From an uncultured Woeseiaceae bacterium (GTDB lineage Bacteria; Acidobacteriota; Vicinamibacteria; Vicinamibacterales; UBA823): a stretch of 64,000 bases of DNA. The stretch is from assembly GCA_964569695.1 (NCBI GenBank), contig CAZMUA010000013.1:20876-84875 (forward strand), written 5' to 3'. Of the stretch, positions 1 to 64,000 are shown one piece after another. A model generated the notes under the pieces. It saw nothing but the letters and a program-made list of their open reading frames with translations, ran no database searches and was not told where the DNA came from. Within the stretch, counting starts at the first letter, position 1; each line of letters begins with the position of its first letter. The position numbers were made by a program, and so were the translations under genes.

Positions 1-134
1 AAGTTGGTTCACACACTGGTTAAACAACGATACGACTGTCACTGGAACAGGACACCAGCCGTAAACATCACCAATATTGAATTGAACGGCAAAGTAATTA
101 GCGAAGCGCTACCTTGTGGAAGACATTGCTGGTG

Positions 135-2264
135 TTACGGTAGGGCTAGCGCGACGAGAGAACCTGGTTCCTCTCGCCGCCAGCTCCCCGCCTGAAACAC
201 AATGTACTGTTTTCCCTTGTGCAGGTAGGTCATCATCCCGTACTGACCCGGAATCGGAATCTCGACACTCGCGAGGATCTGCCCCGTCCGCTTGTCGCGA
301 GCATGTAGCATCGGCATATCGTTGGCATTTACCTCGGTTTCACCCCTGAGACCCTCCGTCGTTTGCACCAAGAGATCTCCCATGACCATCTGTATAGAGT
401 TACCGGTTCCTCCGGTCTTGGGAATATCCACCCCAGCTAAAAGACGGTGTTCTCTGATTCGGTCGGGAGTCTGACCAACCGGAATGTCCCAGAGCTTCTC
501 GCCTGTGTTCATGTCGTAGGCCGTGAGTCCTTGATAAAGTGGCTTGTACACTGGCAGACCTTCGATCATAGGTAGGAATGCACGAGAGCCGCCTGGCGCC
601 CATGCTGCCACCGTAGTTCCCGTTGTGGCCGTATGCCGTTCTCGACCCCTCCAAGGTTCCGCAGAAAGTCCAGGTAAACCTCGCTCCTCGTCGACCCCGT
701 TCGTAGGCACCAAGAACGAGGGAGCACTACAGCCGCGGGTATGCGGTGCGTACATAATTCCCGTAGTGGGATCGGCAACAGGTGGATGATAGATATTCAA
801 CCCTCCCAAACAACCGATGACATTGCGGTATTCGTGGTTGTGGGGGTACGGAAGAGGTGGCACATAGAGCCCTCCAACTCGGAACTCGGTCAAAATCTCC
901 AACGCTTGCTGTTTTAACTCAGGCGTATAGTCGATCACGAACTCATCGGTGATCCCATTTAATACAATTGGATCTAAGGGTTCAGGCCAAGTCGGATAGG
1001 GCTGGGTGGGCGCCGTGTAGTTACCAGGAACCTCAGTCTGCATGACCGAGCGCTCCTCAATTGGCCAAATCGGCTCACCGGTCTCCCGGTTGAATGCAAA
1101 GATGAGACCTTGTTTCGTGTTCTGGATCAACGCAGGAATTTGCTCCCCATCCACCGTTAAGTCCATCAGGATGGGCACGGTCGGAATGTCGTAGTTCCAC
1201 TGGTCACTGTGGTGGATCTGGAAGTACCACCGTAGCTCACCTGTCTGAACGTCCAACGCAAGAACACAACCACCAAAAAGGTTATGACCCGGTCGATGGC
1301 CTGTGTAGGACTGAACGGTCGAGGCGTTCGTCACGATGTAGACGAGGCCTAGTTTTGGGTCGGCCGCGGCGGGCGCCCAAGACGACATGTCGCCCGACCA
1401 CCGCCAAGCATCGTTCTTCCAAGTGTCGTGACCGACCTCACCAGGTCGTGGAATGACACGAAACTTCCAGAGATACTGTCCCGTTTTAGCGTCGTAACCC
1501 ATGATGTCACCAGGGACGTTCTCGATCCGAGTCTGGTCATAGCTTGGCTCGTGTCCAGTAAGCACCACGACCACCCCGTTCACCACGATCGGTGGTGCCG
1601 AACTGGTGACCATACCCAATTGTCTCGGAATCCCGTGACCGGGGTCATAGGGCTCATCCCAATTTAGCCAAGGTTCCCAATCCTCCACGAGATTTGGTAT
1701 CAGATCGACGACACCGGTCTCTGAGAAATGCGGGAGCATTACGGACGTACCCCAATTCTCAAGCGGTCGACCTGTTTTAGCGTCAAGAGCCCAAAGGAAA
1801 TAAGCCGGGCTCGTGATGTAGATCACACCCCTTCCCTCCACTTCGGCGTAGGCAATTCCTTTTCCGAAATCCGTCCTCGGTGACCGCAAATACCGCATTG
1901 TCTCAGGTTCTCGGAAGGTCCACAGTGTCTCACCAGTGGCGGCTTCCACCGCTATCACTTGCCGCCGTTGACCAGCAACTGTGTACAACACACCGTTCAC
2001 GAAGACTGGTGTAGCTCGAAATGTGTACTCCACACCGGACCCGAAGTTATTCCCTCGCCAGATCCAAGCGACCTCTAAATCTGAGAAATTGGATGCGTTG
2101 ATTTGATTCAGCCACGGAGCAGACCGAGTGTGTCCTGCATCACCACCCAGATAACGCCATTCCCCATCTTCGACACCTGTTAGCTGCGCGACACCTACCG
2201 ACGGGATGGTCAAGAGGATCACTAGAGCTAAGGTGCCACAACCGAAACGGTATCGCTTGATCAT
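135..2264 (-). CDS. Exported PQQ-binding beta-propeller protein (quinoprotein glucose dehydrogenase-like, no membrane anchor)
   Basis: Signal peptide; W-x-Y-x-GGD N-terminal motif; repeated D/E-x-x-TG-x-x-x-W propeller motifs; FQIHHSDQWNYD; C-terminal MTYLHKGKQYIV. Confidence 0.85.
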   Translation of the reverse strand: MIKRYRFGCGTLALVILLTIPSVGVAQLTGVEDGEWRYLGGDAGHTRSAPWLNQINASNFSDLEVAWIWRGNNFGSGVEYTFRATPVFVNGVLYTVAGQRRQVIAVEAATGETLWTFREPETMRYLRSPRTDFGKGIAYAEVEGRGVIYITSPAYFLWALDAKTGRPLENWGTSVMLPHFSETGVVDLIPNLVEDWEPWLNWDEPYDPGHGIPRQLGMVTSSAPPIVVNGVVVVLTGHEPSYDQTRIENVPGDIMGYDAKTGQYLWKFRVIPRPGEVGHDTWKNDAWRWSGDMSSWAPAAADPKLGLVYIVTNASTVQSYTGHRPGHNLFGGCVLALDVQTGELRWYFQIHHSDQWNYDIPTVPILMDLTVDGEQIPALIQNTKQGLIFAFNRETGEPIWPIEERSVMQTEVPGNYTAPTQPYPTWPEPLDPIVLNGITDEFVIDYTPELKQQALEILTEFRVGGLYVPPLPYPHNHEYRNVIGCLGGLNIYHPPVADPTTGIMYAPHTRGCSAPSFLVPTNGVDEERGLPGLSAEPWRGRERHTATTGTTVAAWAPGGSRAFLPMIEGLPVYKPLYQGLTAYDMNTGEKLWDIPVGQTPDRIREHRLLAGVDIPKTGGTGNSIQMVMGDLLVQTTEGLRGETEVNANDMPMLHARDKRTGQILASVEIPIPGQYGMMTYLHKGKQYIVFQAGSWRREEPGSLVALALP

Positions 2265-2327
2265 GCTTCCTCCCTGGCTGACGAGCTAGAGTCTACTGCT
2301 GCCCAGTGACAGATTCAATGCAGAGCT

Positions 2328-3773
2328 TCACGGTTTCTTCAGAAATTTCTCTTCATGCATTGTCGGATCGTAGAGCTCATTGGATTCACTGGGTAACCAC
2401 GCTCCAGTGTCTCGCCACCATTGTTCTAATTCCATACGCAGTTCGTTGGTCCGAACTGGCATGACCCGTGAGAGATCATGAGCTTCGCCAAGATCATCAG
2501 CGAGATTGTAGAGTTCGTTACGTCCATCTTCAAAGAATGTAATCAGTTTGTAATTGCCCCGCCGAACAGCGCTGGCCGGTGTCGTTCGCCAAGGCCCCAT
2601 GACACTCGTGTCCGCCTGTAAATAAGCTGGAAAGTGCCAGAAGAGGTCGCGCTGCACCAACGACTCTGACCCTCTGAGCACTGGAACTAGACTTACACCA
2701 TCAAGTACTTGGCCTTCAGGCGACGGGGTACCAGTTATGTCCAACATAGTGGGAAACAAATCCAAGCCAATTACTGGCTCATCGGACACACTGTTTGCCG
2801 ACACAACAGTTGGCCAACGAACAACCAGTGGCACTCGAATGCCCCCTTCGTAAAGCATCCCTTTCGAACCACGTAAGGGCGCCATTGACGTCACCGGACC
2901 AAAGCCTCCATTATCAGAAAAGAAGATCACGATTGTGCGATCAGCTAATGCAAGGTCTGCTAGCACCTTTAGGATGCGTCCTACACTATCGTCGATACTG
3001 TGAATCATTGCCGCATAAGTGGGATTACTATGTGCGTCCGTCCCGCCTTTCTCAATGTAATGCTGGACAAGCGCCGACTCACCCTGAATTGGGGTGTGCA
3101 CACCATAATGTGACAAGTAAAGAAAGAACGGCGCCTCACGATGCTTTCTAATAAAATCAATCGCTTCATCCGTGAGTCGGTCTGTGAGGTACTCACCCAC
3201 CTCTCCATCGCTAAGGTCTGGTAGACCTCGACCATCTCGCACATAGGGATAGAAATAACTTGGTGGACTTCCGAACTGATCTCCAGCTAGTGTCCAATCG
3301 AAACCCTGGTTGTCAGGAAGAAATTCTGACCCGCCGAGGTGCCACTTGCCGACCTGACCTGATACATAGCCACTCGCGTTCAACGCCTCAGGTATCGTAA
3401 TAGTTTCAAGAGCTAGTTCAGTTTGGTTAACTACCGGCACGAGTTGACGAAGCTTTGTGTCACCTCGCTCGGAAGTACCCACCGTGTAGACTCCGTGTCG
3501 TGGTTGGTATTGTCCTGATAACAGACTCGCTCGCGCCGGTGCGCAATTGGGCGCGTTTGAATAAGCGTTTGTAAAACGCATACCTTCGCGTGCTAGTGCA
3601 TCAATGTGTGGGGTCTCGTAGTATTCGCTACCCATCACGCCGAGGTCACGCCACCCGAGGTCGTCTACATAGATGAGTACAACGTTAGGAAGTTGGGCCG
3701 CCTGGCACCCTAATGAAAAAATGCCTAGTATAAGTAGGAACCCTACCGTGATAAATTGCCGGCACCGCATCAT
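2328..3773 (-). CDS. Cys-type (formylglycine-dependent) sulfatase, exported, possibly a lipoprotein
   Basis: PNVVLIYVDDLG, CAPARASLLSG (CxPxR), GKWHLG, SDNGG, KGMLYEGGIRVP; start placed at ATG 3773 (the ORF track uses TTG 3782). Confidence 0.93.
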   Translation of the reverse strand: MMRCRQFITVGFLLILGIFSLGCQAAQLPNVVLIYVDDLGWRDLGVMGSEYYETPHIDALAREGMRFTNAYSNAPNCAPARASLLSGQYQPRHGVYTVGTSERGDTKLRQLVPVVNQTELALETITIPEALNASGYVSGQVGKWHLGGSEFLPDNQGFDWTLAGDQFGSPPSYFYPYVRDGRGLPDLSDGEVGEYLTDRLTDEAIDFIRKHREAPFFLYLSHYGVHTPIQGESALVQHYIEKGGTDAHSNPTYAAMIHSIDDSVGRILKVLADLALADRTIVIFFSDNGGFGPVTSMAPLRGSKGMLYEGGIRVPLVVRWPTVVSANSVSDEPVIGLDLFPTMLDITGTPSPEGQVLDGVSLVPVLRGSESLVQRDLFWHFPAYLQADTSVMGPWRTTPASAVRRGNYKLITFFEDGRNELYNLADDLGEAHDLSRVMPVRTNELRMELEQWWRDTGAWLPSESNELYDPTMHEEKFLKKP

Positions 3774-3813
3774 AACGCCCAAGGTTTTAGAACTTACGAA
3801 TTTCTAGCTCACT

Positions 3814-5163
3814 TCAAGCTTCCACAATGCCAAGCGGTGCATAGCGCTTCCACTGGCCTCTCGTGAAATCCGGAAACTGTATCGGCTTACTGCCCTCACT
3901 GACCGAACGCTCAGACAATTCCGAGACGGCACTGAGAGCCGCGGCATCGTATACATTCATGTCAGTAGGTAATCCTTCGCGTAGACACTTGATTAATCGA
4001 TAATCTTCCAAAAAATCCATGCCACCATGTCCAGCTCCCCGCGAACGACCACCAATGGCAGCCCAGAGTGGATGATCAAATTCTTCAAGATACCGATCAG
4101 CAGAATCCCATTGGTGCTGGGCACTGCGTCCTTCGAGGTAAACACGATTCGGATACCCCTGAAAAATCCCTTTCGTGCCCTGGACGAGATTAATCCGGCT
4201 ATACGGCCGAGGCAGATTAGTGTCATGGCTAAGAAAGATTGTCCGTCCATTGACAGTGTGAATAAGACTGGTATTCACATCACCGAGTGCATATTTCTCC
4301 TTGCGTTCGACTGCCTCGGCCGGAAAATGGTCGGCGGCGTAGAGTTGCAATCCCCGTGAGTTGCTACTCATTGACACAAGATAATCAAATTGATCTCCGC
4401 GATTAATATTCATGCAATTAGCAACTGGGCCAAGGCCGTGCGTAGGATAGAGGTTGCCATTTCGCGTGATCGAATGCGCACGTCGCCAAAGACCTTCATT
4501 GGCACGCTCGAACTTTACTGCTCGTAAGTCATGCAGGTAACCACACTCACCATGTAACAACTCACCAAAGAGCCCTTGGCGCGCCATGTTAAACACCATC
4601 ATTTCCATGCGACCGTAATTGACGTTTTCCATCATCACGCAGTGTTTTTTTGTACGCTCAGCAGTTTCGACCAATTGCCAGCATTCATCAATAGTCACAG
4701 CAGCCGGCACCTCGGTGGCGGCGTGTTTATCACTGGTCATGGCAGCTACGCAAACGGGTACATGCCAACGCCAAGGCGTCGCCGTAAACACAAGGTCAAG
4801 TTCTTCTTCTTGACACATCCGCTCGAAATCAAACTCTCCTCGAGAGTACCCCCGCGGTCTTGGCTGGCCTGCCGCTTCAACCCAGTCCTGCACTCTGGTT
4901 ACCTTGTCTTCAACGATGTCGCATATTGCTGCGAGTCGAACACCTTCAATCCGAAGAAGATTCCGACAATGTGAAGAGCCCTGAAGGCCTACCCCAACAA
5001 AACCAATCCTCACAACATCGATCGGAGGCGCAGTCAATAACTCATTCGGCACCGACTCAAGGTGTGGTTGCTGAGATGCGGTCACGCGGGGCTCAACGAG
5101 TGAAGTGCTAAGACTCAGCGCTCCAAGTCCCATAAACGTGCGGCGATCGAACCGTGTCACCAT
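3814..5163 (-). CDS. Tat-exported Gfo/Idh/MocA NAD-dependent glycoside hydrolase (GH109, alpha-N-acetylgalactosaminidase-like)
   Basis: DRRTFMG twin-arginine motif; GFVGVGLQG Rossmann; TATPWRWH, EVPAA, MMENVNY, YPTHGLGP, GHGGMDF. Confidence 0.88.
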   Translation of the reverse strand: MVTRFDRRTFMGLGALSLSTSLVEPRVTASQQPHLESVPNELLTAPPIDVVRIGFVGVGLQGSSHCRNLLRIEGVRLAAICDIVEDKVTRVQDWVEAAGQPRPRGYSRGEFDFERMCQEEELDLVFTATPWRWHVPVCVAAMTSDKHAATEVPAAVTIDECWQLVETAERTKKHCVMMENVNYGRMEMMVFNMARQGLFGELLHGECGYLHDLRAVKFERANEGLWRRAHSITRNGNLYPTHGLGPVANCMNINRGDQFDYLVSMSSNSRGLQLYAADHFPAEAVERKEKYALGDVNTSLIHTVNGRTIFLSHDTNLPRPYSRINLVQGTKGIFQGYPNRVYLEGRSAQHQWDSADRYLEEFDHPLWAAIGGRSRGAGHGGMDFLEDYRLIKCLREGLPTDMNVYDAAALSAVSELSERSVSEGSKPIQFPDFTRGQWKRYAPLGIVEA

Positions 5164-5333
5164 ATTGGCTCCTTTGTCACATTAGCCGGAAGCATCCGGC
5201 CCGACCTCTTAGTCACGCCAAAACAATAATAGCCAAATCGACCAATCGAACAATCCCAATCTCTGGAGTGAAAATTCGTACAACTGGATTGTGTTGAAAC
5301 ATGTAGAATAAATTCCCCGTTAGCCCTAATTGG

Positions 5334-6359
5334 ATGGAAGCACATTTGAGACACACCGTACAACAATCTTGGCATACGGTCATATATTGTTTCTTTGTCA
5401 TCCTGCTAGTAACTGCCTGCAAGCCGCAAGATACAGGCAGGCAGACAGGGGCAACCCAGTGGATCTCAATTGCCACTGGCGGCACCGGAGGTGTCTACTA
5501 CCCATACGGCGGTGGCATCGCGAAAGTGATCAGTGACCACCTGAACGGAGTGGAAGCAACCGCCGAGGTTACTGCTGGTACAGTCGATAACCTCAAATTT
5601 ATTGCTAACCGATCAGCAGACATTGCCTTCGCTCTCGCTGATTCCGTTGACGACGCAGCCAGTAATCGCGGAGCTTTTCGGGACTTTGGTGCGGTACCCA
5701 TGCGAGCATTGGCAGTTTTGTACGATAACTACAATCACCTGGTCTCGTTAGCCAGTAATGGAATCGAAACTGTCCCAGAGCTGCGGGGACGAGTCATCTC
5801 AACGGGTGCTCCGGGTAGCGGAACTGAAGTAAGTGCATTCCGCATCCTTCAAGCGTCAGGCCTCGATCCAGAGATGGATATTCGTAAACAAAGTCTCGGA
5901 GTAGCTCAATCAGTCGATGCACTCAGAGATAACAAGATCGATGCCTTCTTCTTTAGTGGGGGAATTCCGACTGGAGCTGTACTGGATCTCGCCTCGACAG
6001 TAGGTCGGACAATCAAGGTCATTCCAAATGGAGAAACGCTAGCGACACTTCAGAAGCAATACGGCTCCCTTGTGTACCACAGTCTGTCCATTCCCGTTTC
6101 AACGTATCCAGACATGAACAAGCTCGTGAACGTAATAGCCGTGTCGAACATCCTAGTCGTCCATCCAGCGATGAATGAAACACTGGCCTACGCTATTACG
6201 CGACTCCTTTTCGAACATCGCAATGAACTCGCCAACATTCACCCCATGGCTGAGCTTTTGACGCTTGAAACTGCCACCGGTGGGTCACCCATTCCATTCC
6301 ACCCTGGCGCCATCCGCTACTATCGCGAGCACGATGCATGGGTCGATTCCCAGCAGTAA
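5334..6359 (+). CDS. TAXI-family TRAP solute-binding lipoprotein
   Basis: Lipobox-like LVTAC; IATGGTGGVYYPYGGG, TGAPGSGTE, IPFHPGAIRYY. Confidence 0.92.
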   Translation: MEAHLRHTVQQSWHTVIYCFFVILLVTACKPQDTGRQTGATQWISIATGGTGGVYYPYGGGIAKVISDHLNGVEATAEVTAGTVDNLKFIANRSADIAFALADSVDDAASNRGAFRDFGAVPMRALAVLYDNYNHLVSLASNGIETVPELRGRVISTGAPGSGTEVSAFRILQASGLDPEMDIRKQSLGVAQSVDALRDNKIDAFFFSGGIPTGAVLDLASTVGRTIKVIPNGETLATLQKQYGSLVYHSLSIPVSTYPDMNKLVNVIAVSNILVVHPAMNETLAYAITRLLFEHRNELANIHPMAELLTLETATGGSPIPFHPGAIRYYREHDAWVDSQQ

Positions 6360-6427
6360 AAACACACCGATCCTTTCTTCATTTCTGCAAAACAACAGAA
6401 AAGCACCCGACACCGTAGAATAAGCTC

Positions 6428-8392
6428 TTGATGTCTGGCGACAAGCTTTCGAATCCGGAACAGGAATTGACGGTCGAAATAACAGAGGCTTCTTTCGATT
6501 TGCAGAAGAATCCAAAAGGTGATGTTTCGACTCGAACGTTAACCGGCCCAATTGCCCTGATCGTCACTGCATTGGCAATGGGTTTGTCACTCTACGCTCT
6601 ATACTGGGTCGTCGGCATCATCCAGCCACAGATTTATCGCGTTAGCTTTCTCCTGATCACGCTGGTACTGATTTTTCTTATTTTTCCTGCACACGCTAGG
6701 TGGCAAGCGCGAATCACATGGTCAGACTGGCTGCTAGCCTTTGCAACATTCGTCGCCCTCGTATGGCCGATTATCGATTTTGACCGTTTTGTTTATCGAG
6801 CTGCTACCCCAACGAACGCCGACTTAACACTCGGCATCATCACAACCTTGTTGGTTCTGGAAGCGACGCGTAGAACCGTCGGTCCGATTTTACCGGTCAC
6901 GGCTGTATTTTTCCTTCTGTATGCCTACCTCGGACCATTCTTGGAACTAATTGGTCTTGAGTTATTTGCACATCGAGGCTATGACGTTGCCCGGCTTATC
7001 GGCACCCTGTACATGACATTGGAAGGAATCTTCGGTGTGCCTCTGAATGTAGCTGCAACCTTCATTGTGCTATTCACAGTCTTCGGTGCCGTCCTTGCGC
7101 ACTCGGGCGCAGGTCAGTTCTTCATCACCTGGACAATGGCGGCGTTCGGCCGATCAAATAGTGGAGCTGGTACGGGTCGAACCGTCACACTGTCGGGATT
7201 TTTATTAGGCACTGTTTCCGGGAGTGGCGTTGCAACCACCGTAACACTTGGGTCGATTGCGTGGCCGTTACTGAAAAGAGCCGGGTTCTCAGCAGAAGTA
7301 AGCGGCGGCATTCTTTCAGCGAGTGGCATCGGAGCCATTATGGCGCCGCCGACCATGGGTGCAGCAGCCTTCCTAATCGCTGAGTTCCTACAGATCACCT
7401 ATTTGCAGGTCATCGTGATGGCGATAGTGCCAGCTTGTTTATATTACCTGTCCATTGTCTTGATGATCGAAGCGGACGCCCGACGACTAAAAACCAAAGC
7501 AGTCGACATGGCGGTGCCATCTGTTGGCAAGCTTACACGACAGTCGGGATATCAATTCCTCCCTCTTTTGGCGATAGTCATTTTTCTACTGAGTGGCATT
7601 ACGCCATTTCGAGCGGTGTTTCTGTCAACGATGCTAGCAATCGGCCTTAGCTTCATTCATCGCGAGCATGCCTTGACACCAAAACGGCTTATCGCCGCAC
7701 TAGAGGCAGGAGGTCGAGGAGTCTTACCAATCGCAGCCACAACTGCAACAGCAGGCATTATCGTTGGAGTTGTCACGTTAACTGGTCTTGGACTCAAGAT
7801 CGCAGGCATTATTGTCGCAATCGCTGATGGGAGTGTCTTCTTAACCGTCATTTATTCTGCCGTTGCGGTCTGGATGCTTGGATTGGCTGTGCCAGTTACT
7901 GCTTCCTACATTATTGCTGCTGTTATGATTGCCCCTGCACTTACCCTCGTCGGGGTGCCAGTCTTCGCCGCACACATGTTTATTTTTTATTACGCGGTAC
8001 TCTCCGAAGTGAGTCCTCCCACTGCACTATCACCATTTGCAGCCGCAGCAATCACAGGTGGTAATCCCTTCAAGACAATGATGTTGACCTGGAAGTACAC
8101 CCTTCCAGCATTTCTAGTACCGTTTGCCTTCACGTTGAGCCCTGAGGGAACTGGGGTGTTACTCCAAGCGCCATTTACACACATCATCCGTACGGTCGGC
8201 ACTGCAGTTATTGGCGTCAGTGCACTGGCGATGGGACTTGGTGGTTGGCTGGTACGACCAACTACCATGGTTGAACGGGTTATGGCAGTAGCTGGAGGTC
8301 TGCTACTCTTTTACGCAACGACTGTGACCGATATCATCGGATTATCCTTGTTTGGAGCAGCTATCACGCTGCATCTTTTTCGAAAAAACTGA
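6428..8392 (+). CDS. TRAP transporter fused 4TM/12TM permease (TAXI-associated)
   Basis: Highly hydrophobic; EATRR, EGIFGVPL, GTVSGSGVA, PPTMGAAAF, SEVSPPTAL; follows the TAXI receptor. Confidence 0.92.
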   Translation: MMSGDKLSNPEQELTVEITEASFDLQKNPKGDVSTRTLTGPIALIVTALAMGLSLYALYWVVGIIQPQIYRVSFLLITLVLIFLIFPAHARWQARITWSDWLLAFATFVALVWPIIDFDRFVYRAATPTNADLTLGIITTLLVLEATRRTVGPILPVTAVFFLLYAYLGPFLELIGLELFAHRGYDVARLIGTLYMTLEGIFGVPLNVAATFIVLFTVFGAVLAHSGAGQFFITWTMAAFGRSNSGAGTGRTVTLSGFLLGTVSGSGVATTVTLGSIAWPLLKRAGFSAEVSGGILSASGIGAIMAPPTMGAAAFLIAEFLQITYLQVIVMAIVPACLYYLSIVLMIEADARRLKTKAVDMAVPSVGKLTRQSGYQFLPLLAIVIFLLSGITPFRAVFLSTMLAIGLSFIHREHALTPKRLIAALEAGGRGVLPIAATTATAGIIVGVVTLTGLGLKIAGIIVAIADGSVFLTVIYSAVAVWMLGLAVPVTASYIIAAVMIAPALTLVGVPVFAAHMFIFYYAVLSEVSPPTALSPFAAAAITGGNPFKTMMLTWKYTLPAFLVPFAFTLSPEGTGVLLQAPFTHIIRTVGTAVIGVSALAMGLGGWLVRPTTMVERVMAVAGGLLLFYATTVTDIIGLSLFGAAITLHLFRKN

Positions 8393-8401
8393 GACGTTAT
8401 C

Positions 8402-9709
8402 ATGCCCTTATACCTGAAGATTGCATTTGCTGCTGCCTTTGTTCTCGTTGCTGAGCCGCTCGTCGCGCAAAGGCTGATGCCAGCACAACCAGAGACAGTA
8501 GGCATGTCATCCGAGCGACTCGAACGACTGACAGAGTCATTACAGGATTATGTCGATGACAACCGGCTTGCTGGCGCTGTGGCCCTAGTTGTACGGCGCG
8601 GAAAGATCGCTTATCTGGAGGCTGTCGGTTTTCGAGACAAGGAAATGGATGCGCCAATGTTCACTGATACAATTTTTCGAATCGCATCGCAAACAAAAGC
8701 TCTAGTCAGTGTCGGCGTAATGATGCATCAGGAAGAAGGTGAACTCCTCATCACCGATTCAGTTGGAAAATATCTTCCAGAATTCATGCACACCACCGTG
8801 GCGGAACCCAACGACCGTGAAAGTTACAGCGTGGTAGCTGCAAATAGACCGATCACCATCCAAGATCTCCTGACTCATACGGCTGGTATCAGTTACGGTA
8901 GTGGGCCAGCCTCTAGGGAATGGGAAGAAGCCGCAATCACGGGTTGGTACTTCGCAAACCGTAGCGAATCAGTTAGGGAAGTGATGAACAGGCTTGCCAA
9001 ACTACCTTTCGATGCTCATCCTGGCGAGCAGTGGGTCTACGGCTATAACACTGACATCCTCGGTGTTTTGATCGAGCAAATTAGCGGTCAGACCCTGGCT
9101 GATTTTCTCAACGAACGTCTATTTCAGCCACTGCAACTTCGTGATAGTCACTTTTTCCTTCCACCAGAAAAGGTCGAGCGTCTGGCGACGGTCTATTCCT
9201 CAACCGATGATGGGAGCGTTGATCGCGCACCAGACCCTGGGCATAAAGCAGCCATTCCTAATTATGGGTACGAGTGTGTTGAGTGTGCGAATCAAGGTTC
9301 GTACATAAATGGACCGCGGAAGAGCTTCTCAGGTGGTGCAGGGCTTCTTTCAACGGCTACTGATTACGCCACATTTCTGCAGATGCTACTGAATGGTGGC
9401 GATCTTCAAGGCAAACGAATCTTGACACGCAAGACTGTCGAATTAATGACTGTCGATCACACTGGAGATATTCCGTACCAGCCAGGTCAAGGTTTCGGAC
9501 TTGGGTTCTCGATCCTGGAAGACCCTGCTGCAACCGGACTTCCCTCTTCGGTTGGTGAATATGGTTGGGGGGGTGCCTATCATTCGACTTATTGGGTTGA
9601 CCCAGTAGAAGAACTGGTTGTCGTGTACATGACGCAATTGATTCCAGCGATAGACATTGACGACCACGGCAAGTTACGCACACTTATCTATCAGTCAATT
9701 ATCGACTAA
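8402..9709 (+). CDS. Exported serine hydrolase, beta-lactamase class C / D-peptidase family
   Basis: Signal peptide; FRIASQTK (SxxK); LLTHTAG; PGEQWVYG; GGAGLLST; WGGAYHS. Confidence 0.9.
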   Translation: MPLYLKIAFAAAFVLVAEPLVAQRLMPAQPETVGMSSERLERLTESLQDYVDDNRLAGAVALVVRRGKIAYLEAVGFRDKEMDAPMFTDTIFRIASQTKALVSVGVMMHQEEGELLITDSVGKYLPEFMHTTVAEPNDRESYSVVAANRPITIQDLLTHTAGISYGSGPASREWEEAAITGWYFANRSESVREVMNRLAKLPFDAHPGEQWVYGYNTDILGVLIEQISGQTLADFLNERLFQPLQLRDSHFFLPPEKVERLATVYSSTDDGSVDRAPDPGHKAAIPNYGYECVECANQGSYINGPRKSFSGGAGLLSTATDYATFLQMLLNGGDLQGKRILTRKTVELMTVDHTGDIPYQPGQGFGLGFSILEDPAATGLPSSVGEYGWGGAYHSTYWVDPVEELVVVYMTQLIPAIDIDDHGKLRTLIYQSIID

Positions 9710-9716
9710 CACAATT

Positions 9717-10739
9717 ATGAAAAAGTTGCGCATCCTCGCATTGATGCATGATTACCTAGTCCCACCAACGGACACGTCAGGATTCGACTTGGCGACCGTG
9801 GAGTGGAAAACTGAATTTGATGTGATGTCAACACTGATTGACATGGGACACGACGTCTACCAACTCGGAATTAATGATGAACTCGGGAAGATTCAAGAGG
9901 CAATCAACAAACAGCGCCCTCATATCGCATTCAACTTACTTGAAGCTTTCAATGAAACTAGTTCCTTTGATCAGAATCTCGTGGCATACCTTGAACTTCT
10001 GCGGGTGCCATACACTGGCTGCAATCCAAGAGGCTTACTACTCTCTCGAGACAAAGCATTATCCAAAAAACTACTCGCGTACCATAAGATTCCTATTCCA
10101 GACTTTACTGTGTATCGGATCGGTCAAACGGTCCGCCGGCCAATAAATATCCAATTCCCGCTCATTGTAAAATCACTGACGCAAGACGCTTCCATTGGGA
10201 TATCTCAGGCTTCCGTTGTACACGACCACGACAAACTGCGAGAGCGGGTCAAATTTATCCACAACCACATTGGAACAGACGCGATCATTGAACGCTACAT
10301 TGAAGGACGGGAATTATACGTTGGTATTCTTGGGAACGAGCGCTTAACCACTTTTCCAATTTGGGAGTTAAAGTTGTCAAAAATGCCTAACTCCGTGCAT
10401 CGAATCGCCACCGACCGCGTCAAGTGGAATTCCAAATATCAGCGAAAGCATGGAATCGATGCGGGCGCCGCCAACAACATCTCGCCGGCCCTTACCACGA
10501 CAATCCAGCAAGTTTGCCGGCAAGTATACCGGACGCTTGACTTGAGCGGCTATGCCAGGATCGATCTGCGACTCGATAATGAAAACCGCTTTTATGTGCT
10601 TGAGGCGAACCCAAACCCTCAAATCTCGTGGGGAGAGGATTTTGCTGAATCGGCAGAATTTGATGGTTTGCCGTACGAAGCCTTACTCCAGCGAATACTC
10701 AACAATGGGCTCACTTGGAAACCTGACCATCGAGGGTAA
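9717..10739 (+). CDS. D-Ala-D-Ala ligase-like ATP-grasp protein
   Basis: PYTGC, DKALSK, PLIVK, SIGIS, IERYIEGRE, GYARIDLR, LEANPNP; start at ATG 9717 (MKKLRIL) just after the upstream stop. Confidence 0.82.
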   Translation: MKKLRILALMHDYLVPPTDTSGFDLATVEWKTEFDVMSTLIDMGHDVYQLGINDELGKIQEAINKQRPHIAFNLLEAFNETSSFDQNLVAYLELLRVPYTGCNPRGLLLSRDKALSKKLLAYHKIPIPDFTVYRIGQTVRRPINIQFPLIVKSLTQDASIGISQASVVHDHDKLRERVKFIHNHIGTDAIIERYIEGRELYVGILGNERLTTFPIWELKLSKMPNSVHRIATDRVKWNSKYQRKHGIDAGAANNISPALTTTIQQVCRQVYRTLDLSGYARIDLRLDNENRFYVLEANPNPQISWGEDFAESAEFDGLPYEALLQRILNNGLTWKPDHRG

Positions 10740-10778
10740 GAGCTCAAAGCACTCGACGAATCTAGGTGCATCGTCTGG

Positions 10779-11894
10779 CTAAAACATTCGGCTGACGAGC
10801 TCTCCAATCACGTAACCAACAGCGGCAACTCCGATTCCAACAACGAACATATCCCGTCCGCTGACCCAGATACCCCGACCTGTAAAAAGACTTCGTGCAG
10901 CACCTACAGCAAAATGGGCTGACATCGAAGCTATGAAAGAAACCCATTTGGCTGACTCCATTGGTAGTATGAGAAACGGGACAATGGGAATGAAGGCACC
11001 AACAGCAGTTGCACTTCCGGTCACCCAACCGTCAGCCATCGGAGCCAAGTCTGCCGCTTTAAGGTTTAGTTCCTCACGAACTTTCGCCTCAAGTGCTCCT
11101 GCAGGTTCCTTCATGATGAGTCGCGCGATTTCTCTTGCGGTGTCGATAGGTAAACCCTTGGCTTCGTAAATGAGCGCAAGTTCTTCTTGTTCAATGTCCG
11201 GCATCAATTCCAGTTCGTGCCGCTCCATTTCAACCTGGTGTGCGTAAACTTCCGCTTCACTCTTAGCTGCTAAATAGCCACTTGCCCCCATCGAAAGCGC
11301 GTCGGCAATCGCCCCGGCAATACCGGTTATCATCACCACTGCTGGCGAAACACTCGCACCAATTACACCAGCGACTAAACCAAAATTTGCTGTTAGACCA
11401 TCATTAAAACCGTAGACAACACAACGAAGATAACCACTGACGGCTCCTCCGTGCCATGGTTCGCTATCACGCCCGAGCAAGACTGAGAGTTCACGAGCAT
11501 GCTCGGCAGTTTCAGCGGCAATCCGAAATGCTTCCTCGTGCAAACGCGCCGGCCCTGCACCGGACGCGAGCTGTAAATATGCATTCACTTCGCGTCCTTC
11601 TTCGGCCAAGATCATCGGCAGGACCGTATTCACACCGAATCGACGCGCCGTCCAAGCTAATCCTCTAGTTCGCCATGAGGGTGCCCATGCCGGTAATACC
11701 CGACCGTGTTCTTTAAATAAATCCACCCATCGGGCGACGTGTCGATCCTCTACTTCGGCAAGACGCGTGAATAAGTCACGACGTTTCGAATCATGCTCTA
11801 GATCACTAAGGGTGCGGTATAAAAAGCCTGCATCTCTTTCGTCACGGTAATGCTCATCCCAACTTTGATTAGAGTCCGTATTAGTAGCTGTCAT
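10779..11894 (-). CDS. Ferritin/rubrerythrin-like N-terminal domain + VIT1/CCC1 iron/manganese transporter
   Basis: Two E...ExxH sets (EVEDRH, ETAEH); VIT1 motifs VVYGFNDGL and ALSMGASGYLAAKSE; Glu-rich cytosolic linker; C-terminal TM helices. Confidence 0.9.
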   Translation of the reverse strand: MTATNTDSNQSWDEHYRDERDAGFLYRTLSDLEHDSKRRDLFTRLAEVEDRHVARWVDLFKEHGRVLPAWAPSWRTRGLAWTARRFGVNTVLPMILAEEGREVNAYLQLASGAGPARLHEEAFRIAAETAEHARELSVLLGRDSEPWHGGAVSGYLRCVVYGFNDGLTANFGLVAGVIGASVSPAVVMITGIAGAIADALSMGASGYLAAKSEAEVYAHQVEMERHELELMPDIEQEELALIYEAKGLPIDTAREIARLIMKEPAGALEAKVREELNLKAADLAPMADGWVTGSATAVGAFIPIVPFLILPMESAKWVSFIASMSAHFAVGAARSLFTGRGIWVSGRDMFVVGIGVAAVGYVIGELVSRMF

Positions 11895-12610
11895 TCTTGC
11901 GCATCCACCTCATGCAGGGTGTACGTCACCGCTGCTGTCCCTTCAGCTTCAACAGTGACAGTGTGATTACTCACACCGAAATACTCATGCCAAATACGAA
12001 TGTCGTAAGTCCCTGCGGGAATGTTATCAAATACGAATGCTCCCTCTGAGGTAGTTACCGCTGAAAGATCAGTTGGCGCGATGACGAACCCACGCATCCA
12101 AGTGTGTGTGTCACAGACTAGTCGAATGACACCTCTAGCTGTTAGTTGTCGAGTGATCGTTAATCCAGGAATCGGAATCGCGACGTTGAAGAGAGACCGG
12201 TCGTCGTCAGCGTAAGCGTGACTTGTGTGCAACACTTCATCGACACTTGTGATCTGGATTTCACCACCTGCACGTCCAAGTTGCACTCGAGGTGAGAATT
12301 GACATCCAACATTCGTGATCGTTGGAGAAACAGCTTCATCCGCTGGCAACCCCACCACCGTCACGACTGCATTAGCCAGTCCACCTAATGCATCGACGAG
12401 CAGAGACTCGTCCGGCACTTCCTGACCGCAGACATCCTGATTTGTCGTGACCGTCAAAGAAGGCAATGGTCCAACGGCCGACGTGCTGACGCGGCCAACA
12501 ATTTTGCCCAGTGACTGTCCATGTAAGCTAGCCACCGAAAAAACGATCACGAGTGCAACACAATTTGCTGCGCTTATGGCGCTGCGCGAATAGGATCGAG
12601 ATACTCCCAT
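11891..12610 (-). CDS. Exported cupredoxin-like (amicyanin/MauL-type Cu motif) protein with a carboxypeptidase-regulatory-like beta-sandwich
   Basis: Hydrophobic N-terminus; CQFSP, LHTSH, CDTHTWM (C-x2-H-x2-M); GAFVFDNIPAGTYDIRIWHE. Confidence 0.72.
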   Translation of the reverse strand: MGVSRSYSRSAISAANCVALVIVFSVASLHGQSLGKIVGRVSTSAVGPLPSLTVTTNQDVCGQEVPDESLLVDALGGLANAVVTVVGLPADEAVSPTITNVGCQFSPRVQLGRAGGEIQITSVDEVLHTSHAYADDDRSLFNVAIPIPGLTITRQLTARGVIRLVCDTHTWMRGFVIAPTDLSAVTTSEGAFVFDNIPAGTYDIRIWHEYFGVSNHTVTVEAEGTAAVTYTLHEVDAQE

Positions 12611-13638
12611 ATCAGATACCCAACTCCTTGTACGTGCTGGCGTTGTCTGTTAAGAATCGGAATGCGTACGCCTAGGGCAATCGCTATCGCGCCTGTACGT
12701 GTAATACCTTTTCTAATCTGTGGCGTGATCGCGAGTCTATCACTGACACCATTAAGTTCTGCACCAACAGTCCAAGTACTAGGCAGTCCTGAAAGGTCTT
12801 TACCAGCATACAGGTTGTAGACAAACTCCAGTTCATCACTGGCTCCCCCAACAGGAAGCTCCAATTTCACCTGACCTTGGATAATCAAGTCTCGCACGCT
12901 AACTCCACTAGAAAGATAAGGCTCAAAGACGGTGGTACCACCACCGAGCCCACTCAACTCACTTCCCGTGGGAAACTTCACCTCTAATCCACCACTAAGA
13001 ATGCGAGTGGATGCCTCATTCGCATGCAGAACATACTTACCGGCAACAGTGAAGTCCCCGAAGCCTGAAGTTCGCCGTGATCCGTCCACTAAACTTTGGA
13101 CAGGAATGCCAATCTCGGCATGGCCTCGTCGGCCAATCCTCCGCTCATAAACCGTTCGAAGCCTCAGGTCAGTGCCACCATCAGCCTTATGCGAAACGCT
13201 TGGCACAATGACGACCTCATTCTCTGGAAAAGCCTTTTCGGTGAAAATGGGTCGAGAAAAATTTAGATTACCTATCGGCCAGCCTGGCTCGTCACAAAAT
13301 GATCTGACGTAACCCACTAGGACCTGAATCTGTTCAGAAGAGAGTGTGTCACCATACCCTGGCATCTGCGACGATAGACCTGCAATTGGACCACCATGAG
13401 CAATCACCAGTTCCCAGTCCGCATCAGGTTCAGATGTCGTTACCGCACAGTCTGTGAAGTCCATTGGCTCAACGGTCACGGTCGGCACCTCAACCAGACC
13501 GGTACCATCCAGAGCATGACAACTCGCGCACCACGCTCCGTACATTTCTGAAGGATCGGTAGGAATCTGTGCACCACAGATTGAAGCGCAACAAAACACA
13601 CTCACAAACACTACCCTTGGCACATAACTCAAGCGCAC
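12574..13638 (-). CDS. Monoheme class I cytochrome c fused to a C-terminal putative outer-membrane beta-barrel
   Basis: Signal peptide; CASCH; distal MPGYG; LSSEQIQVLVGYVRSF helix; C-terminal ~240 aa of alternating amphipathic beta-strands (GFGDFTVAGKY, GLEVKFPTG, GYLIWEY). Confidence 0.75.
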   Translation of the reverse strand: MRLSYVPRVVFVSVFCCASICGAQIPTDPSEMYGAWCASCHALDGTGLVEVPTVTVEPMDFTDCAVTTSEPDADWELVIAHGGPIAGLSSQMPGYGDTLSSEQIQVLVGYVRSFCDEPGWPIGNLNFSRPIFTEKAFPENEVVIVPSVSHKADGGTDLRLRTVYERRIGRRGHAEIGIPVQSLVDGSRRTSGFGDFTVAGKYVLHANEASTRILSGGLEVKFPTGSELSGLGGGTTVFEPYLSSGVSVRDLIIQGQVKLELPVGGASDELEFVYNLYAGKDLSGLPSTWTVGAELNGVSDRLAITPQIRKGITRTGAIAIALGVRIPILNRQRQHVQGVGYLIWEYLDPIRAAP

Positions 13639-13644
13639 AGGCGC

Positions 13645-13673
13645 ACTATAGACACTTCAAGTGCGTCAAACAA
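13645..13673 (-). promoter_or_regulatory. Putative sigma70 promoter of the cytochrome operon (possibly leaderless)
   Basis: Minus strand TTGTTT-N17-TATAGT-N6-GTG start; the spacer holds a CACTT-n-AAGTG palindrome; no SD. Confidence 0.45.
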
Positions 13674-13699
13674 CTACTGATTTGTTCTTAAAGTCAGAC

Positions 13700-13714
13700 T
13701 GAGACTCAATCTCC
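13700..13714. promoter_or_regulatory. Fur/Irr-like 7-1-7 box
   Basis: TGAGACT-C-AATCTCC vs TGAGAAT-n-ATTCTCA (11/14 match), upstream of an operon ending in VIT1. Confidence 0.3.
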
Positions 13715-13757
13715 TCACTGGGTAACGACCAGAACAGGCAGAAGCGGTTGCAGACAG

Positions 13758-15599
13758 CTATAAGTTCGATGAGTTCTTCGACACAACCTTGGGCACATCA
13801 GGCAAATTAGGAGTGAAATCTTCTCCTGGGTTTATGAATCGATCGCGTTCCAGTTTGTACTGGGTCTCATAAAGCCGATGGTATCGTCCTGATTTCTCAA
13901 GCAAACTGCGATGCGTACCGCGTTCGACAATGCAACCATCCTCAATGACCAAAATTTGATCAGCGCTTTGAATGGTCGACAAACGATGCGCAATAACTAA
14001 CGTTGTCCGACCATGACGTAACGATCTCAGGCCGTCCTGAATCATGGCTTCACTCTCACTATCGAGGCTTGATGTTGCTTCGTCAAGAATCAGAAGTCTC
14101 GGATCGGCCAAAATCGCTCGCGCAATGGCAATCCGCTGCCGTTGTCCACCGGATAATCTGATACCGCGTTCCCCAACAACTGTTTCGTAACCCTTCTCAA
14201 AATTAAGGACAAATTCTTCACAATGCGCAAGACGACCAACCGTTCGAATCTCTTCCAGCGAGGCGTCCATTCGAGCAAATCTAATGTTGTCAGCAACAGT
14301 TCCATCGAATAAAAAATTTTCTTGCAGCACAACCCCCAAGTGCTTCCGATAGTCACGTAACTTCACCGCTTCCAAATCTAGCCCATCTACCAAAATTCGG
14401 CCCTGTTGTGGTCGATTAAACGCCATTACTAGACTAATGAGCGTGCTTTTTCCGGACCCACTAGATCCCACCAACGCAGTCGTCGTCCCGGCTGGCACCT
14501 TGAAAGATAAATTCCGCAAAACTGGAACTCCAGCCGTGTACTCAAAACTAATGTCCTCGCAGGTCACCTCACCTCGCACATTGGGAAGTGGTCGGCGATG
14601 CTCATCTTCTTCGTCCTCGGTAGCCATTCGTCGGATTTCTTGAATCCGATCAAGACCGGCAAAAGCTTCGGTGATCTGGGTCCCAATTGAGGCGATCTGA
14701 ACAAGAGGTGCGGCCATCAAACCCGTAAAGAAAATGTATGCGATCAAATCACCTAGCGTCATGGTCTTGGAAAGAATCGCATTTCCACCAATAACAATGA
14801 TCAGCATGCCAATAATGCCGATGGCCACTGTCGACACCGCGGTAATACCAGACACACCAGTAACTGTTTTAGCAACGTTACGTAACAATCCATGAACACC
14901 ATGCGCGAATACACGCTGCTCCCTCTTCTCGACGGTATAGGCCTTGACAATGCGAATCCCGCCAAGAGTTTCATTTAGACGTCCAGTTACCTCAGCGTTG
15001 ATCTTGCCTCGTTCACGAAATAGAGGCCGCAATCGCCTGAAAGCTATCGCCATGGCACTGGCAAATCCTAACAAAATCACCAGAGTGACTGAGGTCAGTT
15101 GCCAATTTAGATAAAACAAAACAGCGAGTGCGATGAATGCGGTGACAAGACCACCTGTCAACTGCACCAATCCTGTTCCAACCAAATTTCGAATTCCCTC
15201 GGCATCAGTCATGATCCTAGAAATGAGCACGCCGGTTTTAGTCGAATCAAAGTAACCGATCGGTAAACGAGTGACATGGGCTTGCACCCGTTTTCGCATC
15301 TCTGTAATTCCACGCTGCGCCGCAACCCCCAAGACTTGGGATAAAGCAAACGAAGTGGTCGCCTGTATAAGGGTCGCTCCACCGACGGCCAAGGCGAGTG
15401 TAGTTAACAGCTCACCTCTCTGGTTAGCAATGACCTCATCAATTAAGAATTTTGAAGAACCTGGCAACACAAGGCCCGCCAGACGATTGGTTAGCATTAA
15501 GACCATCCCAAATGCTAGACGCCGGCGATAACGCCATAAGAGTTCTTTAGCTTCCGTCCAAGCGCCGCTCGAAAATCGAGACTTCGTGTCACGCAACAT
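13758..15599 (-). CDS. ABC exporter, fused permease/ATPase (MsbA/Sav1866 class)
   Basis: N-terminal TM domain; GSSGSGKS, LSGGQRQR, LILDEATS, IAHR. Confidence 0.93.
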   Translation of the reverse strand: MLRDTKSRFSSGAWTEAKELLWRYRRRLAFGMVLMLTNRLAGLVLPGSSKFLIDEVIANQRGELLTTLALAVGGATLIQATTSFALSQVLGVAAQRGITEMRKRVQAHVTRLPIGYFDSTKTGVLISRIMTDAEGIRNLVGTGLVQLTGGLVTAFIALAVLFYLNWQLTSVTLVILLGFASAMAIAFRRLRPLFRERGKINAEVTGRLNETLGGIRIVKAYTVEKREQRVFAHGVHGLLRNVAKTVTGVSGITAVSTVAIGIIGMLIIVIGGNAILSKTMTLGDLIAYIFFTGLMAAPLVQIASIGTQITEAFAGLDRIQEIRRMATEDEEDEHRRPLPNVRGEVTCEDISFEYTAGVPVLRNLSFKVPAGTTTALVGSSGSGKSTLISLVMAFNRPQQGRILVDGLDLEAVKLRDYRKHLGVVLQENFLFDGTVADNIRFARMDASLEEIRTVGRLAHCEEFVLNFEKGYETVVGERGIRLSGGQRQRIAIARAILADPRLLILDEATSSLDSESEAMIQDGLRSLRHGRTTLVIAHRLSTIQSADQILVIEDGCIVERGTHRSLLEKSGRYHRLYETQYKLERDRFINPGEDFTPNLPDVPKVVSKNSSNL

Positions 15600-15693
15600 G
15601 TAACATCCCCATTGTCAGTCTGAATTTTCGTGTAACCTGTTGGATTAGCATGCGGTACACTCATCATCCGATGATTTTTGTCTGGAGGCAACT

Positions 15694-17103
15694 TTGTTTA
15701 CAACACCTCGACAATTCCCACTTGTGCTCATAGCAACTTGCTTCCTGGCTATAACCGTGCATGAAGAATCATTTAGAGCCTCAAGTGACACGCAGCCGTC
15801 TGCAACCTGGCTGGAAGAGTACCGAGAACCGGCCAGTCGAATCATTGGCGAAGCTCTTTCAGACACCTTTGCCTACCGAAGACTCGCTGAACTTGGTGAT
15901 ACGTTTGGCCATCGATTGAGTGGTTCGCCTCAGTTAGAGCGCGCGATCCAGTGGGCTGCTGACCAAATGCGGATTGACGGATTAGAGAGCGTCCGTCTCG
16001 AACCCGTCATGGTGCCACACTGGGTACGCGGCCATGAACGCGCAACTCTCGTCAGACCAGAACCGCAAGACCTAGTCATGCTTGGACTCGGCGGCAGTAT
16101 AGGCACACCGCCAGAAGGTATCGAAGCCTCCACAATCGTCGTAAATAGCTTCGATGAACTTGATGCATTATCGCAGGATATAGAAGGCAAAATCGTTGTG
16201 TACAACGTTCCATTCACGAACTATGGGCAGACTGTCCGTTACCGTACAACCGGAGCCTCACGAGCCGCACGTCATGGCGCAGTAGCTGCTTTGGTCCGCT
16301 CAGTCGGCCCCACAGGATTTCGAACGCCCCACACCGGAAATATGGGATACACAGAACGCGATCCAAAAATCCCAATGGCTGCTATAACTGCGGAAGACGC
16401 TGAACTTCTGCAGCGCCTGCAGGACAAAAATATGCCAGCCGTGGTTAACCTCATGATGGAAGCCCACACCCTTCCAGATGCTGAGTCAGCAAATGTCATT
16501 GGCGAAATCCGTGGACGAGAATTACCAGATGAAGTCGTCGTCATTGGAGGACACATCGATTCATGGGACGTCGGGACAGGTTCAACTGATGATGGCGGCG
16601 GTTCAATCGCAACATGGGACGCACTCAGAATCATCAAACGCTTGAACTTGAGACCGCGACGCACCTTAAGAGTCGTCCTGTGGACGAATGAAGAGAACGG
16701 CTTTCGCGGTGCATTCGCATATCGAGACCGCTACCGCGAGGCGCTTCCGAATCACGTAATGATGCTGGAGTCAGACTCCGGTGTTTTCGAACCGAGAGGA
16801 TTCGGTTTTACTGGCAGTGACCGTGCACGAACGACCGTCACTGAAATCGCGTCCTTGCTACAAGGAGTCGGCGCCAGTTGGATTGGGCCAAACGGTGGAG
16901 GTGCCGATATAGGCCCGAGTGTTCGCGCAGCCAATATACCCGCCATGTCGTTGGCTGTCGACGAATCACGGTACTTTTCGATTCACCATACGCCGGCTGA
17001 CACCATCGACAAGATTAACCCAACCGACCTAGCGCGAAATGTTGCTGCAATCGCTGTAATGGCCTACGTTGTCGCTGACATGCCAACAAGGCTCGGAAAA
17101 TAG
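15694..17103 (+). CDS. Exported M28 metallopeptidase (carboxypeptidase Q-like, PA domain)
   Basis: GHRLSGS, GHIDSWD, DDGGG, NEENG, ESDSG, HHTPAD; GGAGG SD before TTG. Confidence 0.9.
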   Translation: MFTTPRQFPLVLIATCFLAITVHEESFRASSDTQPSATWLEEYREPASRIIGEALSDTFAYRRLAELGDTFGHRLSGSPQLERAIQWAADQMRIDGLESVRLEPVMVPHWVRGHERATLVRPEPQDLVMLGLGGSIGTPPEGIEASTIVVNSFDELDALSQDIEGKIVVYNVPFTNYGQTVRYRTTGASRAARHGAVAALVRSVGPTGFRTPHTGNMGYTERDPKIPMAAITAEDAELLQRLQDKNMPAVVNLMMEAHTLPDAESANVIGEIRGRELPDEVVVIGGHIDSWDVGTGSTDDGGGSIATWDALRIIKRLNLRPRRTLRVVLWTNEENGFRGAFAYRDRYREALPNHVMMLESDSGVFEPRGFGFTGSDRARTTVTEIASLLQGVGASWIGPNGGGADIGPSVRAANIPAMSLAVDESRYFSIHHTPADTIDKINPTDLARNVAAIAVMAYVVADMPTRLGK

Positions 17104-17155
17104 AGGGCAGTCTCGGGCTCGTGGATTCAATGTTGCTTGAACAAGCCTCGTTAGT

Positions 17156-18208
17156 TTAGGTTTTGCGACCTGCTCTATTTTTCGCCCAGTCTACGTGTTC
17201 GATCACAAGCGGATCGTTACATGAGGGTGATTCAGGTGGGTTTTCATCAAGCACTGCTAGCCCCTCAGGAGTAGCGCTATTACCAAGTGCCACTGCTACG
17301 TTACGTCGCCAACGGACGACACTGGCTCTCTTAAGAGCACTTCCCTTCAGTGTCCTACGCCACTCAACATCAGACCGTTGCCAGAGATCTACTAGTTGAG
17401 GCTGATCAAACGAAGTGCGGGGTAGAAATTCGGTTCCGGAAGATTGAACGGGTGGCTTCGCATTCCAAGGACAAACATCCTGACAGATATCGCAACCAAA
17501 GACATTTGCTCCAATAGCTTGTCGGTACGATTCTGGAATGGAATCTTTGTTTTCAATCGTTAAATAAGCGAGACATCGTGTTGAATCCAAAACCCAAGGT
17601 TCAGTTAAAGCATCGGTTGGACAAGCCTCAAGACAGAGACTGCAAGTGCCACACTGATCAAGGGCTGGTGGGTCAGGGACAAGGGGCAGATTACTGATGA
17701 TTTCGGATAAGTACAACCATGAACCAAGGTCTGAATTTATGACGCAAGTGTTCTTCCCGATCCATCCGAGGCCAGCATGTTGGGCATATACACGTTCCTG
17801 CACAGGACCAGTATCAACATAAGCTTTAGCCTCAAAAGCAGTGCTGTGCTCCTCGCGCATCCACTTCAACAACTTCTCGGTTCGATGACCGACGATGGTA
17901 TGGTAATCCTCACCCCAAGCATAGCGAGCAATTTTCCCAATGCTTTCATCAGCTACTTCTGTCGAGTAAGGTCGGTCGACATTGTAGATTGTTGCGAGAG
18001 CTACAACAGTTTTCGCCGACGGTAGTACGTTGCGTACGTCTGCCCGTCGCTTGGCTGTGCGAGACAGGTAATCCATCGTCCCTGCATAACCTTGATCGAT
18101 CCACTCCTTCAAGTAACCCAACTCTGGCAAACTTGTGGCGGGCGCAATGCCACACAGATCGAAACCGAGTTCCGTCGCGTGAGCTTTAATTGCTGCTGCA
18201 GTCACCAT
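17156..18208 (-). CDS. queG: Epoxyqueuosine reductase
   Basis: ARYAWGEDYH, VDTGPVQER, GWIGKN, CGTCSLCLEACPT, GCDICQDVCPWN; start probably ATG 18208. Confidence 0.95.
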   Translation of the reverse strand: MVTAAAIKAHATELGFDLCGIAPATSLPELGYLKEWIDQGYAGTMDYLSRTAKRRADVRNVLPSAKTVVALATIYNVDRPYSTEVADESIGKIARYAWGEDYHTIVGHRTEKLLKWMREEHSTAFEAKAYVDTGPVQERVYAQHAGLGWIGKNTCVINSDLGSWLYLSEIISNLPLVPDPPALDQCGTCSLCLEACPTDALTEPWVLDSTRCLAYLTIENKDSIPESYRQAIGANVFGCDICQDVCPWNAKPPVQSSGTEFLPRTSFDQPQLVDLWQRSDVEWRRTLKGSALKRASVVRWRRNVAVALGNSATPEGLAVLDENPPESPSCNDPLVIEHVDWAKNRAGRKT

Positions 18209-18256
18209 TACGACAGTCGTAATATGGAATCCCAAACAAAATCAATTGGAACTCGG

Positions 18257-20941
18257 TTAACCGTTCACGAGTTGCCGGAGGACATACGGTAGGATGCCAC
18301 CATGCTTATACGATTCGAGCTCCTCAGGGGTGTCGATCCTGACCGTGGTCTTGAATGAGTCTGTTGAACCGTCGGTTTTCGTGACATTGATAGTCACTTG
18401 GCCTCGTGGTGTTAAGCCTTCAGCGATCCCTTCTATATCAAGTGTTTCACGTCCTGTGAGGCTATACGTTTGAGCCGACTCCCCATTCTTGAACTCCAGT
18501 GGTAAGACGCCCATGTTGACCAGATTACTTCGGTGAATTCGTTCGAAGCTCTCGGCAATCACCGCACGTACACCCAATAACCGTGTTCCCTTGGCCGCCC
18601 AATCACGAGAAGACCCCGAGCCATATTCTTTACCAGCCAAAATTAAGAGTGGCACATCAGACGACTTGTAACTCATGGCAGCATCGTAAATTGACAACAG
18701 TTCATCCTGTGGCTGTAGCCGTGTCCAGCCACCTTCTGTTCCAGGAGCTAATTGGTTGCGAAGTCGGATATTGCCAAATGTTCCACGCATCATGACATTG
18801 TGATTACCTCGACGAGCTCCGTACGAGTTAAAATCCTCAACCCTCACACCTTGAGTTAACAAATACTTTCCAGCCGGACTGTCAGCAGGAATAGCGCCAG
18901 CCGGTGATATGTGATCAGTCGTCACGCTATCGCCAAGCATAGCCAACACACGAGCCTCGCTGATGTCCAGAAGCGGTGGAGGTGTCATCTCAAGGCCATC
19001 GAAAAATGGTGGGTTACATATGTAAGTGGAGTCAGCATCCCAGTTAAATTGCTGAGCCTTCAGTGTCGGTAGTTGACGCCAACGTTCATCACCTTCGAAT
19101 ACTCCAGCATAGGAAGACTTGAACATTTCCGTCCGCAACACCACGTCAGATACATCCTGTATTTCCGCAGCCGATGGCCAGATGTCATAGAGAAAAACAT
19201 CGCAATTCTTCGCATCTTGTCCAAGTGGCTCAGTAGTAAGATCCACCGTCATTGAACCTGCCAGTGCATAGGCCACAACAAGCGGCGGCGAAGCAAGATA
19301 GTTCGTACGAATCTGTGATTGAATACGACCTTCGAAGTTGCGGTTGCCACTCAACACCGATGCAACCACCAACTTACGCTCCGTAATTGCAGTCGAGACC
19401 GCCTTTGGTAATGGCCCAGAGTTTCCAATACAAGTTGTGCAACCATAACCCACGAGATGGAACCCTAGCTGGTCGAGATAGTCCAGGAGACCAGCAGCAG
19501 CAAGATACTCTGTGACAACCAAGGAACCTGGTGCAAAACTGGTTTTTACCCAAGGTTTTACTTTCAAACCACGCTCGACTGCTTTCTTAGCCAGTAATCC
19601 AGCACCGATCATCACGCTAGGGTTCGATGTATTGGTGCAACTGGTTATCGCCGCTACGACAACGGCGCCATGATCGATGTTGTCTGACGATTTCGAGGAA
19701 TTCATCAAACTGCTATCAGACTTGTAATCTGGATCGGTCACCATAGAATCGACGACATCATTAAACTCATCTTTGGCGCGACTGAGTGACACACGGTCTT
19801 GCGGCCGTCGAGGACCAGCCAAACTTGGCTCGATCGAGGTAAGATCGAAATCGATAGTGTCGCCATAGACTGCCTCGGACTCCACTTCACGGAACAAGCC
19901 TTGTGTCTTCGCATAACTTTCCACTAAACGAATATGGTGAGGATCGCGCCCGGTCAGACGAAGATAGTCCAGCGTCAAGTCATCAATCGGAAATACCGCA
20001 ACTGTCGCACCGTACTCGGGCGACATATTGCCCAACGTCGCCCGGTCAGCCAAAGTTAGGTGTGCCAATCCAGAACCATAAAACTCAACGAATTTACCCA
20101 CTACACCGTACTGTCTCAAGCGTTCCGTCATCGCCAACACGAGGTCAGTAGCCGTCACGCCTTCAGCGAGACGTCCGAACAGATGAACACCTATTACATC
20201 AGGGATAAGCATTGAAATCGGTTGTCCAAGCATTGCGGCTTCAGCTTCTATACCACCAACTCCCCAACCGACCACTCCAAGCCCATTGACCATCGTTGTG
20301 TGCGAATCCGTCCCAACAAGAGTGTCAGGATATGCGACATTCACGCCCTCAACTTTCTTCAAACACACGACGTGCGCTAAGTATTCAAGATTGACCTGAT
20401 GCACAATACCGGTATCTGGAGGTACTACAGAAAAATTGTTGAAGGCATTCTGCCCCCATCGTAAGAATGCATACCTTTCTCTGTTTCGAGAAAATTCTAG
20501 TTCTGCATTTAGTTGAAAGGCTTCGGGTTTGCCGTAGTGGTCCACCTGCACAGAGTGATCAATGACAAGATCTACCGGCTGTCTCGGGTTAACCCGTGCC
20601 GGATCACCACCTAGACGCGCAACCCCATCCCGCATCGCAGCCAAGTCCACCACAGCCGGGACACCGGTAAAGTCCTGCAGCAAAACACGCGCTGGTGTAA
20701 ATGCAATTTCCTGGTGATGACCGGCGCTAACATCCCAGTCAGCGAGGGCAACTATATCTTCTCGAGTTACTGCCCGGCCATCTTCACACCGCAACAAATT
20801 CTCAAGGAGAATCTTGAGGGCATAGGGAAGACGAGCGACGGAGCCAATGCCTGAATCTTCAAGCGCACGTAAGCTATAAAATTCGACCGTATCCCCATCG
20901 ACGGTCATCTTAGAACGTGTGTTCAAAACATTGTTCGTCAA
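18257..20941 (-). CDS. acnA: Aconitate hydratase A
   Basis: [60 protein letters not shown]. Confidence 0.98.
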
Positions 20942-21126
20942 GAAAACTCCTCATTACGCTCGCCTGTGTTGTCAATGGTCAAGAGGCAGATAGGCAACTG
21001 CTGCGTAAAGGTATTCTGTCTCACTTCGAGAATACCATCTTCGTGCAGATATCGAAGCCCTTCGCTCTCAATCCCACGCAAACAAAAAGGCACTTTCAAC
21101 GAAAGAGTAGGCGCGATGGAGCATCG

Positions 21127-22284
21127 CTAAGAAGAAGTCGCAACATTAGCGTTCTTATCAGATGCGATGGCCAGCACTAACTCGGCAGCACGTTGACTAG
21201 CTCCACCAGAGCCGAGCTGGGTATTTACATGCTGAAGCGCACTACAAATAAGTTGATTACGAGCAGGATCCGTCAACATGCTTACTGCTTCGTCAGCGAC
21301 TGCCTCTGGTGTCAGTTGTTCTTGAATCAGTTCTGGCACAATGGACTTCCCAGCCACTAGATTAACCATTCCGTAGTGGTCCACATGCACAAAACGTTTA
21401 CCTAGCCAGTAAGTCAATGGTGACACCCGATAAACAATTATCATCGGTCGTCCATGAATCGCTGCTTGGATTGTCGCCGTACCAGAAGCAGTCACCACAA
21501 CATTCGACGCAGCAAGAATGTCGTCAGTCCGACCTTCAATGAATTTCAAAGGGCACGTAGCAGCTTCATGGGAATCAAACAACGAGGAGTCCAAGTTCGG
21601 CGCACGCGCTACCAACGCTTGTAAGCTCGGGACTTGTTCTGCAATGAGTGAAGTAGCTTTCAAGATGACTGGTAAAATCTCGGCCACTTCATTCGAGCGA
21701 CTTCCTGGCAACAATGCCAGTGTGGGGGCTAGTGGATCTAGACCGTGCTCTGTCAAAAATTCTTGCCGCGATTGCCTGGCGTGAGCAAGCTCGACGAGCG
21801 GATGACCGACGTAAGTTACCGGTATGTCTGCTTCCCGATATAACGCTTCCTCAAACGGAAAAATCACTAACATATGATCTACAAGGTTTTGCAGTGTTTT
21901 GATGCGTCCAGGACGCCACGCCCAAATCTGTGGACTAATGTAGTAAACGACTGGAATATTAAGACGACGAAGGGCTTTCGCTAATCGAAAATTAAAGTCC
22001 GGAAAATCAATCGCCACGAACACATCTGGCCTCTTCTCTCGTGCAGCTCTAACCAAACGTTGGTACATCGCGAAAGACCGTGGTAAAACAGAGACGGCCT
22101 CAGCTAATCCAGTGACTGCTAATCCTTGGTACTCCCCAAGTAGGTGGCCAGCAGCGCCTCTGAGATGTTCCCCACCCAGACCAAATATCTCCACATCTGG
22201 GGAGAGTCGAGTCAATGCACGGGCGAGTGCGCCAGCATACAGATCGCCAGACGCCTCGCCGCAGGAAATCATTACTTGACGCAT
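21127..22284 (-). CDS. lpxB: Lipid-A-disaccharide synthase
   Basis: GEASGDLY, IDFPDFN, YISPQIWAWR, VGHPL, LPGSR, SGTAT. Confidence 0.96.
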   Translation of the reverse strand: MRQVMISCGEASGDLYAGALARALTRLSPDVEIFGLGGEHLRGAAGHLLGEYQGLAVTGLAEAVSVLPRSFAMYQRLVRAAREKRPDVFVAIDFPDFNFRLAKALRRLNIPVVYYISPQIWAWRPGRIKTLQNLVDHMLVIFPFEEALYREADIPVTYVGHPLVELAHARQSRQEFLTEHGLDPLAPTLALLPGSRSNEVAEILPVILKATSLIAEQVPSLQALVARAPNLDSSLFDSHEAATCPLKFIEGRTDDILAASNVVVTASGTATIQAAIHGRPMIIVYRVSPLTYWLGKRFVHVDHYGMVNLVAGKSIVPELIQEQLTPEAVADEAVSMLTDPARNQLICSALQHVNTQLGSGGASQRAAELVLAIASDKNANVATSS

Positions 22285-22348
22285 TTATTTTCTTAATCAG
22301 TGATAGGTAACAAACTCCGTGAACGCAAGTATCGAACCAGAGAAACTA

Positions 22349-24547
22349 TTAACGCTGTTCAGCAGGTTTCGCAAACAATTCTTGAGACAGCGTCTCGTTG
22401 AAAGTTAATTTGGTCAACTGCCGTTCCAGCACTGAGAATCCATTGCGCCTGACGATAGAGCGAAAAGCCACAAGAACGCCATCAACATCCCGGTAATCCG
22501 AGTAGAGTTCTTCAGTTTCCTGCATGCCGTCTTCACCTTCTGTCCGGTACGTTTGTCGAACAACCAGGCCAGTCTTAGGATCGAGATAGATGTTAACTGG
22601 AGCAATATCCTCTGAAGAAATTTCAACTGCGAGAGGTTCAGGCGAGTCGCTATTTACATTGGTAGTTGGGCGAATATCGAGTTCACCAGATGCAGCACGT
22701 AACAACAGGGGAATCAGGTCACGTTGCACGCTGGCCTGAAAATCGTTGCGAAGCGATTGGGAAGCTTCGCGCACGCCTTCGACGCTCTGGAGCCAAGCAT
22801 CGCCAGAGTTATACGCCTGAACAACTTGACCGGTAGGCAAATCGGTCTCCACGCGAAATTGTGCTGGATATGCGAGGTACATAACCGTTCCAGCGTCAAC
22901 TGTACCGGTGGAGGTAAACATAGTCATATTACCGAATGCTGTCACAGTTTGTACAGACTTGAGCCGATCGATACCACCTTTAGCTTTAATTGCTCGCTCT
23001 ACAATCGAAAGTGCGTATTCCTGTTGACCACCTGTAAACTCTAGGACATCACTCGTTTGTTCAATCGAATCATTACCTAGCAACGAAGCAGCTGTCAGGT
23101 CGAGTTCACTAAGTGCAATCCTTTCGAAGTCCTGTAATCCAATATTTGGTAAATCGTCCACAAACGAATCAGCATCTCCAACTAATACCATTGAGAGTTG
23201 ATCAGGCATTAAGTAATCACGCGCCACCCGCTGAATATCATCGACTGTAACAAGATTCACTCGCTCTTGATATGTACTAAGCTCACTCAGATCTAACTTG
23301 TAGAACAGGTTGTCAAGCACTCGCATTGCAATCGCATTCGGCGTTTCGATTTGGAGAGGAAAACTTCCAGAGAGATAGTTTTGGGCTTCTCCCAATTCTC
23401 GAGGATCTACTCGCTGTTGCTGTAATCGCCAAAATTCCTCAATAATCAATCTCAAAACTTCCACTGTGGTTTCTGATCGCGTATTTGTTTCTGCTTGGAA
23501 ATCACCACCGTACCGCCATGCGTGCATGTTGGCTTCCGCACCATAGGTCAAGCTGCGTTCGGATCGGAGGATACGGTGCAATCGATTGCTACCTTCCCCG
23601 CCAAGGATTCGAGTGGCCAAATCGAGTGCAATGTAATCACTATTCTGCCGAGGCACTCCCAAGTGACCGACGCGAATCTCCGTCTGAACAGCACCAGGGC
23701 GATCAACGACGATAAGGCGTTTTTTCGGCAACACGGAATCTGGCAAAATTAATTCGGGAGTCGCCTTACTCTCCCAGTCACCAAACACACGCGCTGCGCC
23801 GTCAAACGCCTCGTCCGCAGTTAGATCGCCCACTATGGCTAGCAGACTCGTGTTAGGCGCGTAATAAGTTTCGTGAAACGCCAGAAGATCATCACGGCTG
23901 ATGATTCCGAGAGACTCGGGTGAGCCGGACGATAGTTGTCCATAAGGATGTAAACCATAAACCAAGCGGGCAAACACTGTACTGGCAATATGACTCGGAT
24001 CATCAAGAGCCACCTGCAAACCTGAGAGGATTCGTTGTCTCTGACGGCTAATTTCTTCAGGTGAAAAAGCTGGGTTCCTAGCAATGTCCGCGAGTAAATT
24101 TAGCGCCAACTCAAAACTGTCCTTCATCACCACGACGTTAACAAAACTGAGATCGGCTCCAGCGCCAACACCGATCGCACCTCCAACGGTGTCAATCGTT
24201 TCGGCAATCTCCTTTGCGCTACGAGTCGTCGTGCCTTGATCTAAAAGAGTTGCGAGAAGTTCAGCCAGTCCTGGCTTTTCAACTGAATCATGCGCACTCC
24301 CAGCACCAATAAGTAAGCGCATACTTATAATCGGTTGTTCGTGCTGCAGGACTGCGATGACTTGTAAACCGTTTTCGAGGGTTCGCACCTCGTAGGTCGG
24401 AAACTGCAATTCTTTCCTGGTCAAAGGCGCTGGTGGTTTTTGAATCGGCCAGTCGGTCGTTGCCGTTTGCGCACGAACTAAATCGGCCGTGGGTAATCCC
24501 GCCACGATAGTGAGGAGAACGACACTTAGTCGGCAAGCAATTCTCAT
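22349..24547 (-). CDS. M16B peptidase non-catalytic subunit with an extra ~240-aa C-terminal beta-rich domain
   Basis: Signal peptide; LENGL; ELLATLL in place of HxxEH; SNRLHRILRSERSLTYG (R/Y motif); extension begins near AIKAKGGIDRLKSVQT. Confidence 0.85.
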   Translation of the reverse strand: MRIACRLSVVLLTIVAGLPTADLVRAQTATTDWPIQKPPAPLTRKELQFPTYEVRTLENGLQVIAVLQHEQPIISMRLLIGAGSAHDSVEKPGLAELLATLLDQGTTTRSAKEIAETIDTVGGAIGVGAGADLSFVNVVVMKDSFELALNLLADIARNPAFSPEEISRQRQRILSGLQVALDDPSHIASTVFARLVYGLHPYGQLSSGSPESLGIISRDDLLAFHETYYAPNTSLLAIVGDLTADEAFDGAARVFGDWESKATPELILPDSVLPKKRLIVVDRPGAVQTEIRVGHLGVPRQNSDYIALDLATRILGGEGSNRLHRILRSERSLTYGAEANMHAWRYGGDFQAETNTRSETTVEVLRLIIEEFWRLQQQRVDPRELGEAQNYLSGSFPLQIETPNAIAMRVLDNLFYKLDLSELSTYQERVNLVTVDDIQRVARDYLMPDQLSMVLVGDADSFVDDLPNIGLQDFERIALSELDLTAASLLGNDSIEQTSDVLEFTGGQQEYALSIVERAIKAKGGIDRLKSVQTVTAFGNMTMFTSTGTVDAGTVMYLAYPAQFRVETDLPTGQVVQAYNSGDAWLQSVEGVREASQSLRNDFQASVQRDLIPLLLRAASGELDIRPTTNVNSDSPEPLAVEISSEDIAPVNIYLDPKTGLVVRQTYRTEGEDGMQETEELYSDYRDVDGVLVAFRSIVRRNGFSVLERQLTKLTFNETLSQELFAKPAEQR

Positions 24548-25899
24548 GGCGACTGTTCTATTTCCTTCTCCTTTGGCGCAATGTTCAGAATCAAGCGATT
24601 CTCTGGTGTGAAATAGGTCCGTGCGACACGCTGAAGATCTTGAATGGTGATCTGCATAAAGATCTCAAACTCCCCATCAGCAGTCGTCAAGTCTTCATGA
24701 ATGACTGCAGCATGTGCCAAATGACTTGCTTTTTGTTGATTCGACGTACGGCCGATGATGTAATCACGAGCAAATTGGTTCTTGGCGCGTTGTAGTTCTC
24801 GTGGTTCCACTAACTCATCTTGAAGAAGTTCCAGCTCATCGACTAGTGCCTGTTCGGCTTCAATCGGATTCCGACCAGGCTGTACAATAGCGACAGCATA
24901 AAACAAGTTCGGATCCTCAATGATATCGCCCTGTCCGAAGGCGGTCAGGGCAAGCTGTTCCTCGTAGACCAGTCGTCGATAAATACGCGAACTTTGGCCA
25001 TCAGATAAAATCTTGCTCGCCACATGTAGTGGATATGAATCTGGGTGACCATCATGTGGAATCCGATGAGCGACCACCACGACTGGCAAAGGCCAGTCCT
25101 CTTCAATGGTCAGGCGTCGCTCGCCCTGCCATGGTGGCTCCTCTGGAATATTCACAGCTATCTCATGTTCAGCTGCTGGCACCGGCCCAAAATACTTGGT
25201 TACAAGTTCTAGCGCTTGGGCAGACTCAAAATCTCCAACTAACACTAATGTCGCGTTATTTGGAACGTAAAAAGTCTTGAAAAACTGTTGCACGTCGGCG
25301 ACGGACGCATTCTCAAGATCAGCCATATATCCAATCGTTGGGTGTTTGTAGGGATGTACTTGATAGGCATTGTCGTAGATAATTTCCGATAAGCGTCCAA
25401 ATGGCTGATTCTCAATCCGCATTCGTCGCTCTTCCTTCACAACTTCGCGTTCACTGTTGAGTGTAGCCTCTTCGATCCGGAGCGACGCCATACGATCTGC
25501 TTCGATCCACAACACAGTCGGAAGATAGTGAGCGGGAACAGTCTCCCAAAAAACCGTGACATCCTCAGTGGTGTAGGCATTAACCATCCCACCAACACTC
25601 GTAACCATTGAAACATGTTGTTCACGCAAAAGATTTTTAGAACCCTGAAACATCAAGTGTTCGAACAGATGTGCAAATCCAGTTAAGCCAGGTTTCTCAT
25701 TTTTTGAGCCGACGTGATACCACAGCTCTAAGTGAACAATCGGAGTTGAATGGTCTTCTGACAGAATGACGGTTAATCCATTCGGAAGTGTTGTGAATTG
25801 GTATTCCAACTTCGGCGGACGATTCGATGCATCGACGTTGCTTCCGCCAAGAGAGAACAGAAGCACTAGAACGAGCGTTAGTAAGCGAGGGTGTAGCAT
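24544..25899 (-). CDS. M16B zinc peptidase catalytic subunit (exported)
   Basis: Signal peptide; GFAHLFEHLMF (HxxEH); NAYT; EREVVKEERR; HPY; overlaps the next gene (ATGA). Confidence 0.94.
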   Translation of the reverse strand: MLHPRLLTLVLVLLFSLGGSNVDASNRPPKLEYQFTTLPNGLTVILSEDHSTPIVHLELWYHVGSKNEKPGLTGFAHLFEHLMFQGSKNLLREQHVSMVTSVGGMVNAYTTEDVTVFWETVPAHYLPTVLWIEADRMASLRIEEATLNSEREVVKEERRMRIENQPFGRLSEIIYDNAYQVHPYKHPTIGYMADLENASVADVQQFFKTFYVPNNATLVLVGDFESAQALELVTKYFGPVPAAEHEIAVNIPEEPPWQGERRLTIEEDWPLPVVVVAHRIPHDGHPDSYPLHVASKILSDGQSSRIYRRLVYEEQLALTAFGQGDIIEDPNLFYAVAIVQPGRNPIEAEQALVDELELLQDELVEPRELQRAKNQFARDYIIGRTSNQQKASHLAHAAVIHEDLTTADGEFEIFMQITIQDLQRVARTYFTPENRLILNIAPKEKEIEQSP

Positions 25900-25955
25900 A
25901 AATGTTAGGTTCGATTATGACACACGAGATCCGCTGTAATGACCAAACTCGTGGA

Positions 25956-26876
25956 TTAGTCCAGGGAAAGCAAACGGAACCCAAAGAGGACCCAAGTTCG
26001 GGTTTCCCTGAGAATAGCATCAGCATCTATGCGCCGTTCGAGAGCAGTAAATAATTCGAGCGCCAGGCCATCGCCCGTAAACCGTACACCGCTCTCAAGT
26101 CGACCACCGAACAGTCTCTGGCGTCCAAATATCTTGCCATCAACCCCCAGGCTGACCACCTCACCATTTACAAGTAATGCTGTGCCGTCCGTGAGTTGGA
26201 CTCTGACACGGCCATGGCCACCGAACTCATTCTCATAATCTACGAAGGAACGTTGCACGGTAACAAAACCTCTGGCACCGAAGTCTGTTCTCACTCGTCC
26301 TACATCTTGACGGTGTAGAAACTGTAAACCGATCATATTCCAGTCGATAGGCCGTAACTTTGGTCGATCGCTGAAGTGACGCGAAACGTGGTGAAAGGTT
26401 GCAGCAACCTCACTCGCACCCAATCGTATTGACGCAAATCCATCTAATGTGTAGTTGTTCTGGTTAGGATCAAAAGCTCGAAATTCCTCACCAAGAATCG
26501 TTTCGATGTTCGCCAAAAAGTTCAGACGACCTCGACCATAGTCAATAAGATCAACATCACCCCCGATATCAGCATCCCATCGGAAGGCTTGATCTCCACC
26601 AGCGATCTTTGCAGCATTCATGTGAAAACGAAATTGTTCGAAAAACTTCGTCTGGTTTTCAACCACTGCCGCATCATCGGAAACCTGAACCTGTGCCCGA
26701 GCCTGTAACGGTAAGCATAGGAACACGGCCGATGCAGCCGTCACCACCCTTAGAACTGAGCCTGCCTTGATGAAATACATCAATGGACTATCTTTGGAAG
26801 AAACTGATATGACCAACGCGCGAAGTATAACACGCGCTACGCAAGGTTCAGGATGAACGAACCGCTGTCCGTTCAA
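25956..26876 (-). CDS. Hypothetical exported, probable outer-membrane beta-barrel protein
   Basis: Signal peptide (LQARA-Q) if started at the internal MYFIK; beta-strand periodicity; FHHVSRH motif; ends WVLFGFRLLSLD; start uncertain. Confidence 0.55.
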   Translation of the reverse strand: MNGQRFVHPEPCVARVILRALVISVSSKDSPLMYFIKAGSVLRVVTAASAVFLCLPLQARAQVQVSDDAAVVENQTKFFEQFRFHMNAAKIAGGDQAFRWDADIGGDVDLIDYGRGRLNFLANIETILGEEFRAFDPNQNNYTLDGFASIRLGASEVAATFHHVSRHFSDRPKLRPIDWNMIGLQFLHRQDVGRVRTDFGARGFVTVQRSFVDYENEFGGHGRVRVQLTDGTALLVNGEVVSLGVDGKIFGRQRLFGGRLESGVRFTGDGLALELFTALERRIDADAILRETRTWVLFGFRLLSLD

Positions 26877-27552
26877 AGAATGCTGGTAGGCGCTTCAATC
26901 CCAACTGAACAGCGATTTCGCGAATGACTTCTCGTCGATGGTTAGAGTCGATTTTTAGTGCATGACGAAGATTTACCAACGGCTGCGACGCCTCGAGTCG
27001 CCAGTTAATATAGAAGAGTCCTTTCCTCGCTCCGCTAATCGAAAGGCAATGCCCTATCACGCGGAAGCTAAAGTAGTAGGCGATAATATTTGGACCAGGA
27101 ATAATGCTGAATAAGCCAGCAGTCCCCAATGCCAGTACGTCGATAACAAGCCAGCGAAAATGACGCGAAACATCATGCTGGAGTAAATCTCGCATGGTTT
27201 CGAGTGCAGTTTGGGCTTCAAGATCTTTTGGATAAACCAGCATTACTTCCGTCTGACGTCGCAAGTTCCAGAGAAGTCGTTGTTCAGCAATTGATGCAGC
27301 AATCCACCGAACTAAATGACTGCGAAGATTTCGAATCCATCGACTGAAACCCGTGAGAGGCACAGAAGGCTCGACGATCTCGGCCTCGGGTTGATCTGGT
27401 TCAGCCGCTCGAACCATTTCAAGGAAATCTCTCCGCCATCGAGCAAACACTGAACGAGACGCATCGGTATCAACTAGATTCGCAGGCTCTTTCATTTCAC
27501 AATACAGATCGTAACGATTGTCCCGAAGGGGTAATAGGTATACATGCATCAT
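26848..27552 (-). CDS. Membrane protein resembling the mitochondrial K+/H+ exchange-related family (Mit_KHE1)
   Basis: HFRWL...IIPGPNIIAYYFSFRVIGH..S..GA resembles the recalled Mit_KHE1 motif (P-x-PN-x-P-F-F-Y-x-x-x-R-x-x-SH-x-x-A-x-x-G). Confidence 0.55.
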   Translation of the reverse strand: MMHVYLLPLRDNRYDLYCEMKEPANLVDTDASRSVFARWRRDFLEMVRAAEPDQPEAEIVEPSVPLTGFSRWIRNLRSHLVRWIAASIAEQRLLWNLRRQTEVMLVYPKDLEAQTALETMRDLLQHDVSRHFRWLVIDVLALGTAGLFSIIPGPNIIAYYFSFRVIGHCLSISGARKGLFYINWRLEASQPLVNLRHALKIDSNHRREVIREIAVQLGLKRLPAFFERTAVRSS

Positions 27553-27659
27553 TAGTCAGTGTGCTCGCCAATGCTCAACCACGACCCTAGAAGCAACAGA
27601 AGCAGGCCACACGGCAGTATACTATCTGCTGCGGAACCCCCTGTGACCGCAACCTACTT

Positions 27660-28556
27660 ATGACCAATAGGCTCATACCTCGTCTCGGCGCGCATATGTC
27701 GATTGCGGGAGGTTTGCCGCTGGCAATCGATCGCGCTCATGCGGCAGACTGCGAAACGCTGCAAATTTTCACTAAGTCGGCTCGACAATGGCGACCAAAT
27801 GCCTTACCAGAAAAAGAAATTACAGCCTTCAAAAGACGTGCCAAGGACCTCAACATCTGGCCTATCGTCGCGCATGCGAGTTACTTGATTAATATTGCTT
27901 CCCCTGATCCAGAACTGAGGCAACGCTCCCTACAGGCATTAAAAGTAGAAATGGAACGTGTTGAAGCACTCGGATTGTTGGGTCTAGTTCTACACCCTGG
28001 TTCGTTTACAACCGGGACGGAAGCTGGCGGACTCAAACTTGTTAGTGAAGCAATTACAGAACTCATGGCTGAGCGACCTACCGGCAAAGCCATGCTGCTA
28101 CTTGAACATACAGCTGGACAGGGTACTAACCTTGGTCACCGCTTCGAGCATCTGTCGACGATCATTGAGGGTTCGAAGGAATCGGCACGGCTTGGCGTGT
28201 GCCTCGACACATGCCACCTGCTGGCCGCTGGCTATGACATCTCGACGGAGGAAGGTTACGATTCGACCTTTAAACAGTTCGAGAACACGATTGGTTGGTC
28301 ACGCCTTAAAGTACTTCACATGAATGATTCGAAACATCCGGCTGGTAGTCGACGAGATCGACATGACCATATTGGTGAGGGTTTTGTTGGCCTTGAAGCG
28401 TTTGGCCGGTTATTGCGTGATCCTCGTTTAGACGGCCTCCCAATGATCCTTGAAACGCCAAAGTCTACCGAAAAATCAACTAATCCAAGCACCGTGGATT
28501 CTGACGACAAACGAAATTTGCAGGCACTTAGGAAATTATTAAATGAGGACTCCTAG
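27660..28556 (+). CDS. nfo: Endonuclease IV
   Basis: GAHMSIAGG, HASYLIN, HPG, EHTAGQG, DTCH, HMNDSK, DRHDHIG, ETPK. Confidence 0.96.
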   Translation: MTNRLIPRLGAHMSIAGGLPLAIDRAHAADCETLQIFTKSARQWRPNALPEKEITAFKRRAKDLNIWPIVAHASYLINIASPDPELRQRSLQALKVEMERVEALGLLGLVLHPGSFTTGTEAGGLKLVSEAITELMAERPTGKAMLLLEHTAGQGTNLGHRFEHLSTIIEGSKESARLGVCLDTCHLLAAGYDISTEEGYDSTFKQFENTIGWSRLKVLHMNDSKHPAGSRRDRHDHIGEGFVGLEAFGRLLRDPRLDGLPMILETPKSTEKSTNPSTVDSDDKRNLQALRKLLNEDS

Positions 28557-28634
28557 TTTTTAAGCGACAACATACCAACCAAAATAACTGGAAATTATCT
28601 TGCGAATTTTAAAGATCACACACTAGCATCAGCA

Positions 28635-28934
28635 ATGCCTTCTATTCTGACTAAAGAAGACGTAGACCAGGTCGCCGAACTGGCCCGTTTGGAGTTAACC
28701 GAATCCGAACGCGAAATGTTCATTCGTCAACTCACTGACATTCTTGTTTATGCACAGCAAGTCCGTGAACTTGATACCACTGGCGTGGTGCCAACTACTC
28801 ACGTACTTACGAATCAAGGAACCCTCCGATCAGACAAGACACAACCTTCATTATCCAGAAAGGATGCATTGGCTAATGCTCCTGATCCGGATACTGAAAA
28901 AGGATTTTTTAGAGTACCGAAGGTGATTGAATGA
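28635..28934 (+). CDS. gatC: Asp/Glu-tRNA amidotransferase subunit C
   Basis: VAELARL...LANAP...FFRVPKVIE; overlaps gatA. Confidence 0.95.
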   Translation: MPSILTKEDVDQVAELARLELTESEREMFIRQLTDILVYAQQVRELDTTGVVPTTHVLTNQGTLRSDKTQPSLSRKDALANAPDPDTEKGFFRVPKVIE

Positions 28935-30397
28935 CGGGACTGCCGCAAGGTGTCTGCAACATTCGTGATGCAGTGGCGACCGGCGAGGCATCAGCAGTTG
29001 AGATATGTCAAGCCTACCTGAACCGCATAGACACCGTTGACAAATCCCTTAACGCCTTTAATCAAATCGAGTATGACACAGCGCTCGAACGGGCGGCTGC
29101 AATCGACCGCGAGCGTGTACCGGACGACAGTCGTCTCCTGCTTGGTGTGCCAATAGCAATTAAAGACAATATTTGCACACGTGGTATCCGTACGACTGGT
29201 TCATCCAAGATCCTTGAATCGTGGGTGCCTCCATATGACGCGACAGTTATCGAACGGCTTCAAACTGCCGGGGCCATTGTCATCGGCAAAACGAATTGTG
29301 ACGAGTTCGCGATGGGCTCCTCGAACGAGAATTCCGCATTCGGCCCAGTGCGAAATCCATGGAATCTCGAACGAGCGCCTGGAGGATCGAGTGGTGGATC
29401 AGCTGTCGCTGTAGCAACTGAAATGGCCCCGGCAGCACTGGGTTCAGATACAGGCGGTTCGGTACGACAACCAGCTGCTCTCTGTGGAGTCTTGGGCCTT
29501 AAACCTACGTACGGCCGGGTTTCACGTTATGGCCTACTTGCCTTCGCTTCATCGCTCGACCAAATTGGCCCTCTTACCCGAACGGTGACTGACGCGGCTC
29601 AAATACTGGCTGTAATCGCTGGACCAGATCCAAACGATTCCACCACCAGTGACGAACCAATTCCTAACTACCTCAAGAGCCTCACAGATAAACTCGACGA
29701 CCTTCGAATTGGCGTGCCAAGAAATATCCTCACAGAAGGCGTAGACGATGAGGTGCTACAAGCATTTGACAAAGCCCTCGAAACTTTAAGTTCGTTGGGA
29801 GTAAAAATTCGTGAAATCGAGCTTCCGCACGCACAGTATGCGATTCCCACGTACTATCTGATTGCGACCGCGGAAGCTAGCTCCAACTTGGCACGTTACG
29901 ATGGTGTTCGTTATACAAGTAGAGTTGACCTTGATCCCAAGGAAGCCTCCCTATCGCTGATGTACGAGAAAACCCGTGCGCAAGGATTTGGTGCCGAAGT
30001 CAAACGTCGGATCATGCTTGGCACCTACGCGTTGAGTGCGGGTTATTATGATGCCTACTACCTCAAAGCCCAGCAAGTCCGTACTCTCATTAAGAGTGAC
30101 TACGATACGGCGTTCAAAGAAGTCGACAGTGTTTTGATGCCGACTAGCCCAACACCTGCGTTTCCACTCGGGAAACGTGCTCATGATCCACTAGAGATGT
30201 ACCTTGCTGATGTCTTCACGGTGAGCGCGAATTTGGCTGGACTACCCGCTATTAGCGTACCGTGTGGCTTCACCTCGGACCGCCTGCCAATCGGATTACA
30301 GTGTATTGGACGACCCTTTGACGAAGAATCGTTATTACGATTAGCTCATGGGTACGAACAAGCGACTACATGGTGGACTGAAGCACCGCCCATCTGA
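28931..30397 (+). CDS. gatA: Asp/Glu-tRNA amidotransferase subunit A
   Basis: IAIKDN, GGSSGGS, GSDTGGSVRQPA, SSNLARYDG, EVKRRIMLG. Confidence 0.97.
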   Translation: MTGLPQGVCNIRDAVATGEASAVEICQAYLNRIDTVDKSLNAFNQIEYDTALERAAAIDRERVPDDSRLLLGVPIAIKDNICTRGIRTTGSSKILESWVPPYDATVIERLQTAGAIVIGKTNCDEFAMGSSNENSAFGPVRNPWNLERAPGGSSGGSAVAVATEMAPAALGSDTGGSVRQPAALCGVLGLKPTYGRVSRYGLLAFASSLDQIGPLTRTVTDAAQILAVIAGPDPNDSTTSDEPIPNYLKSLTDKLDDLRIGVPRNILTEGVDDEVLQAFDKALETLSSLGVKIREIELPHAQYAIPTYYLIATAEASSNLARYDGVRYTSRVDLDPKEASLSLMYEKTRAQGFGAEVKRRIMLGTYALSAGYYDAYYLKAQQVRTLIKSDYDTAFKEVDSVLMPTSPTPAFPLGKRAHDPLEMYLADVFTVSANLAGLPAISVPCGFTSDRLPIGLQCIGRPFDEESLLRLAHGYEQATTWWTEAPPI

Positions 30398-30431
30398 GAT
30401 ATGAGCGGGTTCCCCATTTTTTCTAGTTCAC

Positions 30432-30698
30432 TTATTGCTTGCGACTTGCTTGTTCAAGAAGTTCGGGGCTGGCAAGTTGGTCGACAGGGCCTCGTGGAGT
30501 TGTTGGAGGAAAATAGTTAACTTGACCATCTAAGTCATCAAGATTCCTAACCACAAGTGTCTTACGACCGGTGGATCTCAACTTTGGAATTCCAATCAAC
30601 ACAGTGAAACCAATAAAGAGCAACAGTAAAAATACGGTTGATGCACCCAAGCCCGTAAGTGCGCCAATAGCAATTTCAATAATTTCTGGTACCGTCAC
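30432..30698 (-). CDS. Small single-pass membrane protein of unknown function
   Basis: N-terminal hydrophobic helix; GTG start overlaps the rpoZ TGA with a GGAG/AAGGA-like SD upstream. Confidence 0.6.
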   Translation of the reverse strand: MTVPEIIEIAIGALTGLGASTVFLLLLFIGFTVLIGIPKLRSTGRKTLVVRNLDDLDGQVNYFPPTTPRGPVDQLASPELLEQASRKQ

Positions 30699-31000
30699 TT
30701 CGTTTCCTTCGGTCCACTCGCGTCAGGCAGTTCGTATTCGATCAAACCTTCCTTAACCTCGTCCATCGCAACACGTTCAAGCTTAGGAGGCATATCAGGA
30801 CGAACGCCGGTATCCGGATGGGCTTGCAAATGGGACAGCCGCGGTAAGGAACCACGCCTTAGTTGCTTGGCTCGCTGAGCCGCAATATCAACATACAAAA
30901 AACGACTTTGAATTTCAGGAGCCTCTTGCTGCGTTGACTCGTCTGCTGAAGCCTCTTCAGGCTGGTCTGGGGTGTCAAGCGGTGTTGTAGATTCATTCAT
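30695..31000 (-). CDS. rpoZ: RNA polymerase omega subunit
   Basis: SRFLYVDIAAQRAKQLRRG...K...AMDEV..G.I matches the omega signature. Confidence 0.85.
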   Translation of the reverse strand: MNESTTPLDTPDQPEEASADESTQQEAPEIQSRFLYVDIAAQRAKQLRRGSLPRLSHLQAHPDTGVRPDMPPKLERVAMDEVKEGLIEYELPDASGPKETK

Positions 31001-31093
31001 AACCTATCAGGTTACCCCAAAACCAACCTCAAGTGCCACATAAGTACTAAGGCTGGTAAACACGCCACTGCCCTGCAATCTATTTAATCGCTC

Positions 31094-31546
31094 TCAGGAC
31101 GCACTGCCAATCGGAATTTGTTTCGGTTTTGCATCTTCACGAAGTGGGAGTGCTACGGTTAAAGTCCCATCAGCATAATCAGCCTGAACCTGGCTAGATT
31201 CCACGGTTGTCGGTAGCCTGAATGAACGCTGGAAAGCTCCATAGCTGCGCTCAAGTCGATGCACCCTATCATCAGACACATCACTCTCAAGCTTCCTTTC
31301 ACCACTAATCGACAGCTTGTTGTCCTCGACCATGACCTTAATGTCATCTCGAGCCAAGCCGGGAAGCTCTGCCTTGATGATGAGGCCTTTTTTTCCATCT
31401 TCGTAGATGTCAACAGCTGGAATCCAAGCGCCATAGCTGACCTGGGCGGTCTTGTTTCGATTGAAACTTAAACCACAAAGCATGTCATCGAAGAGTCCTT
31501 CGATATTTGCCAATCCACGAAAAGGTTCATATCGCACTAATGTCAT
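31094..31546 (-). CDS. Hsp20/alpha-crystallin small heat-shock protein
   Basis: WIPAVDIYE, AELPG, ISGER, ERSYGAFQRSF, YADGTL; start ATG 31546 after an SD-like sequence. Confidence 0.95.
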   Translation of the reverse strand: MTLVRYEPFRGLANIEGLFDDMLCGLSFNRNKTAQVSYGAWIPAVDIYEDGKKGLIIKAELPGLARDDIKVMVEDNKLSISGERKLESDVSDDRVHRLERSYGAFQRSFRLPTTVESSQVQADYADGTLTVALPLREDAKPKQIPIGSAS

Positions 31547-31647
31547 TTCCTGCCTCTCTTTCGCTTTGACCAAATTCCCTAATTTTCAATTTGAATCATT
31601 TGGTCTAAGAATTATACACAAATAGTTAGTAATATAAAAGCATATTT

Positions 31648-31668
31648 CATGAGTGATATATACTCATA
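31648..31668. promoter_or_regulatory. HAIR-like (HspR-associated) inverted repeat upstream of hsp20
   Basis: CATGAGT-N7-ACTCATA vs HAIR CTTGAGT-N7-ACTCAAG, in an AT-rich hsp20 promoter region. Confidence 0.6.
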
Positions 31669-31878
31669 TTTTAAAAAGGAAGCCAAAAACATTTAAACAA
31701 CTAATATCAAAAGGTTTATGCCTTACTCGGAAAAATGACTGAATCTTTTCTTCAAAGCACGCGACAGAACTGCTTCGTCAATATGAAGTCAGTTTCCGTG
31801 GGACTTATCTAGATCCACTCCTCTTTCGTTTAGCTGTGCGGTAACGACAAACAGCCTGAAGACTATAATGCTATTACC

Positions 31879-32712
31879 GTGTCCAGAACCATTCGACTTC
31901 TCTTTATCGGCGATATTGTCGGCAAACCAGGCCGCGAACTGACTCAACGGGCGATTCCGCCATTAATCGATCGTTACTCAATTGATCTTGTTATAGCTAA
32001 TGTCGAAAATGCGGCCGGGGGTTTCGGAATTACTCGTGAGATCGGCGAATCAATTAGAGGCTATGGGGTTGATGTCATGACATCCGGCAACCATATTTGG
32101 GACAAAAAAGAGGTCATCGAATACATTCCTACGCAACCTCGCCTCATACGACCCGCCAATTATCCAGAAAAGGTCCCAGGACACGGGTACTATGAGGCGA
32201 CTACCGCCTTGGGCGATATGGTCACCGTAATCAACATTATGGGACAAGTCTTTATGGCAAATCTTGATAATCCGTTCAGGATTGTGCTTGAGACCCTCGA
32301 GAAACTTCGTAATCGGACTCCAATCATCCTGGTTGACTTTCATGCAGAGACTACATCAGAAAAGATGGCAATGGGTTGGTACCTGAATGGTAAGGTCACA
32401 GCAGTTGTTGGAACCCACACCCACGTCCAAACGGCCGACAACCGGGTCCTATCTGATGGAACAGCCTACATTACTGACGTTGGAATGACAGGACCACACG
32501 ATTCAGTTATCGGCGTCAATAAACAGGCGGCATTAACTCGGTTTCTTAGCGGAATGCCTGCGCGTTTTGAAACGGCAACCGATGACCCTCGTCTCAATGG
32601 CGTCGTTATTACAGCCGATAGCACTACGGGGCTAGCTACCGATATTGAACGCATTAGTCTTTCGGTTCAAGAAATCGAAAACTTGACCTCTGCGAACTTG
32701 AGTGTGTCGTGA
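31879..32712 (+). CDS. YmdB-like (TIGR00282) metallophosphoesterase
   Basis: GDIVGKPG, NVENAAGG, TSGNH, RPANYP, DFHAETTSEK, GTHTHV, DVGMTG. Confidence 0.95.
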   Translation: MSRTIRLLFIGDIVGKPGRELTQRAIPPLIDRYSIDLVIANVENAAGGFGITREIGESIRGYGVDVMTSGNHIWDKKEVIEYIPTQPRLIRPANYPEKVPGHGYYEATTALGDMVTVINIMGQVFMANLDNPFRIVLETLEKLRNRTPIILVDFHAETTSEKMAMGWYLNGKVTAVVGTHTHVQTADNRVLSDGTAYITDVGMTGPHDSVIGVNKQAALTRFLSGMPARFETATDDPRLNGVVITADSTTGLATDIERISLSVQEIENLTSANLSVS

Positions 32713-34124
32713 CCGATTCCCTCGCTCTTCCGTTTGAAGAACCGTCTGAAGCCGCGAAGACCAAGCAAGCTTCACCTGCCAGACCGACCACACAGCCACG
32801 GCGCATTATGACCGTGTCAGAATTAACTAGTGAAATTCGAGGACTACTTGAATCTTCATACAGTGAAATCCTCGTGGATGGTGAAATATCAAATTGTCGG
32901 CTATGGAACACCGGTCATTTGTACTTCACACTCAAGGATGACCATTCTCAGTTGAAGGTCGTCATGTTCAGAACAACAGTTCGATATCTAAAATTTCAAC
33001 CGGAAAATGGTCTAAGAGTAATTGCTCGTGGACGGGTTAGCGTATATGAACCAAAAGGAGAGTACCAAATCGTCTGCAGGCATCTAGAGCCGTATGGCAT
33101 TGGCGCCCTACAACTCGCCTTCGAACAATTAAAAGAGAAATTGCAAAAAGAAGGCTTGTTCAATGATGAACAAAAACAACCATTACCTGCATTACCTCGG
33201 AAGATTGGTATCGTGACATCGCTTGACAGTGCGGCACTGAGAGACATTATCAAAGTGCTGAGACGTCGGCACCCGAATACCCATCTACTCATAAGGCCGA
33301 CACGAGTCCAAGGTGTTGGGGCTGGCGATGAGATTGCTCAAGCCCTGACACAGATTGGTGCTGTTCCGGGTGTTGACGTAATCATCGCCGGTCGCGGCGG
33401 TGGTTCAATGGAAGACCTGTGGGCCTTTAATGAAGAATCCGTGGCTAGAGCTATTTCAGCGTCCAGCGTTCCAGTCATTTCAGCAGTCGGCCACGAAACT
33501 GATTTCACAATTGCAGATTTTGTAGCTGACCTCAGAGCAGCGACTCCGTCCGCTGCAGCGGAACTGGTGATAACGAGCAAAGACGAATACCACAACCGAA
33601 TCAACAGACTTAGTGAACAGCTACGCGCAAAAACTCTTATGCAAATCCATGAGTACCGGACAGACATAAGGGAACTTGAGCAACGTCCTGGTTTATCAGG
33701 ACTACCTGGCCGCGTAGCAATTCTGCGTCGGCAGATCACCGAACTTGCTCACAATTTAGCGCGGAGTAGTCGAGACATACACGCTATTGTCGAACGCCGC
33801 TATCATGCACTGGAACTACGACTCGAAGGGCAAAACCTCCGGCGAACATTCTTAAAACTACTGACTCAACTTGTAAGCTCAGAAGGAAAACTGCATGAAG
33901 CCGTGCAGCAAGTCGCCATGAAACGGCGCGCGACACTGGTGGAACTGTCTGGGCGCCTAGAATCGTTAAGTCCACTGGCAGTCTTAGCTCGTGGTTACGC
34001 GGTTTGCTGGGATGCCAAACGTTTGTCCATTCTAACCAACTCTAAAAATATAACGGCTGGAGACTCAGTGCGGATTACACTCCATCGAGGTGAGCTGGGC
34101 TGTGTAGTGAAGGACACCAAATAA
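32709..34124 (+). CDS. xseA: Exodeoxyribonuclease VII large subunit
   Basis: GEISN, GHLYFTLKD, RGGGSMEDLWAFN, SAVGHETD, TPSAAAE, LSPLAVLARGY. Confidence 0.97.
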   Translation: MTDSLALPFEEPSEAAKTKQASPARPTTQPRRIMTVSELTSEIRGLLESSYSEILVDGEISNCRLWNTGHLYFTLKDDHSQLKVVMFRTTVRYLKFQPENGLRVIARGRVSVYEPKGEYQIVCRHLEPYGIGALQLAFEQLKEKLQKEGLFNDEQKQPLPALPRKIGIVTSLDSAALRDIIKVLRRRHPNTHLLIRPTRVQGVGAGDEIAQALTQIGAVPGVDVIIAGRGGGSMEDLWAFNEESVARAISASSVPVISAVGHETDFTIADFVADLRAATPSAAAELVITSKDEYHNRINRLSEQLRAKTLMQIHEYRTDIRELEQRPGLSGLPGRVAILRRQITELAHNLARSSRDIHAIVERRYHALELRLEGQNLRRTFLKLLTQLVSSEGKLHEAVQQVAMKRRATLVELSGRLESLSPLAVLARGYAVCWDAKRLSILTNSKNITAGDSVRITLHRGELGCVVKDTK

Positions 34125-34378
34125 TGACACCTAAGAGCAAAACTAAAAGCAAGGATTTCGAGTCGGACCTTAAGGAACTTGAGAAGATCGTGAAGCAGCT
34201 TGAGGCAGGTGACCTGTCTTTAAAAGAAGCACTCAAATTATACGAGCGTGGGGTTTCGTTATCTCGATCCTGTCACGAGCAGCTAGAAGAAGCCGAGCGT
34301 CGTATTGAGGTGCTGGACGAACGTGGGGAACTCAAGCAAGTTGCTGACGATCTTACTGATACCGACGATCCATCCTGA
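34124..34378 (+). CDS. xseB: Exodeoxyribonuclease VII small subunit
   Basis: FE..LKELEKIV..LE.GDLSL...L..YERG; follows xseA. Confidence 0.95.
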   Translation: MTPKSKTKSKDFESDLKELEKIVKQLEAGDLSLKEALKLYERGVSLSRSCHEQLEEAERRIEVLDERGELKQVADDLTDTDDPS

Positions 34379-34387
34379 GAACAAACG

Positions 34388-35332
34388 TTGACTCATACTC
34401 CGAAACTCGCGGCCTATCTACAAACTTGTCAAGCTGAAGTAGATGAAGCGCTTGAACGTTTTCTTCCAAACGCAGAGACGTGCCCAGAAGTGCTTGCCGA
34501 AGCTATGCGGTACAGCGTGCTCGCTGGCGGAAAACGATTTCGCCCCGTACTCACTTTAATGACAGCGGACGCGATCGACGAGGCACAAGATACCGCATCT
34601 TCTCGGGCGTCCATCATGCCGGTAGCTTGTGCGATCGAATTTATCCATACGTACTCGCTAGTGCACGACGATCTTCCAGCCATGGACGACGATACATTAC
34701 GGCGTGGCCGGGCAACTACACATATGGCCTATGGCGAAGGTCTCGCGATCCTTGCTGGTGACGGACTCCTAACACAGGCATTTCATCTATTGACGAACGA
34801 ATTAGTCAACGCTGATCGTTCAATGGTCAATCGTCAGCTCAAAACGATACGCATCATTGCAGAAGCGGCTGGCGCTGTGGGAATGGTCGGTGGGCAAGCA
34901 ATCGATCTGGAGGCCAGCAGCATTACTCCTCAGTCGACAGACTCAATTCCACTTGATAGCAAGCAGTTGCGTGGTATGCATGCACGCAAGACCGGCGCAC
35001 TCATTCGTGCGGCAGCAGTAGCAGGTTCCACCATGGCCGGAGCAACTGACTCACTTACCAACATAGTTGATCAGTACGCCACTCATCTTGGACTCGCATT
35101 TCAGATTGTAGATGATATTCTCGATGTTGAAGGTGCAGTTGAGGCGCTTGGTAAAACAGTGGGAAAGGATGCTTCAGCAGGTAAGACAACCTATCCGTCA
35201 CTCTATGGTGTAGCTGAGTCACGCCGACTCGCGAACGAATCAGTGGAACGAGCTCACGAAGTGCTTCGAAATGCTGATCTTAAAGGGTATCTCCCAGACA
35301 TCGCCAGTTGGGTCGTTACAAGATCCAACTGA
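34388..35332 (+). CDS. ispA: Farnesyl/geranylgeranyl diphosphate synthase
   Basis: GGKRFRP, HDDLPAMDDDTLRRG, GQAID, KTGAL, FQIVDDILD, GKD. Confidence 0.94.
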   Translation: MTHTPKLAAYLQTCQAEVDEALERFLPNAETCPEVLAEAMRYSVLAGGKRFRPVLTLMTADAIDEAQDTASSRASIMPVACAIEFIHTYSLVHDDLPAMDDDTLRRGRATTHMAYGEGLAILAGDGLLTQAFHLLTNELVNADRSMVNRQLKTIRIIAEAAGAVGMVGGQAIDLEASSITPQSTDSIPLDSKQLRGMHARKTGALIRAAAVAGSTMAGATDSLTNIVDQYATHLGLAFQIVDDILDVEGAVEALGKTVGKDASAGKTTYPSLYGVAESRRLANESVERAHEVLRNADLKGYLPDIASWVVTRSN

Positions 35333-35402
35333 CAAGTTATTAGTTAGTGCGATCAAGATTATTGATAGTCCTTACGTGATTTCGTGACTTGAGGAATAGC
35401 GC

Positions 35403-36179
35403 ATGAAAAAGGTCCGGCTCGACACATTGCTCGTCGAGCGGCATCTCGCCCACTCCCGTGAGCGAGCCCGGGCATTAATCCTAGCCGGAAAAGTACGTCT
35501 TGCGGATCAGTCTTCTCCCTCCAAACCAGGCACACTCGTCTCCCAGGAAACTAAGCTCATTCTCGTCGAACCCGACCACCCTTACGTTGGACGTGGAGGC
35601 CTCAAGTTGGAACATGCCCTGCAAATATTCTCGATTGATGTTGCGGGCCGTGATGCGCTTGACATCGGAGCTTCCACTGGTGGGTTCACCGATGTTTTAC
35701 TGCGGGGCGGAGCTCGACAGGTCGTAGCCCTCGATGTCGGTCATGGACAACTTGACTGGGAGCTTCGTCAGAATCCACGAGTTTTTGTGCTGGAACGCGT
35801 TAATGCCCGCGCACTCGAACGTGCGCCACTGCCCGACGACCTATCACGATTCGACATCGTGAGTATCGACGTCTCTTTCATTTCATTAACCCTAATTTTA
35901 CCGGGCCTCCCTGCACGTCTGAATCGTAGAGCCGATCTAATTGCACTGGTAAAACCCCAGTTTGAGGCTGGACGGGCAGAGATTGGCCGAGGAGGGATTG
36001 TTCGAGACCCTACGGTTCACGCGAGAGTGATCGAACAGGTAGTATCGGCAGGAGATCGGTTAGGATTATCAAGAGTGAATACAGTCGAATCGCCAATAAC
36101 AGGAGCGGAAGGAAATAGAGAGTTCTTCCTGCACTTTAAGCGCGCTGAAGACATTGACGCAGACAGTGAGCCAACATGA
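35403..36179 (+). CDS. tlyA: TlyA-family rRNA 2'-O-methyltransferase
   Basis: S4 domain; YVGRGGLKL, DIGASTGGFT, DVSFISL, VKPQFE, SPITGAEGNREF. Confidence 0.95.
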   Translation: MKKVRLDTLLVERHLAHSRERARALILAGKVRLADQSSPSKPGTLVSQETKLILVEPDHPYVGRGGLKLEHALQIFSIDVAGRDALDIGASTGGFTDVLLRGGARQVVALDVGHGQLDWELRQNPRVFVLERVNARALERAPLPDDLSRFDIVSIDVSFISLTLILPGLPARLNRRADLIALVKPQFEAGRAEIGRGGIVRDPTVHARVIEQVVSAGDRLGLSRVNTVESPITGAEGNREFFLHFKRAEDIDADSEPT

Positions 36180-37078
36180 AGCAGTCCGAAAATAGTGCAC
36201 AACAGCCCATCCGCCGCGTAGGCATTGTCGCAAAGTCTCAACTGGACGAAGCCGCTGGTCTTTTAACTGATCTCCAGTCTTGGTTGACAGCACATAATGT
36301 TACACCCGTCTTCGAAACTTCCACAGCGGCACTAGCAGGTCTTGATGTTAAGACTCTCAACCGTGACGACCTGCCGTCTGATGTTGACATGGTGTTAGTA
36401 CTTGGTGGCGATGGAACACTACTCGGAATGGCGGATCGGATTGCTGAAACTGGCGCCAATATCCCTATGCTGGCCGTCAATTTCGGCGGACTGGGTTTCC
36501 TGACAGAAATCACCCTTGACGAACTCTATCCATCCCTGGAATTAGCCCTGAATGGCACTGCGAAACTTGACCAACGTCACATGCTCCGTGCGGTTGTTAA
36601 GCGTAACAAGCAAACCGTGGTTGAACGACTGGTCTTAAATGACGTAACGATCATCCGCGGCGCAAGTTCGCCGATCATGGACCTGGCAGTATCAGTAGGT
36701 TCACAATTTGTAGCCAACTTTAAGGCTGATGGTCTCATTGTCGCGAGCCCAACCGGATCAACAGCCTACAACCTTGCTGTTGGCGGACCAATTGTCCATC
36801 CGCTCGTTGAAGCATTGATTCTCACCCCAATCGCTCCACACACCTTAACCAATCGTCCAATCGTTTTACCAAAAGCCTCCGAAGTTCACATCCAGCCAGT
36901 GTTCGGTTGTGATAATGACGAAGTTGTGACCACCTTCGATGGTCAGTTCGGAGTGAAGTTACAATGCGATGATATTGTCTGTGTCTCCGCTGCTTCGGGA
37001 TCACTCAAACTATTTCGAGCCCCCACACGAAATTACTTCGCGGTACTCAGGGAAAAACTAAAGTGGGCAGAACGCTAG
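36176..37078 (+). CDS. nadK: NAD kinase
   Basis: LGGDGTLL, GLGFL, LND, DGLIVASPTGSTAY, PHTL. Confidence 0.95.
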   Translation: MKQSENSAQQPIRRVGIVAKSQLDEAAGLLTDLQSWLTAHNVTPVFETSTAALAGLDVKTLNRDDLPSDVDMVLVLGGDGTLLGMADRIAETGANIPMLAVNFGGLGFLTEITLDELYPSLELALNGTAKLDQRHMLRAVVKRNKQTVVERLVLNDVTIIRGASSPIMDLAVSVGSQFVANFKADGLIVASPTGSTAYNLAVGGPIVHPLVEALILTPIAPHTLTNRPIVLPKASEVHIQPVFGCDNDEVVTTFDGQFGVKLQCDDIVCVSAASGSLKLFRAPTRNYFAVLREKLKWAER

Positions 37079-37129
37079 ACTAGAGTTCTTCGCTGCTTCA
37101 CTTGGAACACTTATCCGACTCGGTGCGAG

Positions 37130-38188
37130 CTATTTTCTTGAGTTCCTACGTTGTTGAAAATAACGAACCTGATATTCACGCACATTCCGATTGTGTTCCC
37201 TTAGTGATGCGGCAAACACATGCGAGCCATCGTTACGGCTCACAAAATACAGATACTGAACATCGTCTGGTTGAACAGCTGCCTTCAACGCTGCTAAGCC
37301 AGGCGAAGCAATGGGGCCGGGTGGTAATCCCGCGTACACGTAAGTGTTATAAGGAGAATCAAATCGTAGGTTCGCTCGTGTCAAGTTGTTCTTATAAAGG
37401 CCAGCTCGCTGCAGAGCATAGATTACGGTTGGATCAGATTGCAGCAACATACCGAGTTCGAGGCGATTCGTGAATACACCAGACACCACAGTCCGTTCAT
37501 CTGCCCGCGCCGTCTCCCGCTCTATGATAGAGGCTAGGGTGACCACCTCTCTCGGAGTGAAGCCTCTTACCTGACTTTCACGTCGTAATTCTTCGTCAAA
37601 TTTCTGTTCAAAACTCGCCACCATGGCTGACACCAACTGGCCCGCCGTAGCATTACGGGGTAAAGCATAGGTATCCGGAAAAAGATATCCCTCAAGATCG
37701 ATTGCGTCTTGGTCAAAATGGGCAACGAGTTCAGTGTTTTGCCCCGAAGCATAAAATTCCTCCCGTGTTCCAAAGTCACTGGCACCAAAAATTTCAGCCA
37801 TTTGTGCCAAGGTTAACCCTTCGGGAAAAGTGATTGTCCGGAGGTGTACACGTCCTCGCGCAATCTTTTCGAGAACTTGAATAGCCGTCATTGGAGAGTC
37901 AAATTTGTACTCTCCAGCCTGCAAGCGACTCGCACTCTTGGTCTTCCAGGTCGCGTAGCGAAAAGCCCATCGATCACGAACGATACCAGCCGCAATGAGT
38001 TGGCGAGCGATCGTAACAGCATCTGATCCATGTGTTATATCAACAAACCGCTCCTTACCGACGTAACCACGATAAGGCTCGGTGAACTGCGAATAGATGC
38101 GTAAACCAGAAAAAGCACAGAACCCTATGAGACCAAAGACGGTAAGCAAAACCCAGAAACGTCGGCTGGTAAAAATTTCAACCATCAC
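37130..38188 (-). CDS. mltG: Endolytic murein transglycosylase
   Basis: N-terminal TM; LQAGEY, PEG, LEGYLFPDTY, ASIIERE, QSDPT, SPYNTY, GLPPGPI. Confidence 0.96.
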   Translation of the reverse strand: MMVEIFTSRRFWVLLTVFGLIGFCAFSGLRIYSQFTEPYRGYVGKERFVDITHGSDAVTIARQLIAAGIVRDRWAFRYATWKTKSASRLQAGEYKFDSPMTAIQVLEKIARGRVHLRTITFPEGLTLAQMAEIFGASDFGTREEFYASGQNTELVAHFDQDAIDLEGYLFPDTYALPRNATAGQLVSAMVASFEQKFDEELRRESQVRGFTPREVVTLASIIERETARADERTVVSGVFTNRLELGMLLQSDPTVIYALQRAGLYKNNLTRANLRFDSPYNTYVYAGLPPGPIASPGLAALKAAVQPDDVQYLYFVSRNDGSHVFAASLREHNRNVREYQVRYFQQRRNSRK

Positions 38189-38622
38189 TACACTTTTGCG
38201 GTATCGAGATAATCCTGAAGAATTACAGTGGCCGCTGCAGCATCCAAGCGAGATTTACGCTTGCGCCAGTCGGTTTCACGTATCGCAAGAAGTCTTTCGG
38301 CTTCGTAACTGCTCAAACGTTCATCTTGAAAAGCTACCGGAACCTCTGTCCCTTTACGTAACGCGTCAACAAATGCCTGCACGTGAACAGTTTGTTCGCT
38401 CGGTGTGCCATCAAGGTGCGTTGGGAGACCAACCACAACGCAACCGAGACCATCTTCTTCAGATTGCAATTCGCGAACGCTCTTTAGCACCTGGTCAATA
38501 GCCTCATTATTCGACGAGTGTTGTCGGTCAAGGACCTTCCAAGGACGGGCGAGAGTTCCGGAAGAATCACTTAGCGCAAGCCCAATTCGCCGATTGCCAT
38601 AATCCAAGCCAAGTAATCTCAC
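38188..38622 (-). CDS. ruvX: YqgF/RuvX pre-16S rRNA nuclease / Holliday junction resolvase
   Basis: LGLDYGNRRIGLALSD, VVGLP, DERLSS, DAAAATVILQ; probable start GTG 38622. Confidence 0.94.
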   Translation of the reverse strand: MRLLGLDYGNRRIGLALSDSSGTLARPWKVLDRQHSSNNEAIDQVLKSVRELQSEEDGLGCVVVGLPTHLDGTPSEQTVHVQAFVDALRKGTEVPVAFQDERLSSYEAERLLAIRETDWRKRKSRLDAAAATVILQDYLDTAKV

Positions 38623-38628
38623 CTCGAT

Positions 38629-38657
38629 AGCGTAACGGTCGTAGTCGACCCTGTCTA
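38629..38657 (-). promoter_or_regulatory. Putative sigma70 promoter of ruvX-mltG (leaderless geometry)
   Basis: Minus strand TAGACA-N17-TACGCT-N6-GTG. Confidence 0.5.
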
Positions 38658-38751
38658 GGCAAGTCCAGACATTTACTGGTAATGATATAACCTTGTTTAT
38701 CGTCGTCTTGTTCGACCGTAGCATCAATAATCCGATAGAATATGAACAACC

Positions 38752-39918
38752 TTGACTCGAAACTCTCGCCTAGTCGTTCTGTTTGTATCACTGCCAATCC
38801 TGACCTTCGCGTTACTTGGTGGTTATCTCAGGAACACACTCGCACAGGAAGATGTCTATCGCCATCTGCAAATCTTTGAAGATGTCGTAACACTGATTTC
38901 AGAACATTACGTTGAGGTTGTTGACCATGACGAATTAATGCAAGGAGCCATGAGAGGTTTATCGGCTGGTCTCGACGGGAGAAGTTCTTATCTAACGAGA
39001 CAGGAAGTGACGCTTGTCGAACAAGACATGCCACTTCCAGAAGGTCAAACTGGCTTAACACTCACAAATGAATACTACCCCCGCGTTGTTGCGGCGAGGG
39101 ATGGCTCGCCTGCTAAAATAGCCGGCTTAATGCCAGGAGACTACGTGCGTAACATCAATGGAGAGTCCACACGGAACATGAGTCTACTCTCCGTTTCGCG
39201 CCTGTTGAGAGGTGAGCCGGGCTCGAAGGTGTCGCTAACCATCTTACGTGGTAATGCGACGGAACCACATACTGTGGAACTCACCTTCACAATTGCTGAA
39301 GCCTCAGAGATGTTGAAGAAAATGGTATCACCAGGAGTCGGGTATCTTCGTATACCGACTTTCGAACAGATCAATCCAAGTGAGGTTGCGTCGACAATTG
39401 GTACCTTGATGATGGCTGGTGCTGAGAGCCTAATAATCGACCTCCGGGAAACAGCCGAAGGTGCTCTTAAAGCGGGACACGATCTCGCTGAACTTTTTGC
39501 GCCAGCTGGAACAATGAGTATCCAAGAATCTCGTGGTGAAGATCGTGAAGTGATTAGTGTTGATGAGGATGGCAGGTATCTGACTCTTCGCCTCGTTATC
39601 TTAATCAACAGCGGTACATCAGGCCCAGCCGAATTATTTGCAGCAGCACTCGCGCCCAACCAACGTGCGACTCTTATCGGCACACAGAGTCAGGGTCAAA
39701 CCGCAGATCAACGACTCGTAAAATTACCGGATGGAAGTGGCCTTTGGCTGTCATGGACTCATTACCTAACACCCGACGGAGAGGCAATACATGGATATGG
39801 ACTTGAACCGACTATCATCGCCGAAGAACAGTTCGTCGAATTCGGCAGCAACCCTCCAGATGACGATCAAGGACTCGCAAGAGCTCTCGATTACTTGGTA
39901 AGTGGATCTATTTCCTAG
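38752..39918 (+). CDS. S41 (CtpA-like) PDZ protease homolog lacking the catalytic Ser/Lys
   Basis: HYVE, PDZ (GSPAKIAGLMPGD), GYLRI, IIDLR, YLTPDG; catalytic motifs altered to GTSGPAE and SQGQT. Confidence 0.85.
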   Translation: MTRNSRLVVLFVSLPILTFALLGGYLRNTLAQEDVYRHLQIFEDVVTLISEHYVEVVDHDELMQGAMRGLSAGLDGRSSYLTRQEVTLVEQDMPLPEGQTGLTLTNEYYPRVVAARDGSPAKIAGLMPGDYVRNINGESTRNMSLLSVSRLLRGEPGSKVSLTILRGNATEPHTVELTFTIAEASEMLKKMVSPGVGYLRIPTFEQINPSEVASTIGTLMMAGAESLIIDLRETAEGALKAGHDLAELFAPAGTMSIQESRGEDREVISVDEDGRYLTLRLVILINSGTSGPAELFAAALAPNQRATLIGTQSQGQTADQRLVKLPDGSGLWLSWTHYLTPDGEAIHGYGLEPTIIAEEQFVEFGSNPPDDDQGLARALDYLVSGSIS

Positions 39919-39929
39919 CCAGCGTTTCA

Positions 39930-39959
39930 TTGACTCTCACATGAACGGATTGTTATACT
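39930..39959 (+). promoter_or_regulatory. Sigma70 promoter for tRNA-Val/thrS
   Basis: TTGACT-N18-TATACT with extended -10 TG. Confidence 0.65.
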
Positions 39960-39993
39960 TGGCGCTTCCGCAAGACCATTGTTCTCAAGACAT

Positions 39994-40070
39994 AGGCGCG
40001 TAGCTCAGTTGGTTAGAGCGCCTGCTTGACATGCAGGAGGTCGGCGGTTCGAGTCCGCCCGTGCCTACCA
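39994..40070 (+). tRNA. tRNA-Val(GAC)
   Basis: AGGCGCG/CGTGCCT acceptor stem; D-arm TAGCTCAGTTGGTTAGAGC; anticodon arm CCTGC-TTGACAT-GCAGG; GGTTCGAGTCC; encoded CCA. Confidence 0.97.
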
Positions 40071-40194
40071 CGATCTTAGAACACAGTTCGCGGAAAGGCG
40101 TGGGGTCATGCGACCTGTGAGAAAGGATCTTGCGCGAGTCACCAAAATTAGTGCACTGCTCGCTTGCCAGTCGCCGTAACTAATTCGTCATCAC

Positions 40195-42114
40195 ATGGAA
40201 CAGGTAACCGTCACTCTTCCGGACGGCTCACATCGTGACGTGCCCACCGGAGCCGTCGTGCGCGATATCGCGAACACCATTTCGCCGAGCCTAGCGAAGT
40301 CGGCACTGGCGGCAGTCGTGAACGACGAGCTAGTCGATCTTTCTTATCCAGTTGACACTAATGTTTCACTACGGTTAGTCACGAAAGACAGCGAAGAAGC
40401 ACTGGAACTTTGCCGACATAGCACGGCTCATCTTCTAGCGGCGGCAGTCACCGCCCTGTTCCCAGGTACCCAATGTGGGATCGGTCCAGCCACTGACGAC
40501 GGTTTTTTCTATGACTTTGTTGTCGATCGCCCTTTCGTAACTGAAGACTTGCAAGCTATTGAAGAAAAAATGCGCGATCTGGCAAGTCAAGACTTGCAAT
40601 ATGAGCGGAAATTGTTTTCCAAGGAAGATGCCAAGTCTTTTTTTACCGAACGTGGTGAGCCTCTCAAAGTTCAACTCATCGAAGAAAAAGGTGGGCCGGT
40701 CGTTTCCTGCTACACGATTAAAGATGTATTTATCGATTTTTGTACAGGGCCTCACGTGCCATCAACCCGAAATCTAAAAACATTCAAACTACTCTCTACT
40801 TCTAATGCGTACTGGAAGGGAGACGCTTCTAATCAGCCGATGCAACGAGTCTACGGCACGGCGTTTTTGAAGGCTGCTGAGTTAAAGTTGCATCTTGAAC
40901 GTCTAGAAGAAGCCAAGAAACGCGATCATCGTAGACTCGGGAAAGAACTCGGACTATTCACCTTTCATCACTGGGCGCCAGGCGTGCCATTTTGGCTAGC
41001 TAAAGGGACGGTCCTCTACAATATTCTGTCTACTTATATGCGAGAGATGTTGTCGCCAGAAGGATACCTAGAGGTCAAGACGCCGATCGTTTTCAACAAG
41101 GCGTTGTGGGAGACTTCCGGACATTGGGAACATTACCGAGAAAACATGTTTCTAGTTAACTCGACCGATGGCGATCCAATGGGTGTCAAAGCGATGAATT
41201 GCCCTGGTCACATGCTGATCTTCAAAAATGAACTTCGAAGCTACCGTGACCTTCCTTTCCGGTTGCACGAACAGACACCGTTGCATCGTAACGAAACATC
41301 GGGCGTCTTAACGGGGCTCACTCGTGTGCGACAGTTCGCTCAAGATGACGCCCATTGTTTTGTTACGGAAGATCAAATCGGTGAAGAAGTCGAACGTTTA
41401 CTTCGATTGACCCAACGTGTGTTCAACGACTTCAATCTCAAACCAGTAATGCGTCTTTCCACACGTCCAGACCAGTACCTGGGTCAACGCGAACAATGGG
41501 ATCATGCAGAAGCCCAGTTAAAGGGTGCCCTCGAAGCCGTCGACGCCCAGTACACAATCAACGAAGGTGATGGCGCCTTTTATGGACCAAAAATCGACTT
41601 CGACGTCACTGACGCTATCGGACGCAAGTGGCAATGTACTACCATTCAATTGGACTACCAACTCCCGGCAAGATTTGGACTAAAGTACATTGGTTCCGAC
41701 AACGCCGAACACGTGCCAGTTGTCATTCACAGGGCCATTTTTGGAAGCTTTGAGCGGTTCATCGCGCTTTTGATTGAACACCACGCGGGAGCATTTCCTC
41801 TATGGCTCGCACCCATCCAAACAATTGTGCTTCCGATTGCAGATCGACACGTCAGTTACGCGAACTCAATCCGGACCACATTGGAGGCTGCCGGACTTCG
41901 TGTTGAACTCGACAAACGTCAGGAAAAAATTGGATATAAAATTCGTGAGGCACAATTACAGAAGATTCCGTATATGCTGGTTACTGGTGACCGGGAATTG
42001 TCCGAAAAGACAGTCGCGGTTAGGAGTCGGGAGGGTGGCGACCAAGGAACTCGCACCGTAGACGAGATCTTAACCACCATGCTTGAGGAAATTCGTGTGC
42101 GAAACGTAGGCTAG
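40195..42114 (+). CDS. thrS: Threonyl-tRNA synthetase
   Basis: TGS domain, RHSTAH, DHRRLG, SGHW, MNCPGH, GAFYGPK, HRAIFGS. Confidence 0.98.
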   Translation: MEQVTVTLPDGSHRDVPTGAVVRDIANTISPSLAKSALAAVVNDELVDLSYPVDTNVSLRLVTKDSEEALELCRHSTAHLLAAAVTALFPGTQCGIGPATDDGFFYDFVVDRPFVTEDLQAIEEKMRDLASQDLQYERKLFSKEDAKSFFTERGEPLKVQLIEEKGGPVVSCYTIKDVFIDFCTGPHVPSTRNLKTFKLLSTSNAYWKGDASNQPMQRVYGTAFLKAAELKLHLERLEEAKKRDHRRLGKELGLFTFHHWAPGVPFWLAKGTVLYNILSTYMREMLSPEGYLEVKTPIVFNKALWETSGHWEHYRENMFLVNSTDGDPMGVKAMNCPGHMLIFKNELRSYRDLPFRLHEQTPLHRNETSGVLTGLTRVRQFAQDDAHCFVTEDQIGEEVERLLRLTQRVFNDFNLKPVMRLSTRPDQYLGQREQWDHAEAQLKGALEAVDAQYTINEGDGAFYGPKIDFDVTDAIGRKWQCTTIQLDYQLPARFGLKYIGSDNAEHVPVVIHRAIFGSFERFIALLIEHHAGAFPLWLAPIQTIVLPIADRHVSYANSIRTTLEAAGLRVELDKRQEKIGYKIREAQLQKIPYMLVTGDRELSEKTVAVRSREGGDQGTRTVDEILTTMLEEIRVRNVG

Positions 42115-42150
42115 GCCACCTGCGCTGAACACGACCTGAAGGAGGAACTT

Positions 42151-42702
42151 ATCGCAGTTTATCGAGGACCAAGACGTAACGAACCAAGAACACGTACTAA
42201 TGAACGCATTCGTGTAAAAGAAGTGCGTGTCATTGATGATACTGGTGAACAACTTGGTATTATGCCACCACAGCAAGCTGTGGTGCTTGCCAAGCAAAAG
42301 GGACTTGATCTAGTTGAAGTTTCACCAACTGCATCACCACCAGTTTGTCGTATCCTGGATTTTGGGCGCTATCAATATCAAGAACAGAAACGTGCCCGAG
42401 AGGCTAAGAAACACCAAAAAACATCCGACGTAAAGGAAATCAAGTTTCGTCCAAAAGTAGACGAACACGATTATCAGTTCAAGAAGAAACACATCGAGCG
42501 ATTTTTGGGTGACGGTGACAAGGTTAAAGCCACGATATTCTTTCGAGGTCGCGAAATGGCACACCCGGAAATTGGGCGACGTATTCTTGAGCGTCTCATT
42601 AATGAGCTCGGTGAACTCGCAAACCAAGAAACGGTGCCGCGCATGGAAGGCAACACGATGCACACAATTCTTTCGAGAAGGGTTGGAGGAAAGAAAAGTT
42701 GA
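42151..42702 (+). CDS. infC: Translation initiation factor IF-3 with non-canonical ATC start
   Basis: AAGGAGG SD 5 nt before the in-frame ATC 42151, giving RTNERIRVKEVRVI; DLVEVSP, KEIKFRP, FRGRE. Confidence 0.93.
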   Translation: MAVYRGPRRNEPRTRTNERIRVKEVRVIDDTGEQLGIMPPQQAVVLAKQKGLDLVEVSPTASPPVCRILDFGRYQYQEQKRAREAKKHQKTSDVKEIKFRPKVDEHDYQFKKKHIERFLGDGDKVKATIFFRGREMAHPEIGRRILERLINELGELANQETVPRMEGNTMHTILSRRVGGKKS

Positions 42703-42741
42703 TGCTTGGCCTAGCGCCTATCGCTCTGAGGAGATTACTAA

Positions 42742-42939
42742 ATGCCGAAACTTAAGACACACCGAGGCGCTGCGAAGCGGTTCAAAAGAACGGGAACCGG
42801 AAAATTCACTCGGAGCAAGGCGTTCAAGCAACATATTATGACCAGTAAAACCACAAAGCAGAAGCGTGGCATGCGCGGCACCACGACGGTTGACGCCAGT
42901 GATACAGCTAAACTGCAGCAAATGCTACCATATAAATAA
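42742..42939 (+). CDS. rpmI: 50S ribosomal protein L35
   Basis: [21 protein letters not shown]. Confidence 0.97.
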
Positions 42940-42968
42940 AGAGGACGGCCTCTAGAGGAGAGTTGGCG

Positions 42969-43328
42969 ATGCCGAGGGTGAAGCGGGGAACAATTCGACG
43001 CGCGAAACGAAGAAAGTTACTTGCGCGCGCCAAAGGATTTTATCAAACCAAAAGTAAACTGTACCGTGCAGCTAAAGAATCTGTAGATACGGCGTTAAGC
43101 TATGCTTATGTCGGTCGTCGCCGAAAGAAGCGCGACTTCAGAAGGCTGTGGGTAATCCGTATCAACGCTGCGGCACGACTCCACGGTCTAAGCTATAGCC
43201 AGTTCATGCACGGCATGAAGACAGCTGGAATCGAGTTGGACCGAAAGAACCTTGCCGATCTCGCTGTCACGGAACCGTCCGCGTTCGCCCAGTTAGTGTC
43301 ACAGGTAAAGCAGGTAACCGCCGCCTAA
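42969..43328 (+). CDS. rplT: 50S ribosomal protein L20
   Basis: [35 protein letters not shown]. Confidence 0.97.
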
Positions 43329-43350
43329 CTGCGAATTTTATCGACAAAAC

Positions 43351-44412
43351 ATGACTAACCCGCGCGCTGTAGACGAATTGCGCACGAGGTTCCATACCGA
43401 TCTCGAAAACGCCAATACCCCGCAAGCAATACAGGCGGTTCGTGATCAGTATCTGGGACGTAAGAATGGTGCAATTGCAGCATTAATGAAACAAGTTGTT
43501 TCAGCGTCACCAGATATTAGACCAACGCTCGGTCGACTTGCCAACGAACTCAAACGCGATATCGAAGCTGCAATCACTCAACGCCAAAATTCGACAACGG
43601 TAACCACTGCTGCGCAGGACAGTGTAGATATCAGCTTACCCGGACGCGATCCTATTCTGGGACGACGTCATCCCATGACGATATTACGTGAACGGATTGA
43701 AGATATTTTCAATCGACTGGGATTCTCCATTATAGAGGGCCCTGAAATCGAGGATGAATACCATAATTTCGAAGCTCTTAACATGCCTGCTGACCACCCA
43801 GCTCGTGACATGCAGGACACTCTATATCTCAACGAACCGTTCAATGACACTCAGAGCCAAGCTCAAGATCAAGCGAAGGTGCTGCTCCGAACACATACCT
43901 CAGGCATGCAAATCCGATACATGGAGAATCATGAACCGCCAATCCGTATTATCGCACCGGGTCGTGTTTATCGGCGGGACAATCTCGATGTCACCCATAC
44001 GCCAATGTTTCATCAAGTGGAAGGATTACTGGTTGGTGAAGGCGTAACGATGGCTGACCTGAAGGGCACCCTTGAAATCTTTCTTCGGGAGTTATTTGAT
44101 GCTGACACTAAGGTGATGTTTCGGCCTAGCTTTTTCCCTTACACAGAACCGAGTGCTGAAGTATTCATAGGCTGCCTGTTTTGCGATGGTGATGGCTGTA
44201 ACGTGTGTAAAAAAACAGGCTGGCTAGAGATCCTGGGCAGTGGCATGGTACATGCTGCAGTTTTTGAAGCTGTCGGTTACGATCCAGAGCGTTATACAGG
44301 TTGGGCATTTGGACTCGGAATTGAGCGAGTAGCTATGCTCAAATACCGGGTTGACGACATTAGACTGTTCTACGAAAACGATCTTAGCTTCTTGGAGCAA
44401 TTCCCGCGGTGA
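43351..44412 (+). CDS. pheS: Phenylalanyl-tRNA synthetase alpha subunit
   Basis: HPARDMQDT, RTHTS, THTPMFHQVEG, FPYTEPS, AFGLGIER. Confidence 0.98.
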   Translation: MTNPRAVDELRTRFHTDLENANTPQAIQAVRDQYLGRKNGAIAALMKQVVSASPDIRPTLGRLANELKRDIEAAITQRQNSTTVTTAAQDSVDISLPGRDPILGRRHPMTILRERIEDIFNRLGFSIIEGPEIEDEYHNFEALNMPADHPARDMQDTLYLNEPFNDTQSQAQDQAKVLLRTHTSGMQIRYMENHEPPIRIIAPGRVYRRDNLDVTHTPMFHQVEGLLVGEGVTMADLKGTLEIFLRELFDADTKVMFRPSFFPYTEPSAEVFIGCLFCDGDGCNVCKKTGWLEILGSGMVHAAVFEAVGYDPERYTGWAFGLGIERVAMLKYRVDDIRLFYENDLSFLEQFPR

Positions 44413-46475
44413 AGATTCTTCTTTCCTGGTTACGCGATTTTGTCGACATTCCTGTCGATGGCCATACCTTGGCACGCGATTTAACAATGCGAGGGTTCGA
44501 AGTTGCTTCCATAGACCGGGTACCTACAAGCAGTGACGATGATGAATTGCTGCTTGATCTCGAAATCACCGCAAATCGACCAGATTGTCTCAGCGTCGTC
44601 GGTATTGCCCGCGAGGTTGCAACAATGTACCAGTGTCCTCTGAACTTGCCCAGTCAGAAGGACGCCCCGTCTGCAACTGAAAAAGATGAGCCTCGCGTAT
44701 CAGTGACGGTGAACGATCCGGATCTCTGTCCAAGATATGCGGTGCGCATGGCAAAAATTAAAGTTCAGGATTCCCCATCCTGGCTTACCTATAGGCTAGA
44801 AGCATGCGGCATAAGACCGATTAACAACATTGTCGATGTAACCAATTATGTTTTACTCGAACTAGGACAACCTATGCACGCCTTTGACTTCGACTGCCTA
44901 CAAGGTGGTGCACTACGGGTCCGACGAGCGCAAGCGACCGAGCAGATAATGACGCTTGATGGACAGCAACGAAAACTAACTGAACAAATGCTGATCATCG
45001 CGGACGAGAAGAAACCACAAGGCATCGCTGGCATCATGGGAGGCGTAACATCTGAGGTCAGTGAGTCGACACAATTTGTGGCATTAGAGAGTGCTCATTT
45101 TCATCCGGTATCCGTGCGACGCACCAGTAAGAAACTCGCACTTAATACGGATGCCGCTTACAGATTCGAAAGGGGCGCTGACATCTCTGCCCCAATCGTT
45201 GCACTTGAGCGTGCTTGTAATCTGCTTGAACAAATTAATGCTGGTCATCGTATTGGACCACCCATCGACCATTACCCCAATCCACAAAATCCAACACAGG
45301 TACGGTTACGTCATAAACGTGTCGAGCATGTCCTCGGCCAGTCGATTGACAAGAATTTTATTGACGATGCACTAAAACGACTGGGGTTTACACTGAATTC
45401 AGTTAATAGCCACACTTGGGACGTCACAGTTCCACACCGCCGCGTCGATGTTACTCGTGAAGTCGATCTCATAGAGGAAGTAGCCCGACATCACGGATAC
45501 GACCAATTGCCCTCGACATTCCCTCCTCTCACCACTGCATCGCTCAAACAAGAACCACACATTGAAGACGATCGCCGAGTCCGACGCCTGGCGACAGCTG
45601 CTGGATTTTCTGAAGCCGTCACTTTTGCATTCATCAGGTCTGACATAGCTAAGCACTTTGTTGAAGACTCTTTCTCAACAGCTGTAATCAGCAACCCTCT
45701 TTCGGCTCAATTCGAAGTTCTGCGACCCTCACTGATTCCTGGTCTGATTGGTTCTCTGTCTTACAATCTTAGGCGTAACCGTCAAGATGTCCGATTATTC
45801 GAAGTCGCAACTTGTTTTAAACCTCCTGGAGAAACACGAACGATCGCATTCGCCTGGACGGGCACCACGCACGTGCACTGGAGTGAACCGGCTCGCACAA
45901 CAGACTTCTTCGACATAAAAGGTGTGGTGGAACATTTGTGTGCAGACCTGACTAAAGCTGAAGTTTCTTTCACTACAACGACTGCGCCGTTTCTTAAGAG
46001 AGGCCAGGCAGCGTGCTTGTGCATTCCAGACGGTAAAAACTCAACCAAAGCAATAGGTGTGGTTGGACAACTAGCACCTGCCGTAGTGGTTGACTTCGAC
46101 CTTAGCGAAACAGATGTCATTTATGTTGCAGAGATTAATCTAGACGCCCTATCGGAGCTTGCACCCGATGAAGTCTGCGTCACTGCATTGCCGCGCCACC
46201 CATCAATCATTAGAGACCTGTCAATCGTAATTCCAGAAACCTTGCCTGCCTCAACAGTGCGTGGCACGATCATGGAATCTGCGCCAGACACCTTAGTATC
46301 CGTAAGAGAATTTGATCGATACGAGGGTCCCGGTGTGGGAGCTGGCACTGTCAGCTTGTCCCTGCGCTTAAGCTTCCGGGCTGCCGACCGCACACTAACC
46401 GACGCTGAGGTTCAGCAATCAATCGATCAAGTCGTCACATCGCTGATCGATAAACATGGAGCGCAATTGCGATAG
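44409..46475 (+). CDS. pheT: Phenylalanyl-tRNA synthetase beta subunit (short form lacking the B2 OB-fold)
   Basis: ITANRPD at about residue 55, NNIVDVTNY, RFERG, DLIEEVAR, RTLTD. Confidence 0.96.
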   Translation: MKILLSWLRDFVDIPVDGHTLARDLTMRGFEVASIDRVPTSSDDDELLLDLEITANRPDCLSVVGIAREVATMYQCPLNLPSQKDAPSATEKDEPRVSVTVNDPDLCPRYAVRMAKIKVQDSPSWLTYRLEACGIRPINNIVDVTNYVLLELGQPMHAFDFDCLQGGALRVRRAQATEQIMTLDGQQRKLTEQMLIIADEKKPQGIAGIMGGVTSEVSESTQFVALESAHFHPVSVRRTSKKLALNTDAAYRFERGADISAPIVALERACNLLEQINAGHRIGPPIDHYPNPQNPTQVRLRHKRVEHVLGQSIDKNFIDDALKRLGFTLNSVNSHTWDVTVPHRRVDVTREVDLIEEVARHHGYDQLPSTFPPLTTASLKQEPHIEDDRRVRRLATAAGFSEAVTFAFIRSDIAKHFVEDSFSTAVISNPLSAQFEVLRPSLIPGLIGSLSYNLRRNRQDVRLFEVATCFKPPGETRTIAFAWTGTTHVHWSEPARTTDFFDIKGVVEHLCADLTKAEVSFTTTTAPFLKRGQAACLCIPDGKNSTKAIGVVGQLAPAVVVDFDLSETDVIYVAEINLDALSELAPDEVCVTALPRHPSIIRDLSIVIPETLPASTVRGTIMESAPDTLVSVREFDRYEGPGVGAGTVSLSLRLSFRAADRTLTDAEVQQSIDQVVTSLIDKHGAQLR

Positions 46476-46499
46476 GCATGTTTTACGAGGAGCTCAACC

Positions 46500-46775
46500 A
46501 TGGCAAGAGGCTCAAGATTATCTAACTTTGAACCACTCGATCGACTAGAAGAAAAAGTGAAGTTGCTAGTAGCCCAGATAAATACAACTCGCACTGAACA
46601 AGAAAAGAGTGAAAAGGAAAACGGGCGTCTTCAAGCCGAATTAGAGAAACTGAAGGCACTCGAAGCTGAGTCGTCTAGTAACGGTAACGAAATCAAAACG
46701 TTACGTGCCGAGCGAGAAACAATTCGCACAAGAGTGACGGACATCCTTGCTCGACTTGAAACACTTGACCTTTAA
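46500..46775 (+). CDS. ZapB-like coiled-coil cell division protein
   Basis: Fully coiled-coil (LDRLEEKV...R.RV..IL.RL), located between pheT and zapA. Confidence 0.7.
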   Translation: MARGSRLSNFEPLDRLEEKVKLLVAQINTTRTEQEKSEKENGRLQAELEKLKALEAESSSNGNEIKTLRAERETIRTRVTDILARLETLDL

Positions 46776-46842
46776 CCATGAGCGACTAACAGCAACTTAG
46801 AAGTAAGTAACTTAACACTTCGTCTCCAGGAGGAGTAATCGC

Positions 46843-47157
46843 ATGGACAACAAATCTTTTAGTGTAATCAACGTGGAAATCCATGGACAGCGTTACCCCA
46901 TCCGAAGTCAGCTGACTTCCACATACGTCACAGAGCTGGCAAATTACGTCGATACAAAAATGACAGTAGCCGAAGAAGAAACAAAAACCGGTGATTCGCA
47001 CCGCGTGGCCGTCTTGGCTGCTCTTAACATCGCGGATGAGTACTTCAATTGCCGTCGGACCGACAAGAATACAAACTACGAACTGGAAAAGCGCGTGGCC
47101 GCCATTGAGTCGATTCTTGATCGAGCTCTTTCGCAGGCAACCTCACAACCCGCATAA
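46843..47157 (+). CDS. zapA: Cell division protein ZapA
   Basis: VEIHGQRYPI, LANYVDTKM, AVLAALNIADE. Confidence 0.93.
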   Translation: MDNKSFSVINVEIHGQRYPIRSQLTSTYVTELANYVDTKMTVAEEETKTGDSHRVAVLAALNIADEYFNCRRTDKNTNYELEKRVAAIESILDRALSQATSQPA

Positions 47158-47293
47158 TCGCTGTGATAAAACAGTTGGCTCTTGCCAGCCCCTACCATTC
47201 GTTCTAAGATCAACCGCTTTTAAATTTTGGATAGATTAAATTCTGGCACGGTTCGTTATCTATATAATTGTCGGTAATACGGTAATGTTATTT

Positions 47294-47474
47294 GGGTTCC
47301 CTGCTTTGTGCGTGATGGTCTGGAGGCTCATTGAACCAATGCTAAATAAAAGTGAGCTACAGCACTGCGTGGTGTGCAAGCCTCTGAGTGAGGAAGCCTA
47401 AAGCGCAGTTCACGAGTGGTTCCGCCTGTATACGCAGGTTCATCTGACCTCCCCACACGGCAAAGCGGGGCTCT
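47294..47474 (+). ncRNA. ssrS: 6S RNA
   Basis: About 180 nt just downstream of zapA (conserved synteny); termini pair (GGGTTCCCTGCTTTG / CAAAGCGGGGCTCT); TTGAACC..GGTTCA internal stem; A-rich central bubble; TATAAT upstream. Confidence 0.85.
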
Positions 47475-47532
47475 TTATAACCCTCTACGAGTTTGAAATT
47501 TGAACCCTTTCGTAACTGATTAAGGCCGTATC

Positions 47533-48591
47533 GTGCCATTACCACCTAAAAACCCTACTGCCATGCCTTTATCCGGCGCTGCAGCACTGACAACCCTCGG
47601 TGAACGTGAGCTTATCGAACGCATTAAACAACATCTGCCGCCGCCGCCAGACTGGGTCAAGCTCGGTGTGGGCGACGATGCGGCTGTTTTCGAACCAGAA
47701 CGAGGCATGCTCGATGTAGTCACAACTGACGTGATGATTGAGGGAATTCACTTCGAACGTACATTTATGACTATGGCGGATATTGGGTACAAGGCCTTAG
47801 CCATCAACCTAAGTGACCTGGCCGCCATGGGCGCAAGGCCACGCGCTATCGTCCTATCGCTGGCTCTACCAGCCCATGACATCCTCGTTTCGGAGGTGGA
47901 CGAACTGCTAGCTGGAATCATTAGTCTGGCAAAAGAGTACGAGGTTGCTTTAATTGGTGGGAATATCGCCTGTTCGCCAGGCCCCCTCTTCGTTGATATC
48001 ACGGCACTCGGTTCGGTCAAACGTCGGGCGGTACTCAGCCGAAGTGGAGCCAAGCCGGGAGACGGACTGTATGTGACAGGCACTGTAGGTTCAGCCAGTG
48101 CAGGTTTTCAATGGCTTACTAAATCTAACCAAGATAATGCACCAAATCAGAATGAGAGCATCACGCCGTGTGTGGCCCGCTTCAAACGCCCTGACCCTCG
48201 AGTCAAGGTCGGCATGTTAATGGGTAGAAATCGCATTCCCAATGCGGCAATCGATTTAAGTGATGGTCTTGGTGACGCAATCCACAACCTGACAGGAGAC
48301 GGCCTCTTCGGCGCAATCATAGATGCAACATCTATACCGATTCATCCAGGAGCAAGAACCTGGTTCGAACAGCAGGGGCTGGACCCTGTAAACGCTGCCA
48401 TCCAAGGGGGAGAAGACTACGAATTACTCTTGGCAATTTCCCCTACGCCACGTTCACGAGTGACGCTAGCACGTCGTTTTGCCGAAAAAGTTACGCTGAC
48501 ACACATTGGCACCGTAACAAATGAACCCGACCTGATCCTACGCCAGTCTGACGGCGACGCACCTCTTCCAACTGGGTTTAGACATTTTTGA
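47533..48591 (+). CDS. thiL: Thiamine-monophosphate kinase
   Basis: GERELI, GVGDDAA, EGIHF, NLSDLAAMG, DLSDGL, GGEDYEL; alternative start ATG 47563. Confidence 0.95.
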   Translation: MPLPPKNPTAMPLSGAAALTTLGERELIERIKQHLPPPPDWVKLGVGDDAAVFEPERGMLDVVTTDVMIEGIHFERTFMTMADIGYKALAINLSDLAAMGARPRAIVLSLALPAHDILVSEVDELLAGIISLAKEYEVALIGGNIACSPGPLFVDITALGSVKRRAVLSRSGAKPGDGLYVTGTVGSASAGFQWLTKSNQDNAPNQNESITPCVARFKRPDPRVKVGMLMGRNRIPNAAIDLSDGLGDAIHNLTGDGLFGAIIDATSIPIHPGARTWFEQQGLDPVNAAIQGGEDYELLLAISPTPRSRVTLARRFAEKVTLTHIGTVTNEPDLILRQSDGDAPLPTGFRHF

Positions 48592-48634
48592 TAGGCTAGA
48601 CGAAGAGATTGCTAACAGGTCAACGGAGATTTGC

Positions 48635-49183
48635 ATGAAACTAATGTCCGATGGACGTGGGCGTATCATCATCACCTTAATGCTGACAGCCTGCAGTGTG
48701 GCAGTGTACTTTACAGCTCGTGTTGATTCACATCTTGTCAACTCGCAGCAAATTTCCAGTTCTGTGCCCACCAGTCAATCTGAATCTCGGGCGACCTTAC
48801 GTTTCACTGCGACAGCCTATTGCAAAGGTACCACTACCAAATCTGGTGTGAAGGTGAGAGCGGGTATTGCAGCTGCCGATCCCCAATTGTTACCTGTTGG
48901 ATCCGTCATCGAGGTTAGTTCAGCAGGACCATACGATGGTATCTACACAGTTCTTGATACCGGGCCAGCAGTTCAGGGACGGCTGATCGATATTTACATG
49001 TGGAGCTGTTACGAAGCGCTTGATTTTGGACGGCGACACCTGGAACTCCGTATTCTTCGACTCGGCTGGAACCCTGCAGATAGCAAGCCAGGGCGAGTCA
49101 ATGAACTATTTATTCAATTTGAAGAGGCGTTTCGTTCGTCGCCGGTGCCCTTACAACCACAGTCGCCGTCTGAAAAGAAATAG
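48635..49183 (+). CDS. 3D-domain (MltA/Sps-like) cell wall protein
   Basis: N-terminal TM/signal; ATAY, IAAADP, LDTG, IDIY (three conserved Asp). Confidence 0.88.
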   Translation: MKLMSDGRGRIIITLMLTACSVAVYFTARVDSHLVNSQQISSSVPTSQSESRATLRFTATAYCKGTTTKSGVKVRAGIAAADPQLLPVGSVIEVSSAGPYDGIYTVLDTGPAVQGRLIDIYMWSCYEALDFGRRHLELRILRLGWNPADSKPGRVNELFIQFEEAFRSSPVPLQPQSPSEKK

Positions 49184-49200
49184 CCGGAAGGAACACATCC

Positions 49201-50994
49201 TTACTCCGGACCAGCAGTCAACTCCTGATCTTTGTACTGTAACTGATACAGACGATGGTAGATACCTCGTTGGGTAAGCAAGTTCTGATGGGTACCTCTT
49301 TCACGGATCTGGCCTTTGTGTAGAACGAGGATCTTATCCATATTTTGAATTGTCGACAAACGATGTGCTATCGCAATCGTCGTCCTACCAGCCATCAAAA
49401 CTTGCAAACCATCCTGAATAAGCAATTCTGTTTCCGTATCAACACTTGACGTTGCTTCGTCAAGCACGAGAATACGAGGATCAAAAGCCAGTGCTCTAGC
49501 GAAAGACAGGATTTGCTTCTGGCCAACAGAAAAGTTGGCACCTCGTTCCGCAACCACACTAGAAAAGCCATCTGGTAATGGAGCAATGAATCTGTCGGCG
49601 TGTACACTAGCTGCGGCCTGTTCGACCTCCGCGTCAGAAATGCCCTCTTCCCCAAGTCTGATATTCGAAGCTATCGACCCTGAAAACAAATGAACGTCCT
49701 GCAATACCAGACTAAAGAGACGCCGAAGCCCACGTAGGTCCAGTTCTCGAATATCCACTCCATCAAGACTAATGCGGCCACGAGTCACATCATAAAATCG
49801 CATCAACAAGTTGATAATCGTCGTTTTCCCAGCACCAGTTGCACCAACAATGCCGATGCGTTCTCCTGGCGCTACCTCAAAAGACACATCGCGAAGTACA
49901 AAATCTTTTTCATTATAGGCAAACCAAACGCGATCAAATTTAATGCGTCCAGGTGCCTGCCCACTTCGACTCACTGGATTCCTTGGATTTTTCAGGAGCA
50001 CTGGAGTATCGAGTAGGGTAAAAATACGTTCGGAAGATGCCATCGCTGCCTGTAACACATTGAACTTTTCTGACATATCACTGATTGGCCTGAAAAATCG
50101 CTGCGCGTACAGAAGGAAGGCCACCAACACACCTAGTGTGAGAGAGTCCTGGAGGACCCACGCACCACCGTACCAAATAATTAGTGAGGCAGCGAGCGCG
50201 CCAATGACTTCGATCGTGGGATAGAAAACTGCGTAGTACACAATTCCGGCAATATTTGAATCTCGATGGGTGCGGTTGATATCTTCAAATCGCGCATAAC
50301 TAAGCGCTTCGCGACGGAACAACTGTACGGTAGCCATACCACTAATGTGTTCCTGTAAAAATGCGTTAATCCTCGCTATCCACAATCGAACCGTGCGGTA
50401 GGTTTCACGTACGTTTCGGCGAAACCATTGCGTCATAAAAATAATCAATGGTAAAACCGAAAACGCAATAAGCGCCAGTCGCCAGTCCATTGATACAAGA
50501 ACGGTCATTATGCCGACCAACATGAAGATGTCACCAAACACCGTTACGATTCCTGAAGCGAACATGTCGTTAAGCACATCGACATCGGTCGTTACACGAG
50601 TCATGAGTCGACCAACGGGGTTACGATCATAGAATCGCATATCAAGCCGCTGCAGATGACTGTAGATTTCCATCCGCAAATCAAGCATGATCCGCTGTCC
50701 AGTCAGTTGCAGCGTGTAGGTGCGCACGTACTCCAGAATGAATGCACCGATTAGAACGAATAGAAAGATCAGAGCGACTTGATTCAGTCCAGCCATGTCT
50801 CCTGCAGCAATGTACTGATCAATCGCCAGTTTCATGAGATAAGGCTGTGCAAGCTGTAAGATCGAATGGCCAATGATCGCGAACAGCGCTATGACGACGC
50901 TAACCCGATACGGCTTCAGATAGGTCAGCAGTCGCCGCATCAAACGTGCGTCGTAGGCCTTACCGAGTACTTCTTCATCGTGTATGGTCATCAC
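49201..50994 (-). CDS. Heterodimeric ABC exporter subunit (YheH/MdlB-like)
   Basis: GATGAGKT, variant signature FSVGQKQ, LVLDEATSS. Confidence 0.92.
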   Translation of the reverse strand: MMTIHDEEVLGKAYDARLMRRLLTYLKPYRVSVVIALFAIIGHSILQLAQPYLMKLAIDQYIAAGDMAGLNQVALIFLFVLIGAFILEYVRTYTLQLTGQRIMLDLRMEIYSHLQRLDMRFYDRNPVGRLMTRVTTDVDVLNDMFASGIVTVFGDIFMLVGIMTVLVSMDWRLALIAFSVLPLIIFMTQWFRRNVRETYRTVRLWIARINAFLQEHISGMATVQLFRREALSYARFEDINRTHRDSNIAGIVYYAVFYPTIEVIGALAASLIIWYGGAWVLQDSLTLGVLVAFLLYAQRFFRPISDMSEKFNVLQAAMASSERIFTLLDTPVLLKNPRNPVSRSGQAPGRIKFDRVWFAYNEKDFVLRDVSFEVAPGERIGIVGATGAGKTTIINLLMRFYDVTRGRISLDGVDIRELDLRGLRRLFSLVLQDVHLFSGSIASNIRLGEEGISDAEVEQAAASVHADRFIAPLPDGFSSVVAERGANFSVGQKQILSFARALAFDPRILVLDEATSSVDTETELLIQDGLQVLMAGRTTIAIAHRLSTIQNMDKILVLHKGQIRERGTHQNLLTQRGIYHRLYQLQYKDQELTAGPE

Positions 50995-52820
50995 GAAGTT
51001 GCCAACTCATCCTCGAGTAACTGTTTGCGATGCAAATCGGCGTAAACGCCTCCGTAGGTGAGCAATTCATCATGAGAACCGCGCTCAACAACAGAACCAT
51101 TTTGAAGGACGATTATGAGGTCAGCCTGACGTACGGTGGAAATTCGATGAGAAACAATGAGTGCTGTCCGGTCCTGTAATTCCGTATTTAATTGCAACAG
51201 TATTCGCTCTTCCGTATACGTATCCACAGCTGACAGGGCATCATCGAGAATGATGATCCGTGGATTAACCATGAGTGCTCGCGCAATCGCTGTACGCTGT
51301 TTCTGTCCGCCCGATAAAGTAATCCCACGCTCCCCCACAATCGTTTGGTACTCATTTGAAAATTCTTTAATGTCGGTATCTAAGTTTGCAACTGCAGCCA
51401 TGCGTTCGACGGCAATTTGATCAAGGGCCTTATCAGCAGTTGTATCGAACGATCCAAACGCGATGTTCTCAGCGATCGTATCCGAAAACAAAAAAGGCTC
51501 TTGGGGCACAAAGCCTATGGCTCCACGCAAACTGGCAAGCGGTAACTCACGGACATCGACGTCATCAATGAACACAGTGCCTGGTGGTGGATCATGCAAT
51601 CGTGGGATGAGATTTAACAGAGTGGACTTTCCAGATCCCGTCGCACCCACAAGCGCCACTGTCTGGCCAGGATCAATACGTAGCGAAACATCACGTAACA
51701 CCGGTGAGCCGTCACCGTCACCGTAGGCAAACGTTAGATGGCGAAGTTCGAGGCGCCCTTGAATGCGCTCTACTTGTTCTGGATGGGTTGTCTGTACCGA
51801 GTCAGTGATCTCCGGAACAGTATCAAGAATTGGTAACATGCGCTTCCATGACGCCATGCCGCGTTGCAGCATGTTGGTGATCCATCCAAATGCAATCACC
51901 GGCCATGACAGCATCACCAAATAAGCATTAAACGCAACAAGCTCACCCACAGAGATACGCTCGAGAACTACCGATCGACTACCCAGCCAAAGCACAAGAA
52001 GCGCGCTTAGTCCCAGGAATAATGACAGGCTTGGCGAAAACAGTCCCTGCAACACGATCAAACCACGATTGCGATTCAGGTATTCGTGATTGGCCTGAGC
52101 AAATCGATTCAGTTCAGCTTGTTCCTGTCCATAAGCCCGTATAACTCGAACGCCAGAAAGTGACTCCTGAACGACTGCACTAATCTCAGACAATTGAGCC
52201 TGAATATGCTCGAATCGACGGTGTATGGCAGCGCCAAAGAACTTAACCGACAATGTCACTAAAGGTAGAGGGATGAGCGCGATTAACGTCAAGCGCATGT
52301 CAATCGACAGCATCATGACAATTGCTACAACAAACACGATAAGCGTGCTCGCTGAGTACATGATGGCTGGTCCCACCATCATTCGAACAGCGCTAAGGTC
52401 ATTCGTCGCGCGTGACATGATGTCGCCAGTTCGCACAGACTGAAAATACGACACTGACAATCGCTGTAGATGCGCGTAAAAGTCATTGCGCAGGTCGTAC
52501 TCGATTTCACGACTGACACCCACAATCACCCGTCGACTCAAGAACCGAAAGCACCCTCCTAACAGCGCAATTCCCAAGAGCGCACCCGCATACTGCGCAA
52601 GTTTGACGCGTGTCACCATAGTTGATAAATCGTCTATCGCGTATTTGAGCACCCACGGGGACAGCAATGAAACACTTGCGGTGCCGAAGACACAGGCAAG
52701 ACCAAGCGTCAAACGAAGACGGTATTGAAGCACGTAAGGGATAAGACGCTGAAGCGGTGACTGCATGTACCTTCTCGAAGAACCTACTGACTCACTCGTA
52801 GGATGGTCGAACTTACTCAC
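50991..52820 (-). CDS. Heterodimeric ABC exporter subunit (YheI/MdlA-like)
   Basis: GATGSGKS, LSGGQKQR, degenerate Walker B ILDDALSAVD; start may be the internal MQSPL. Confidence 0.92.
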   Translation of the reverse strand: MSKFDHPTSESVGSSRRYMQSPLQRLIPYVLQYRLRLTLGLACVFGTASVSLLSPWVLKYAIDDLSTMVTRVKLAQYAGALLGIALLGGCFRFLSRRVIVGVSREIEYDLRNDFYAHLQRLSVSYFQSVRTGDIMSRATNDLSAVRMMVGPAIMYSASTLIVFVVAIVMMLSIDMRLTLIALIPLPLVTLSVKFFGAAIHRRFEHIQAQLSEISAVVQESLSGVRVIRAYGQEQAELNRFAQANHEYLNRNRGLIVLQGLFSPSLSLFLGLSALLVLWLGSRSVVLERISVGELVAFNAYLVMLSWPVIAFGWITNMLQRGMASWKRMLPILDTVPEITDSVQTTHPEQVERIQGRLELRHLTFAYGDGDGSPVLRDVSLRIDPGQTVALVGATGSGKSTLLNLIPRLHDPPPGTVFIDDVDVRELPLASLRGAIGFVPQEPFLFSDTIAENIAFGSFDTTADKALDQIAVERMAAVANLDTDIKEFSNEYQTIVGERGITLSGGQKQRTAIARALMVNPRIIILDDALSAVDTYTEERILLQLNTELQDRTALIVSHRISTVRQADLIIVLQNGSVVERGSHDELLTYGGVYADLHRKQLLEDELATS

Positions 52821-52981
52821 TGCGGAATTTCACCGCAGTAAACCCGAATTTCGTGACGCGGCAACCAAGCAACGGCAGTTGAGGTGGTGACCTTAATGTC
52901 ACTGGAGGGCGTGAACACTACTCTAACACAATCATATATCCGCCGAGATGACGGCTCACTCAGTCATAGTTTGAACTGGTG

Positions 52982-54187
52982 TCAGTCACTCATGGCCCTA
53001 TCCATCGAAGACTTCGCAAGACGATGATCCGCCTCTTGCATGGTTTCTTCTTTTTTGCAAAAGCAAAAACGTAGCTTTGTACGACCAAGCTCAGCGTGAC
53101 GATAGAAGCTACTACCAGGAACCGCAGCGACACCGACCTCACGAACAAGGTAGCGCGCAAACTCAACATCGTCGCTACAGTCAAACGCTTGAAGATCCGT
53201 CATGATGTAATAAGCACCAGATGGTTTATAACAATGGAAGTGGTGGCGCTCCAGAATATCAAGGAGTAGGTCGCGACGATGCTGGTAGGCAGTGGCCAAT
53301 TCCTGATAGTACCCGTCAGGAAGACTGAGTGCAGCCGCACCAGCGGCCTGGAGTGGCGCCGCCGCGCCCACCGTCAGAAAGTCATGGACCTTTCGAATAG
53401 CACCAGTCAGCACTGTTGGCGCGATTGCCCAGCCAACCCGCCACCCTGTAACACTGAATGTTTTCGATAGGCTATTGATCGTAACTGTCCGCTCAGCCAT
53501 CCCATCTATAGTGGCCATCGGAACATGGCGGTGCCCATCGTAGACAATGTGCTCATAAATTTCGTCAGTGATGGCTAGCACGTTCCATTGCTGGCACAAC
53601 CTGGCAATGACCGACAGCTCATCACGTGACAGAACCTTTCCGGTCGGATTGTTCGGAGTATTAATAATAATGGCACGCGTTTTTTCGTTAAATGCCGCCG
53701 CAAGTTCGTCAGGATCGAATGTCCAGTCAGGCTCATGTAGAGTCACATATCGGGGCACCGCATCTGACAAGATCGCATCTGGCCCATAATTTTCGTAGAA
53801 CGGTTCAAATGCAATCACCTCGTCACCGGGATCGACACAGGCGAGCAACGTCGTGATCATCGCTTCCGTCGAACCACAGCAGACAGTCACCTGTTGGTCC
53901 GCATCCACCGGCACGTCATAGCGTTTGCTAAATTCCCTAGCAATCGCATCCCGCAGTGGTTTGGCCCCCCACGTGACAGCATACTGGTTGATGTCAGCAC
54001 GGATCGCTTCACAGGCCGCTTCCTTAACCATCTCTGGCGCAGGAAAATCAGGAAACCCCTGAGACAGATTGATACCGTTGTGTTCTTGCGACAGGCGAGT
54101 CATTTCCCGAATCACGGACTCGGAAAACTGGCTCGCTTTGTAAGAACACCGAATATTGCGTGAGTCATCTTGCATCTGACGAACCAC
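52982..54187 (-). CDS. PLP-dependent aminotransferase class I/II (YbdL/kynurenine aminotransferase-like)
   Basis: NLSQGFPDF, NTPNNPTG, DEIYE, SLSKTFSVTGWRVG. Confidence 0.92.
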   Translation of the reverse strand: MVRQMQDDSRNIRCSYKASQFSESVIREMTRLSQEHNGINLSQGFPDFPAPEMVKEAACEAIRADINQYAVTWGAKPLRDAIAREFSKRYDVPVDADQQVTVCCGSTEAMITTLLACVDPGDEVIAFEPFYENYGPDAILSDAVPRYVTLHEPDWTFDPDELAAAFNEKTRAIIINTPNNPTGKVLSRDELSVIARLCQQWNVLAITDEIYEHIVYDGHRHVPMATIDGMAERTVTINSLSKTFSVTGWRVGWAIAPTVLTGAIRKVHDFLTVGAAAPLQAAGAAALSLPDGYYQELATAYQHRRDLLLDILERHHFHCYKPSGAYYIMTDLQAFDCSDDVEFARYLVREVGVAAVPGSSFYRHAELGRTKLRFCFCKKEETMQEADHRLAKSSMDRAMSD

Positions 54188-54300
54188 CTATCCCCCACGA
54201 CACACCGAATTGAACAGAAACAGGCAAGCGGCCATTATACGTGATGCGTTGAACGCGCGCGCTCATCTTGAAACGCTGCAAGTCTCACGCACTCAACCAA

Positions 54301-54329
54301 TTGACCCGTCATTATCTCAAGACTACAAT
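54301..54329 (+). promoter_or_regulatory. Sigma70 promoter of tmRNA
   Basis: TTGACC-N17-TACAAT, about 50 nt upstream of ssrA. Confidence 0.7.
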
Positions 54330-54377
54330 AGGACCCAGGTGTGGTCATCTGGCCACGTACACTTTGAGGGTCCAATC

Positions 54378-54729
54378 GGGGGCGACACGGCTTCGACGGA
54401 GGTATGAGAGCGCGGGATGCATGTCGAGCACTATCGACTCGTAAATCCGATGGAAAAAACCATAATTGCAGATTCGCAATTAGCACTCGCTGCTTAAGAG
54501 CAGCGACGTTCACCCCGTCCTTGCCTGTGAGGCGGGACTGAATGTCATTTTAGCAGGCTGGTCGTGACGGGCGGCACCGACGCGTCACGACGAGATTTTA
54601 TCGGGGCTAGTTGGTAACGGTTTGGGCGGCGCTTTAACGTTACCGGCGAACTTTCAAGGGCCGACACACATGTAGATTCTCTCGTATCTGTACTTTCGGA
54701 CGTGGGTTCGACTCCCACCGCCTCCACCA
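54378..54729 (+). ncRNA. ssrA: tmRNA (one-piece); tag (A)ADSQLALAA at 54468-54497
   Basis: 5' GGGGGCGACACGGCTTCGAC; 3' GTGGGTTCGACTCCCACCGCCTCCACCA; Ala G:U pair; tag frame ends LALAA-stop. Confidence 0.97.
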
Positions 54730-54828
54730 TTTCTCGCCTCTCCTCATTGTCGGATATAAAATTATCCGTCAGCCCGCGATGTTCGCGGTACGCTAACGGG
54801 GCGCCATCAGGAATCTGGACAACAGCAA

Positions 54829-56010
54829 ATGCGATCTTCAGCGGATGTGGTAATCATCGGAGGCGGATGCATGGGTGTGAGTGTCGCTTATCACCTCGCT
54901 CGTCTCGGCATGCAAAACATTGTGCTTTTGGAACGTGAACAACTGCTGGGAGCAGGATCAACCGGAAAGTGCGCTGGGGGAGCCCGTCTTCAATTTTCAA
55001 GTGAATCCAATATTCGCCTGTCTCTTGAGTCAATCGATATTCTGGAACGTTTTGAAGATGAACTCGGCCAGTCAATTGATTTCCGTCAAGACGGCTATAT
55101 GTTCCTGCTTTCTGAAGCGAGCACTCTCGACACTTTCCGAAAAAACTTTGAACTTCAACGGCGCCTCGGTGTGCCCGTTGAATGGCTGGATGTCGATGAA
55201 GCCTGTCGACGGGCGCCAGGGATGACCCGTGAAAATCTTCGCGCCGCCACGTTCTGTGGGCGCGATGGCATTGCCGATCCCAATAGCGTCACGATGGGAT
55301 TTGCGAAGGCAGCCCAGCAACTCGGCGTGACGATCGAGCGTGAAGTCGAAGTTATAGGCATTGGACTCGACGCTGACCGAATTACAGAGATCCAAACGAG
55401 TGCTGGACCAATCGAGACGCGGATCGTGGTCAATGCGGCAGGTCCCTGGTCTCATCAGATTGGCCAAATGGTGGCGACCAGCATTCCTGTGCAACCATTC
55501 CGACGGCATATCTTTATTGCTGATGTACCACCCGACCCCAAAGACCTACCCCATGAAGCACGCACGTCACCTTCCACGCGCATTTTGACCATCGATTTTG
55601 ATACCAGTTTCTATTTTCACCGTGAAAGCACGGGCATCTTATTTGGCATGGGAGACCCTGACGAACCTTCAAGTTTCGAACAAAGCGTGAACTGGGATCT
55701 TCTGGAGCGGATTGCACCAGTCGCCGCACGACGCCTACCTGTATTGGCCGATGCCGGCATTAGCACGGCTTGGGCAGGCCTCTACGAGATGACACCAGAT
55801 GCAATGCCGATCATTGGGCCAGTTGAGGAACACCCCGGGTTCTTCATCATCAGTGGATTCAGCGGACACGGCTTTCAGCATTCACCAGCTGCTGGGCGGA
55901 TCCTAGCAGACATCATCACCGACCGGTCTCCTGGTGAGATTGACTTAGCACCGTTCGCATTTGACCGATTCGCTCGAGGCAGCGTGGTTCGGGAAGGGAA
56001 CGTTGTTTAA
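54829..56010 (+). CDS. FAD-dependent oxidoreductase (sarcosine oxidase beta / DAO family)
   Basis: VVIIGGGCMG, STGKCAG, VNAAGPW, WAGLYEMTPD, GFSGHGFQ. Confidence 0.9.
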   Translation: MRSSADVVIIGGGCMGVSVAYHLARLGMQNIVLLEREQLLGAGSTGKCAGGARLQFSSESNIRLSLESIDILERFEDELGQSIDFRQDGYMFLLSEASTLDTFRKNFELQRRLGVPVEWLDVDEACRRAPGMTRENLRAATFCGRDGIADPNSVTMGFAKAAQQLGVTIEREVEVIGIGLDADRITEIQTSAGPIETRIVVNAAGPWSHQIGQMVATSIPVQPFRRHIFIADVPPDPKDLPHEARTSPSTRILTIDFDTSFYFHRESTGILFGMGDPDEPSSFEQSVNWDLLERIAPVAARRLPVLADAGISTAWAGLYEMTPDAMPIIGPVEEHPGFFIISGFSGHGFQHSPAAGRILADIITDRSPGEIDLAPFAFDRFARGSVVREGNVV

Positions 56011-56041
56011 GCTCCTGCATCACAGCTGAACAACTCCGGCA

Positions 56042-57553
56042 TCACTCAACAAACGAGTCCTCAGCAAAAGCGTCACGGAGTAGATCGCTGGAAGGTGGAG
56101 TCGACCACATACTCACGACCGGAATCACGAAGAATGGAACTACCATGGCCACCGAGGCAGCAATCGGCGTCAATTCCGGTCGTCCACTCACAATAAGGTA
56201 GCCCCCCCATACAACCGCAATCCCGAGCCCGGTGAGCATCCCGGCAAATGCGGCAGAGCCGGTCGCCGAACGCCAAAACAAGCCGTACACGTAAGGAGCC
56301 AGGAATGCGCCAGCAACAGCTCCCCAACTGAGCGACATTAACGTCACGATGAAAGCAAAATCATTGTTCGCAATCACGAAAGAAATCGCAATGAAGACAG
56401 ATGCCATCCATCGCATGATTCGAAGCGACTGGGCTGGAGTCGCCTCGGGACCCGCTCGCCCAGCACGAAGGTCAACCGAAATCGCAGACGAAGAAACGAG
56501 AACGAGACTCGACAGCGTGCTCATTGAAGCCGAGAGAACCAGTAGCAGAACGACTGCCATGAGAACCTCTGGCAGCTGGGCAGTGAGTAGTTCTGGTACA
56601 AGGACGTCGTATTGCACACCCACCGTTCCTGATTGCTCTCGGGTCAACGCACTAGCCGGCAGACCGTCAGCAAAGAATACGCGGGTTAAAGCACCCGTGA
56701 AATAAGCGGCAAACACCGTGACCGTGGCAAATACACTGGTAACGATCGTGGCCGTCGTAATGTGTCGTTCACTTTTGATGGCATAGAACTTATGGACCAT
56801 CTGCGGCAAGCCCCACGGGCCGAAGCTACTCATGAAGACCACCGACCACAAAACCCACCACGAAGGTTCGGGCGACAGTAACCCATCCGCAAAAACGTTA
56901 ACCCTCATCGTCTGGACGACCGCAGTAAGACCGCCCCCTTGCCCCACAAGTACGACGACCATGACGACGGCACCGACCAACATGATTAAACCTTGAATCA
57001 GGTCAGCGATAGCGACAGCAAAGTAACCACCGAGCGTCAGGTACAGACCAGTGCTCACACACATGATGAACAGGGCAGCTTCATAGGACAGCAGATCCTG
57101 AAAGTTAATCTCAACCAAGTGACTCAAACCCTTAAACACCGATGCGGAGTATGGGAGTAGAAAGAGAAAGATGATGCCGGCCGCGAACACCCGCAAGAGT
57201 GGCAACTGATAGCGCTTCGCGAAAAACTCTGGCATGGTTAAAGCGTCCAAATTGCGGGTCATACTTCGGGTAGGTTTCGCAAGAATTACCCAAGCGGCCA
57301 AAACCCCGAAGAGTGTATTACCGGCTGCAATCCAGAGCGCATCCAGTCCGTAGTTCCAGCCAAATTGGCCCGCAAAACCAATAAAAACGACAGCGGAAAA
57401 GTAACTCGTCCCGTAGGCAAATGCAGAAGCCCAAGGCCCGATTTGTCGTCCACCAAGAAAAAAGTCTGTCGGAGTTCGAGTTCGGCCCATGCCCCACACC
57501 CCAAGGCCGATCATGGCAAGGATGAAGGCTGCGACAAGAAATAGAGCAATCAT
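56042..57553 (-). CDS. Sodium:solute symporter (SSS, PutP-like)
   Basis: DFFLGGR, SAVVFIGFAG, GGYFAVAIADLIQG, WGLPQ, SASMST; about 13 TMs; start placed at ATG 57553. Confidence 0.92.
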   Translation of the reverse strand: MIALFLVAAFILAMIGLGVWGMGRTRTPTDFFLGGRQIGPWASAFAYGTSYFSAVVFIGFAGQFGWNYGLDALWIAAGNTLFGVLAAWVILAKPTRSMTRNLDALTMPEFFAKRYQLPLLRVFAAGIIFLFLLPYSASVFKGLSHLVEINFQDLLSYEAALFIMCVSTGLYLTLGGYFAVAIADLIQGLIMLVGAVVMVVVLVGQGGGLTAVVQTMRVNVFADGLLSPEPSWWVLWSVVFMSSFGPWGLPQMVHKFYAIKSERHITTATIVTSVFATVTVFAAYFTGALTRVFFADGLPASALTREQSGTVGVQYDVLVPELLTAQLPEVLMAVVLLLVLSASMSTLSSLVLVSSSAISVDLRAGRAGPEATPAQSLRIMRWMASVFIAISFVIANNDFAFIVTLMSLSWGAVAGAFLAPYVYGLFWRSATGSAAFAGMLTGLGIAVVWGGYLIVSGRPELTPIAASVAMVVPFFVIPVVSMWSTPPSSDLLRDAFAEDSFVE

Positions 57554-57645
57554 TAACTCACGGCAAACGCGGCACTGCACAGCATGACGCCGGCAACCCT
57601 GACAGAGCGACGTAAGGTGTGCTTACGATGAGCCGCCGGCAACAT

Positions 57646-59637
57646 TTACGGTAGTGCTAACGCGACGAGGGAACCCGTATAGCCACGACCACCAACAGCC
57701 TGAATAATGTACTGCTTTCCGTTGTGCATATATGTCATCGGTGCCGTGTTCGATGGCGCTGGCAAATCCACTGTCCCAACTCGGGCACCCGTCTCCTTAT
57801 CGACGGCGTGAAAACGGGCCTGCGCGCCTCGACCTTCGCCATACATTAACAAGGTCTTGGTCAGCAGTACCGTGGCGTGCGCCCGTTGACCGGTATTGGG
57901 AATCTCCATCCCTTGCAGCGCCGGATGATTCTTGACCTGGTCTGGAGTATCCCCATTTGGAATCCACCAAAGCTGCTCACCCGTGTTCAAGTCAATCGCC
58001 GTGATTCGGCCGTAGGGTGGCTTCAAAATGGGTAAACCCTCGGGTCCACGAGGCCCTCGCCCAGGCCCACTCGCCCACTCCATAACCGTGAGTCCTATGG
58101 GATTGGGATCGCGTGCATCCATCTCGGCCCCAGGCACGAGAAAGGGAGCCCCGCAGGTTTTAGTCGACGCGACGTACAAAATGCCAGTCTCTGGATCGAC
58201 GTTAGCCCCGCCCGGGATATTGGTACCACCATTGCCTCCAGGGCAAATTAGTGCAGCACGCTTGTTAATATCGTTATCACGATGTAACGGGGGATTATAC
58301 AAGGGGCCCATCTGAAAGTCGTCCATAAGTTCGATGGCCGCCGTACGGAGTTCCGGCGTAAAGTCGATCAGATCATCGACGGTGACACCTTGCATCTCGT
58401 ACGCCGCCGGCCGCGTGGGAAAAGGCTGTGTCGGCGAAGTCTGCTCACCTGGAATCATAGATTCAGGAACTTCTCGCTCTTCAATCGGCCACACCGGTTC
58501 TCCTGTTTCACGATTCAGCACGTACGCAAATGACTGCTTTGTGGTTTGCACCAGAAGCGGTACCTTTTTGCCGTCAATCATCACATCCACAAGATTTGGC
58601 GCTGTTGGATTGTCATAGTTCCAGATGTCGTGATGGACTGTCTGGAAATGCCAGGCTCGTTCACCAGTCTCTGCATGTAAAGCCACGATGCTCGTCGAAA
58701 ACAAGTTGTCCCCCGGGTGAAAGCCACCCCAAAAATCGTTTGAGGGAGGGTCCGTCACAAAATAGACGAGTCCGAGCTCGGGGTCGGCCGACAGGGGTGC
58801 CCAGGCAGACACGTTCCCCGTGTACGACCAGGCGTCACTTTCCCAAGTGTCATGACCAAATTCACCAGGCTGTGGAATCACATTAAATTTCCATTTGTGG
58901 TCACCGTCCTTGGCGTCATACGCCACAATGTGGCCAGGCACATTTTCACGGCGCGTCTGGTTGTATCCCTGCTGATGGGCATTCCCTACGACAATGACGT
59001 CATTGACGACAATCGGAGGTGAAGAATTCGTAATGTAGCCAACTTCTCGCGGAATCCCTGCGTCTGGATCATAGTCATAGCCAAAATCCGCCAGCAGATC
59101 GACGGTACCATTGGAACCAAAGGTCTCAATGGGATAGCCCGTATCAGGGTCTAACGCGTGCAGGAAGAACGCTGGGGTGACCACATAGATTCGCCCTTTG
59201 CCTTCCACTTCAGCGTACGCAACACCCTTACCATAATTTTTCCGCATTGAATCCTCCCACCGCTTAGTCGGTGGTTCGCGGAAAGTCCAGAGAGTCTCAC
59301 CCGTAGCCGGATCGATCGACACGACCGTACGACGCTGACCCGCTACACTGTAGAGCCTGCCATTAACATAAATTGGTGTGGCGCGGAGGATGTTATCCGC
59401 AGACGGGCCGAAGTTATCACCCTTCCAGACCCAAGCCACTTCAAGATCTTCGAAATTGTTCGCGTCAACCTGTGTTAGAGGCAAGTACCGTGAACTCGCT
59501 GCGTCACTTCCCCAGTAACGCCACTCGCTATTGTTTGCCTGTTGCGCCACGGCTGATGTCGTCAGGAACAATATGCAGCTGACCAACATGATAATTGGCG
59601 TTTCCTGCCACCCTTGCTTAACCCATCTCATACTCAC
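57646..59637 (-). CDS. Exported PQQ-binding beta-propeller (quinoprotein glucose dehydrogenase-like), paralog of 135-2264
   Basis: Signal peptide; EWRYWGSD; TG-x-x-x-W repeats; FQTVHHDIWNYD; KPPYGRITAIDL; PMTYMHNGKQYI. Confidence 0.87.
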   Translation of the reverse strand: MSMRWVKQGWQETPIIMLVSCILFLTTSAVAQQANNSEWRYWGSDAASSRYLPLTQVDANNFEDLEVAWVWKGDNFGPSADNILRATPIYVNGRLYSVAGQRRTVVSIDPATGETLWTFREPPTKRWEDSMRKNYGKGVAYAEVEGKGRIYVVTPAFFLHALDPDTGYPIETFGSNGTVDLLADFGYDYDPDAGIPREVGYITNSSPPIVVNDVIVVGNAHQQGYNQTRRENVPGHIVAYDAKDGDHKWKFNVIPQPGEFGHDTWESDAWSYTGNVSAWAPLSADPELGLVYFVTDPPSNDFWGGFHPGDNLFSTSIVALHAETGERAWHFQTVHHDIWNYDNPTAPNLVDVMIDGKKVPLLVQTTKQSFAYVLNRETGEPVWPIEEREVPESMIPGEQTSPTQPFPTRPAAYEMQGVTVDDLIDFTPELRTAAIELMDDFQMGPLYNPPLHRDNDINKRAALICPGGNGGTNIPGGANVDPETGILYVASTKTCGAPFLVPGAEMDARDPNPIGLTVMEWASGPGRGPRGPEGLPILKPPYGRITAIDLNTGEQLWWIPNGDTPDQVKNHPALQGMEIPNTGQRAHATVLLTKTLLMYGEGRGAQARFHAVDKETGARVGTVDLPAPSNTAPMTYMHNGKQYIIQAVGGRGYTGSLVALALP

Positions 59638-59876
59638 AGAATTCTCCCTTTTATTGCACCAGGTGATACAGTCTTACGCGAAAGTTTCTGGCGCCAAGAT
59701 ACGGGGCTGAACCTCACTGAGGGTTCGACCAAGTGCTTTCATAATACCCCGATTGGCACCAGATACACTGAAGAATGATATATAGAGAAAAAACATCAAC
59801 CCAAAAACTGTGCAAATGACTCCGTTGGTGTCGGAAGACAACCTAAGGTAGACTGAACAATAACTGACCACACGAT

Positions 59877-60947
59877 ATGGTAGCTTCACCCTTAGAAATC
59901 ACTCTTGAAATCAGTCCACGTGCACGACTGGATCTCGTGGATGTGGACAGACAAATCATAGACACTCATGGCGAAGTATTGGAGAAATTCCCTCGAGCCC
60001 TTTACTGTTCGTACCACACAACCGCCGGCTATTTAGACCAAGGCATCGCCGGACGTTTGAACCGCAAACAAGACGGTGTCGCACCGTACCTCTCTTTCTT
60101 CAAGAAAATCTTTCCAGAAGGCGCAGGGTACCAGCACGACGAATTGCACCTGCGTGAAGAATTGACTGAGGAACAGCGCCGCGTCGAACCCTGTAACGCC
60201 GATTCTCATTTAGCATTCATCAGCGCCGGATTACGAAGTTGTGTCACCTACCGACGCCGTAAAGGCGAGCCAGTCTATTTTATTGACCTCGATGGCGTCA
60301 ACGAAGGTCGCTCACGACGTCGCCGTACCACAGTGCTTGGTTTCAGCACTGAGGAAGTTGTAGCGCGTGACCGCCTGGCGGTGCCGATGTCAGCGCATCC
60401 TGTAGAATCCGTCAACCTCAAGGATCCTCGCTTGGGACTTTTTCAACAGTGTCAGGAAATGATTGATCGGCACGGAGTCACAAAAGGCCGTATCCATCTC
60501 ACACTCTCACCCGGTGAAGGCCAAGCTGGTCTCACGGTGAACGAATACGAAACTTTGCTTATGCAGCATGACCTTGCCGAGGTGCTCCGGGATCCGTTCC
60601 GCTTCATGGCCGAGAAAAGTCGGCACCTGCTGGCAGATCCTCGCGCCATTCCCAATAAAACCATGGGGTATGCAAAGTATGACTTAGTGAGGATCTTTAA
60701 CGAGCTAGTAGATGCATTGGGGTTAAACGACTCGATGATAGAGCAGGTTGCTTCACGATTTTTTGGAGCACCCGCCAGCCGATTTCTTCGCATGAAACGC
60801 TCGGTCAATGTCTTAGTCACGAATGGAAACTCAACACAGCGTGGGCACCTCGCTCAAGGACCATTCCAAAGTCCTATCCTTGTACAGTGGCGTCAAGCAA
60901 AGAATCGCATGCGTCACATCGACATTACCCTTGTGCGTTTCAATTAA
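59877..60947 (+). CDS. Tandem two-domain YjbQ/UPF0047-like protein
   Basis: Domain 1: HTTAG, YQHD, NADSHL, FIDLDG...RR. Domain 2: GLTVNEYE, GPFQSPILVQW...R. Confidence 0.65.
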   Translation: MVASPLEITLEISPRARLDLVDVDRQIIDTHGEVLEKFPRALYCSYHTTAGYLDQGIAGRLNRKQDGVAPYLSFFKKIFPEGAGYQHDELHLREELTEEQRRVEPCNADSHLAFISAGLRSCVTYRRRKGEPVYFIDLDGVNEGRSRRRRTTVLGFSTEEVVARDRLAVPMSAHPVESVNLKDPRLGLFQQCQEMIDRHGVTKGRIHLTLSPGEGQAGLTVNEYETLLMQHDLAEVLRDPFRFMAEKSRHLLADPRAIPNKTMGYAKYDLVRIFNELVDALGLNDSMIEQVASRFFGAPASRFLRMKRSVNVLVTNGNSTQRGHLAQGPFQSPILVQWRQAKNRMRHIDITLVRFN

Positions 60948-61054
60948 TCTCTGTCGAATACAGGCGATGAACTCAGTCTGAGTAACTCGCCCCAGTCACT
61001 GATCACTCCCTTCGTAATGTCAGGTCGGCGAACCCTCAAGCGACCGACCACATA

Positions 61055-61090
61055 AAAGACAAGGGCGCACCTGGAAACCCAGGTGCGCCC
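61055..61090 (-). terminator. Intrinsic terminator downstream of the HisC-like gene
   Basis: Perfect 12-bp stem GGGCGCACCTGG-N4-CCAGGTGCGCCC followed by TTGTCTTTT on the minus strand. Confidence 0.75.
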
Positions 61091-61139
61091 CAATCGTCAA
61101 CTGTCACTCACAAACGTGCGGTCAAACGATTCGAGTCGC

Positions 61140-62309
61140 TCAGTTAGTGAGTACTTGACGGAACACTTCTAACGCTCGCTGCATTTCTTCCATCGTGCCG
61201 AGCGAAATGCGCGCGTGGGTTTGCTCCATCGGTGGAAAGTCACGACCAACCGCGACACCAAGTGCTCGACAGGCTTCGCGGAACTCAGCAGCCGATCGAC
61301 CGATGTCTACAAACAGAAAATTAGTTTGAGATTCAGCGGACTCAAAACCCATTTTCCCTAACTCATTGATCGTAAAGTCACGCACCTTGCGATTCTCCTC
61401 TCGTTCCCACTCCATGTGACTAGGATCATTCAAGGACGCGATAGCAGCGCTGGCCGTAAGCAGGCTGACTTCGCCTAACCCCCACGCACGGCTGAGCTTA
61501 TCTAAGGTCCCTGTCTGTCCGGCCGCATAACCGAGTCGAAGCCCAGCCATTCCGTATGCTTTCGAAAAGGTACGAGCAAGGAACACACCCGGATACGTAA
61601 GAGACTCGGCAATGGCCGAACCGACAGAGGGATCAGTCGCGTAGTCGATATAAGCTTCATCGACCAAGATGCCAGTACCTGGCGAGGACGAGACGACGTG
61701 TTCAATAAATGCTGACACTTTCTCAGCCGGGTGCGACGCGGATGTCGGATTATTCGGGTTGCACAGGAAGACCAATCCAGCGCCTTGGGCTGCATCGGCC
61801 ATTCCATCCAGGTCGAGCCTTAAGTTGCTATCGACTGGAACCTCGCGCACTTCAGCACCCATTGCTCGAGTCGAACGGGCCGGGTTCCCGTAAGAGGGGG
61901 TCCCAGTCACTAGCGGCCGACCAACCGAGACATATGCCCGAACCCCAGCCTCCAAAATATGCGATGAACCGGTGGAGACCAGAATATTTTCACCTTGGGC
62001 GCCATGGCCTAAACTCTTCGCGATCGCTGCCGGAAGATCCTCCCTGGAAATATCACGCTGATAGCGACCGACCTTGAAATCAGCTCGGCCGTTAAGAGCA
62101 TCCAGCGCTGCCTTGCCAGGACCGCGGGCATTTTCGTTACTGCTAAGAATGATCATTACAGTATCGTTGGACGCTTGAAGCATTTCTTCAACCGGATCGG
62201 GTCCCCACGCCAACGCTTCGCGTCCGTGACCAACGACCCACGCAGTAGAGAATGCACTAGCTCCACCAATACCAAGAGTACGAACGAACGCACGACGTGA
62301 CAGTGACAT
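61140..62309 (-). CDS. Tat-exported HisC-like PLP aminotransferase
   Basis: SRRAFVR twin-arginine; SSNEN, CNPNNPT, DEAY, RTFSKAYGMAGLRLGY. Confidence 0.9.
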   Translation of the reverse strand: MSLSRRAFVRTLGIGGASAFSTAWVVGHGREALAWGPDPVEEMLQASNDTVMIILSSNENARGPGKAALDALNGRADFKVGRYQRDISREDLPAAIAKSLGHGAQGENILVSTGSSHILEAGVRAYVSVGRPLVTGTPSYGNPARSTRAMGAEVREVPVDSNLRLDLDGMADAAQGAGLVFLCNPNNPTSASHPAEKVSAFIEHVVSSSPGTGILVDEAYIDYATDPSVGSAIAESLTYPGVFLARTFSKAYGMAGLRLGYAAGQTGTLDKLSRAWGLGEVSLLTASAAIASLNDPSHMEWEREENRKVRDFTINELGKMGFESAESQTNFLFVDIGRSAAEFREACRALGVAVGRDFPPMEQTHARISLGTMEEMQRALEVFRQVLTN

Positions 62310-62528
62310 GCAAGCCTCCTCTTGACTTCAAACTCCCTAGATTATTACCAGCGCACCACCGGTGATGGCGCACTAAAATTGCAGTGTGGACATTGTGTGA
62401 GACAGTGTCAAGCAGAAACACCAAGAATTTGGCCTGATGATCATAAAATACTGTCGGGCAATTGCTCAAACCCCTCGTCCGTTCACGGAGGGGTCGGATA
62501 CAAGATAGAGGATGCTTAGGAGACCCAG

Positions 62529-63545
62529 ATGACAATTATCTCAAATCTAACGCGTCGCGAGTGGCTGACCACTGTGGGCGCCACGGCGCTCTATCACGAA
62601 CGGACAACCAGTCAAAGTCCAGACAATACCGTGGTCGCGGCATCACGAGAGCCGTTTCGTGGCGTGCTCATGATCGTAGCTACTCCATACACTAACGAGA
62701 AAGCGATCGACTATGAAGATCTGGCTGCTGAAGTCGAATTTCTGGATCAACGAGGGACCAATGGTTTGGTTTGGCCTCAATACTCAAGCGACCTACCCTA
62801 TCTCACGCATGAGGAACGCCTGCACGGCATGGAAGTCCTAGCCGATGCCTCGCGTGACCGATTGGTATCGTTGATTCTTGGCGTACAAGGAACCAACACG
62901 GACCAAATGTTAGAGTACGCAAACCATGCAACTGCTGTCGGCTGCGACGCGATGATTGCCATGCCCCCCAGCGAAGCACATTCCATTGACGACTACCGTG
63001 AGTACTACACTGCGTTGTGTCACGCTACCGATAAACCAATTTTTATTCAGACTACCGGCGGCGCAGCTGACCGCGTCGAACCTACGGTCGAATTCATTAT
63101 AGAAATGAGTGAGCGTTTTCCGCACTTCGGATATGTGAAGGAAGAATACGGCGACACACTCGCCCGCATGAAGCAATTTGAAGTCCATCGTCCAAATACT
63201 ATTAAGCGAATCTTTGGAGGAACTCGAGCGCGGGCTTGGACGTATGAAATGAGGCTCGGCATGGACGGCACAATGACTGGCGGCCCTCAATACCCTGAGG
63301 TCTATACACGATTATGGCAACTACATCTCGAAAATCGGCAGGCCGAAGTCCGAGAACTGTTTAGTCAACTTCTTATGATTACGAACCTTGAGCAATACGT
63401 GCCTGGATTGCGTGCATACCTGATGCAACAACGTGGTGTATTTAAGACTCACATAGGCAGGGATGCCAATTACACGTTTTCGCCGGATGCCATCGATGAA
63501 ATCAACTATGTCTTGCAACCCTTGAAGAGTCATTTTATTGCTTAA
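62529..63545 (+). CDS. Tat-exported dihydrodipicolinate synthase/aldolase-family protein (divergent)
   Basis: TRREWL twin-arginine; ATPY, L..EER, AMPP, GYVKEE Schiff-base Lys. Confidence 0.8.
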   Translation: MTIISNLTRREWLTTVGATALYHERTTSQSPDNTVVAASREPFRGVLMIVATPYTNEKAIDYEDLAAEVEFLDQRGTNGLVWPQYSSDLPYLTHEERLHGMEVLADASRDRLVSLILGVQGTNTDQMLEYANHATAVGCDAMIAMPPSEAHSIDDYREYYTALCHATDKPIFIQTTGGAADRVEPTVEFIIEMSERFPHFGYVKEEYGDTLARMKQFEVHRPNTIKRIFGGTRARAWTYEMRLGMDGTMTGGPQYPEVYTRLWQLHLENRQAEVRELFSQLLMITNLEQYVPGLRAYLMQQRGVFKTHIGRDANYTFSPDAIDEINYVLQPLKSHFIA

Positions 63546-63635
63546 GGCATTCTGAAGCGATCGCCGTGCATGATATTATTTCTGAAGGTTGACCTTCACA
63601 CTCTATCGATTCGCACCTTGTGAAAAATCTGTTTG

Positions 63636-64000
63636 ATGAAATTTTTGAGTAGCCTAGGCGCTAGCATGCTGACCTGCATGCTCTTTGCCACCCCAAGTCA
63701 TGCGCAAACTTCCAGTTCTTGGTGGGAGCGTCTCTCCATCGGCATGGACTTTCGCCAACGCCTAGAAGAGTTACGACAATTCGAAAACAGTTCGCCTGAT
63801 GTGTCTCAGACTAGTGTGACACAACGGCGTTTAAAAATACGTGCACGGCTGACTCTCAACAGTCAAGTCAATGATGACTTTCAAATAGGAGTCAGACTTG
63901 GCACTGGTAACATGGACGACCCGCTTTCATCGAACCAAACGCTTTCAGAGCTATTGACGCGCAAGCCGATAAGCCTAGATCGCGCATTCATGACTTACAA
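63636..64000 (+). CDS. Putative outer-membrane porin, N-terminal part (truncated by the window end)
   Basis: Open frame MKFLSSLGASMLTCMLFATPSHA-Q...DFRQRLEE...RLKIRARL...GVRLGTG..DDPLSSNQTL...ISLDRAF, typical of the 'putative porin' family. Confidence 0.75.
   Translation, partial: MKFLSSLGASMLTCMLFATPSHAQTSSSWWERLSIGMDFRQRLEELRQFENSSPDVSQTSVTQRRLKIRARLTLNSQVNDDFQIGVRLGTGNMDDPLSSNQTLSELLTRKPISLDRAFMTY

Follow-up and report, generated by a model that had tools for sequence, protein, structure and literature searches.

The locus described here raises the question of whether a predicted cytochrome c–barrel fusion (G1), a predicted blue-copper protein (G2) and a predicted ferritin-like/VIT1 transporter (G3), encoded side by side, act together on iron and, if so, in which direction. 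It belongs to the Vicinamibacterales-like Acidobacteriota, common inhabitants of soil, groundwater and the ocean whose metal physiology is, to our knowledge, almost unknown. The window that we analysed is a stretch of 64,000 nt, and the three co-oriented open reading frames lie on its minus strand (Table 1). The overlaps are 37 nt between G1 and G2 and 4 nt between G2 and G3, and with these coordinates the three overlapping, co-oriented genes of the initial annotation are borne out. In the window the MbfA-type exporter G3 appears to be translationally coupled to the G1–G2 pair, and the three genes may form one operon of the organism's iron regulon, an assignment that we make with slightly less than even confidence. 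Short Logan contigs from RNA libraries were found on the locus at positions 12550-12741 (library X8) and 13358-13614 (X4), and contig pieces from library X6 lay across G3, G2 and the 3' end of G1; such contigs are uninformative on transcript start, expression level and strand, and the stretches they leave uncovered prove nothing.

Table 1. Features of the locus, with positions in the window.
Feature	Position	Strand	Basis
G1 open reading frame, 354 aa	12574-13638	-	
G1 signal peptide, aa 1-24 (ends ...CGA|Q)	13567..13638	-	read from translation
G1 class I monohaem cytochrome c domain, aa 25-117	13288..13566	-	PF13442 and alignment
G1 linker motif FTEKAFPENE and predicted ~12-strand beta-barrel, aa 118-354	12577..13287	-	alignment, profiles, hydropathy
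G2 open reading frame, 239 aa	11891-12610	-	
G2 predicted cupredoxin domain, type-1 copper ligands H128, C166, H169, M172	12083..12508	-	conservation and profile matches
G2 C-terminal CarboxypepD_reg-like beta-sandwich, conserved WHE motif	11909..12082	-	domain match and alignment
G3 open reading frame, 371 aa	10779-11894	-	
G3 N-terminal ferritin-like (erythrin-type) domain, probably cytoplasmic	11445..11894	-	weak Rubrerythrin match and conserved ligands
G3 VIT1/CCC1 membrane domain, aa 156-364	10803..11429	-	VIT1 E 2e-56
Putative 17-bp palindromic operator, here AGATTGAGTCTCAGTCT; consensus AGACTGAGTCTCAGTCT	13696..13712	-	conservation, enrichment near iron genes
Predicted promoter: -35 TTGTTT (13668-13673), 17-nt spacer, -10 TATAGT (13645-13650)	13645..13673	-	sequence alone

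The N-terminus of G1 is hydrophobic throughout the family alignment, and the domain behind it carries the haem motif C37-A-S-C40-H41, the pair M92-P93 and the conserved cysteines C64 and C115. PF13442 matched residues 28-111 with 30.1 bits, above its gathering cut-off of 27 bits, and was matched in 60/60 family members, all of which have a single CxxCH; C37, C40, H41 and M92-P93 are invariant. Across residues 141-347 about 12 amphipathic strands were estimated from hydropathy alternation in the sequence. An exported monohaem class I cytochrome c fused to amphipathic strands, as first annotated, is supported by the PF13442 match, the single CxxCH and these strands. The barrel appears distantly PF13557-like: on the window's own G1 the PF13557 match was weak (15.6-16.7 bits for a gathering cut-off of 22 bits, E 0.008-0.017), and 29 of the 60 relatives were matched at E ≤ 0.001, the best at 1.3e-7. 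The polar faces of its strands hold eight conserved acidic residues, and a comparison of the barrel with solved structures gave no sequence match. Because the haem domain precedes the first strand, the topology usual for such barrels would put the haem in the periplasm; with this order of domains and a barrel of ~12 strands, nothing supports the haem at the cell surface that had been proposed. The Mtr/Pcc complex is a large porin of 20 or more strands that sheathes a multihaem cytochrome, and a complex of this type was rejected for G1, which is monohaem and has a barrel region of only ~237 aa.

Relatives of G1 are present in 325 species-representative genomes, and a barrel-only profile found 1392 cluster representatives at E ≤ 0.001. 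Stand-alone barrels were considered among the latter matches and dismissed, since nine of the ten inspected keep the end of the cytochrome domain and are N-terminally cut fusions. Those long matches that carry additional CxxCH motifs cover only part of the barrel and are possibly miscalled. Literature searches returned no description of the G1 cytochrome–barrel family, and a search for PF13557–cytochrome fusions returned nothing relevant.

Such a fusion could act at the cell surface as a genuine, energy-conserving Fe(II) oxidase of the Cyc2 type, in which G2 would take the role of rusticyanin. The two builds are analogous: Cyc2, like G1, has a signal peptide, a single N-terminal c-type haem and a fused outer-membrane barrel, and in Acidithiobacillus it is found with rusticyanin, as G1 is with an adjoining blue-copper gene. 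However, Cyc2 is defined by the motif PxFAR[Q/K][T/Y] 5 aa upstream of CxxCH, a 16-stranded porin and a minimum length of 365 aa (Keffer et al. 2021, PMC8406198). Neither this motif (0/60) nor PxL (0/60) was found in the G1 family; G1 has 354 aa, an estimated ~12 strands of the PF13557-like kind and a full class I domain of ~90 aa with His/Met-Pro, and the distinction drawn earlier between this fold and the Cyc2 motif was correct. The copper ligands of rusticyanin, Cys138, His143 and Met148, are spaced as C-x4-H-x4-M (PMC13741234), in contrast to the C-x2-H-x2-M loop of G2. The organism's own genome, which is small and 97% complete, encodes one haem-copper oxidase (COX1) and gave no match to RuBisCO, so that lithoautotrophic iron oxidation is unlikely. 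We regard a Cyc2-like oxidase, already disfavoured, as very improbable.

G2 begins with a signal-like segment, read from its sequence, and is predicted to be a secreted type-1 (blue) copper cupredoxin. H128 and C166-x2-H169-x2-M172 are conserved in the family alignment, and the copper motif was present in 33/33 orthologues covering the ligand loop. Pfam cupredoxin models gave no match on the window's own G2; the family profile found type-1 copper domains of known structure, namely 9cck_A (E 1.2e-5), 5fc9_A (2e-4) and amicyanins (~2e-3). The ligand set H...C-x2-H-x2-M recognised in the initial annotation thus holds, and a CarboxypepD_reg domain that it had missed was detected in 38 of the 39 family members. 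Proteins of this cupredoxin/CarboxypepD_reg type are multi-copy and occur in 30/31 relatives. One G2 paralogue, judged from N-terminal sequences only, apparently adjoins haem A/O synthase-like genes.

In the N-terminal domain of G3 the Rubrerythrin match was weak (E 0.031, below the cut-off), and E19, E49-x-x-H52, E99 and H132 are invariant in the family, with E or D always four positions before H132. Together with the strong VIT1 match, this ligand set agrees with the ferritin-like diiron domain fused to VIT1 that had been annotated, and G3 is predicted to be an MbfA-type (Er-VIT1) iron exporter.

Comparison of gene neighbourhoods showed G2 directly after G1 in 34/38 loci with ≥47% identity. 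In a sister subfamily (~36% identity) a pentahaem cytochrome took this place in 37/42 loci, with five CxxCH motifs in 36 of the 37 partners. The G1 family thus travels with a redox partner; what is conserved as a unit is G1 together with this secreted protein. VIT1 was found next to the pair in only 4/80 loci, all four from the closest marine clade, which also has flanking ABC and ddl-like genes in common. Of the trio proposed as a conserved module the G1–G2 pair is therefore kept and the VIT1 gene is not, since it adjoins the pair only in a single clade whose flanks are conserved.

The region upstream of G1 contains a conserved promoter and, 22 nt further upstream, a palindrome that is kept in 7/7 orthologous upstream regions, the flanks being otherwise poorly conserved. 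In alignment A3 of these regions the columns of TTG and CTATAGTG do not vary. The GTG start codon of G1 lies 6 nt after the predicted -10 (6-9 nt across orthologues), so the G1 mRNA is probably leaderless. The 19-bp E. coli Fur consensus gave 0 matches at ≤3 mismatches in the whole window, and its best match upstream of G1 had 7 mismatches, a level equalled by 46 of 537 window tiles and thus by chance. A canonical Fur box was rejected on this ground; what stands of the Fur-like box in the initial annotation is the conserved palindrome at the same spot. A literature search for an acidobacterial Fur box returned nothing relevant.

In 31 related genomes the palindrome at ≤2 mismatches gave 51 matches compared with 8 control matches, and its neighbours included FeoAB (5 sites), FTR1 (2), TonB receptors (5) and PepSY_TM (1). 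It was also found with three ferritin-family genes, two for bacterioferritin and one ferritin-like. Several 'unknown' open reading frames beside such sites look like antisense artefacts of simple ORF calling. Since the same site lies before iron uptake and storage genes, the palindrome is a putative iron-responsive operator, and the link of the operon to iron regulation gains support from an operator common to the iron genes of relatives. The position of the site varied with the gene. In the relatives it covers the start sites of the FeoAB, FTR1 and TonB-receptor genes, and in the 11 Feo/FTR1/TonB-receptor promoters examined the promoter precedes the operator; at G1 loci the operator precedes the promoter in 4/4, and at all three ferritin-family genes it lies upstream of the promoter. 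Fur-activated genes elsewhere have upstream boxes, and repressed genes have boxes overlapping the promoter (PMC3788343).

The operator was found at only 3/30 ferritin loci, at one of them with 4 mismatches, and at none of 30 VIT1 loci with stand-alone MbfA orthologues in other families. In the 350 nt preceding G1 it occurred at ≤4 mismatches in 13/80 loci, compared with 2 matches in 890 kb of background. Since 67 of the 80 loci lack it at this threshold, the link to iron may be a matter of lineage-specific regulation and not of family function. This majority of loci, without operator and without VIT1, favours a more general role in which G1 and G2 would connect dehydrogenases with the oxidase through the periplasm, or exchange electrons with other extracellular substrates, with expression governed by iron sparing and VIT1 incidental. 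The multi-copy, housekeeping-like G2-type proteins, with the paralogue apparently placed by haem synthesis genes, point the same way, as does the description of haem proteins as typical iron-sparing targets (PMC3788343). Weighing against it are the 4-nt overlap of G2 and G3 and the recurrence of the operator before G1 in 6/42 loci of the pentahaem subfamily, of which two have 4 mismatches, the level of one background match. Furthermore, G1 is missing from 16/31 related genomes at E ≤ 1e-20 and is therefore not part of core respiration. General electron transfer seems to us rather unlikely as the role of this operon.

In the organism's own genome the palindrome core TGAGnCTCA was not enriched (30 found, 38 expected), and the full palindrome at 3 mismatches was matched at the control rate. 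One operator-like site with 3 mismatches lies 26 nt before the FTR1 gene and is set apart by its position and by a shared 13-mer with three copies in the genome; the third copy, at C2:97809, has no clear gene context. This FTR1 gene stands alone, and searches of the genome found neither P19/FtrA nor EfeO M75 and no convincing FeoB. These observations speak for an accessory role in iron uptake, derepressed by iron starvation, in which the copper of G2 and the haem of G1 would form a periplasmic ferroxidase or electron sink for FTR1. The organism is marine, and marine water is usually iron-poor, which fits such a role better than one in iron excess. FTR1-type systems also oxidise Fe2+ with copper proteins, as described for FtrB (PMC11966278). 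However, the predicted FtrB ligands given there are D118 and H121, and its structure is called distinct from known cupredoxins, in contrast to the classical H/C/H/M site of G2. An uptake role also has to contend with a predicted Fe2+ exporter apparently coupled in the same operon and with an operator placed as at storage genes and not as at uptake genes; we consider it unlikely.

The reading that we prefer, tentatively and at a little below even confidence, is an iron-replete-induced response of Fe(II) oxidation and export. The analysis establishes the structure of the genes, their domain families, the conserved ligands, the synteny of the pair, and the operator's conservation and the genes it accompanies; we infer the identity of the regulator, the sign of regulation, the localisation of the proteins, Fe(II) as substrate and all electron-transfer steps. 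Activation by an iron-loaded regulator is suggested by the operator lying upstream of the -35, as at the relatives' bacterioferritin genes, and not over the start; the regulator, probably the product of the genome's single clear Fur-family gene, would turn the operon on when iron is plentiful. G3 would then move Fe2+ from the cytoplasm to the periplasm, where the copper/haem pair of G2 and G1 would oxidise it and pass electrons towards the single haem-copper oxidase. G2 would act as a secreted type-1 copper electron carrier, and the small ~12-strand barrel would hold the haem domain of G1 at the periplasmic face of the outer membrane, while its acid-lined polar face may offer cations a path through that membrane. 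Such a response to iron excess would serve a small genome in which ferritin (PF00210) had no match. Further points count against the iron-excess reading: an upstream operator could still repress, the iron-poor habitat mentioned above fits uptake better, and G1 and G2 are carriers with no Fe(II)-binding site identified, a single type-1 copper centre or a single haem being a carrier and not an oxidase.

A broader proposal, which we regard as speculative and improbable, gives the G1 fusion the central place in an envelope iron valve, so far undescribed, that would be widespread among Vicinamibacterales-like Acidobacteriota. Iron-loaded Fur would activate three components: an exporter of Fe2+ in the inner membrane, a ferroxidase chain of blue copper and haem, and an outer-membrane channel lined with acidic residues. 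Together these would oxidise surplus iron and expel it through both membranes, as a substitute for ferritin in streamlined genomes; the pentahaem partner of the sister subfamily would link the barrel-tethered haem onward to iron outside the cell. If the iron reading is true, G1 would be a second, independent kind of fused cytochrome–barrel beside Cyc2, the palindrome would be the first candidate iron operator for the order, with distinct layouts for repression and activation, and ferritin-less marine bacteria would have a means to survive iron pulses. If it fails, the G1 family still marks an unknown electron-transfer step tethered to the outer membrane.

Several known systems resemble parts of this locus. 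MtrCAB, MtoAB, Pcc and ExtHIJKL, like the G1 family, pair an outer-membrane barrel with secreted c-type cytochromes, and the pentahaem partner shows a weak likeness, in each case far below family cut-offs, to ExtKL, MtrC domain II/IV and the solved cytochrome c552 5ze8_A; in contrast to these conduits, the barrel fused to the G1 cytochrome is small and would be unable to house a multihaem wire. G2 differs from rusticyanin in its extra CarboxypepD_reg domain as well as in its ligand loop. As in FtrABCD and EfeUOB, a periplasmic copper protein would be regulated by iron, and the organism's FTR1 permease has no other known partner; unlike in those systems, G2 is not encoded with FTR1, has a predicted classical type-1 site and appears coupled to an exporter. 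The layout of the operator, overlapping the promoter at uptake genes and upstream at storage-type genes, recalls dual-mode Fur regulons such as those of E. coli ftnA and Neisseria norB (PMC3788343), although the consensus AGACTGAGTCTCAGTCT does not match that of E. coli Fur. The closest counterparts of G3 are the MbfA/erythrin-VIT1 exporters of Bradyrhizobium and Agrobacterium, which likewise join N-terminal ferritin-like ligands of the di-iron type to a C-terminal VIT1 domain. The characterised MbfA proteins listed in a review are from alpha-proteobacteria only and are controlled by Irr (PMC7762939), whereas G3 is acidobacterial and would share an operon, preceded by a different operator, with the genes of two periplasmic redox proteins.

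ORF calling in the window recovered the three overlapping, co-oriented genes described in the initial annotation, all as minus-strand ORFs. They comprise genes for a cytochrome c fused to a predicted small barrel (G1), a putative blue-copper protein (cupredoxin; G2) and a predicted ferritin-like/VIT1 exporter (G3), and the best-supported reading of G1-G2-G3 is an iron-regulon operon. Short contigs from marine RNA libraries mapped to the locus, one of them spanning the G1/G2 overlap, which is a weak hint of expression. The genome holding the window (2.49 Mb, completeness 97%) is streamlined, and its closest named records are marine Acidobacteriota/Vicinamibacterales MAGs. It encodes one haem-copper oxidase, the cytochrome c maturation genes, one clear Fur-family protein and one marginal DtxR-like match. 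Searches of this 97% complete genome gave no match for RuBisCO, ferritin/Dps (PF00210), P19 or EfeO, and no convincing FeoB; the FeoB_N matches were generic GTPases only. The PQQ-dependent dehydrogenase in the window may supply periplasmic cytochromes with electrons.

Features of the locus and operator-associated genes (positions without prefix are in the window; C, contig of the own genome unless a related genome, G, is named; L, gene locus)
Feature	Position	Strand	Remark
G1	12574-13638	-	354 aa ORF
G2	11891-12610	-	239 aa ORF; 37-nt overlap with G1
G3	10779-11894	-	371 aa ORF; 4-nt overlap with G2
ABC exporter gene	13758-15599	-	upstream of G1, same strand
ddl-like ATP-grasp gene	9657-10739	convergent	downstream of G3
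17-bp palindrome (putative operator)	13696-13712		conserved in seven orthologous upstream regions
PQQ-dependent dehydrogenase	135-2264	-	PF01011, E 2.6e-133; ~10 kb from operon
M28 peptidase	15694-17103
FTR1 permease, own genome	C15:42738-43496		solitary
Operator, own genome	C15:43522-43538
Three G2-like paralogues, own genome	C4:51296-52129; C25:13142-13774; C26:2217-2879
G2 orthologue, related genome	G008:C8:100512-101346		operator ~140 nt upstream; no G1 match at E<=1e-20
Secreted ~470-aa protein	L095:1523-2974; L096:95-1495		directly beside operator sites
FeoAB beside operator sites	L093, L114, L115, L117, L118
FTR1 beside operator sites	L094; L091 (own genome)
TonB-dependent receptors beside operator sites	L097, L098, L111, L112, L113
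PepSY_TM beside operator site	L105
G1 beside operator sites	seven genomes

The Fur-like box that had been placed upstream did not hold up, as a consensus search of the window found no canonical Fur box. Instead, the seven orthologous upstream regions have three blocks in common, namely the palindrome, a TTG and CTATAGTG, which read as an operator, 22 nt, a -35, 17 nt, a TATAGT -10 and a start codon 6-9 nt further on. With up to 2 mismatches the palindrome gave 51 matches in the 31 related genomes against 8 control matches. Sites of this palindromic operator, AGACTGAGTCTCAGTCT, occur order-wide (G001-G030; loci L092-L118, L156, L158 and L166), and many continue into a third CTCAnT hexamer. Fur boxes have a hexamer-repeat layout; the hexamer repeats of the operator are alike in layout but differ in their letters. 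All 11 promoters inspected at Feo, FTR1 and TonB-receptor genes have the form TTGACx-17-TAnAnT and immediately precede the operator, which is located downstream of the -10 and therefore lies over the start site. G1 shows the opposite order to these uptake genes, with the operator ahead of the promoter and upstream of the -35. The same layout was seen at bacterioferritin genes: an operator was present at 3 of 30 ferritin-family loci (bacterioferritin L156 and L158, and ferritin-like L166 with 4 mismatches), upstream of the promoter in all three. The own genome's FTR1 permease is its only operator-bearing uptake gene. A rival explanation would make G1 and G2 a ferroxidase module serving FTR1 uptake. 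We favour the iron-regulon operon, probably switched on by iron sufficiency, in which G3 would export Fe2+, and G1 and G2 would form a copper/haem chain in the periplasm, anchored at the outer membrane, that would oxidise Fe(II) and pass its electrons towards the oxidase. In one relative (G007) an operator is flanked by a PQQ dehydrogenase gene and the PepSY_TM gene (L105). The ~470-aa secreted protein, which has no Pfam family and is 59% identical between two genomes, is a candidate member of the iron regulon.

We found G1 relatives in 325 species-representative genomes and examined the neighbours of the best 80 loci. Among the 38 loci with at least 47% identity, G1 was followed by G2 in 34 (G2 is missing in L006-L008, and L037 stops at a contig edge). 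None of the 42 loci with ~36% identity has G2 after G1; a protein of ~550-580 aa takes its place in 37 of them, and five CxxCH motifs are present in 36 of these 37. Thus the pairing of G1 and G2 was borne out in related genomes, but the trio was not, because among the best 80 loci VIT1 adjoins the pair only in L002, L003, L004 and L034; L005 keeps the order ABC-G1-G2-ddl without VIT1. Judged by gene order, with G2 or the pentahaem partner usual after G1 and VIT1 rare, the conserved unit is G1 with a secreted redox partner, and G3 is an addition in one marine family. An operator (up to 4 mismatches, within 350 nt upstream) precedes G1 in 13 of the 80 loci. The marine clade contributes all 6 of its loci to this set, the pentahaem subfamily another 6, and the last is L011; the remaining 67 loci are without an operator, and the background was 2 hits in 890 kb. 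The secreted pentahaem partner of the sister subfamily (L039-L080) is found at about 7000-8800 in each locus, followed in 4 loci by a DUF2231/TPR membrane protein. The soil/groundwater G1-G2 loci (L009-L038) carry a convergent PQQ_2 beta-propeller gene in 13 cases, an M28 peptidase with PDZ in 10 and, upstream, a TonB-dependent receptor that has CarboxypepD_reg in 8; an M28 peptidase is also present in the window.

The amicyanin-type copper-ligand spacing reported for G2 was retained, with H128 and C166-x2-H169-x2-M172 in 33 of the 33 orthologues covering the loop, and the family profile matched solved type-1 copper domains (9cck_A, 1.2e-5; 5fc9_A, 2e-4; amicyanins, ~2e-3). A CarboxypepD_reg sandwich with a WHE motif forms the C-terminus in 38/39 members. 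G2-like proteins are multi-copy in the order and were found in 30 of 31 genomes, and the G008 orthologue, with an operator and no G1 match at E<=1e-20 in that genome, shows that G2 can be iron-operator-linked independently of G1. In a second rival explanation G1 and G2 would serve electron transfer in general, as a module controlled by iron sparing. From N-terminal sequence alone, one own-genome paralogue seems to stand ahead of haem A/O synthase-like genes and another seems to belong to a nos-accessory-like cluster, with a TAT-signal protein and a large Fe-S membrane protein.

For G1, the proposed fusion of a class I cytochrome c, probably exported, to predicted amphipathic beta-strands was confirmed. 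Residues 28-111 match PF13442 above the cut-off, as do 60/60 aligned relatives, and C37, C40, H41, M92-P93, C64 and C115 are invariant in the family alignment. The FTEKAFPENE linker after the haem domain is the best-conserved stretch of the whole protein. Residues 141-347 contain ~12 stretches of alternating hydropathy, whose polar faces bear conserved Glu/Asp (E141, E165, E175, D195, E219, E239, E260, E294). The outer-membrane barrel family PF13557 was sub-threshold in the window's G1 and reached E<=0.001 in 29 of 60 relatives; no solved structure was matched by sequence search with the barrel. A barrel-only profile matched 1392 representatives at E<=0.001, of which 198 reached E<=1e-30. Apparent stand-alone barrels were rejected as cut fusions because 9 of 10 inspected keep the end of the cytochrome domain, 5 of them starting at the axial Met-Pro. 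An Acidobacteriota cluster in the ESM Atlas (50 members, representative 453 aa) joins a class I cytochrome c to DUF5777 (PF19089), a barrel different from that of G1, so cytochrome-barrel fusions may have arisen more than once.

The motifs that define Cyc2, PxFAR[QK][TY] and PxL (PMC8406198), occur in 0/60 G1 family members; on these motifs G1 is not Cyc2, and its reading as a true Cyc2 analogue is disfavoured. The five-CxxCH partner of the sister subfamily weakly resembles MtrC domain II/IV, ExtKL and a solved structure, that of cytochrome c552 (5ze8_A). The fusion described for G3 was substantiated by a VIT1 match (E 2e-56) and an N-terminal domain, weakly matching Rubrerythrin, with invariant ligand-type residues E19, E49xxH52, E99 and H132 and an acidic residue (E or D) 4 positions before H132. 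This domain order, ferritin-like then VIT1, is the architecture of MbfA (PMC7762939). Likewise, the two operator layouts mirror those of Fur, whose repressing boxes overlap the promoter and whose activating boxes, for example those of ftnA and norB, are located upstream (PMC3788343).
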